Of a DNA stretch of 64,000 nucleotides, positions 1 through 64,000 are shown in pieces. The notes below the pieces were generated by a model. It was not told the DNA's origin. It ran no database searches and saw nothing but the letters and a program-made list of their open reading frames with translations. The stretch spans positions 1-64,000 of the forward strand of contig NW_026939923.1 in NCBI RefSeq assembly GCF_032062105.1. Reading direction: 5' to 3'. This DNA is from Saccostrea cucullata. Its lineage: Eukaryota. Both the position numbers and the translations under genes were made by a program. Every line of letters starts with the position of its first letter. The first letter of the stretch is position 1.

Positions 1-282
1 CCAAGAGATTTAACACTTTTAGTTGCAATTTTTACACCGTATAGATCGTTATTATTGCAATACTCATCAATTAAGGAACCAGTTAAGATACATTCAGTTT
101 TAGATAAATTACATTGTAAGTTTCGGACCAGCGTCAAATGCTTTTTTTCGAAATCTAAGAATAACAATATGCCATCAAGATCGTGATTCATACAGTGCTC
201 GTATATATCAAGTATCAGTCTCGCAATTTCTCCAATATATCTTCCTTTGATATATGCACTTTATTCTTTTCCTATGATTTTT
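1..282 (-). mobile_element. Tx1/L1-type LINE ORF2 relic (RT N-terminal part), cut by the window edge
   Basis: Near-identical to 22282-22556 and 26861-27135; encodes AYIKGRYIGEIARLILDIYEH...LFLDFEK. Confidence 0.9.
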
Positions 283-3113
283 TGATAGGTTGGGATGTAA
301 AGATTATTTAAGATACGATTTTTTTCAGGGGCGAAATTCACAAAAAAAAAAAAAAAAAAAAATTAGGAAACCTAATTTTGATAATGTGATTAAATTTTAT
401 GCCAGACAATTTTATGGTCAGACTAGCTCAGTTAGTATATGTGCTGACTCTTACACTATCCATACTCTCTTTTTAATGTCGGTGGTTCGAATTCACCTGG
501 TATGACACTTTTCAAGTTTTCATTTTTCGCCTTTCAAAGACTATTTAATTTTTTTTATAGTCTTGTGCATTTTCTTTCAATTATCTATCCTTTATGCCTG
601 CCCATTCATAATATAAGAAACACTAAAGACAGATCAGATCGTATCATTCCAATATACAGTTGTTAGTCAGGCGGAACAATAATGCTTCTATGGCAAATGT
701 CTGTATTTGGTCTCTGCCGAATTAGACAAACGAGACTTCACTTACATCAGCTGTTTGTGACTTGACATGTGTAAAATAAAAAAAAATATGTACGGCTACA
801 AAGATTTTCATTGTAATGAACGATATTCGGATAATTGATCACTATGAAATTGATTGTTTTCTCCTGATGACAAAATCCTTAACCTTAAAAGTGCTGGAAG
901 CAAGTTCCCTATGCCTGGATTTTATATAAAATATAGCCGCCTTTTGATAAACTTTGTACAATAAAATTATTCGCATTTAAATTATGTAAAATTCGGAACA
1001 AAGGAACAGCACACATACAGCTTGCTCCCAGCACTTTTCAAAATGCATGTAGTACGGACAACAGCTACATGCGTGTCTAAGAAAAATTACAATTTATAGT
1101 GAAGCGGATATCGTTAAAGTTTTGATATCTTCAAAGGGTTGTGTCCATATAAGGCCTATTCTTTTTCGATATAATTAGTTTAATATTGGTTTAATGCATT
1201 CAAGAATATGATTCATTTCAATAACATAAAGCTTATTGCCTGACGTCACGGCGTCAGACACAACTAAGGATCAATATTTCCGATGTGCGAAGCTCAGAGG
1301 TCACTGTTAGCCAGCAAAATTTTGTGCATGCTGATTATCATCGGATTTTGTTACTTGCGTTTCAGCAACAACAGTTAGCAGAAAAATAACCATATTGCTG
1401 ATACAATAAATTGATGTATTTATTTTCTTTAGCTTTTTGATAGCAGCTATTTTTTCATGCACGTTCTGATAGGCCATGTCCGTTTGTCTTTCTTTCTGCG
1501 TTTCTATACAACTGGATTAGTCCATCTGTCTTCTAGGTAAAGGATGACTCAATCATTTCGCGCCAAAATGTCACGTGTAAGCTTTGCGCCCTTTTCCTGG
1601 ACTAGTCTATTGAATGGGAATGAAAACTGCATGAATTATATAAAGTCTGTTCCTTTATGTCGGAATCCTTGTAGAGCTTTGGAAAAAAAAAACATATCGG
1701 TGATATTATGAAGTGAGTTAGAAGTTACATCATTTAAAGTAATAAAAACGAAACGAACAAATGGACAGGATATGTACTTGCCAAATATACATCTGATAAT
1801 ACCCACGCCCCCCACCCCCACCCCCCCCCCCCCCAAGGGGTTATTCTCCACAGAGTAAAGACTTATGAAAGTGTCCTCTCACATTTTAAAATTGAGAAAG
1901 TTTATTCCTTTTTTGCTCGTACAAATGTTTTTGATGTGGACCCCTCATCCCTGGGAAAAACTTCCTGAATCCGCACCTGTCGCCATTCATATATCGCCGT
2001 CTTGTTTGTTGGGTCATTTGAGCATATAGGACTTTAATTATTTATCCCACGTTTCCAACAATCGTTGATGCTCTGTCAAACCCAAGAAGGTATTTAACAT
2101 ATTCTGCATGTCAGTCATAACCGTTACGATTCCCAATTTCTTGTAAATATCATATTTTCAGCTGTCTTCCTCAAAGCCTATGCTGTATATGCAGTTAAAT
2201 CTAATTTATGTTACCTTTACATGTAGCCATGCTTTCCAGCATTAATCAATTACATTAGTATTTTCCCTCATTTACTTCGTCCTAGCTCTAAAGCCATTTT
2301 TAGACTCGCAGAGTGAGTTGTTCATTTTTACGTCGCGGGTTCGAATCTACAGCGGGACATGTACACGATTTTATTTTTATTTGAGATACAAACAATAAAT
2401 ACGTTTTATATAAAATGTGTTCTTTTTCCATTCCTTTGATGAGTATCATACAACTTAAAATGAATGCATGATGTTTTGTGCAACACCTTCATAATTTACT
2501 CTTGTGAATTAATTTATCACCCTCCCACCTTTCCTCAATGTAAACGTTTATAACATATTATGCTTATAGGTTCTGTAGATATTGATGGCATTAGTCAGGC
2601 AAGCCTTTTTAAAAAGCTGTTACTTGTTTTATTCAAATGTTCATCAGTACAAGCTTCAATAATCAATTATAGCCTGATCTACGTGTCATGTATAGAGACA
2701 CTTGGTGTGAAACTAGTCTGAGACCTCATCTCAGACAGTAAAACGATAGCAAATTAGCTTTAATTCTACATTTAAAAAGTGTAGTAACAATAACAAGGTA
2801 AGTAACTGTACACCGTGATTTTTGTTGACAATATTTATGAGAAATTACTGCATGTACCGGTCTAAGTGTATGAAAAGAAAATTTGTATTTTTTCGCCGCA
2901 AATCATTCGCACAGTACAATGGCGTCTAATCGCTTTCCCGAAGCTCTACGAAGGCTGATGTACCAATGTGAGTCTTTAACCTAGCTTCCGGGTTAAGTCA
3001 TGTGTTTTAAGGGTTTGACCTTAAAATTATAGGTGCTATGTCACGGAAGGCACTGGCACAAAAAAGAACCTTCACTGCTCAATGGCCCTAAGGGCCGAGT
3101 ATAGGTCAAAATT
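283..3113 (+). repeat. Array unit U1 (5'-truncated form)
   Basis: Colinear with U2-U5. Contains a tRNA-like A/B-box segment (417-506), a MITE remnant (~1800-1980), a splice donor at 2798 and a truncated SINE at its end. Confidence 0.95.
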
Positions 3114-4163
3114 CTTATTTTACCAGTTTTTTTTCACAATAGAATTTTGTAAAACAAGCCAATTTTTAACATAAGATTTCAAATTTTCTTCTGACATTCT
3201 TTCATTATTGAATCGACTCTTCATTTTATATTTATAGATTGTAAAACAAATAAATGAGATAAGATTATTCAAAATACATGTTTTCTCTGATAAATCACCA
3301 AAAAATGCCAACATAATACGTTTGCATGAAACGTTAAATTTTAAAAATATACTAATTTTCCTCCACAAATATGTTGTAATGGTACAAGAAAATAAAAGAT
3401 GTTCACTATCTTCTGATACATTGCATAACTCACACATTGGTGATAGATCTTTATTCCATTTACTTACGCTTATATTAGTATTTAACAGACAATTAATCAG
3501 TTTATAATTGAATTCTGCAATCTTTTTGTCATACATATTACAAATTTTTGAAATGTATATATTCTTCCATAATGATTAATCTTCTATGTTGAAATACTTA
3601 TTCCACTTATTCTCATATATTGAATTCTGAAATTTGGATTGAACTAAGTCCGAATAATAAAAATCACTTTTTAAAGATTTGATCGATTTAAAACAATTGT
3701 TTCTAAACGAAAACGAGTCATTATTATGAATGTTGATATAATTGGCATAGGAACAATCAAGCCTTGATTTAAAAGGTCTTAATATCTTTTTTTAGAATAA
3801 TATATTCACAGTAAATATTGTTTTTACATTTTAATTTATCCAAAAAGTAATCCATTGCATGTATTTCACCGTTTTCATCAAAAAGATCTTTTACATATGA
3901 TATACCACTCTTGATCCATTGTTCAAAACATAATGTTTTAGAATCATATCGTAATAAATTATTGTGCCAGATAAATTGGGATAAAAATTCTTCCTTCAGA
4001 ATTCTGTTGTTTTGTTTGTTTGTTTGTTTGTTTTTTTTTTTTTTTGCACTTATTAAACATTGAAAATACTTCCACATAAAACTGTGGGAAATTAGTCAAT
4101 TCCCAGAATTTTGTATCATTCAAATTGCAACTCGTTGTTTTAATGATATCATTTATAGATAAA
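3114..4163 (-). mobile_element. Tx1/L1-type LINE ORF2, C-terminal part (zf-RVT, CxxC..E..EH), frameshifted; continues at 15272 after two insertions
   Basis: ORFs 3120-3536 (CELCNVSEDSEHLLFSC), 3769-4077 and 3959-4186. The uninterrupted copies read ATAGATAAATTACTATTTTCC across this junction. Confidence 0.92.
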
Positions 4164-5090
4164 GAATAAAAGTCGTTATTTATCATAATCGGCCCTGTAA
4201 AAATATGAAATAATAAAGTGGGGTAATTTTTTGAATTTATGGTCTATAACATATGTCCAGGGCACTAACTTTATAAATTTAGTATAAATTTGGCAGAAAG
4301 CGCGCGCCATTGGTAACAGTGAAAGTCAAAACCGGGAAAGTATTCCGGAAATCTACAATTTTTTGCAAATTTAGTGTGTATCAACGCAGTTTTTAATGTG
4401 TCCGCATCCGAGTATGTATTCCAAACTTTTACAAATGCAAAATTATATCATAATCATTAATTTTAACGTTTAATTTTGACCTTACAAAGATGCGGACATG
4501 ACGAATTTTAATAATTTGTGTTTTGCAGATAAAGATAAATCATGACAATAATGACGTTTTTCTTCATCATGCTTATTTCACATATATATAGTGACATTTT
4601 TCTTCACGATGAATTGTATTTAGTGCTTTTTTCACAACAAGAAAACACTACAACGACTACTTGTTCATAATCGTAAATGTGTACTGAGTATATGTTTTTT
4701 TAAAATGTTTACCTAGGTAAATTTATTATATATCTGTACATGAAAAGTCATAAATTACATTGAAATATCATAATGAAACTTTTGTTTAATGAATCCAAAA
4801 TAATCACTCTGATAATGAAGTATGTATGTTTTTCTTTAATTTTTTATAATCAATATTTAATCGCACGAAAAATAATAAATTGCGGCATTTCCAATGAATA
4901 ACTTTTCAATTACGTTGAATTTTAATTACAACGGCGTGTTGATGACGTGAAATTCCTAAACAAAATGACGTCATAATATAGCCTAAGGATTAGCAACTTA
5001 TTGCTGGTACATGTGCTGGATTGATGGGTGTAAACAGAAGAAAAAAAATTGTTAAAACAGCCTGTGGTGTTTCAGGTCGATAAATCGAGG

Positions 5091-5131
5091 GAGAGAGAGA
5101 GAGAGAGAGAGAAAAAAAAGAAAGAGAGAGA
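5091..5131 (+). repeat. (GA)n microsatellite, interrupted
   Basis: GAGAGA run seen directly. Confidence 0.9.
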
Positions 5132-6310
5132 TGTATGTGCCGAGAAATGATTCTTGATCTGTGATTTTATACCAACATATGTAAATAAGAAATATATACA
5201 TATAGCCTATATATATTTGAACATGTTGTAAGACTGTGGTATTTACATCTATGCATTCTACTGTGTTATAAATGTTTATAGCATTCAGGAATAGGGGCCT
5301 ATATTCCGCGTTCCAGATCAAGAAAGAATACTATAGTATATATCTCATATACATGTACATAATAATTTTTGGAAATATTCACATGCACACACATCTTCTT
5401 TGAGTAAAATTGAGCATCGTAAGGCCAAATATAGGAATGATTAAATATTATTGCACACTAATCCTTCCGATACACGAAATACAAGACATGTGGAAAAGAC
5501 ATGAAAGTATTAAATTTTGTAAACAATAAATCATTTGTTTTGCTTTTTACTCTCTTAGTTTTGGTCTTATTGAAATAATTTTTTTTGTTGCCACGGTCAC
5601 TGAAAGTTGTGCGGTTTGCTCTTACATAACAGCTGAAAACGTATCATTAAAAAAACAAGATATCTTTCACCTAGTATTACCGTTACGTGTACGTTTTGAA
5701 TTACTGAAAAATGGTAACACGAAAAATAATACATTAATTCAGTTTTAGTTATTGATATTACATGTGGTACACGCAATTTTATAAGTATTCAAATGCCCAA
5801 AAAATCTGTTTGACTATAAAATAATATGTTCAATTCGGTCAGAGACGTAGATGTAGCATCGTTTTTGAAAGGGGGAGGAGCAGCCAGAGAAAAAAAATGA
5901 ACTTACCTCAATAATTTTGAAAAGTAAAAAGAAAAGATAAAAGAAAAAAAAAGGATAAAATTTTCAAACTCGAAAAATCCTTTCTCGTTGGGGGGGGGGG
6001 GGGGTATAATTTTTTATTCACACATACTACTGGGGGGGGGAACTTCCGTTAACTTACCATGATGCTATACCTGCAGTTGAATATACTTTTGAGTGACAAA
6101 GATATAATTCAAAGATTTATAAGTTTGATATATAAGGGGTGCTTTGAGATGGAAAAGGGCTGTAGCAATCGCTAATGGTAAATCACCGATTAATGAAAGA
6201 ATTATGTCATTAAGCAGATTAGCATGTTCACTATTAATGCACTGATTTGAGACATAAAGCGTTTCATAGCAATGCTAAATGATATTTGTATTATTAAGCG
6301 GCGTTATATA

Positions 6311-6462
6311 CCGTATTAGTGGAAATTTTAGCGAGAGGCAAATTTAGCGATTCTTCCTTAAAAACTGGTATTTTATATTATATTTTATGTAATTTTAGCG
6401 ATCTCAGCACTCTCGCTAATAATTCTAAAATGAAATCAAAGCTAAAAAATCTGCTTATACGG
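6311..6462. mobile_element. Small Tc1/mariner-pogo-type MITE
   Basis: TA-CCGTATTAGTGGAAATTTTAGC ... GCTAAAAAATCTGCTTATACGG-TTA imperfect inverted ends. Confidence 0.5.
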
Positions 6463-9400
6463 TTACAATATGGCCCCCGGGGAGGGGGTTGTGTTTGGGC
6501 TGAATTCTCTCGGGAATATTTTGACACCCGAATGGATGTTAGTTTTCTTCATCTCACCAACGGCAGCAAGGTAGTTGGTATGTGTGCGCATGTCACGAGT
6601 GTATATTTTTGCGACACGAGGATGTTCCTAGAACAGGGTGCAGAACTGGGAAAACTCTGTATGCGATGCCTCTCAAGAAGTTGTAAACGACTCTGACAGC
6701 GACGTTAATGAAGATTATGATTCCGGAGACTTTTAATTGTTCAAATCATAGATATTTACAATAAAATTTGAATATCTATACTACATGTATGTGGCAACAT
6801 CTCCGGTCTAACTTTACGACAATGAAAATATAGTATACATATTCCGAGAGTGTATTCACTTACAAAAATCCTACAATGAATATTATATGTACAAATCATT
6901 ATACAATCGCTTTAATTCGCTTGGTACGTTGATTACAAATTCTTTCCAATCTTATATCTGGGATATATTTGAAAGATATGAATCGAACTACGAGTATTTA
7001 ATATTTAAAAAAGTATATTTAATGTGTTATATAACCATGTGTCCGAGCCTTCTGGAGAGACTTGAGAAAATGTGATTGTTTTTGCTTTACTGGAATGTTT
7101 TTGGTATTGTTTACGAATCTCAGTGTACGGATCTTAATTTACTTCGTGAAATTGTAACTCAGTATTTTATATTGAAATGTTTTTAATTTTTTAAAGATAA
7201 AATTATTTCGTGTTAATTAAAACTGCATATGTATTTTAAAAATATATTTTGTGTTTGTTATTGTTATGCAGAATTTTTATTTATTTATATAATTCAAGAA
7301 AATAAACTCTTAGTTCATAGATATTCTCTTCAAAAGACTTTATGCAATTTACGTTTTAGCAAAGACTTAATATGTATCGTAAAAAAAATTCAAAATCGCT
7401 ACACTGTATTTTAAAAGTTCAGGAAATAAAAAAATTCGGTTAGTTGGTTAACACAAACAAGAAAAGAAATATAGAAAATGCTTTACATATTAGAAAATTA
7501 ACATTTTTGAAAAATCAATATTGAAAGTTGCCGATAAAAAATTGATAACGGACCTAGGTCTTCGACACTTCCAGTGCCGAAATATCATTTTTGTCCTCTG
7601 ATAATTTTAATTACTTTTGACATCCTTTTTGGATACAATTTATACTATCATATACCAATTTTTATGGTAATAGACATAGGATTTATCATTTGAACAACTT
7701 TTTAATAAAGCGCATGGACATTTTATGTAACGCTGGGACATCATAAAAATGACGACATCGCCGTATATCTAGCTATATCTTCACGAACTATTTAACGTCT
7801 ATAATATATTGTAAGTATGATATCGTCATTATTCATATATTTTCCTTGCCATTGATATATAATACTTGATATCTTCTAGCAAAACCATCTCTGTAAAACA
7901 TTACAAATGGATGCTCCAATGCGAAGAAACACCAATATCGTGCGCGACGTCGTTAATTTTAGATCGCGACGTCGTTAATTTTAGATCGCGACGTCATGCC
8001 GTCAAGCAAGACTTTTGCTGAATATCATGTCATTTTTAAGAGGCTCCTGACGAAAAAGTAAAAGTGGTATTGGAAAAATTTAAACTGTTTAGGAAAATAT
8101 GCATTGTAGACACCTTTTGATAAATCCCTCATCAGATTCAATCACAGGGCCGATTATAAACCATAACGACTCTTCTTCTTACTATCACTGCTTGAAAAAA
8201 ACACCTTTACAAAACTTTACTTGCGAAGTAAATTTCATTAAAGGTGCTCCAAAAAGCAAGGTCATCTTTGTATTAACTTTACAAAAAGTAAAGGTGAAAA
8301 GGTGACCTTTACTTACACGAAAAGATAATTAAATATAACCTTTCATCTTTAATGCCATATTAAAGTTCATTAAATATACATATTTTATAAAAGTCTTATT
8401 TAAATGCTGACTATTGTTTAATACACTTATTCTTTGGATTTTCACAGTTAGTTTAAAGAATCTAATATAGTCAGTACCCAGAATTTTAAGACAAATGTCA
8501 AATATTTTTTTAATTATCTTGTATCCATTTCCAGTTGAAATTAGTATTAGAAATGGTCATCTACAGATTCAGACACTCAACTCATCATTATTTGACAGAC
8601 TACGCCTCAAATAATACAACACCTATGCTGTAAGCCAGGTTAGCTTAGTTGGAGCAGCTGGCGTTTATTTTGATATAACAATACATAAATATTTAACACA
8701 CATTACATTGAATGTGAAACAATAAAGCACTGCAATGCATTTGTAAAATATTTTACATGTAATAAATTGTATCCCTATCACTGACATTAAAAACCGCCCA
8801 GGCAAAAACCATAGATGGTTAACTATGGAAAACCTGTCCGTCGCTATGTAAATAATGTCTCAAAGGAGAATGCCGGACGTGCATTCGGTGCAATAGTTAA
8901 AAATTCACGAACATCCTATAATATTTCCATGTATGAAAAAATCCAAATTAAAATACATTTCAACAGTTTTGTTATTTCAATTACCAGTATATTTATACAA
9001 ATATGATATATATAAAGCAAAAAAAAAGTGTGTGTATTGAAGAGCACTGGCTTAGAATGATATGAACATATTACTGAATACTCATTTCTCATTGGCTTTC
9101 CTTTGGCCATGCCCACATATACAACCAAAACCATTAATAAACATTCCTAGCATACAATGTGTTCCCGCTATACTGCGAAACACAGGAAAAAAATATTATC
9201 TGCACCAGGATTGCCTACAACTCTCTCAATTGGATGGCATAGATCTTTAATATGTACACTGATATTAATGATAGAGTAATTAATAATATAACAATGGGAA
9301 AAATTGGCATATTGATATTTTTCATTTTTCAAACAAAAATGATCTAAAATATTCTGTATTTTGGCTTCTCATCATATGATGAGTCAGATATACAGCACAA

Positions 9401-9899
9401 ACAATATCCAATTATAATCTTGAATATAAACATTATATTGAGCTATCTTTGACTTTTGTTTTCCTTTAAACATTCAGATACATGTGAGAAAAAAAATACA
9501 GATGACAGGTATAAATTTCATATTTTTGCTTTTGAAATGGAGGTCCCATTTCACTTTAAAATATAATACCGGTACATTATTTATTCTTTATGGTGCATGT
9601 ACATATATAAAATAAACTTTGCAGTTTAAATTGAATTAAAAATGTGGAAAAAATTACATAAAAGGCTATTTGATTTGCGCTTATATACAGGCTAATAACA
9701 TCTTCAACTTGTAATGCAAAATGATGCATTTTACATATTCACAAACACAAAATATGGTGAAAAATCTAATAGAATAGATGCGGGGATGCAGTTTGCAAAA
9801 TGCATGAGATCATGTACGAGTCCAGCTTCACCCCGTGAGCCTGTCTGTGCTTGATTTAGTTTAGATTATGTTTTTATGTCTGTGGTAAATGTTAGTGTG

Positions 9900-10150
9900 T
9901 TTGCATATGTGTCCAGCTTCACACATTTTCATGTATGTGCTCGACTTCACACGCCTTGGAAAATATGTAATAGGTTGTGGCAGATGCATGTGTATTTGTG
10001 TATGTGTCCAGCTTCACACATTTTCATGTATGTGCTCGACTTCACACACCTTGGAAAATATGTAATAGGTTATGGTAGATGCATGTTTGCATATGTAACC
10101 AGCTTCAAGCATTTTCATGTGTGTGCTCGATTTACATGTCATAAATGTAA
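9900..10150. repeat. ~95-bp tandem repeat, about 2.5 copies, inside the CACTG element
   Basis: CCAGCTTCACACATTTTCATGTATGTGCTCGACTTCACAC recurs near 9913, 10008 and 10099. Confidence 0.8.
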
Positions 10151-10420
10151 AATATGTAACCATGGTGGTGTAAAACGTTTACAAGTGTATGATGCACAAA
10201 AAGAAAAAAAGCTCTGTGTGTTTTGTTCTGCAAATCTGCATATAAATAAACTACAATTATGTCCTGTTGAGAAACTGACAATCATAATAAGTAACATATT
10301 CATTTTACATAACTGTACTGAAAATTAAATTTGTGCAAAAACTCTCTGGGTGAATAACATTCAAAACCATGAATGCTTGCATGTTCATCTATAAATCTCC
10401 AAGATGTTTCCTAGTTAGTT

Positions 10421-10944
10421 TGTAGCTCCGCACCGGGCGGTCTTACAACACATTTCATAATGTCAGTTTGCATGAATAAATCAATTTATCCTTGTTTCTC
10501 ATATCTTGAAAATAGATGCCGAAATTCTAGTCTACAGTTTATTTACACAGCACATCACAAATAGAAACAATCGGGAAATATAATTCACTAAAAATAAAAT
10601 CCCAGTAAAATAATCACATGTACATATAAATTCAAGAAATATTAGGTAATATTCCAAGTAAGTAAGTAACTTTATCTATCTCTAACAGTTCTATCTACTA
10701 AGTCTTCTATATTTCCAACTTCCCATCTTATTCTAAAATTCTGTTGCACTATATATATACTCAAGATCCGCTCCTGACGATCAGGAGCACATTATAAGAT
10801 CCTTAAGATCAGGAATCAATACACAGGTCATTACAATCAGCAGGGGGTTATATAAGAGGGGGCGAATAATATACAGATAAGATGATAATGTGTGAACAAT
10901 TAAGTATTGAAGATATTACAGATAAGATATTCTAAATCGCTACA
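10421..10944 (-). mobile_element. Solo LTR (Gypsy-like), 524 bp, nested in the CACTG element
   Basis: TGTAGC...GCTACA termini; 4-bp TSD AGTT (10417-10420, 10945-10948); TATA-like run near 10750 and AATAAA near 10540 on the minus strand. Confidence 0.75.
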
Positions 10945-13900
10945 AGTTTACAAATTCTTGATCATATCATTGATAACAGTACATTTTCTTGATCATGACA
11001 TCTGTATTGGATTCCCGTCTCTGACATCTTTTCTTGTTCACCAATTAGTTCAACAGTCATCTGGGTACTCAGGTGTTGTACAAGTCCTAATAATAATCAT
11101 TTTCAGAATTATTAAGAAAAACAATACAATTTTTAAATAGGTTTTCATTACTTCTATTGAAATTAAAGCACAAGCTTATGAAGACATACTTAAGTAACTT
11201 AAAACATGTATAACTAAACATAATGGAAATTTAGACAAAGCGACTCAATGTCAAACATATGATATCATAGTGATACATCTGTAATATTCATGAAACTTAC
11301 TGAGATACTTAAAATGTTTGTGGTGTGCTTTCATTAAGCTTAGCAATATTTAAACATCTCTTGATTAAACGTTGAAGTCCAATCCTCACCTGACTTGCAC
11401 ATTCATATGGATTGATTCTATGTTGATAATCTCTTTCAACAATCTTCATCATAACATCTGAAAGTCATCCATCTTCAAATTTAAATCTGACGCTCACCTC
11501 TCAAGTGTATATAGACTCCCTGTACAAATGCATGGAAAATAAGATTTTGAATAAAAAATGAATTATCTCTTCACCATACCTGGCCTCTTTAGAAAATGTG
11601 AGGAAATAATTTAAATACTTTTCTTTAGATAAAATCATGTAGTGAGTATCCAACAATGTTAAAAAAAAGTTATCTCTAGAATTTTACATATATATTGAAT
11701 GAAAAATGCATTGTTCCCTCTACTTAAAAAAAATCAAAAGACATTACCTAAAATGGAAATAAGGTACAACTGTGACTGGTGTCTCAGGCACAACCAACAA
11801 ACACAAGACCTTTCCATCCTTAGCAATATGCATTAGCTCCACATTCCTTGCTTCTACAAAAAATATACAATGAAAATTGAAAAAAAAAATGAGAGCGAAG
11901 AGTGTTACATGTACTTGGGGGAACAGAGGAAGGAATTTTGAAGTCAGATTAATTATATTTCTGCCAGTGTTGGGACGGATAAATTTCCATAATAAAATGA
12001 AAAGAATTATTCGCAACAAATAAGAAACATGTATTACCTTGCAGTCACCGGCCCACATAATGTCTACAACTGACAACATCCCAAATCCCTTTCTTTGTTG
12101 TTTACTTGGCGGAATTTTCTTTGCCTTCTAGACTGGTTCCCTGCTCTGGTTCCCATACATTGCCGTGAGTAAGTCCTACGTTTATTGGTTTTGTTTACAA
12201 GCTTCAACATCAATAAAATCTCCAGCACATTTACAGCCTGTATTGTAAACTACACTGAAAACATACTTTACACACAATTTTCAGCTCAGTATTATGTTAT
12301 CCTTTTCATTCAAGTAATATGTAAACTCTTCTCGAATGTAAAACGAACGATCTACTCTGAACAGTAACCCAAATATGGCACTGTGTATTCGGTTGAATAG
12401 CCAATCATTTCAAATCAAGTTGAGCGGGTCTGCATCGTTATTTTGACGAAGTTTGAAACCAGTGATAATTTTTTGACACTTCATCTAGATTTAAGAAGAT
12501 TCTTGCCTTGACAACTGCTCGAACTCCCGGGTTGGCATGCTCTAAAGGTTTGTTTACGATTTCCAGCCGTTTTCACTCTCACTTTCAGATCAGTACATTG
12601 TGCATGTTGTGAAAGAATGAAACTAATCAAAGTCACACAAAACGACGCTTTGTATGTTATTTTCTGCTAGGATATTAGATAAGTATTTTTGATAATTTGG
12701 GGATTAAATGTTTATAGCGTTATTTTATTCTGTAAAGGTGTATGAATCATAGGGGTTTGTCTTCCGGATTGATAAATTATGTAAAAATTTTTTTAAATTT
12801 GTATCTATATTAAATACACTCTAAAAGTTGCTTTAATAAAGATTCTGATCAGGCAAGAAAAATAATGTTTTAAAAAAAAGTACTACACCCATATACATAA
12901 ACTCTCAACTTTGAGAGTTTATTTATTTTTATCATTTTGTATTTTAAACTGTGTCCATTTTCTTAAAACACAGGTATAGTGAATTCAGTATGCAGATTGT
13001 TGAAGAGAAAACATCAAGAGGGGGCGAGGAAGACAACAAAACATGATTACCCAGATTGAGGATCCCAGTGTTCTTTGGTACAAGCACATTTTAATAATAA
13101 ATTTCATGAAATCTGTTACTTGAACAAACATTTACATTATTTAGTGCTTGACTTGCTCGGGAGTCAATATCGTTATATATTTTTTTTTAAAAATGTTCAA
13201 TTTCATTTTATAGTCTCAAGCTACTCAGCCTACCATGAGAAAATTAAAAGATCTGTCATGAAGAAGAGGCGGGTTCTCACCTTTCGTATTATAAATGGCA
13301 AGTATTGTTTAGAACTAATTTTAGATTATTCTTGATAAAAAATAACATAAGGGTGTTTATCAATTCATAGCTATTATTTGTGATTGCATTGTGTATTAAT
13401 TTTCAACATCAATTCATTCTTTGGTGACCAAGTGCAGCGGTTTGCTTCAAACTCATAATTTTTTATAAAAATATTGACTATATTTGTCCATATGTATAAA
13501 ATTTTAATCACGGTATGAATTCTATTTCAGCATGATTGTCATCTTCAATTTGAGCGACTCTCACCTAAAGTCCTTTTACGGTTCCATATCAGGAAAAAGT
13601 TCATGAGTTGAAACATGCGATTGGGGAAAAAGGTACATATGTCCTAAACCATAACTTGAGTATCATTCTGTATACATGTACAGCTAAACTAAATACCCCG
13701 GGTATGTAGCACTATATTGTTCTCTTTGTAAACTGACAACTGAGTAGTCAGGAAACCTATGATTTCTCAATATTTCAGGGATTTATTCTTTGTTTCTGTA
13801 TAGTACCCTTAAAAAGTACATATTTCTCAAATTGTAATTTATAGGCTTTTTGTGATAAGGGATACATGACCTAACCCATTGATTCTTCATATAATATGTC

Positions 13901-27135: not shown

Positions 27136-29975
27136 TGATAGGTTGGGATGTAAAGATTATTTAAGATACGATCTTTTTCAGGGGCGAAATTCACAAAAAA
27201 AAAAAAAAAAAAAAAAACGAACAAAAAATTAGGAAACCTAATTTTGATTATGTGATTAAATTTTATGCCAGACAATTTTATGGTCAGACTAGCTCAGTTA
27301 GTATATGTGCTGACTCTTACACTATCCATACTCTCTTTTTAATGTCGGTGGTTCGAATCCACCTGGTATGACAATTTTCAAGTTTTCATTTTTCGCATTT
27401 CAAAGACTATTTAATTTTTTTTTTATAGTCTTGTGCATTTTCTTTCAATTATCTATCCTTTATGCCTGCCCATTCATAATATAAGAAACACTAAAGACAG
27501 ATCAGATCGTATCATTCCAATATACAGTTGTTAGTCAGGCGGAACAATAATGCTTCTATGGCAAATGTCTGTATTTGGTCTCTGCCGAATTAGGCAAACG
27601 AGACTTCACATACATCAGCTGTTTGTGACTTGACATGTGTAAAATAAAAAAATAATATGTACGGCTACAAAGATTGTCATTGTAATGAACGATATTCGGA
27701 TAATTGTTCACTATGAAATTGATTGTTTTCTCCAGATGACAAAATCCTTAACCCTAAAAGTGCTGGAAGCAAGTTCCCTATCCGTGGATTTTACATAAAA
27801 TATAGCCGCCTTTTGATAAACTTCGTACAATAAAATTATTTAAATTATGTAAAATTGCAGAACAAAGGAACAGCGCACATACAGCTTGCTCCTAGCACTT
27901 TTCAAAATGCATGTAGTACGGACAACAGCTACATGTGTGTCTAAGAAAAATTACAATTTATAGTGAAACGGATATCGTTAAAGTTTTGATATCTTCGAAA
28001 GATTGTGTCCATATAAGGCCTATTCTTTTTCGATATAATAAGTTTAATATTTGTTTAATGCATTCAAAAATATGATTCATTTCAATAAGATAAAGCTTAT
28101 TGCCTGACGTCACGGCGTCACACTCTACTAAGGATTAATATTTCCGATGTTCGAAGCGAAGAGGTCACAGTTAGCCAGCAAAATTTTGTGCATGCTGATT
28201 ATCATCGGATTTTGTTACATTCGTTTCAGCAACAACAGTTAGCAGAAAACTAACCATATTGCTGATACAATAAATTGATGTATTTATTTTCTTTAGCTTT
28301 TTGATAGCAGCTATTTTTTCATGCACGTTCTGATAGGCCATGTCCGTTTGTCTTTTTTTCTGCGTTTCTATACAACTGGATTAGTCCATCTGTCTTCTAG
28401 GTAAGGGATGACTAAATCATTTCGCGCCAAAATGTCACGTGTAAGCTTTGCACCCTTTTCCTGGACTAGTCTATTGAATGGGAATGAAAACTGCATGAAT
28501 TATATAAAGTCTGTTCTTTTTTGTCGGAATCCTGGTAGAGCTTTGGAAAAAAAAAACATATCGGTGATATTATGAAGTGAGTTAGAAGTTACATCATTTA
28601 AAGTAATAAAAACGAAAGGAACAAATGGACAGGATATGTACTTGCCAAATATACATCTGATCATACCCACGCCCCCCCACCCCCCCACCCCCCCCCCCCT
28701 CTCAAGGGGTTATTCTCCACAGAGTAAAGACTTATGAAAGTGTCCTCTCACATTTTAAAATTGAGAAAGTTTATTCCTTTTTTGGTCGTACAAATGTTTT
28801 TGATGTGGACCCCTCATCCCTGGGAAAAACTTCCTGAATCCGCACCTGTCGCCATTCATATATCGCCGTCTTGTTTGTTGGGTCATTTGAGCATATAGGA
28901 CTTTAATTATTTATCCCACGTTTCCAACAATCGTTGATGCTCTGTCAAACCCAAGAAGGTATTAAACATATCCTGCATGTCAGTCATAACCGTTACGATT
29001 CCCAATTTCTGGTAAATATCATATTTTCAGCTGTCTTCCTCAAAGCCTATGCTGTTTATGCAGTTGAATCTAATTTATGTTACCTTTACATGTAGCCATG
29101 CTTTTCAGCATTAATCAATTACATTAGTATTTTCCCTCATTTACTTCGTACTAGCTCTAAAGCCATTTTTAGACTCGCAGGGTGAGTTGTTCATCTTTAC
29201 GTCGCGGGTTCGAATCTACAGCGGGACATGTACACGATTTTATTTTTATTTGAGATACAAACAATCAATACGTTTTATATAAAATGTCTTCTTTTTCCAT
29301 TCCTCTGATGAGTATCATACAACTTAAAATGAATGCATGATGTTTTGTGCAACACCTTCATAATTTACTCTTGTGAATTAATTTATCACCCTCCAACCTT
29401 ACCTCAATGTAAACGTTTATAACATATTATGCTTATAGGTTCTGTAGATATTGATGGCATTAGTCAGGCAAGCCTTTTAAAAAAGCTGTTACTTGTTTCA
29501 TTCAAAAGTTCATCAGTACAAGCTTCAATAATCAATTATAGCCTGATCTACGTGTCATGTACAGAGACACTTGGTGTGAAACTAGTCTGAGACCTCATCT
29601 CAGACAGTGCAACGAGACCAAGTTAGCTTTAATTCTACATTTAAAAAGTGTAGTAACAATAACAAGGTAAGTAACTGTACACCGTGGATTTTGTTGGCAA
29701 TATTTATGAGAAATTATTGCATGTACCGGTATAAGTGTATAAAAAAAATGTATTTTTTCGCCGCAAATCATTTGCACAGTACCATGGCGTCTTATCGCTT
29801 TCCCGAAGCTCTGCGAAGGCTGATGTACCAATGTGAGTCTTTAACCTAGCTTCCAGGTTAAGTCAAGGGTTTTATGGGTTTGACCTTAAAAATTTAGGTG
29901 CCATGTCACGGAAGGCACTGGCACAATAAAGAACCTTCACTGCTCAATGGCCCTAAGGGCGGAGTATAAGTCTAA
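27136..29975 (+). repeat. Array unit U4
   Basis: Colinear with U1 and U3; abuts U5 with no LINE spacer. Confidence 0.95.
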
Positions 29976-29983
29976 AGGATGTA

Positions 29984-32900
29984 TTCACTATGACAAAAGA
30001 ATTGACTTATAGGAGAGAATAATTTTCCGGAAAGAGTGACATTTGAAAAATAATCTTTATTGGTTGTTTTCTACCGTTTAATGTCTAAATTTTTCAAATT
30101 TGTACTTTATACCTAATCTTTATTTTCTACAACTTTACAATAAACCTCCAAAGTTTTCCAAAACACCATTTTGTCCTTTACAGCGTTGATTTTTGTATAT
30201 ATTTTGGCCTAGAAGTCCTTCAGGGCAGGCCTGCCCCTGAAAAAAAAAACTGTGATATTTTGATAGGTTTGGATGTAAAGAATAATTTAAGATAGGATTT
30301 TTTCAGGGGCACCCCTGCCCTAGGGTCGAAATTCACAAAAGAAAAAAAACGTACAAAAAATTTGGAAACCTAATTTTGATAATCTGCTTAAATTTTATGC
30401 CAGACAATTTTATGGTCAGACTAGCTCAGTAAGTATATGTGCTGACTCTTACACTATCTCATACTCTCTTTTTAATGTCGGTTGTTCGAATCCACCTGGT
30501 ATGACACTTTTCAAGTTTTCATTTTTCGCCTTTCAAAGACTATTTAATTTTTTTTTATAGTCTTGTGCATTTTCTTTCAATTATCTATCCTTTATGCCTG
30601 CCCATTCATAATATAAGAAACACTAAAGACAGATCAGATCGTATCATTCCAATATACAGTTGTTAGTCAGGCGGAACAATAATGCTTCTATGGCAAATGT
30701 CTGTATTTGGTCTCTGCCGAATTAGACAAACGAGACTTCACTTACATCAGCTGTTTGTGACTTGACATGTGTAAAATAAAAAAAAAATATGTACGGCTAC
30801 AAAGATTGTCATTAAAATGAACGATATTCGGATAATTGTTCACTATAAAATTGATTGTTTTCTCCTTATGACAAAATTCTTAACCCTAAAAGTGCTGGAA
30901 GCAAGTTCCCTATCCCTGGATTTTATATAAAATATAGCCGCCTTTTGATAAACTTTGTACAATAAAATTATTCGCATTTAAATTATGTAAAATTGAAGAA
31001 CAAAGCAACAGCGCACATACAGCTTGCTCCCAGCACTTTTCAAAAATGCATGTTGTACGGACAACAGCTACATGTGTGTCTTAAAAAATTACAATTTATA
31101 GTTAAGCGGATATCGTTAAAGTTTTGATATCTTCAAAGGGTTGTGTCCATATGAGGCCTATTCTTTTTCGATATAATAAGTTTAATATTGGTTTAATGCA
31201 TTCAAAAATATGATTCATTTCAATAAGATAAAGCTTATTGCCTGACGTCACGGCGTCAGACACTACTAAGGATCAATATTTCCGATGTTCGAAGCTAAGA
31301 GGTCACAGTTAGCCAGCAAAATTTTGTGCATGCTGATTATCATCGGATTTTGTTACATGCGTTTCAGCAACAACAGTTAGCAGAAAAATAACCATATTGC
31401 TGATACAATAAATTGATGTCTTTATTTTCTTTAGCTTTTTGATAGCAGCTATTTTTTCATGCACGTTCTGATAGGCCATGTCCGTTTGTCTTTTTTTCTG
31501 CGTTTCTATACAACTGGATTAGTCCATCTGTCTTCTAGGTAAGAGATGACTCAATCATTTCGCGCCAAAATGTCACGTGTAAGCTTTGCACCCTTTTCCT
31601 GGACTAGTCTATTGAATGGGAATGAAAACTGCATGAATTATATAAAGTCTGTTCTTTTTTGTCGGAATCCTGGTAGAGCTTTGGAAAAAAAAAACATATC
31701 GGTGATATTATGAAGTGAGTTAGAAATTACATCTTTTAAAGTAATAAAAACGAAACGAATAAATGGACAGGATATGTACTTGCCAAATATACATCTGATC
31801 ATACCCACGCCCCCACCCCCACCCCCCACCCCCCTCAAGGGGTTATTCTCCACAGAGTAAAGACTTATGAAAGTGTCCTCTCATATTTCAAAATTGAGAA
31901 AGTTTATTCCTTTTTTGCTCGTACAAATGTTTTTGATGTGGACCCCTTATCCCTGGGAAATACTTTCTGAATTTGCATCTGTCGCCATTCATATATCGCC
32001 GTCTTGTTTGTTTGGGTCATTTAAGCATATAGGACTTTAACTATTTATCCCACGTTTCCAACAATCGTTGATGCTCTGTCAAACCCAAGAAGGTATTAAA
32101 CATATTCTGCATGTCAGTCATAACCGTTACGATTCCCAATTTCTTGTAAATATCATATTTTCAGCTGTCTTCCTCAAAGCCTATGCTGTATATGCAGTTG
32201 AATCTAATTTATGTTACCTTTACATGTAGCCATGCTTTCCAGCATTAATCAATTACATTTGTATTTTCCCTCATTTACTTTGTCCTAGCTCTAAAGCCAT
32301 TTTTAGACTCGCAGGGTGAGTTGTTCATCTTAATGTCGCGGGTTCGAATCTACAGCGGGATATGTACACGATTTTATTTTTATTTGAGATACAAACAATT
32401 AATACGTTTTATATAAAATGTGTTCTTTTTCCATTCCTTTGATGAGTATCATACAACTTAAAATGAATGCATGATGTTTTGTGCAACACCTTCATAATTT
32501 ACTCTTGTGAATTAATTTATCACCCTCCCACCTTTCCTTAATGTAAACGTTTATAACATATTATGCTTATAGGTTCTGTAGATATTGATGGCATTAGTCA
32601 GGCAAGCCTTTTTAAAAAGCTGTTACTTGTTTTATTCAAATGTTCAGTACAAGCTTCAATAATCAATTATAGCCTGATCTACATGTACGTGTCATGTACA
32701 GAGACACTTGGGTGAAACTAGTCTGAGACCTCATCTCAGACAGTAAAACGATACCAAATTAGCTTTAATTCTACATTTAAAAAGTGTAGTAACAATAACA
32801 AGGTAAGTAACTGTACAACGTGATTTTTGTTGACAATATTTATGAGAAATTACTGCATGTACCGATATAAGTGTATGAAAAGAAAAATTGTATTTTTTCG

Positions 32901-33119
32901 CCGCAAATCATTCGCACAGTACCATGGCGTCTAATCGCTTTCCCGAAGCTCTGCGAAGGCTGATGTACCTATGGGAGTCTTTAACCTAGCTTCCGGGTTA
33001 AGTCACGGTTTTTATGAGTATGACCTTAAAAATACAAGTCCCATGTCATGGATGGCACTAGCACAATAAAGAACCTTTACTGCTCAAGGGCCCTAGGGGC
33101 CGAGTATAGGTCAAAATTT
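29984..33119 (+). repeat. Array unit U5 (full-length, probable source copy continuous with the unique gene body)
   Basis: Only copy in which the terminal SINE runs on to its 3' tail and into unique sequence. Confidence 0.93.
32700..32802 (+). promoter_or_regulatory. Candidate promoter-proximal non-coding exon 1 of the GIMAP gene (5' boundary unknown)
   Basis: Consensus donor AAG|GTAAGT at 32802/32803, 607 nt upstream of a strong acceptor (TTCTTTTATTTTCCTTTAG, ending 33409). Confidence 0.45.
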
Positions 33120-33200
33120 GAAGTCCTTCGCTGGCATATTGTCACGTCTCTATATGAGTGTAAATTTTTTCGAATGGGACATTTAACAATATTTACTTAC
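33040..33200 (+). mobile_element. Bivalve-type SINE, 3' half (truncated copies end U1-U4)
   Basis: GCACAATAAAGAACCTTTACTGCTCAA..GGCCGAGTATAGGTCAAAATTTGAAGTCCTTC..ACGTCTCTATATGAGTG..GGGACATTTAACAATA resembles the abundant oyster SINE body and tail (from memory). Confidence 0.7.
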
Positions 33201-33440
33201 ATTCAGTTTAATTGTCCTTATGAAATAGATTAGAAAACGACAACGGTCAAAACTGCAACGATATAAAATTGTACACATAAATTACAAATCTAAATAGAAA
33301 ACTGAAGCTTCATTCAAGACATATATACATTGTCTCAAAGTTTATAAAAAGTCTTTATCCGTAACCTTTGTTGTAACTGGCATTTAAATGTTCTTTTATT
33401 TTCCTTTAGACAGAACAAAAACAACCACGTGTAAAGAAGA

Positions 33441-33489
33441 ATGAAGAAAATTCTCCTTATGTGCATTTTTCTAACCGTATATGGTCATG
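33441..33489 (+). CDS. GIMAP: Putative first coding exon of the GIMAP gene: signal-peptide-like MKKILLMCIFLTVYGH(E)
   Basis: Acceptor at 33409, ATG at 33441, and donor G|GTAAGT at 33489/33490 in phase 1, matching the phase-1 acceptor at 44565/44566. Confidence 0.65.
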
Positions 33490-34339
33490 GTAAGTGCATT
33501 TTAAACAAATGTAACATTTCCCTCTTCCCACTACCCTGTAAAATGCATTGAGAAATAAATCCATGTCAAGTCTTAAGGCTATCTCCAGGCACACTGCTCT
33601 TGATATCACACATGCGAAAAGACATAAGCATATTTTCTTTCTCCGTTTTCAACGTTCTCGTTTTGTAATAAAAGATCAACCATAATCTACTGCAATGCGA
33701 AAAATGCATGTAATGGCTGTTTCGTACGAATGGGTGGAAGAGAACCCACCAGTTGCTCTGCTGGTTACATGTAAGCCTTGCTGTGACAACATTTACTGCA
33801 TTATTCAAATTTCCTCTCTTTCGGATATTATCCAAAAATCGGACGAGATCATAGATAGAGTATGATTTGTTTCTGTTACATGTCTTCCTTTTCAATTTTA
33901 GTTTTTTTTTGGGAAGAATGATGGGATATCTAGCATTTAAGATAAGAATATTGTATGTTTTAACCGTCCATCACATTTCAAAAGTCTGCCTTCATCGCAG
34001 GGATGGGGTCGATTACTTTCAAAAGTAATCGATTAAATTACAATTACTTTGGATTTTAAAAGTAATCGATTACAGGCTGATTACAGATATTTTTTAAAGT
34101 AATCAATTACATCTGATTACTTTTCCTTCATGTAATCATAATAACCTATGACTACTTTAGATTACATTAAGTTTTATGTTTTTATTTAATATTCAAGGAC
34201 AACGTCATGCTTTTATTCTTCCTATTTTAAATATCATTAATATTTTTAAGATAGATTTCAGACAAAGTTTGGTTGTATATGTCTTTATATAGAAGCATGA
34301 TATTTATCTTATAATACCTGAATTCCATCTTTAATACAT

Positions 34340-36849
34340 GAGCCTCGTCGGATAGAAATCGACCTTATCGTATGCAACGCCATAATGAGAAAAAAGGGAA
34401 TAAAGTTGAGAAAGATTTCCCGGTAATTTTACTACACATGGTTTTCACGTTAAGGAATGTTTTAGACATCGTCAACTGCAGTTCAAAGATTTTTTCTTCG
34501 AAAAATCTGATCATTTTAAACATGTACTAATAAAATAAACATATTTTAAATGTATTCCCCTTCGTAGAGCCTTATTTTTTTTTTTATTGTTACCATGGAT
34601 CAATGTAAAGACAAGCAAGAGGGATGCCGAGTCCGACCTACACTTTTTTTTTCAAACCGCAGAAGACGTAAGGCCATATCTAACACCAGATAAATAATAA
34701 GTTGGTAGACATATAGCGAAGAAAAAATGGCATTGTGCATTACTGAGGAAGTACGGAATATATTTTTTATTGTAGTTTAGAGTATAAATTTTAGCCAGAG
34801 GAGACGTAATCTGGTACAGAAAATCGCACATGTACTGATGCAGTAATAGCCTAGTGTTTGAACTTCATTTACTATTCATCGTGTGACGTATTCATTCATT
34901 CACGATTAAATTCGCAATATTATATTAGATATACTTAAATGTTTCATGTCTTTGAATGAATTTACGTGTATTTTCGAATTTATCACAGAAATTAACCAAC
35001 CAACCAAAACAAAACAAACAGAGCTCTAGGCATATCGATTCAGTGCAAAATGTACAAAGGCCACGATTCAACAACTTTTAAAATGCATTTTTCTAATTAC
35101 AATATCAAGAGATATCAAGAAACAATTAATACCGGTAAGGTAAGGCAATTTCTTCATATGTCAGTAATTCCCAAACGGAAACACGTATTGTCCGAAGCGA
35201 CTGGATACGATAAATTGTGCAAGTTGCTTCCCTTTGACACAAAAAAGAGGCTCAACACGGGGAATCATTTAATTAAAAAAAAAGATGTTTTTTTTTCTCT
35301 CTATCTTAACTTTTGTCTCTCTTCCATTACCAGATTTTAAGTTAATTTTCGTTAATATTTCACTCCTTATTTTGCAAGTTTATAAAAAATACCGACGATG
35401 GATTTTCTTTGATTTTTAAACTTCTTTAACTTGGCTGGCGAAAATGTAAGAAGATGGGCCCGATTTGTAAAACATATCCTTCTACGTCATTAATATTTAA
35501 AAGAGTTGTAAACCAAAATTTTACTCTACAGTCGGATGTAAAAAAAAATAGTTTTGTGAAAGGTGTTCTGAAATATTCAGCATAATGTTAAGTATTTTGA
35601 ACCCCGTTAATACCAAACTTTTTCCAAAAATCATATCTTGAGCAGCTGGATTTCACCTGTTCGTGAATAACAGGAATATGGTTTCGTTTTGTACTAAGAC
35701 TTTCACTTATAACATCAAAACGTTCTCTACATTATAAATTTCTTCTACAATTCTCTTTTTTTAAAAGAGAGGGTGGATACCCACAACAGATAACTTAATT
35801 ATTAATCTCATTTTTTTTTTATTGATTTATTTTATTTACAAAATCATAAAACAAACAATTATGAAATGTCTATAATTTTATAAGTGTTGTGTTGGACTGG
35901 GTTAGGAACGGGATAGCAGAATGTTGTCGATGCGTACGCCGCGTGCCTTCATACATATTATTTTTCTCTAAAGGAGAGTTATTTTTTTTTGGGGGGGGGG
36001 GGGGCTTCCTACCTAATAAAATGAGCTTACTTTTAGACACAGCGCTAGTATCACACCATGTTTGATTTCACGAAATCACTATGTATATACAGATGGATGT
36101 GATTTTTTAAATTTAAATTAAGAATAATTATTGTAGCATGATTTAAGTTGTGATTTTATTGGCTGCATGGTTCATGTATTTTCTGTAAGAAACTAGGTAT
36201 TTCTGCGATCGAATCCGAATCCCTGTAAATTTGGACTCGATCTCATTGGTTCCCTTTTCCTTTACATGGTGATTACGTAAAATCAAACATAGTGTGTTAA
36301 CTAACTTGCATGCTTTGAGGATGCAGGCTTTATCAAACGTAAAAGCAGCATGGTATAGATCTACATTTTGTTTATTGGAAGTTATTCATAGAGACAAAGC
36401 TGTCGGTACGAAAAAAAGACAGAAAAGTAGAAATTAAAGATCTTGGTGGGGGTGGGGGTGTACGTAGTGTATTCGCTTTTTAAAGGATTTAAAATACAGT
36501 TAACATAGTTTTTGGGATTGTACATCATGATCCTCTGTTTTTGTCATTTATTAAGCAATTCTTTTAACTTAGGCATGATGACCGCTTGGATTGCTACGCG
36601 TTGACAGGTGCCCTACCGAACAACTGAGAATAAACCATGACGTCACAATTGAATCGTGAAAAACCACGATATGCTCAGAGTTAATTTTGCAAACATACCA
36701 ATTTCAAAATGTAATAACTTTATTATAAATGAAGATATTTTGATTCCGTTTTCAGTTTTTGTAATGGTTTTACATGGACCATTAAAAAACACAAAAATCT
36801 AAAATTCGATAAATTTTGCCATAAGGTCGATTTCTATCCGACGAGGCTC
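34340..36849. mobile_element. Non-autonomous Sola2-like TIR element nested in the hAT element
   Basis: Perfect 29-bp TIR GAGCCTCGTCGGATAGAAATCGACCTTAT; 4-bp TSD ACAT; GAG terminus. Confidence 0.85.
36052..36296. mobile_element. MITE-like inverted-repeat element nested in the Sola2-like element
   Basis: CACACCATGTTTGATTTCACGAAATCACTATGTA is an imperfect inverted repeat of TACATGGTGATTACGTAAAATCAAACATAGTGTG; no clear TSD. Confidence 0.6.
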
Positions 36850-37838
36850 ACATGTAAATATCTCGTTACTATTGAGAGAATTAGAAAAAAGAATTTATTA
36901 AAGTTTTTTTTAATAAATCAAACTAAACATAATGATAGTAGGGATAAAGGGATTCGATAGGGAATTGTTACACAAGTAATTGACATTCCTGACGAGTGAT
37001 GGACTTTTCAATTAAACTGCCAATTATTACCTGGTGGATGTTTTTACTAGAATTAACACATTGACTGGACAAGCATGGATAGTTCAATAATTACTATTAC
37101 CCAAGCTGACCTAATTTTAGTATACCTGTGTTTTATGACTAATTAATTCACGTATCTTTTATGTACATTGTGAATCAAAAAAAGTGATTTTTAGAATACG
37201 CCTCAATAAAGGAACATTTGCTATAAAAAAGATTTTTTCAAAGACTTACAGGGAATACAAATTGTTGCATTACACGCATGTTCATTAATTGAAACAAAAA
37301 TAATTCAAACTTTAAAATGATCCTGTAGTAATTTTCTATCAGTTTATACATATATCTTGTCAAAAATAGCGAATTGCTAAGCTGCTAAAGTATTTTGAAC
37401 TGACTACTGAATATAGCAAGAAACTGATAGAATTTACTCATTGTCTGGACAATAGACCTGATTACAAGCATTTCTGGAGGCGTAAGAAGAAGATACTTTA
37501 TTAAATATAGCTTAATAACTTTTTTTAATAAAATATATTTACAAGGAAAAATATTCACTGAAAATCATCAAAAATAATGATTTTATGAACTTTGCTTTAA
37601 TAATTGTAATCATAAAGTAATCAAAAAGTAATCATGATTACAGGACTTTTTTCGGAGTAATTGATTAGATTACGATTACTTGTAATCAGAAAAATGGGTG
37701 ATTACTGATTACTCATGATTACTTGGCGAACTGTAATCGATTACAGCTGTTTACGATTACTGATTACGATTACCCCATCCCTGCTTCATCGATTACTGGT
37801 TTCAAACATTGCTGTTTTGTTGTAGAGGTTTGTTTTAA

Positions 37839-38935
37839 CGAGGCCCGATCTAGTTGAAAATTACGAAAACGGAATGATAAAAATTTTTAATTTTTGGAAA
37901 TATACTTGTGTGTTTTATGCTTAGAAAAATTAGAATGAAATTTTGTTACCTTGACTTTATTGTAGTGAAATGGGGGTATTGTCAATATATGGGCCATTTT
38001 TTCGTGTTTTTATACACAACTACATACTAAAACTCTTCAATAAACATAGAAATTTACAAATAAAAAAAAAAAATACATGGTGAAATTCTTTGTTTTTCAC
38101 ATATGTAATGCAAATTTCATTCTTCTTATACAAAATGAAAAGAAAATTGGTAGCCTTCATTGCAGTGAAAAGGGGGCATGTCAAAACACAAAATTTGGAT
38201 TTTTTCATCCAACTACGTATTTTATAGGTCGCTATAGGTTTACATAACACCAACAAACATTGCAATACTGTATTAGTTTCTAAAAATAAATAATTTTTAC
38301 ATTATGAAATAATTTTCTCGCGATGCTTAATTTTTCTCTCAACACGCAACATTGTTTTACGTGGAAAAAAAGGGTAGAGGGGGGAGAGGGATTAAAGGCG
38401 AGAAAAATTGCGATTTTTACTAATATCATGTTATATATAGAAAAATAAAATATTCAGGGGGTTCAATTTAACTGACTTATGGACTTATTTCATTTTTTAA
38501 AACTTCAGATAATCCATGCATATTTAAGTCCGTAATAAAAGGGGTGTGTATAAAGACTTCAACATGTTCAAAGAGAAAGACTAAAATCGTTTACTTTAAT
38601 TAGTTGCAGTGTTTTTTTTTTAAACTCACAAATTGAAATAAAACAAGATAAATTAATGAATCTGTACCAAAAAATTGATCCCTCAAAATTGATAAGGTTC
38701 CAAATTTGTTTATTTATTTAAATATTCAAAAAAAAAAAGAAGAAATGCCAGCTTTCAATGCATAGTCTGTAGAACTACCAGGTAAGCAAGATCAGCGAAA
38801 CATTTTAGCGCAATATGACGTCATTTTAATTGTGACGTTATTGTGTTTTATTGTTACGGCAGTCAAAGGTATTGTGACGTGCCTGAGACGACGCTGCGTA
38901 AAAACGTATGCGCAGATCAAGTAGATCGGGCCTCG
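37839..38935. mobile_element. Non-autonomous TIR element flanked by TTAA (or TA)
   Basis: TTAA-CGAGGCCCGATCTAGTTGA ... TCAAGTAGATCGGGCCTCG-TTAA; removal restores the BEL reading path. Confidence 0.85.
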
Positions 38936-40183
38936 TTAATTTAGTAATGTGTATTTACAATGAAATACTTATTTCTTGACAGTCCTTATGATTTGAGTTT
39001 CTACCTCTTCAATTTCTTCATCAATCAGTCCTCCTATGAGTCTTTTCATGAATTTTAGTCTGCATATAAGTAGAAAGCGATTCCTCTATGATTGATCTTG
39101 AACAAGTCGTATCCCAGGTTTCTGGGTTTAAACAATTCTGAATATCATTAGATCATCTGTTTCTGTGAGAACGAATATGAAAAAAAGACAACTTCTCTGT
39201 TCGACTTTCTTCTTTTCATTATCAGTGTCTTGCATTTCCACTTCATGTTTGGCAACTGTGATTCGTCCTAATAAAGACAGATATTATCCCCTTGTAATTT
39301 TGAAACAGACTATCTCCAGGACATCATATTTGCAAAATTGAAAGGACATAGGAAACGATTCCTAACGCCATACTTTTACTTTTTAAACCCAAAGCTACAT
39401 ATAAAAGAATGCTAAATTACGAGTAGTTATATTTTCTGACCTTTGTTCTGTTGTAAACAAAAGATAAAAAAGAATTCCAATTGTTACTTTTCTTACCCGC
39501 TTATCGTTCTTGATTTTGTGGTTTTATAAAGTTTAATTATATTTTATTTTTGAGAATATAAACGCGTGTCTGTGTTCAAATAAGTTATATGATTTCGTAG
39601 TTTCTTCATTTCAATTTGAACAAGTCGTTAATAAATAACGCCAACTGTAAACTTGGCTTGAAGATGACCCTGATGAATATTCTGTAACAATTACCCCTTC
39701 ATCTTCCAAATACTTACTCAATATAACTCAAAACTTCAGAAACAAATTAAGATGATTTTCTATATTAAATACAAAATCAAAAGGATTTTATCGTCTTTTG
39801 AAGAAAAAATATTAAATATCCTTTTTAAATCCAGGTAAATCGCGAAATGCAACAACAATAGAATGATGCATTAAGATTAACATATATCAACTTACAGTAG
39901 AAATTTGATTAGGCCTATAGAAATATAAAAGGAAATTTTAATAAGTGTGTAGGGAATATCCATCATATATACTCCAAAAATTAACACGGGGACCAGTGAT
40001 ATTGAAGTCCATGATAAGCGTGTACTACTTAAATATTCAGCATGTTTAAAGTTTCGTATTCTTTGGTCTGAAAGACACATATTGCTGCAATATCGATATA
40101 GCAGTAGAATCCCTGAGCATTTGACAAGAGATCATGATCGTATTCTCGTACAGAAAGATAATGCATTATTACAAATACTAATA

Positions 40184-40612
40184 AAACTAGAGGTACTGTG
40201 AGCAATGAGCTCACTAAATGATACCCCCGCCTCCCATAATGTCCATGTGTTGCTATATATTGTTTTATGGTAATGTGTGAAGAGGAATAACTCGTCCTAT
40301 CAAATGTTATCCAGAAGCTTCTATATGTACATCATGTAACGTTATAGGCTAACATATAATGGCAATGTCCATGTTTTGCTATTGAAACCTAAAATATGTG
40401 TCGGAAAAATGTAAAATAAGAGGTGCACAATGGCAATATGTAATAAAGATTCTGTGAAAGTTTCATTAAATTTCACTCTGTAGTATAAGAGGAGCTGCGG
40501 ATAAGAGAAAAAGCGTAGCAGACGACGGACGGATGGACGGGGCGGACGTAGAGACTGGCGGACGGAAATCCCTATTACTATATACCCTCCCACTTTTCAA
40601 GCGGGGGTATAA
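40184..40612 (-). mobile_element. Non-autonomous Helitron/Helentron (HINE-type) element
   Basis: AACTAGAG end with adjacent hairpin GTGAGCAATGAGCTCAC, subTIR ATACCCCCGC/GCGGGGGTAT and GACG/GGAC microsatellite. Confidence 0.75.
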
Positions 40613-42864
40613 AGAAATCAATTTTAAGTTCAGGCAAATAAGATTCTTACAATACAGTCACATTGATATGTACTGCTCTTTGATATAAGACTGTCAAAAT
40701 ACTAAATATACTGAAAGGAAAAAGAAATGCAGGGTAAACTTTTGAGGTGAATTAAATTTGTTTTTCTTTAATAACTTTTTAGTTTTTCTAACTAACTTTT
40801 AAAATCATCTCTCAAAGAGATATTACCAAATTCTCATATGATTTTGTGTAATTATTCATGAGTTATTGAAGCTCAAATGACGATACCCCCCAAAAGGGAA
40901 AATCGAAAACTCTCATTATCTTCAATGTCCATCTCGTGCATCTGTCAGAGTCTTATTTCTCCTTTGCATGGAATTTCATCAGAGTGTTTATCTTTCAAAC
41001 CCTGGCTATATTTAGCATGGGTAACCACGCAAAAAAATAAGAAACGGCGCGCGCATGCGCCAGTGAGAGGAATACAACAGTAAGTTGACTGGCTCAAAAA
41101 ACCAAATTGCGGAATTGTTTTCTTTCAAGTTTCGTATAAATGTAATGATTATAATCGTGTTCACTGTAAATTGGCTGTTTTTGTGGTAGTAAGGTGGCGA
41201 TTTAAGAGATGGCAGGACGAATAACCCGCTCGTAACATGGCTCTGATTCGCGTTAACGTCATCGTCACGGTTGATTGAAATCCACTCCAGACCCTCTCTG
41301 ACAACGGCTAAAAAGTTTTATGGGGGAAAATTTACAAGAGACTGCTTAGTAAACTGTTGTTGCCTTTTCAATTAATTAGGCAATTCGAAAACAAGACCCA
41401 TCGAACTTCCGTAAAGTGTGCCAAGATTGCAATAAATTCATAATGTCTCTTAATATTGAAAAACGATGTGCATACCTCATATACATCAAATAATGCAACA
41501 AGATTTGTGGACAAACACGTCGTTATCAAATTGCACATGTTTTGGTTTTTTTAGCGTTTTCCCTACGTGACGTCATAAATTTTACGGTTGAGTAATTCTG
41601 AATACTGATTTTGATGCGCAGTAACTAAATTTCCCATCTGACCAATTTTCGTAATTTTCGGTCATGTGGTCAAATTTTTATCGACAATTATGCTACCCTG
41701 CGTTTCTTTTTCCTTTCAGTATATAAGGTGTATGCCGGTGTATTTTATCGATTTCTTATCTATTCTTTAAATCCCTTTTTCATACATTTCACAGGTGTGT
41801 TTTTACTTACTGAAGCCATGATATATTTCTTGATTTTCTTTCTTTGTAGGCTACGATGTTTTGTTTTGTTTGAAACTGAGTCGTTTATACTTACCAGCGC
41901 ATACTATACACGTTTAAGATATTTAGTTCTTGTCCTAGTTGTTTTATAAAATCAAAAAAAAAATCATCTAAGAAAATGTTACGTTTCGAGAATTCCCTTT
42001 TACAAAAAGTATTGGAAATCGAAAATTAAGGGGAGGGGGCGCAGATTTTTAGACAGGAGATGGGGTAGAGTGTTGTACATGAACAAGTGAATATAAATAA
42101 ACGCTGTCAAATAACTAGAATTGATTTAATTGAATAAAACATTAACACAATAAAAATTTCATGTTTAACTTCACATTAAAAAAAACATAAAAGCTAAAGG
42201 CCTTATTTATCATATAGGTGGCTCATTCACTATGTCTTTATTGTCCAGAAAAAAATGAATCATTGACCACGTTGAACTCTTGGTGATAAAACAATACATG
42301 TTGTAAATAAATGCCCTATATAAAAAAGTGAATTAAATCCCACTCTCCCATCTTTCTCCATTTCGATTGCTTTATCCTTTCTCTCAATTGGTCAAAGTGT
42401 CAAATGATGCGAATAATTACTGACTGATAAAACATGCTAAAAATCTTGCAAATATGCGATGGAATTTATAAAAAAAGAAATACCAGCCTGTTTGACGATC
42501 GTATGATAATACAAGGTTTCAGTCATGATGATGATATTTCTTAAAATTAAGCTGCAAAATGACTTGACAGTTTGTAAACATTGCTAAGCCTTGAATAGCA
42601 ACTTGGCCTTTCTGACGTCATACCGGTATGTTAAGGGAGATTAGCGACGCATGTCAAAGCCTTTTTCCTGAAATGATTGACGAAAAAGTATCAACAGTCC
42701 CGCTCAAAGTTATCATGTTGTATGTTTTATGGTTGATGTAATGACATTGTCAGCAAATACAATTTATTTATGAGTCAAATGTTGACTGGCGTTTTCCATA
42801 CTATTTATTTGTCCATTATTTATACTTTGAACTGACGACTGATTTTCCGTTATTTTCCGATCAT

Positions 42865-43010
42865 GATAAGGGGTACCCGGCGGGTGTGACCGGTTGACAG
42901 GGGTTGCTCACTCCTCCATGGCACCTGATCCTTCCTCTGATGTTCTGGAACCCTGTGTTTGCTCTGCTCCTATTTTGTTTTGTTTATGGACTTTGAGATC
43001 GAATATTTGT
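42865..43010 (+). mobile_element. Fragment of an abundant molluscan retroelement 3' end (probably Penelope-like)
   Basis: GGCGGGTGTGACCGGTTGACAGGGGTTGCTCACTCCTCCATGGCACCTGATCC motif recognised from memory; classification uncertain. Confidence 0.45.
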
Positions 43011-43647
43011 TGGATTATTGATCTTTAATACTATTCATTATCTCCGTATATTTCATTTCTTCCATTTTTTTTATACTGAAAGCCTACTGTATTGAAAGCA
43101 GTTTTGTGGTAGTAAGTTATCGATTAAACAGGCGGCATGATAAATAACTATTCTTAACGTGGCTATGTTATGCGGCAAAGTCTTCGTCAGGGTTAGTTGA
43201 AAACCATTCCAAGCTTTCCCTGACGACAGATACGAAGTCTATGGGGGGGGATTCAAAAGATCTACTCAAGAATCCTCTGCTCTGTAGCCTTTGTCCTAAC
43301 TTAGGTATTTTAAAACCCAGAGATCTTTATCGTCTGTAAATAATGCAATACAATGTGTGTATATCAAATGCATCAAATTGTACAAGATGTGTTAGCAAAT
43401 ATTTTGTATTCAGTTTGTACGCGTTTTTGGCTTTTAAGCACTTTCTCTTCCTGACGTCAAACATTAAACAGTCGAGTAATCATGAACACTAATTTTAGTA
43501 CATAGTACGTAAGATTTTCATTAAAACAGTTTGCAAAATTTTCGGTCATGCTTTGATGCTTGCGCATTTTTTTTCCTTTTGGTATATTACAGAACTCGAT
43601 TTACAAAGGGAATAACTATAATGATAATGAATACTCAAAGCTCGTTA

Positions 43648-44009
43648 CATCGTCGCAAACCACGGCCAAAATGTACGCTCCTCTCCCATCTGGCCGTGGT
43701 TGAAAGAGGAGAGAATTCTTCGTAGGTCATTAAAATATTGACCTATGCGAGTAAAGCATAGTTTGATGATGAACTTTATCGCGACCTTTCAATATGCAAT
43801 CGCATTAGAGGAAATATTTCTTGTACACTGTTGACATCAGTTGTTGATTTTGATTGCGATCGAAACAAAACTTGCCACTGACTGAATATGACGTCACAAT
43901 AGAGAGACGTAAATATTCAAGATTACGACACTTTTTGTGATCAAGCAGCCACGGGTAGGAGCGAGCTACATGTATATATGCGGACTCCGGACCATGGCTT
44001 GAGACGATG
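43648..44009. mobile_element. MITE, 362 bp, 9-bp TSD
   Basis: CATCGTCGCAAACCACGG...CCATGGCTTGAGACGATG; perfect TSD AGCTCGTTA (43639-43647, 44010-44018). Confidence 0.85.
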
Positions 44010-44565
44010 AGCTCGTTAGTGCAGATCCTTCGTAGGAAAGAATAGTTATCTTAAAATATAATTGCATCGGTGTGTTTCTTCTAATGATGAGATATGATGC
44101 ATTTGTAATCAGGAAAATTCTCATCTCTTTACAACAAAATCAAGCTCAGAGATCGAACATTTTCATCATGCATTATCCCCGGAAGCAAATTGGAAAGGGG
44201 GGATTAAAAGAGAAAACAAATCAAAGATGGAAAAAAAATTAAGAAACTATAAAAAAGGAAAATTTTCCATTGTCTAAACCCGAAAACCCGTGTATGTTAG
44301 AAGTTGGGGCTAAACATACGCCCCAATCTTCCACACCTTTATAATATCTATCTTTGCAGAAAAAAAGGATAAGCCCCTCCCTCCCGTTCTGTCGCCTATG
44401 TCTTGAATGAGTATGAGTATGAATGGGTTTTTATACCGTTTATTTTCCCCTTTAAAACCTTAATAATTTCTATTTTTAGAAAATTAGAATTACATTTGTT
44501 CCTTTTGTGTCTATTATATAATAATGTTTACATTATTAACATTATCATTATTATTATAATTTCAG

Positions 44566-45383
44566 AGAAGATTATTCGACTTCTTCTTATCGGAAAAACT
44601 GGTGTAGGAAAAAGCACGACTGGGAATATCATCCTTGGAAGGAACGTATTTAAAACTGGAACATCTCCGAATTCAGTCACAAAAGTGTCCCAAGCAAACG
44701 AGACAAGTAATCATGAGAAACAAATAGTGACTGTTATTGACACACCTGGCTTTTTTGACACAACAAAAAAATTAACTGAAATCGAAGATGATATCACGCG
44801 GGCATTCATGCTTGGCTATCCAGGATTCCACGCTATTCTTTTTATAATTAAAATTGGTAGGATTATAGAGTTTGAAGAACAGTTTATTGATTTTTTTAAG
44901 CAAAGATATGGAGAAAGCATATTTAATTACATCATAATTGTTTTCACGGGAAAGGATGATCTTGACTCTGAAAAAAAGACCATTGATGCGTACGTTCATG
45001 AAATTGATAGTCATTCTAAACTAGCTGATTTTATTCAAAAAACAAGGGGTAGATATATTGCGATTGGTCGCCCAAATCCGTCAGCAGACCATAACTTCAA
45101 TGAAAAGCTTTTTGAAATGATTAATAATATGGTCGAGGAAAATAACAGAAAAGAAAGCCCAATTTACACCCACCAGTTATTCGAATTAAGCAGGAAGCTT
45201 AGCGATGAAGAAAAGCAGAAAACACAACTAGAAATGAAAAATGCTGATCTTACAATGAAAAATTCAGAATTAAAGAAACTTGAAAAGGACAAGCTAGAAG
45301 AAATGGTGAAAATACTCAATGAAATTGCAAGACAAAATTCAAATCGTTTCAAAATAAATTTGTACTTTCAATTTTCATTTTAG
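44566..45383 (+). CDS. GIMAP: GIMAP / AIG1-family GTPase (GTPase IMAP family member-like), main terminal coding exon
   Basis: G1 GKTGVGKS, G2 SVT, G3 DTPG, conserved box PGFHAILFIIKIGR, G4 TGKD, C-terminal coiled coil. Acceptor ATAATTTCAG at 44565; the N-terminal 54 aa of the ORF track are intronic. AATAAA at 45588. Confidence 0.93.
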
Positions 45384-46717
45384 AAAACCAATGTTATGTG
45401 TACTTTTAGTCCACTAACTGACTACTTTAAAACCTTTGAATCGATTTCATAAAAGGTAAGTTTGATCAAGAACAGCAAAAAAGATATTTCTGTCAGTATC
45501 AGAATTTAAACTTAATTTTTAAAACTAATCAATTTCTCCCTGTTCTGTTTGTCAATGAACAACGATTGAGTGGTTTCATTTTGGTAAAATAAAAAAAAAA
45601 TAATTAAAACATAATTACCGCACCGAAAGCAAGTTATCAATTTTATTGTTAACATTGTTTAGATATAGTCCTAACTCCTTAGAAAGCTGTCTGATGTGGG
45701 AAATTTAAATTCTGGCACTCGTTATTCACTCATTGCTAATGTTTATAAAATACAAGTAGGTAGCATATACCATATTTGACACATGGCTCTCAAAAGCTTA
45801 GGAACAAAAATAAGGTACATTCTCCATACAATTTTTTCTCTCTTAAATATTTTGGATGGTTTTACCATATTTTAGCCGGATGAATATGTACCCCCTTCCG
45901 GCATACCAGTCATGTTCATGCATACATATAGATGTCTGATGATAATTCGTTATATCGCTATTATCTCGCAGTTACATGATTCTAATTTACTAGCGCTCTT
46001 TTGCAAGTGAGTCTAAAAAGCGATAAATCTCGCAAGGTTTCTGGGGCACATGACTTGTTTACCGTAGTGGCAATCGAATGATTCAACGATTTTATTTGAA
46101 AGTACAATTTATTTCCAAGTATTGAACTCCAAATTGTAGATTTTCAAATAAGGAAAGTTTTGAATATTTTATCAGTTTTGAAAGGTGATAACTTAAATGA
46201 AAAATATGAAAAGAATCTGCTTAGTTAAAAATATTGTTAAATATGTAACATTTTAGGATAAGCTCCTCTCCATAATTGATTAGTTCAGCGATTGTTTAGC
46301 AAGGTAATCCACTGGGATTTTTAGGTCACTTGAGTAAACTCAGGTGACCTGTTGCTACCTCTTTTTGTCCGTCGTCGTACGTCGTACGTCGTACGTTGGT
46401 CGTAAACATATGAACATTCTTCTCTTGAACCACTAAACCAATATCAACAAAATTTGGTTTAAAGCATCTTTGGATAAAGGGGAACAAATTTTGTGAATTT
46501 CATGGTCCCTGCCCCCGTGGGGCCTGAGGGGTGGGGCCAAAACCAATAAAAATTAATGCAATCTTTAAAAAATCTTCTTCTTTACTCCTGGACATCAAGC
46601 AGTCATATTGTTTGCATGTTTGTAATCAGCATTAAGTCCTCTATCAACATTGTGAAATTCATGGCCCTGGGGTCAGGGGCTCTAGTGCTAGGGCGAGGCT
46701 AAATAGATTATATAATG

Positions 46718-46751
<34 letters not shown>

Positions 46752-47304
46752 GCTCATGGGCATTGAATAAACTAAGTAAGTACATAGTTACGGTGAGCAA
46801 GAGTGCCTCTTTGAAAGTTGTGAATTTTATGGCCCAGGAGTCAGGGGTTCTGGTGTAAGGGTGGGGCTCTATTGATTATATAGTGAAAATGCATTCTTTG
46901 AAAATCTTCTTCTCTGCTCCTGAGTATTAAATAAACTAACTAAGTACATAGTTATGATGAGCAAGAGTGCCTTTTATAAAATGTGAATTTTATGGCCCAG
47001 GGGTCAGGGGTTCTGGTGTTAGGGTTGAGCTCTATTGATCATATTGTGAAAATGCATTAATTCTTTGAAAATCTTCTTCTCTGCCGCTGGGTATTAAATA
47101 AACTAACTAAGTACAAAGTTATGAGGAGCAAAAGTGCCTTTTCCAAAATTGTGAATTTTATGGCCCCAGGGTCAGGGGTTCTGGTGTTCGGATGGGGCTC
47201 TATTGATTATCATGATTATATAGTGAAAAAAAATGCATAAATTCTTTGAAAATCTTAAATTCTGTTCTGCTCCTGGGTATAAAAAAACTAAGTACATACA
47301 TGTA

Positions 47305-48660
47305 CAGTACCTGGCCATAAGTCTGTCATAAAATGGCTGACGTAACGTAACGTGAACAACGTGAACGCAAAATTCAAAAATAAAAAAAATTCTATAAATA
47401 TTAAGCACTTACCTTTTTATCTCTAGTATTTAGTTGCATGACCCTTAGATTTAATAACTTGTCGAATTCGCCTTGGAATTGAAGCATACAGACTCTGAAT
47501 GTAGTGCTGAGGCAAGGACCACCATATTTCCTTTACTTTCAAGATGAGGTCTTCACGATTATGAATATTGTAAACCTGTCTCTGAAGACGTATTGTTATG
47601 GTTTTCCACACATTTTCAATTACATTGATATCTGGAGAATGTGATTGCCAAGTAATACATTTAATTTCGTTTTCAGTTTTCCGTGATTTTGTGGCGTTAG
47701 AGGAGTAAACCGGTGCATTATCATCTTGAAATAAATAGTCACCATTCGGGAAATGGCGCAAAATAACTGGCCATAAATTTGTATCCAAAATGTTAATGCA
47801 TTTTTGGGAATTAATATTCCCATCTACCTCTGTAAATGTTCCGATTCCTTCGTGAGTAATACACCCCCAAAACATCGCCGAGTACTTTCCGTTTCCACGG
47901 ACGCCAAGACACTCTGGTCGCCATACTTCGTCGGGTCTTCTCCAGATGTAAACGCGCTTATTCTGGTCAATCACAACCTGGGTTTCGTCGCTGAAAATCA
48001 CCTTTTTCCAATTATTATTCACTGTCCAATGTAATTTCCCTCGACACCAATTTACACGGCGGGTGCGGTTTACAGATCGAATTGTAAGGGTCTTCCTGGT
48101 TTTCCTTCTTGTAAAGTTTAAAAATCGCAACCGTCTTCTTACCGTCCGTGAAGAGATAGAACTTGGTAACTTCGAGTTCACTTCATCAGTTATTTCACCC
48201 AAAGTTTGCCGTCTGTTGAGTTTCACACATCGAAGTATCTTACGATCTCCTCGTACATCAGTTTTTCTAGGTCGACCGCTTCGATGCCTATTTTCGCTGG
48301 ATCCGCGCGTCTTGTATCGCTTGAGAAACTTGGAAATCCCAGACTGGCTCACAGAAAGAATAGCTGCTATGTCCTGTTGGGTGTATCCACTCTCAGACAT
48401 AGTTATTATCGCATTTTTCATAGGGGTAGACATTTGTTTACCTTTAGTAGCCATCTTGTCAGTTGCTAAATATTTGACAGATATTGCGTCACTTTTATAA
48501 AATGACGTCATAGAATTATTGTATACACTCTATAGAAAGGAACTATTCAACAGCAGCTTGCATAGAGCGATTTATTTACCAGCGCTAAAGAAAAAAAATG
48601 GCTTCCTGAATTTTGATATTTCAACAGCCATTTTTATGACAGACTTATGGCCAGGTACTG
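47305..48660 (-). mobile_element. Full-length Tc1 element, 1356 bp
   Basis: TIR CAGTACCTGGCCATAAGTCTGTCATAAAA at both ends; TA TSD (47303-47304, 48661-48662). Confidence 0.96.
47423..48454 (-). CDS. Tc1 DD34E transposase (343 aa from MATKGKQ; an upstream in-frame start at 48511 is possible)
   Basis: Paired-like HTH, GRPRK, FSDE, QDDNAP, SPDINVIE with 34 residues between the second D and E, and terminal GHATKY. Confidence 0.95.
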   Translation of the reverse strand: MATKGKQMSTPMKNAIITMSESGYTQQDIAAILSVSQSGISKFLKRYKTRGSSENRHRSGRPRKTDVRGDRKILRCVKLNRRQTLGEITDEVNSKLPSSISSRTVRRRLRFLNFTRRKTRKTLTIRSVNRTRRVNWCRGKLHWTVNNNWKKVIFSDETQVVIDQNKRVYIWRRPDEVWRPECLGVRGNGKYSAMFWGCITHEGIGTFTEVDGNINSQKCINILDTNLWPVILRHFPNGDYLFQDDNAPVYSSNATKSRKTENEIKCITWQSHSPDINVIENVWKTITIRLQRQVYNIHNREDLILKVKEIWWSLPQHYIQSLYASIPRRIRQVIKSKGHATKY

Positions 48661-50563
48661 TAGTTATGATAAGCAAGAGTGTCTCTTCCAAAATTGTGAA
48701 ATTTATGGCCCCACGGTCAATGTTTCCGATGTTAGGGCGGGGCTCTAATGATTATATAGGGAAAATACATTAATTCTTTCAAAATCTTCTCACCTCCCAG
48801 GTTTTAAATAAACTGACTTAGTATATAGTTATAATGCCTCAACAAAATTTGTGATTTTCTTGGCCCCTGTGTCAGGGGATTTGCCATTTGTTTATAGGGG
48901 GTGGGCTCTTTTGATTATATAGTGAAAATACATTATTCTCTGAAAATAATTTCCTTTGCACCTGGGTATTATGTTAATGATGCAAGTATATATATTTATG
49001 ATGAGCACGTCAGTGCTTCTTCCACACTGATTAATTTCATGCTGCCCCCTTGGTCAGGGGTATCGGGGGGGGGGGAAGGGGGTACATAGTCTGAAAATTA
49101 ATTAATGCTTTGAAATCTGCTCTTTGGTATTAATCTACCATTTATGATGATGTTAAATTTATGATAAAATTTCCATAATTTTGAAATATGTGGCCCCATG
49201 ATCAGTGGTTCATAGGGGTGAATTGCACAACTGGTTTTAAAGTGGAATTGTATTTTCTCTTTGTTACTCTGATCTACCTCTGGGTATTAAGTAAATAGAG
49301 TAAGCATGTTTAGTTTATAATTATTATAAGCAATGGTGCTTCTTTTAAAATTGTGAATTTCATGGCCTCTGTTTTAAAACAAGAACCAAATTCAATTGTT
49401 GGAAAGTTGTTACATGATACTCAGGTGACCTATAAGGCCCTTGGGCCTCTTGTTAACTTATCTATCCTTATGTATTCTACAACGATAGATCTTTCGTTGT
49501 ATTCAAAAGCACATTTGCCCCTATCCAACAGACGTTTCCTACGTCAATCACAAACGAGTTCAGCTAAGCTAAGTAATCGCGAAATCAAGTATTGGAGCAG
49601 GTGTAAAGTTTTGTCTAACTTAGTGTAAATACTTAACAGTTTTATTTCTGCTTTATATTCGTTTAATCTTTCTAAAAAATGTAAGGGTAATGTCTCACGA
49701 GCTTAGGCTCCATGTATACTTTTATTGCAATTCTGTTGTGCTAGACAGTGTCAACTAATGAAAATATAGATCTAGCCAGCTGATTCCTTTGTTAGCAATA
49801 TTGTTTATTTGAAACATCGTTGATGATGTTCTATACATACATGCGTCTATGTGTTGCACACTACACTAGTTTTATTTGACTTTCAATTCATTCATTATAA
49901 TGTTCACACTTAAATCATTTTAAACACATTAACCCTCCAAATTAAAGCCCATCGTCCATGTAACAAATTTTATGAATTCATAACACAGCTACTCACACAA
50001 AGCATTTTACACTTACATCTTGCATCATGTTCAAACTGATCATGAGCTCCAAGCTTCGTTTTTGTTTTTGTAGCTTATTTATGTTGAATGTAGTGAATAG
50101 ATGTTGCTTCATGTTGTTTGAGTCTTTAATTTTGGACATGCTCGATGTTGGCGGCCCATTTCCTTTGATGTATTTGATTTGCTTAAATAATCACTTCAAC
50201 CCTTAATTTACATACACATTATGTACAGATAATTCTACACCTTACTTGAAAACATGCTATTAAAATAAAAGTATTGTGCTCGTTGTTTGTTGTTTGTGAC
50301 CCATTCTACACATCACATGATTGCATGTAAAATTAACTATTATTGAATGATCAAGAGTTAGCTACATGGTTTTATGTGTAGATTTATGTTGTTTGTGTGT
50401 TTATTTTGGGGCATGCTCAACACTTGTTGTATATGAATTACAGTCCTTAAGTTACGGCGTTCAGATTTTAGAACGCAGTTCGCAGTTCGCTATTCGCAAT
50501 TAAAAAGTGAACTGCATTCTAGAACGCAGTTCACAATTCAAAATTGTAACTTTAGCTGTGTTG

Positions 50564-51046
50564 TCTGAAATTTAGGGGGTGGGGTACTAGGGGCCAGATA
50601 CCACTTCTATGAAAAAATGGTGATGGTACCGTCTCTAGTTTCCGAGATATGATCTTCTAATTTTTAGCCCTACTATATAATACTATACGAATAAACATCG
50701 GGCTGGGGGACATCGAAGTCCCCTACCCTGGGGTCTGAAATTTTGGGGATGGGGTACTAGGGGCCAGATACCACTTCTATGAAAAAACGGTGATGGTACC
50801 ATCTCTAGTTTTCGAGATATGGTCGTCTAGTTTTTAGCCCTACTATATAATACTATATGAATAAACATCGGGCTCGGGGACATCGAAGTCCCCTACCCTG
50901 GGGTCTGAAATTTTGGGGGTGGGGTACTAGGGGCCAGATACCACTTCTATGCAAAAATGGTGATGGTACCATCTCTAGTTTCCGAGATTTGGTCGTCTAG
51001 TTTTTAGCCCTACTATATAATACTATACGAATAAACATCGGGCTCG
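50564..51046 (+). repeat. 170-bp tandem repeat, about 3 copies (left arm)
   Basis: TCTGAAATT recurs at 50564, 50734 and 50904. Confidence 0.93.
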
Positions 51047-52705
51047 GCTAATTTAAGAAAAATGTGGTCAAGGTCAAAGAAGAGGTTATGGTCAATTAAG
51101 TTGATGCAGTAGCATAGCTCTCACCAGTATGTATCAACATGTGAAGTTTGATAACACCATATTGAATGGTTTCTTTAAAACTGAGCTAAACACTAATATA
51201 AGAAAAGTGAGGTCAATGTCAAAGAAATGGTAAAAAAAAATGTTCATGCAGTTGCATAGCTCTCGTCAATATCTATCAGCATACGAAATTTGATGAAAAT
51301 ATCTTGGATAGTTACTTTAAAACTGAGCTTTGAACTGAGCTAAAGCAGAAATAAGTGTCAGATCAAAAAGTAAAATATGCAGTCACAATGGCATTATGTA
51401 ATGAATCTGTGTAAGTATTATTAAAGAACTGCAAACATTGTTCTCCTGCCTACCTCCAAGTCAGTTTTCAAAAGTATGGATATTTGAATTATTTTTTTAT
51501 ATTTTATATTGATATTGATATCGATTTTCATAAAACATTGTTTATTTGGCAAACCAACGAGACAAAACTTTAACATTAGGGTTAAACTCGTGTTTTTTCA
51601 ATATAACACACGGAAAAGAGGGAAAATTTAAAGCATCTAACCCCCCCCCCCCCCCCGAAACATAAATTCCTTTCTACGGCTGGTAATATGGACTGTGATT
51701 TCACAAATTCACATCAAAGCCTTTTTTGTTTTACGAGGGGTCTGACATATGTTTATGGACAAAAACGACAACAATGCTTATTTTTTTCAGCAATTTCAAA
51801 GTGCTTTACAACTGAAACATTGTATTTTTACTAATATGTATGCTTCCTTTTGTATGCATAAAACATATGAAAAGATTTCAGATACATTTATTCATATCCA
51901 AGACTATTTCAGAATATGGTGATGCTCTTTAACCCAATTTCAGTGAAAATTATCGCCTACCCCCTTATTTTCAAGAGCTGGAACTAATATGATTTATTTT
52001 TAGCACTGGTGAAAAATAAATGATCAATTATCATTGAACTGTTCTTTGTATTAAACAAATATGTTATGGCCAAATGTCATCAATATTGAATTAAATGGTT
52101 TTAAAATGTAAGCAGAAATCAAGAATTAGCGTGCATAGTTCTTTTATTCCGTGGTATAGGAGGAGTTGCGAATAAGAGATGGGTACTCTTTAATACTATA
52201 GAAAAATGGCACTATCAATGTTTTGCCCTGGAAAACCAAAAAATATATATGTCCAATCAAAAAGTAAAATAGGAGGCCACAATGGCAATATATAACAAAC
52301 ATTCTGTGAAAGTCTCATTAAGGTACATTGATACTCTGATAAGAGAGATAACTCTTAATGACACAAACGTCTATTATTTCTTCGTAAATTTGTCAAGTTT
52401 AAGTGCCTTTTTTATCCAATTTTATCCCGCAAGCCATGCTATAATTGTTTGTATTTTATTTAGCATATATATTTCCTTTGGAAAATCATAAAAGTTAAAG
52501 AAAAATTTCATACAAGTAAGCAGGGGGTTTATGAACCTTTAATATCATTTAAGAGTAAAAGAAGAGGTGCAATTAAGAGATAGGTACCCCAAAGCGTAAC
52601 AGACGGACGTACAGAAAGACGAACATCCCGATTTCTATACCCACGCCCCCTCCCGCTTTTCAAGTGGGGTATAATAATACGTTGTTTACTTTAACTGAGT
52701 TTCCA

Positions 52706-53100
52706 TTTTTACTTAGCTGAGTTGAAAGCTCGTGTGAGCTTTCCTGATAACCGTTGTCCGTCGTCTGTCTGTCCGTCTGCAAACTTTTTACATATTCAAC
52801 TTCTTCCGAAGAACCACTGGACCAATTTTAGCCAAACTTGGTAGAGAGCCTTCTTGTTTAAAGGGACTTTAAGTTATTAAATTAAAGGGCTAGGTCCTCT
52901 TGCAAGTGGGGATCATCACGAAAGGACAAGAATAGGGTTCTGAAGACTCTAACCGAAGGTCAGAATAAGGGATCAAAATTTGCATAGAAATACATGTGAA
53001 AATCCATTAAATTCTTCTCAAGAACATCAGGGACAGATAAACTTAAAACTAAAATGCAAGCAACTTGTGGTAGATTGTCTAAATCATTGGTGGTAGGGGT
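52706..53100 (+). mobile_element. Decayed HINE/Helentron fragment inside the foldback element
   Basis: CTGAGTTGAAAGCTCGTGTGAGCTTT..GTCCGTCGTCTGTCTGTCCGTCTG..AAACTTTTTACATATTCAACTTCTTC, a typical 5' module. Confidence 0.6.
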
Positions 53101-53197
53101 TTGGTAACAACAAACTTAAAAAGGGGTAAGGAACAGCATAGTTAAAATAACTCATGATCAGGTGCGTCAAATGGAACTTGTACCCAACCCTCAAAAT

Positions 53198-54395
53198 ATC
53201 AGAAACCGAGTAGAGGACTTCGATGTCCCCCAGCCCAATGTTTATTCGTACAGTATTATATAGTAGGGCTAAAAACTGGAGGGCCATATCTCAGAAACTA
53301 GAGATGGTACCATCACCATTTTTTTCACAGAAGTGGTAACTTACCCCTAGTACCTCATCCACAAAATTTCAGACCCCGGGATAGGGGACTTCGATGTCCC
53401 CCAGCCCGATGTTTATTTGTATAGTATTAAATAGTAGGGCTAAAAACTGGAGGGCCATATCTCAGAAAATAGAGAAGGTACCATTACCATTTTTTCACAA
53501 AAGTGGTTACTGACCCTTAGTACTCCACCCACGAAATTTCAGACCCCGGGGTAGGGGATTTATATGTCCCCCAGCCCGATGTTTATTTGTATAGTATTAT
53601 ATAGTAGGGTTAAAAACTGGAGGACCATATCTCAGAAACTAGAGATGGTACCATCACCGTTTTTTTCACAGAAGTGGTAACTGACTCATAGTATTCCACC
53701 CTCAAAATTTCAGACCCCGGGGTAGGGGACATTTATGTCCCCCAGCCCGATGTTTATTCGTATAGTATTATATAGTAGGGCTAAAAACTGGAGGGCCATA
53801 TCTCAGAAACTAGAGATGGTACCATCACCATTTTTCACAGAAGTGGTAACTGACCCCTAGTACCCAAGCCACAAAATTTCAGACCCCGGGGTAGGGGACT
53901 TCGATGTCTCCGAGTCCGATGTTTATTCGTATAGTATTATATAGTAGGGCTAAAAACTGGAGGGCCATATCTCAGGAACTTGAGATGGTACCATCACCAT
54001 TTTTTCAAAGAATTGGTAACTGACCCCTAATACTCCACCCTCAAAATTTCAGACCCAGGGGTAGGGGACTTTCATGTCCCCCAGCCCGATGTTTATTCGT
54101 ATAGTATTATATAGTAGGGTAAAAAAGAGGAGGGCCAAATCTCAGAAATTAGAGATGGCACCATTACCATTTTTTCACAAAAGTGATAACTGACCCCTAG
54201 TACCCCACCCACAAAATTTTAGACTCCGGGGTAGGGGACTTCGATGTCCCCCAGCCCGTGGTTTATTCGTACGGTATTATATAGTAGGGCTAAGAACTGG
54301 AGGGCCATATCTCAGAAACTACAGATGGTACAATCAACATTTTTTCACAGAAGTGGTAACTGACCCCTAGTACCCCACCCACAAAATTTCAGACC
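53198..54395 (-). repeat. 170-bp tandem repeat, about 7 copies (right arm, inverted relative to left)
   Basis: AATTTCAGACCCCGGGGTAGGGGAC recurs every ~170 bp and is the reverse complement of the left-arm unit. Confidence 0.93.
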
Positions 54396-55269
54396 ACACA
54401 GCTTAAGTTAAAATTTTGAATTGCAAACTGCGTTCTAGAACGCAGTTCACTTTTGAATTGCGAATAGCGAACTGCGAACTGCGTTCTAAAATCTGAACGC
54501 CTTAAGTTACTTACACTCTACATTATACACACTGCATGATAACATGTTAAAAATTAGATGCTGTCATGAAACAGTAATACCCGCACTAAGGTGTTTGCCT
54601 CTAAATACATACTCCTACATATTGGGCTGCTTTCCAAGGAAAAAGTCAAAATAATTCTATAATTTGCATGTATTCATCAAATTGAGTATGAAATTCTCAG
54701 ACCCTCTGACCTATAGCTCAGAACCTCTTATATTTATTTTATATGCTTAATTCATTATATACCAGTTTGAATTCTATTAATGATGTAAATTAGATTTTGA
54801 TAAATGTTTTGCTCATAATAGGACCTTTTTAAATTTACTAATCCCCCCCCCCGACACCACAATCACATAGCACATACTTTTTGGAATAGGCTAGATGGAA
54901 AAGATTTTTTAAAACATCGTAAATTTCTACATCACATCACGTTGCGTCACCCATTATCATATTTTTAGATTAAACACCATTTGGCACACCTCGGCCGATT
55001 TCCACTTCATCTGATAAGGTGGCGGAATCGACGAAGGTTTGCCGAATGGAATGCTGCAGTCTGGTGTGCATTGGACTTACACGCTGCATTTTAAAATTTT
55101 AAAAGAAGGAAACGATTTGCAACATTTTTTTAGGTAATAAGCGATTTTATAAAGGATCTGTTAGCCCCCCTTTCTAGAAAGTTATACAAATACTAGCCGG
55201 GCACGTAGCATTGTCTTTAAAAGTGGGAGGGGGGGGGGCAAAGAAATATTTTTTTCTTACCTGGAAAAG

Positions 55270-56460
55270 TTTTTTTTTCTCTCTTCTATTAAAACATGGT
55301 ACATAAATAATTCATGTACACAAAAGCATAATACATACATTGCATATGTATTTGAACATCAAAATCACAAGTAATTGCCTATTTCTAGATATAAATTATC
55401 ATTAATTACATGAGCCTTCCTTAGAATTGCGTTTTGTAGACAAAGACAATTCTTTATCTTATTTCGAAAATTTCTGTATACATATTTTCTTTTTCAAATC
55501 TACATTTCATTTTGTATTTATAGATGTTAAAACATATAAATGACAATAAATTATTCAATCTCGTTGTTTTTGAATTGATTTCGTTGCAAAAACCTAGTAC
55601 AAGTATTTTCCATGTGACTTCAAAACCCCAAAATAAACTATTTTTTTTTTCATTTATTTTCACAGAGTTTACATTTGTACAAGAGATGTTCATTGTCTTC
55701 AACAACCATACAATATTCACAATAAGGTTCTTCATCTTTGTTCTATTTACTTACATTTAGATTGTTATTCAATATGCAATTCAGTAATTTATAATTGAAT
55801 TCAGCAACATTTTTTACATACATATACTTAATTTTAGCTAGATATACATTTTTCCAGATATATTTGTAACGTAGATCGAAAGTCTTTTGCCACATATTTT
55901 CATAAACTGATCTTTGAAATTTAATGTTTACCAAAATTAAAATAATAAAAATCACATTTAAGATTTTCTAGAGTTCTTATTATCTCTAAATAAAAATGAC
56001 ACTTCGTTTTTAATATGATTAACAAATTTGGCATATGTACAATCAAAATTGTTTTTGTATTCCCTGAGAACATTTTTATCATGATGTATTCACGAAATAT
56101 ATTGTTTGTCTTTTCCAGTATGTTGTAAAAGTGTTCAATACTAAGGAAGTTTCCATCATTATCAAAAAGATCTTTGATATATAGAATATTACTTTTTATC
56201 CAGTTTTCAAAACAAAGAGGTTTAGAATCATACTGAAACAAATTATTGTTCCAAATGAATTCCGACAAAAATTGGTCTCTCTTTAAAGTACAAATTTGTT
56301 TAACTTTTTTACATTTATTGAAAGCAGAAAAGACCTCACCATAAAAAAGTGGTATTCTTATCATCTTAAAAAAGCAGTATTTTCAAAGTTACATACACTT
56401 GTTTTGACAATATCATTAACTGATAACTTTTTAAGATTAAGAATATTGTTCAACATCTTA
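55270..56460 (-). mobile_element. Second, diverged Tx1-type LINE, 3' part; continues at 61461-61567
   Basis: ORFs 55921-56364 (FLSEFIWNNNLFQYDSKPLCFENWIKS), 55743-55955 (AEFNYKLLNCIL) and 55454-55735, homologous to the array LINE. Confidence 0.9.
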
Positions 56461-59400
56461 CACTGCATGAAAAGTCGGGTTTAATTTTACCTTAAATGCG
56501 ATTTAAATGCTGCGATTATTTAATGTTTAAATGCATAATATAACATATTGTGGGATCGTAAATGTTAGAAAATAATTAGCATTTAATACGAGTTTAATAA
56601 AAAATTAAAAGAACAAATTTAATAAAGTTTGGAAAATTGTAAACTTACTAATATGTTCGGATTTAAGTCTGCCGTAAACAAGTATTATACCTTTAATATA
56701 CAAAACGTATAATTATTATTAAACATGGCCATAAAATAAAGTTTTATGGTCATATTAAATTTGTTCGTTTAATAATATTTAACGAAGATCTTTACCTCAT
56801 TATTTTTTGTTAAATTCACACTTTACTTTATAATACTTCCAAAAATTAAGTTATATACGGAAAATTGTAAACTTACTAATACGTTCAAATTTTAATCTTT
56901 CATGAACTAATATCAAATCTCGTGTACAAGTGATGAAAATGTACGGATGAAACCTTCCCATATCATTAAAATTTAAGGTTGTATTTGATAAAATTTAATA
57001 TTATTATATTATTGCATAATATTTTTATTTTATATTTATTCCATCAATACTTTGTATGGTTTACAATTGGGTTTTTGGCAAGTATTTTACAATCATACAC
57101 AAATGCATTTCTCATTCAGTTTTATTTGATGTTATCTCAATAGTCTACAAACAATGATTTCTAACAAAGTACAAGATATTTCAAATTTATTTGTTTCCAA
57201 TACATGTAGCTCATTTCTGTTCCAACTGCTAGGTTTATTGCTTGATGATTGTAATTTAACATATCCTCATTAAATCAACTTTACATTGGAATGCAAGACA
57301 TTTCAATAGTGATATTTTTAACTTGCCTTAAGATATCAAGAGTGAGCTCTGAAACATGCACATATAAAAGTCCTGTATTAACATATGTACAAGTATATTT
57401 AACAAATTTTTTAAACCTTAATTACAATTCCATTTTAATAGAAAAGATTCTCGTCATAAACTCTCTTACTTCAACGGAAGGAAACAAATTAATATTTTAC
57501 TTTTGCAATTCTCATTACTCTTTCAATATCAATTGTAATATTTATCAAAATCACAATTCACCCCTTTTTTTACTCAGAAATGTCTCTACCTCATTTGCCT
57601 ATTCTATTTTTTACATCTATGACTCACTAAGCTACTGACAGAGAAGCCTCACTCGCCCACAAGCAACAGCAAAAGGATCGGTCAGAGACGCCACCCTTCT
57701 CTTACTTGGGTATCAAGATCTGCAACTTACTGCCAGCAAAGATCTTTCAGACTACCCTTGATTGTCTTATTTTTTTCCACAATAATGTCCATGCACTTAT
57801 TTTTTAAGTCAGACTTGTACATATATGTAATATATAAATCAAGATAAAAATGTATGTGATTGCATACTACACAACAAACCAATAAATGTTTAAACAATAA
57901 AAAAAAACATAACAGTTTCAATCTGTAATCAAGCATCAGAAAAAAAGCCCATCTCTGTTCAATTACTACATCCATAGGGTTGACTCTTTTAGATTCTTTA
58001 TTTGTCCTAGTTCTCTTTATGTTCTGCCTTGTAGAGTGCTTTGATTTGAGAGTTGCACTTCTGGTGTCCTGTTCTTTGAAGACTTTTTCACATTCATCAG
58101 AACGCAACTTCAGTTTTCTAATTTCATAGATAGTATTATCTTTAGAATCATTTTTTGTACTATGAAGACGTAATCAATATTTATAACTGCTTTATAACTG
58201 CTTCTTCTTGCTTTTTCTTCTCTTCATGCCAAGAAGTTTTCAGCTCTGGAGAAGCACATCTAGCTCCTAATTTCTACAACAAACATAAAAATAAATACCC
58301 ATTTGCCTATATATACATATTTTATGTGTGCTTCCGGATTTATGCAATTGCATATATTAAATAGTACACAAAATCTGAGTTGATTGTAAAATTATCAATT
58401 GACCTAGAGGAAACACAGCTCAATTTTGATTAATTAAAAAAATTACAGAAGACCACAAAAGATATGCCATTTTTTCAAGTCTGGGTAATAAACAAAGATA
58501 GTTATCTATAATTTCAGGCCAGCGAGCTACAGATTATGAAGCTAATGTTGTTATACATGTAAATTGGGGACTAATGATTTTTTCGCCATCTTTTTTGTTT
58601 TTGGAGCATTTTATTACTATTTTTACCTCCTTGACCTTGAACATGTTGAAGTGTCCTTTTCTCTGCTCCTCCACAATAATTCTTTCATTTAGCAGCAAGA
58701 TACTATGGATATGGTAAAAAGCTGTCACAAACAAAATATGAAAAATTGATAACAGGTATGGCTCTCGGTAGAAAGAATATACAAAAAAGGAGAAAAAATA
58801 TACAAATAGGGTATACTTATGACTTAAGCAAGAAGATAACATTTTACACAATGAAAAAAAATTCTCTGTGTCATCTAGGTAAGTGAATTACATAAAAAAA
58901 ACCATATAATTATATGTATAGATCAAATTTATAGACGGCAAAATATGATATGAAACATACATAATGGTACCGTAGTCCGAACACATGAAATTTGAAGATT
59001 TACAAAGTTTACGAAAATGAAAAGAATAACATTTACAGCCTTTCATATATTAAGACTTACGTATCTATAGTTTCACAGCAGCAAGCTACAGATTTTTTGG
59101 AAGTACATGTAAATTTGGGATTGGTGACTTTTTGTCATTTTATTGTAGCAATTAATGAATGTATTTTACCTGCTTGACCTTGAATATGTTGAGATGTGCA
59201 TCCCTTTTCTTCGAGTTCCTCCACGATATTTTATTTAATGTAGCAGAAAGATACTATGGATAAAAAAAAATATGAAAAATTAAAAGCAGGTATGGCATCT
59301 CGTAGAAAAAATATACAAACAGATGTATTTATGATTAGAGCAAGTAGATAACATTCATACAATAATGAAATCTTTAATCTTTGTGATCTAGTTCAGCGAA

Positions 59401-61460
59401 TTATTTCAAAAACATATTATGATATGTATTAGATTAAATTTAGAGACGACAAAGCATGATATGAAATGGATGTACATACTCGGAACACATGGAATTTAAG
59501 AGTAAACAAAAATGCAAAAGGTTAGCATCTACAGCATTTAACATGCAAGTTATTGGGATAATGAGCAAGTGATTTAATATAAAGTAAAATATATTTAATT
59601 TAACAAATTACACTGTTGATAGCAGGTTTTTAAAGTGGACAGCGAATGCAATGTTCTAGTAAATGGTGGCAATCTCATACACAATAAGTCGTACAACAAA
59701 TGATTAGTTCGTACCTCATACTAGGTAGCCAAATATCTGGTCAAGTCACTTTCAGAAGGAAGGCTCAGCAAGTTGAATGTTGATCATTCCCATAGCTACT
59801 TCAAACTTTTCTGGCACAATATCTGAAAGAAAAGATGTATCTTGCAGGGTTTTTTGTTCAAACTAGGATTAATTCTCATGAATGTAAAAATTTGAAAAGT
59901 TTATAGATGACAGACAAATAAAAGACACAGATAAGAAAACTCGCTCTGGTCTTAAAATGGCTCAGGTGAGCTAAAAAAATCAATTCATGTGATTTTATTG
60001 ATCTTATCAGAAAATTTAAGAAATCTTTCTTCATACTGCTTTTGTCATTTCTTGTGATCATTTGGATTCCTGTAAATAATGCATGCATAATTGTGCATCA
60101 TAGAATATGATAGCTATTTTTAATAATTCATGCTTAAGAATTAAACGTAAAAAAAATTATGCATAGCTCAGAATCCATTGCTATTGCATTTTTAGGATAA
60201 GGAAAATAAGAATATAAACCTCGTCTTGTTTACTTGGTATATAGCATTTCAAGTTGTTGCAATATTTTTTATTGTCTTATGCTTAAAGATACAGGTTGAT
60301 AAAAACATTGTTAGTTTATTTGTGTTAATTGAAATTTGAGCTACATGGTTCTCACCATTTTCACAAGCTGTCTCCATAGCCGGCGATGTGGGGAATCGTC
60401 TCAGGCACAGTCCACTGCAACTATTTAAATAATCAAAATAATGCTGAATTCTTGTGTATGCATAAGAAATAAATAAATATTTTATTACATTGTTCAACAT
60501 ACTCTGTAAATGCTGAACAGAGGAACACTTGAGTGACTTAAATTCTGAAACCAATACCAAACGAGAAAATTCTGGTTAAAATCCATCTTTAAGAGAGATA
60601 ATTAAAAGTGTTAAATAATTATTACAAAATTTAAATAGCGCTTGCCCAAACGTTTTTACTGCCAGGCATTTTATGTGTAGTGCCAAGACCAAGGAACAGT
60701 AACATTATTAGTAGCAGAGGCAATTATTCATTCAAGGACACATGATAAAATTTTGTATATTGTTCCTACCGCTAAACAGGATCGTAAATGTCTTCATCTT
60801 CTGTTAAAACGGAAATTACATCCAAAGTTAATGATGCTTCTCCTTTTCGTGTCACTCTCTTTCGCCCCTTACAACATCATGATCAAGTTCAACATGGCTG
60901 CGTGGAACTCTCCAAGAAATTGAATTTCGGCGCGGTTTGTTGTTTTTAAATTAATTGCTTTTCTAGCCCGACTTCGATCCCGATGTAATTGTACAGTAGT
61001 AGTCGATCATAGAGAAAAAAACTAAGCTATATTCGACATTTTTGAAAAAATCTACATAAGGTTTAAATAAATAAAAATGAGAAATGAATAAATTAAATTA
61101 ATAGGGTGCCTAAATGTTTTTTTTTCCAAAAATGTTTTAAATTAAGTTTACATTAGGTATAAAGAATTATTTATGAAATATTGAAAATACCAAAAATGTA
61201 CTTAAACTTTAAGTATAAGCATATTTACTTTAACATGTCGATATTCTTAAACGAAACGTATAATTTTCTCAATTAAACTATATTATTTTCGACGTATTTT
61301 GCATTAAATGTGATTATACTTATTTGAAAACTGTACTTAATTATATCACAATATATCTCATGTAAAATGTACCGTTATACATAAATTAAATTCAATACAA
61401 GAAATTTACTGGAGTAAACGAATTTATTAAATTATATTAAACGCCACTTTTCATGCAGTG
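56461..61460. mobile_element. Second CACTA/EnSpm (CACTG) element, 5000 bp, non-autonomous or decayed
   Basis: CACTGCATGAAAAGT...ACTTTTCATGCAGTG TIR; 3-bp TSD TTA (56458-56460, 61461-61463); the LINE frame is restored on removal. Confidence 0.92.
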
Positions 61461-61567
61461 TTACATTTTATACTTTCTTTATCTAATAATCGTTTTATCC
61501 AGGAGGCTTTTGATGCAGTAATTTACTCTCTATATCAACAATACCTATTCCACCTTGGTCAACTCTA
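61461..61567 (-). mobile_element. Continuation of the second Tx1-type LINE
   Basis: RVDQGGIGIVDIESK/TASKASWIKRLLDKESIKC. Confidence 0.88.
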
Positions 61568-64000
61568 CACTACTAAGTCAGAAACGTACTGACATTCCCA
61601 TTTTTTACTGACAAACTTAGAAAATTACTGACAATGTGCTGTCTTTACTGAAAAACTTAGACAATTACTGACCTTTTTACTGCCGGTACTGATAAACTTA
61701 GAAAAGTGCTGACAATCTTAGTCGGTGCTGATAAACTTAGACAATTACTGACCCGTTTACTGTCCCTGCTGAAAAACTTAGACAAGTGCTGACATTTACT
61801 GATAATTACTCTCCCTATTGTTCTCGCTCTCGGGGAGGCTGCAGTGGTGTGAAATTGACTGTGTGTTATACTTTGCATTTAAAAAAAGTCTTGTTTTAAT
61901 TTTTGATGAAAAAAAAAACTCCCAGGCAGTTATCATTTTTTTAATCTAAATATTATTGATATCTGTAAAATGATTCAGAATAACTAAATCAAGTTTAAAT
62001 TTATGTGTTGAATATATCTATTCCTGTTCAATTAAAGAATTAAAATTAATTAATCATCAAGTTACTTTTCATCTATTTATTTCTTCGCAGACAGATATCT
62101 GACTTTAATGTTGAGCCCCCCTCCCCCTTTTTACGATCGGAAAGTTGTATCAATTTTCTTTTCACAAACAGGACAGATGTCTCTTGTTAGAAAAGTAACT
62201 CTTCTAAATATTGATGATTACTGATTTTTATTAGGTAATTCAGTTTACTAATGTTCTCGGACATCTGTACAAGTAATATAATAATTTTATTATATACCCC
62301 TGTTTACGATTTCCGGTTTCATTTGCTCATACGGGAGTTCCCCTATTGAACAGTACAGTGTTCCGTATATAAACGTGTACTATGCCTTGTTAATTTTGTC
62401 ACTTAAAACATTATTTCTAAATGAATGGTTGGTTGGTCGCTTACACAGGGTTCATAAGCACCCAATGTCTGTAAGTCCGAGACTAATAAATAATTATCAG
62501 ACTAGTAATAAAAATTCATGTAATAGCAATTATAGTAATCTTACGGAAAATATTTATATTTACTAGGTCAGCGGTAAGACTAATATTAGCAGTAGCACCA
62601 CTCTCAAATATTTTTCTTCTCTCTCTCCCTCCCTCGCTCACTCTCTCTTAAAGATACAAACAGTATTGACACTTTAAGTTACTTAAATCCTTGACAAGTG
62701 CTCCGTTTATTCACATTGCCGAGGGGACTAGACCACTATTTAGTTTTTAAACTTAATCTTTAAGTATTTTTTAATCATGATTCAATTTTAACAAAAATAT
62801 TACATGTTTCGTACCTTCCATTTTTCCCCTGTATCTATCGGTGAATTGGAATTAATTTAATTGTATGTGCCGAAATTAAATTTCATCTCATAAAAATAGG
62901 TAGGCGTAGGGTGTTATGATGTTAATATAACCAGTTAGAGATTTTGGTCATAAGTTGTGAAGGTAATTCCTGGCCTAAATCCGTTCTTGAGCATAAACGG
63001 GGAAGAAGGAATGTTGGCGAGTATAACAAATTAAGTTGTGGCGCTGTGGGCCGTAATAAGGGTAAAGATGCCGTATTCCTTATGGTCTTTCAATATAAAG
63101 TCCAAGAATTGGTAAACCAGGTTTCCGAAGTTATTAAAGACAATGGTGAATAACAATCAACATGAATTTCAACAATATCTTACGAGACTTGATCGAGTTG
63201 GATGTGGCCGGTAGAGCGTCGGGCCTCCAAACTGAAGAGATTAAAATGGTCTTAGATATTTGTAAGACTAAGACTTAGAGTATACAATAATTGACTTTTG
63301 ACACTAGTTGAGTTAACTGATGGACAGGTGTGTTTCTTTGATAGAATAAACATGAAAGAGGTTATAAAGTAATTATACAAATAAAGTTATTGGTAAAGGA
63401 TTAACAAATCCCGAGGCATTAACACCTAACGAGCAACAGTTATTTCGACAGAGACACAGATTGTCAATTGGAATGTCTTAATCCTATTTCAAAGGGAATG
63501 AGATAAATAAGACACAATTAATTACAAATAAGCACATATTAAAAACAGATTAAGAATTTCACAGATAAACGTCCGAATTTAGTATAAAATATATTAAAAA
63601 GTTATTCTAATTCAAAAATGTTAATTTTTCTCGGTGATATTAACATAATAAGGCAGAATGCGGACTTGCCAAGTAAAATATTTTACGAAGAAGTAAAAAT
63701 TGGAAGTCAGTAGTCCGTCGAACCAGTGCTCACAAATATTTATTTCGAACCCTCTAGCATACATGTATAAGCCCCCCCCCCCCCTTCTATGCACACACGT
63801 TACATGAAAAAAATGTAGTATACCGGTACTTGAATATGATTTATAAAAATGTGTAAGTTTTTCAAATGATGCAAATTTCTTTGTCCATTTGATCAATTTT
63901 TACCCGTCCCGTAATCATTATTTATTTGATTCAGGTTTTATTCTTTTCAAAAGATTAAGATTATTCGCTAACTGTAGGTTCCCACTATCTTCCGTGACGA
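61568..64000. mobile_element. Left end of a third CACTA-type element (right end not found in the window)
   Basis: LINE homology stops exactly at CACTACTAAGTCAG, followed by dense subterminal repeats (TACTGAC, AAACTTAG) to ~61805; the TSD cannot be checked. Confidence 0.65.

Follow-up and report, generated by a model that had tools for sequence, protein, structure and literature searches.

GIMAP GTPases in Vertebrates and Molluscs

Among vertebrate GIMAPs, GIMAP4 and GIMAP7 are soluble, cytosolic proteins, and GIMAP1 and GIMAP5 possess a C-terminal anchor. The reviews that we searched describe GIMAPs as regulators of cell survival and immunity that are solely cytosolic or anchored at the C-terminus (PMC8201404). 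For molluscs, the sole systematic survey in the literature searched is that of Lu et al. (2020), who document an expansion of AIG1 GTPases in Biomphalaria glabrata. Specifically, many of the snail proteins harbor coiled coils and some harbor transmembrane (TM) segments, no AIG gene of B. glabrata encodes a signal peptide, and the name GIMAP denotes an AIG1 domain combined with a coiled coil (PMC7053062). Our searches of the literature yielded nothing on signal-peptide GIMAPs or on GIMAPs in secretomes, and no reports on the localization or proteomics of oyster GIMAPs.

Here, we focus on a gene of the oyster Saccostrea cucullata, named "GTPase IMAP family member 4-like" by NCBI, that lies in a 64,000-nucleotide stretch of contig NW_026939923.1 (the window; positions 1 to 64,000 of the forward strand). 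A mini-exon, exon A, supplies the encoded GTPase with an N-terminal leader that may be a signal peptide.

Table 1. Coordinates of the leader-bearing GIMAP gene within the window
Feature	Positions	Strand	Description or basis
Mini-exon A	33410..33489	+	31 nt 5' UTR + 16 codons + base 1 of codon 17
Putative signal peptide, residues 1-15 (n-region M-K-K, ~10-residue h-region, V-Y-G at the end of the c-region)	33441..33485	+	Sequence, AlphaFold2
Phase-1 intron, 11,076 nt, with repeat/transposon-derived sequence	33490..44565	+	GT..AG ends
GTPase exon: AIG1 G domain and long C-terminal helix; ends TAG 45381-45383 in read-through isoform	44566..45383	+	Pfam, AlphaFold2, RNA contigs
G1 / P-loop GKTGVGKS	44592..44615	+	Invariant in 50-sequence alignment A1
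G3 DTPG	44739..44750	+	Alignment A1
G4 TGKD	44946..44957	+	Alignment to GIMAP structures
G5 region RYIAIGRPN, A-I-G variant of usual A-[FL]-[NS]-N	45051..45077	+	Aligned to GIMAP4 ALNN, GIMAP7 AFSN
Optional 104-nt intron of P0001, retained in X1 contig	45306..45409	+	Donor GAAATG|gtgaaa, acceptor ttttag|TCC
Alternative last coding piece S-T-N-stop, NCBI isoform	45410..45421	+	P0001 ends S-T-N

A Mini-Exon Joined to a GTPase Exon

The GTPase exon starts at 44566, directly after tttcag, in phase 1 and, as a first-pass annotation of the sequence held, without a start codon of its own: from the upstream stop at about 44400 as far as the P-loop, its frame contains no ATG. That annotation placed the start on a small exon 11 kb upstream with an ATG at 33441 and a phase-1 G|GTAAGT donor, and exon A is present in exactly this form. 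The exon is 80 nt long, with an acceptor (ttcctttag|ACAGAA) at 33410, an in-frame TAA at 33432, and, after 33489, the donor GTCATG|gtaagt. The acceptor marks exon A as an internal exon, preceded by one or more non-coding exons. Joining exon A to 44566 completes a Glu codon (G|AG) across the splice and gives a product of 16 + 1 + 271 = 288 amino acids when read through to the TAG. The NCBI model P0001 (S. cucullata, 266 aa) uses exactly this join; it is 100% identical, and its residues 1-16 are the peptide of exon A. In our searches, P0001 represented the joined product.

Over 44.5 kb of the plus strand in the window, 846 upstream candidates combining an ATG with a phase-1 GT were scored, and exon A alone has both a donor of at least 8/9 and a last base that creates no stop. 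The other strong phase-1 donors belong to a repeated unit, and their final T would form TAG with the AG of the acceptor. Exon A has a single match in the whole 1.17-Gb genome, a result that excludes its belonging to a repeat or a transposon.

Two studies contribute RNA contigs (X2 record 14, X1 record 7) that span the GTPase exon, matching from 44565, and their genome match ends at 44565/44566. This break indicates that the acceptor is used; spliced RNA of the gene is present in at least two studies. Upstream of 44565, the X2 contig runs on for 50 nt unlike the genome, and the X1 contig probably does so for 109 nt. Placing RNA contigs on the genome revealed no splice partner for 44566 within 39700-44565. 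The transcript base preceding AGAAG is G; the G at 44565 is ambiguous and agrees with an upstream exon whose last base is G, which is the case for exon A. Inside the intron, RNA depth is strong, on both strands, solely on repeats (40100-41900, 42700-43100, and 43500-44100), and it is zero at 44100-44500. Two deep oligo-dT RNA runs, X14 and X15, have essentially zero depth on the gene and contain no junction reads.

The gene model, in which the mini-exon is joined to the GTPase exon, is supported because it is the same as an independent NCBI model, its acceptor is used in RNA, and its exon and phase architecture recurs in paralogs. We infer that exon A is the upstream partner of 44566 in RNA. 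The competing idea is that the join is an annotation artefact: 44566 would be spliced to another upstream exon, and exon A would be unrelated. The NCBI 5' end may be ab initio, the NCBI 3' intron conflicts with the X1 contig, and a protein-collection search with a 114-aa piece recovered no transcript-derived fragment of the gene. We nonetheless consider an artefact quite improbable, given that the 44.5 kb upstream contain no strong valid candidate besides exon A, that the transcript carries the G with which exon A ends, that 39700-44565 holds no partner, that paralogs share the architecture and the split Glu codon, and that an equally signal-like peptide seldom arises by chance (see below).

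The G Domain and Two C-Termini

Pfam AIG1 (PF04548) matches the protein with 157.2 bits (cut-off 27; E 4.6e-46) over profile positions 2-204 of 212. By sequence, the protein is related to the solved structures of GIMAP4 (3lxx, E 3.4e-32) and of GIMAP7, GIMAP5, GIMAP2, and GIMAP1 (E 1e-21 or better). The protein keeps G1 (GxxxxGKS), G3 (DTPG), G4 (TxKD), and the conserved box (PG.HA), along with 16 of 16 family-invariant columns of alignment A1. Its AlphaFold2 model has a mean pLDDT of 86.6 and contains one long K/E-rich helix (residues 219-265, block-mean pLDDT 74-93). The mature part has no Cys. The C-tail, with a hydrophobicity of -0.87, is not hydrophobic. A single N-E-T sequon is present; its column, considered as a possible N-glycosylation mark of lumenal exposure, varies across homologues (D-E-T, S-E-T, N-E-A), and the sequon is missing from mussel leader-type proteins.

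The 288-aa product originally put forward describes one of two ends. X1 record 7 is unbroken across 44565-45375 and thus reads through the 45306-45409 intron, which supports the read-through C-terminus as at least one isoform. P0001, in contrast, removes that intron, and its 266-aa protein ends S-T-N.

The Leader as a Putative Signal Peptide

The 16-residue leader is hydrophobic throughout and not amphipathic. All of the elements that the first-pass annotation read in it are found: a basic n-region, a hydrophobic core of ~10 residues, and, ahead of beta1, a V-x-G that precedes a putative cut before His16. The leader thereby follows the eukaryotic signal-peptide pattern of a basic n-region, an h-region of 7-15 uncharged residues, and small residues at -3/-1. 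Its N-flank carries a charge of +3, versus 0 for the C-flank. Mean hydrophobicity is 0.7-0.85, and the hydrophobic moment, 0.10-0.22, rules out an Arf-like amphipathic helix. AlphaFold2 predicts residues 2-13 to be helical and to lie apart from the G domain (pLDDT 55-65). Seven residues separate the h-region from beta1, the predicted cut leaves just 3 residues ahead of beta1, and the leader's length is at the short end for eukaryotes.

Signal-likeness was judged by heuristics and a chance baseline: of the ATG-started open 16-mers in the AT-rich window, 3/1061 (0.3%) are equally signal-like, which rules out that the resemblance is a by-product of AT-rich DNA. The leader is a putative signal peptide, consistent with all of the sequence tests that we ran (n/h/c regions, -3/-1 rule, moment, charge difference, and AlphaFold2 helix).

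A Leader-Type Subfamily of Bivalve GIMAPs

Leaders appear to be widespread in bivalve gene models and not special to this gene. Our leader heuristic was passed by 36 of 119 homologues. The first-pass annotation had made its reading depend on leaders recurring in homologues, and oyster and mussel homologues do carry them. We provisionally group these genes as a leader-type bivalve GIMAP subfamily; a Cys-poor, leader-type subfamily of oyster and mussel GIMAPs is not described in the literature searched.

The subfamily layout runs from a leader exon through a 36-nt Cys mini-exon (phase 1-1) and a GTPase exon to a hydrophobic C-tail. The closest oyster and mussel relatives have the leader exon, a phase-1 intron ahead of beta1, and the same A-I-G in G5. 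Within S. cucullata, a leader exon ending at a phase-1 donor is found in P0028, P0031, and P0016. Their GTPase exon has a phase-1 acceptor that interrupts the same Glu codon as in this gene, a few codons ahead of beta1; paralog introns at the equivalent site reach up to 7.7 kb. In most bivalve leader-type homologues, positive charge is greater on the N-flank than on the C-flank.

The G5 region (RYIAIG) had been singled out as atypical. It is, but it is not peculiar to this gene: the A-I-G is common to own-genome paralogs L003-L010, L021, L022, and L026, and the closest oyster paralogs have GRY[TM]AIG. To judge from these alignments, A-I-G is a trait of the subfamily and not of this gene alone. 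The A-I-G-type paralogs in the genome contain 0-3 Cys, whereas most of the classical xFNN-type paralogs contain 4-6, a contrast that is drawn between a few clades and not between independent samples. Several of the classical paralogs start at an in-exon ATG; the A-I-G-type paralogs have no in-frame Met from the upstream stop to beta1, save L003 (15 codons upstream). Among bivalve leader-passing homologues, spliced transcript contigs included, 17 of 32 have exactly 2 Cys, all in an acidic spacer that follows the leader. The family-wide Cys pattern would fit an extracytoplasmic protein.

This gene shares the leader exon, the phase-1 intron, the A-I-G G5, and the Cys-poor G domain with the leader-type subfamily, but, unlike typical members, it has neither the acidic Cys-pair spacer nor the hydrophobic C-tail. 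It thus appears to be a stripped-down, very divergent relative of the subfamily and not a typical member. At 1.24 changes per site, its terminal branch is very long, and so relaxed constraint on the gene is possible. The database, another Saccostrea species included, holds no close orthologue (the best non-self match is about 40-43%), and the copy sits isolated, outside the GIMAP clusters of the genome. Combined with the lost spacer and tail and the near-zero depth in two deep RNA runs, these traits could describe a drifting, nearly silent, lineage-specific duplicate, in which the frame survives while the leader and product have no selected function. We assign the idea a very low probability: the 288-codon frame is open in 32% GC DNA, the G1-G4 motifs and every family-invariant residue are kept, the AlphaFold2 model is confident, spliced RNA occurs in more than one study, and the X1 individual shows 27 substitutions relative to the genome and a net length change of +9 nt, a multiple of three.

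A Possible Route into the Secretory Pathway

The best reading, which we hold with slightly better than even confidence, is that the exon A leader targets the protein to the secretory pathway. The notion is that one or more upstream non-coding exons would be spliced to exon A, and exon A to the GTPase exon across the 11-kb phase-1 intron. The ~15 residues from exon A would act as a short ER signal sequence of classical appearance, bringing the ribosome-nascent chain to the ER, and the leader would be cut after Gly15. The product would be an AIG1 G domain of ~31 kDa that contains no Cys, has a long C-terminal helix, and lacks a membrane anchor; it would be soluble in the secretory/endolysosomal lumen or outside the cell. 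The gene itself would be an offshoot of the leader-type subfamily that has diverged strongly, stands isolated, and is weakly expressed. That the leader functions as a cleaved signal peptide is what we infer, as are the final location of the product and any immune role.

The short leader, the near-absence of reads in X14 and X15, and the very long branch count against this reading, and two further features sit awkwardly with secretion. The intact GTP-binding motifs would argue for nucleotide use, and we know of no established GTP supply in the ER/Golgi lumen or outside the cell. Likewise, the paralogs end in hydrophobic C-tails similar to the tail anchors found in the cytosolic-facing GIMAP1 and GIMAP5. 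Both features speak for a different arrangement, in which the hydrophobic N-terminus stays uncleaved and anchors the G domain to an organelle membrane, as a signal-anchor or a post-translationally inserted helix, possibly on the cytosolic side, where there is GTP. SR-beta or, loosely, Arf/Sar1 would be analogues, the leader directly adjoins beta1, and Lu et al. (2020) report that snail AIGs include forms with TM segments and none with a signal peptide (PMC7053062). We regard membrane tethering as unlikely: an h-region of ~10-12 residues is too short to span a bilayer, basic residues on the N-side favor an N-in/C-out orientation, the very low hydrophobic moment is not Arf-like, and the relatives' Cys-pair spacer and Cys-free G domains fit an oxidizing compartment better. 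If the leader is a membrane tether alone, the finding shrinks to a new anchoring mode in a known family.

Secretory targeting could extend well beyond this gene. Tentatively, and at somewhat less than even probability, we propose that an entire clade of bivalve GIMAPs enters the secretory pathway, its G domain working on the lumenal or extracellular side and held by an N-terminal spacer with a disulfide bond and by an anchor at the C-terminus that could be a TM or GPI-type signal, possibly with independent counterparts in some teleosts; this gene would then encode a soluble secreted derivative. If a large bivalve subfamily, with this gene as its simplest form, truly takes this route, a GTP-binding immune protein would reside in a place for which no supply of GTP is known. 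If so, the role of the G domain needs rethinking, with nucleotide-independent scaffolding, GDP from nucleotide-sugar use, or a pathogen-containing compartment to be considered. The protein studied here is small, Cys-free, and anchor-less, which makes it convenient for tests of secretion, cleavage, and nucleotide binding.

Comparison with Known Systems

SR-beta has an N-terminal TM segment, and Arf and Sar1 have an N-terminal amphipathic helix. As in this gene, the hydrophobic element directly precedes beta1 of a P-loop G domain. The leader, however, is short and uniformly hydrophobic with a low moment, in contrast to the full-length TM segment of SR-beta or the amphipathic helix of Arf/Sar1; there is no sequence relationship, and the likeness is an analogy only.

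Vertebrate GIMAPs (3lxx, 3zjc, 6z3e, and 3v70) have, by sequence, the same fold and motifs (E 3e-32 to 1.5e-21), and they share G1-G4, the conserved box, and a C-terminal helical extension with this protein. They differ in having no N-terminal leader, a G5 of the form A-[FL]-[NS]-N, and 2-7 Cys in the G domain. The AIG family of B. glabrata is a molluscan AIG1 expansion, but signal peptides are absent from it, whereas leaders are present in the bivalve subfamily.

Closest of all are the leader-bearing oyster and mussel models: S. cucullata P0028, P0031, and P0016, C. virginica P0013, O. edulis P0008, and Mytilus P0049 and P0055. Like this protein, they have an AIG1 domain that is Cys-poor, a leader on its own exon, and a long phase-1 intron that splits a Glu codon before beta1, and the oyster models also have the A-I-G G5. 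Unlike it, they carry a two-Cys acidic spacer, part of which the 36-nt mini-exon encodes, and, usually, a hydrophobic C-tail, and their identity to it is 37-43%.

Gene structure and the upstream exon

The GTPase exon encodes an AIG1 domain (Pfam, E 4.6e-46), and its nearest solved structure is human GIMAP4 (3lxx, E 3.4e-32). From the upstream stop to the P-loop, the frame of this exon contains no ATG. Exon A, separated from it by an 11-kb intron, supplies an ATG and a 16-residue peptide, here called the leader. The codon split across the two exons, G/AG, specifies Glu, and the product read exon by exon is 16 + 1 + 271 = 288 aa. The first-pass annotation had described both exons, their phase and the missing ATG exactly to the base. 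Exon A occurs once in the 1.17-Gb assembly, and no other AIG1 exon exists on its contig, C22060, whose first 64 kb constitute the window (GC 32%, zero N).

Features of the target gene and its surroundings
Feature	Position	Strand	Remarks
Exon A	33410-33489 (80 nt)	+	good acceptor ttcctttag; donor G/GTAAGT
In-frame TAA	33432	+	in exon A, 5' of the ATG
ATG	33441	+	in exon A; 16 codons plus one base, then donor
GTPase exon	from 44566	+	long open frame after tttcag
Five-copy unit, starts	near 339, 18024, 22616, 27205, 30338		
Non-LTR retrotransposon fragments, repeated	3120-4077, 15237-17620, 20729-21058, 25392-27275	-	
Endonuclease/exonuclease/phosphatase ORF of non-LTR element	17192-17620	-	E 2.5e-7
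Tc1/mariner-type transposase ORF, intact, 362 aa	47423-48511	-	HTH_Tnp_Tc3_2 E 3.4e-12; DDE_3 E 3.1e-9

Exon A is very probably joined to the GTPase exon. Specifically, the NCBI model P0001 ("GTPase IMAP family member 4-like", Saccostrea cucullata) is 100% identical to the target, and its N-terminus consists of the 16 residues of exon A, then Glu, then the GTPase exon. Upstream on the plus strand, we listed 846 candidates in which an ATG and an open frame lead to a phase-1 GT. Among these, exon A alone has a donor that matches the consensus at no fewer than 8 of 9 positions and a usable last base.

RNA places the exon boundary at the same point. Positions 51-396 of a 396-nt, plus-strand contig from the metatranscriptome run X2 (contig 14) match 44565-44910, and the 50 nt before them do not resemble the genomic sequence ahead of 44565. 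A 939-nt contig from RNA run X1 (contig 7, depth 10) matches 44565-45375, and thus also ends at 44565; its 109 unmatched nt are taken as the upstream side by the usual minus-strand convention. No second piece of either contig is listed in 39700-44565, and RNA depth on 44100-44500 is zero. Both matches run to 44565 and not just to 44566, which an upstream exon with a terminal G, such as exon A, would explain. The 109 nt, if upstream, exceed exon A, which fits exon A as an internal exon.

The layout of the target recurs in P0028, P0031 and P0016, three S. cucullata paralog models mapped to the genome: the leader exon closes on a phase-1 donor, and the reading frame enters the GTPase exon in phase 1, a few codons ahead of beta1. 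Two of them, P0028 and P0031, split a Glu codon, have an intron of up to 7.7 kb, and carry an extra 36-nt phase 1-1 mini-exon between the leader and GTPase exons; P0016 splits a Gly codon. The exon join proposed in the first-pass annotation is thus borne out by an identical database model, by the 44565/44566 boundary in contigs from both runs, and by the paralogs, with exon A the probable partner at that boundary. Given this agreement, we regard it as quite improbable that the 5' end of the model is an annotation artefact.

The 3' end, expression and allelic variation

P0001 splices out an additional 104-nt intron (45306-45409) and terminates in S-T-N. The X1 contig is unspliced across the 45306 donor to 45375, and RNA depth goes on downstream. 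Thus, the read-through C-terminus predicted earlier (stop at 45381-45383) exists in RNA, with the NCBI form perhaps an alternative isoform. Compared with the reference, the X1 individual carries 27 substitutions and a net +9 nt in the coding exon (44565-45375). The length change is a multiple of three, and the differences suggest highly divergent alleles with an intact frame. Essentially no reads fall on the target gene in the deep oligo-dT runs X14 and X15, so expression is low or conditional.

Repeats and transposons around the gene

A unit of ~3.1-4.6 kb is present in five copies within 339-33011 at 97-100% identity, and the fifth copy stops shortly before exon A. Copies 1-4 carry a conserved strong donor, CCAAT/GTGAGT, after 2967, 20655, 25245 and 29832; in the fifth, proximal copy, the donor GT is replaced by GG near 32972. 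If this donor belongs to a non-coding first exon of the target, the nearest copy is not spliceable. The strong upstream donors other than that of exon A lie in this repeated unit and were rejected as coding partners: they end in T and form TAG with the acceptor's AG. Non-LTR retrotransposon fragments, with near-identical tail ORFs in three places, are interleaved with the unit, and 2 kb downstream of the target there is a Tc1/mariner-type ORF. Intronic repeats at 40100-41900, 42700-43100 and 43500-44100 show heavy two-strand RNA depth in all four runs, and ~88% of the aligned raw reads (X14, X15) run on into unlike sequence. This depth comes from repeat families expressed elsewhere in the genome, not from exons of the target.

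A leader-bearing GIMAP subfamily in bivalves

Within the 120 best database relatives, a signal-like leader opens most of the full-length models from oysters and mussels (Crassostrea gigas, C. virginica, Saccostrea, Ostrea and Mytilus). Such leaders also occur in many proteins called on short Logan contigs, where leader, spacer and G domain are contiguous, indicating that these contigs represent spliced RNA. The leader is followed by an acidic spacer and then by E-[VI]-R-[IM]-L-L-I-G-K-T-G. Many seemingly leaderless entries, including P0009-P0011, P0019, P0033 and P0035, start with ...I-N-I-S followed by D or E, which is the translated 3' end of an intron (attaatatttcag). These are therefore ORF-calling artefacts on unspliced contigs, not leaderless isoforms.

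In 17 of the 32 leader-bearing bivalve proteins, the spacer holds exactly two Cys and the remainder of the protein has zero, whereas the vertebrate G domains among the same hits contain 2-7. A spacer Cys pair combined with a Cys-free G domain is the pattern expected of folding in an oxidising compartment. Within the S. cucullata genome, which has at least 127 AIG1 exons, the paralogs closest to the target have the G5 variant A-I-G and 0-3 Cys and, L003 excepted, lack an in-frame Met from the upstream stop to beta1. Most of the farther paralogs, which show the classical x-F-N-N, contain 4-6 Cys, and several start within the GTPase exon itself, at an ATG 6-14 codons ahead of beta1, and are therefore leaderless. 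The contrast between the two sets gives a Mann-Whitney p of 0.003, drawn from few clades and non-independent samples. The G5 region had been flagged as an atypical feature of the target; the A-I-G form is real, but it is common to the nearest paralogs and marks the subfamily.

The leader-type paralogs, among them P0008, P0015, P0016, L003, L005 and L008, have a hydrophobic extreme C-terminus after a conserved N-N-N-Q. GPI-anchor precursors combine an N-terminal signal with a terminal hydrophobic tail, a layout that these paralogs, with their signal-like leaders, resemble. Among teleost GIMAP models, P0088, P0098, P0107 and P0110 carry a signal-like leader and then a Cys-containing spacer, and three of the four group as one clade in our tree.

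That maximum-likelihood tree, of 117 G domains, puts the target inside the bivalve clade (SH-aLRT 91) on a very long branch (1.24), and does not settle its order with respect to the leader-type groups of mussels and oysters. Top non-self identity is ~40-43%, and no close orthologue was found in the database, including from another Saccostrea. The target has neither Cys spacer nor hydrophobic C-tail, and zero Cys after the leader; it carries one N-E-T site, a potential glycosylation sequon. It could be a drifting duplicate lacking a selected function, an idea we consider slightly more improbable than an artefactual 5' end; G1-G4 and 16/16 alignment-invariant residues are kept. We read the target as a reduced, fast-evolving, still constrained derivative of the leader-type subfamily. 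The finding is better put in terms of a bivalve GIMAP subfamily that is leader-bearing, Cys-poor and of the A-I-G type, with the target as one minimal member.

The leader as a putative signal peptide

We judged the leader heuristically, by classical signal-peptide criteria plus controls. Its n-region is M-K-K, its h-region comprises ~10 uncharged, strongly hydrophobic residues, and its c-region ends V-Y-G, with small residues at -3 and -1. Of the 1061 open 16-mers that start with ATG on either strand of this AT-rich window, only 3 show all of these properties, and only 14 the hydrophobicity alone. Flank charges are +3 on the N side versus 0 on the C side, an asymmetry that favours an N-in/C-out orientation; the N-flank is likewise more positive than the spacer in nearly all leader-bearing bivalve proteins. 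AlphaFold2, run on P0001 with 49 homologues, yields a confident G domain (mean pLDDT 86.6; beta1 at residues 19-26) and places residues 2-13 in a separate, low-confidence helix outside the fold.

The best reading of the sequence, which we favour by a little, is ER targeting, leader cleavage and soluble release. The leader would direct co-translational targeting to the ER, cleavage would fall near Gly15/His16, and a soluble Cys-free G domain plus helix would enter the secretory/endolysosomal lumen or the exterior. The secretion proposed in the first-pass annotation is partly supported. To our knowledge, no GTP supply to these locations is established, yet the GTP-binding site is fully conserved. 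This is the main difficulty for secretion, and it keeps alive the rival, unlikely as we judge it, that the hydrophobic N-terminus is an uncleaved tether.

Comparison with described GIMAPs and small GTPases

Lu et al. 2020 ran SignalP on all Biomphalaria glabrata AIGs and obtained zero signal peptides; bivalves were covered in their AIG1-domain trees only (PMC7053062). Signal peptides also go unmentioned in a GIMAP review (PMC8201404) and a cnidarian survey (PMC8857920). Our literature searches on GIMAPs with signal peptides, oysters or bivalves, subcellular location, and secretomes or proteomes returned nothing relevant. Thus, as far as we searched, bivalve GIMAP leaders are already in public gene models, yet undescribed in the literature. 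The leader also differs from the helix of Arf or Sar1: with a helical hydrophobic moment of 0.10-0.22 and a mean hydrophobicity of 0.7-0.85, it is uniformly hydrophobic, whereas the Arf/Sar1 helix is surface-seeking.
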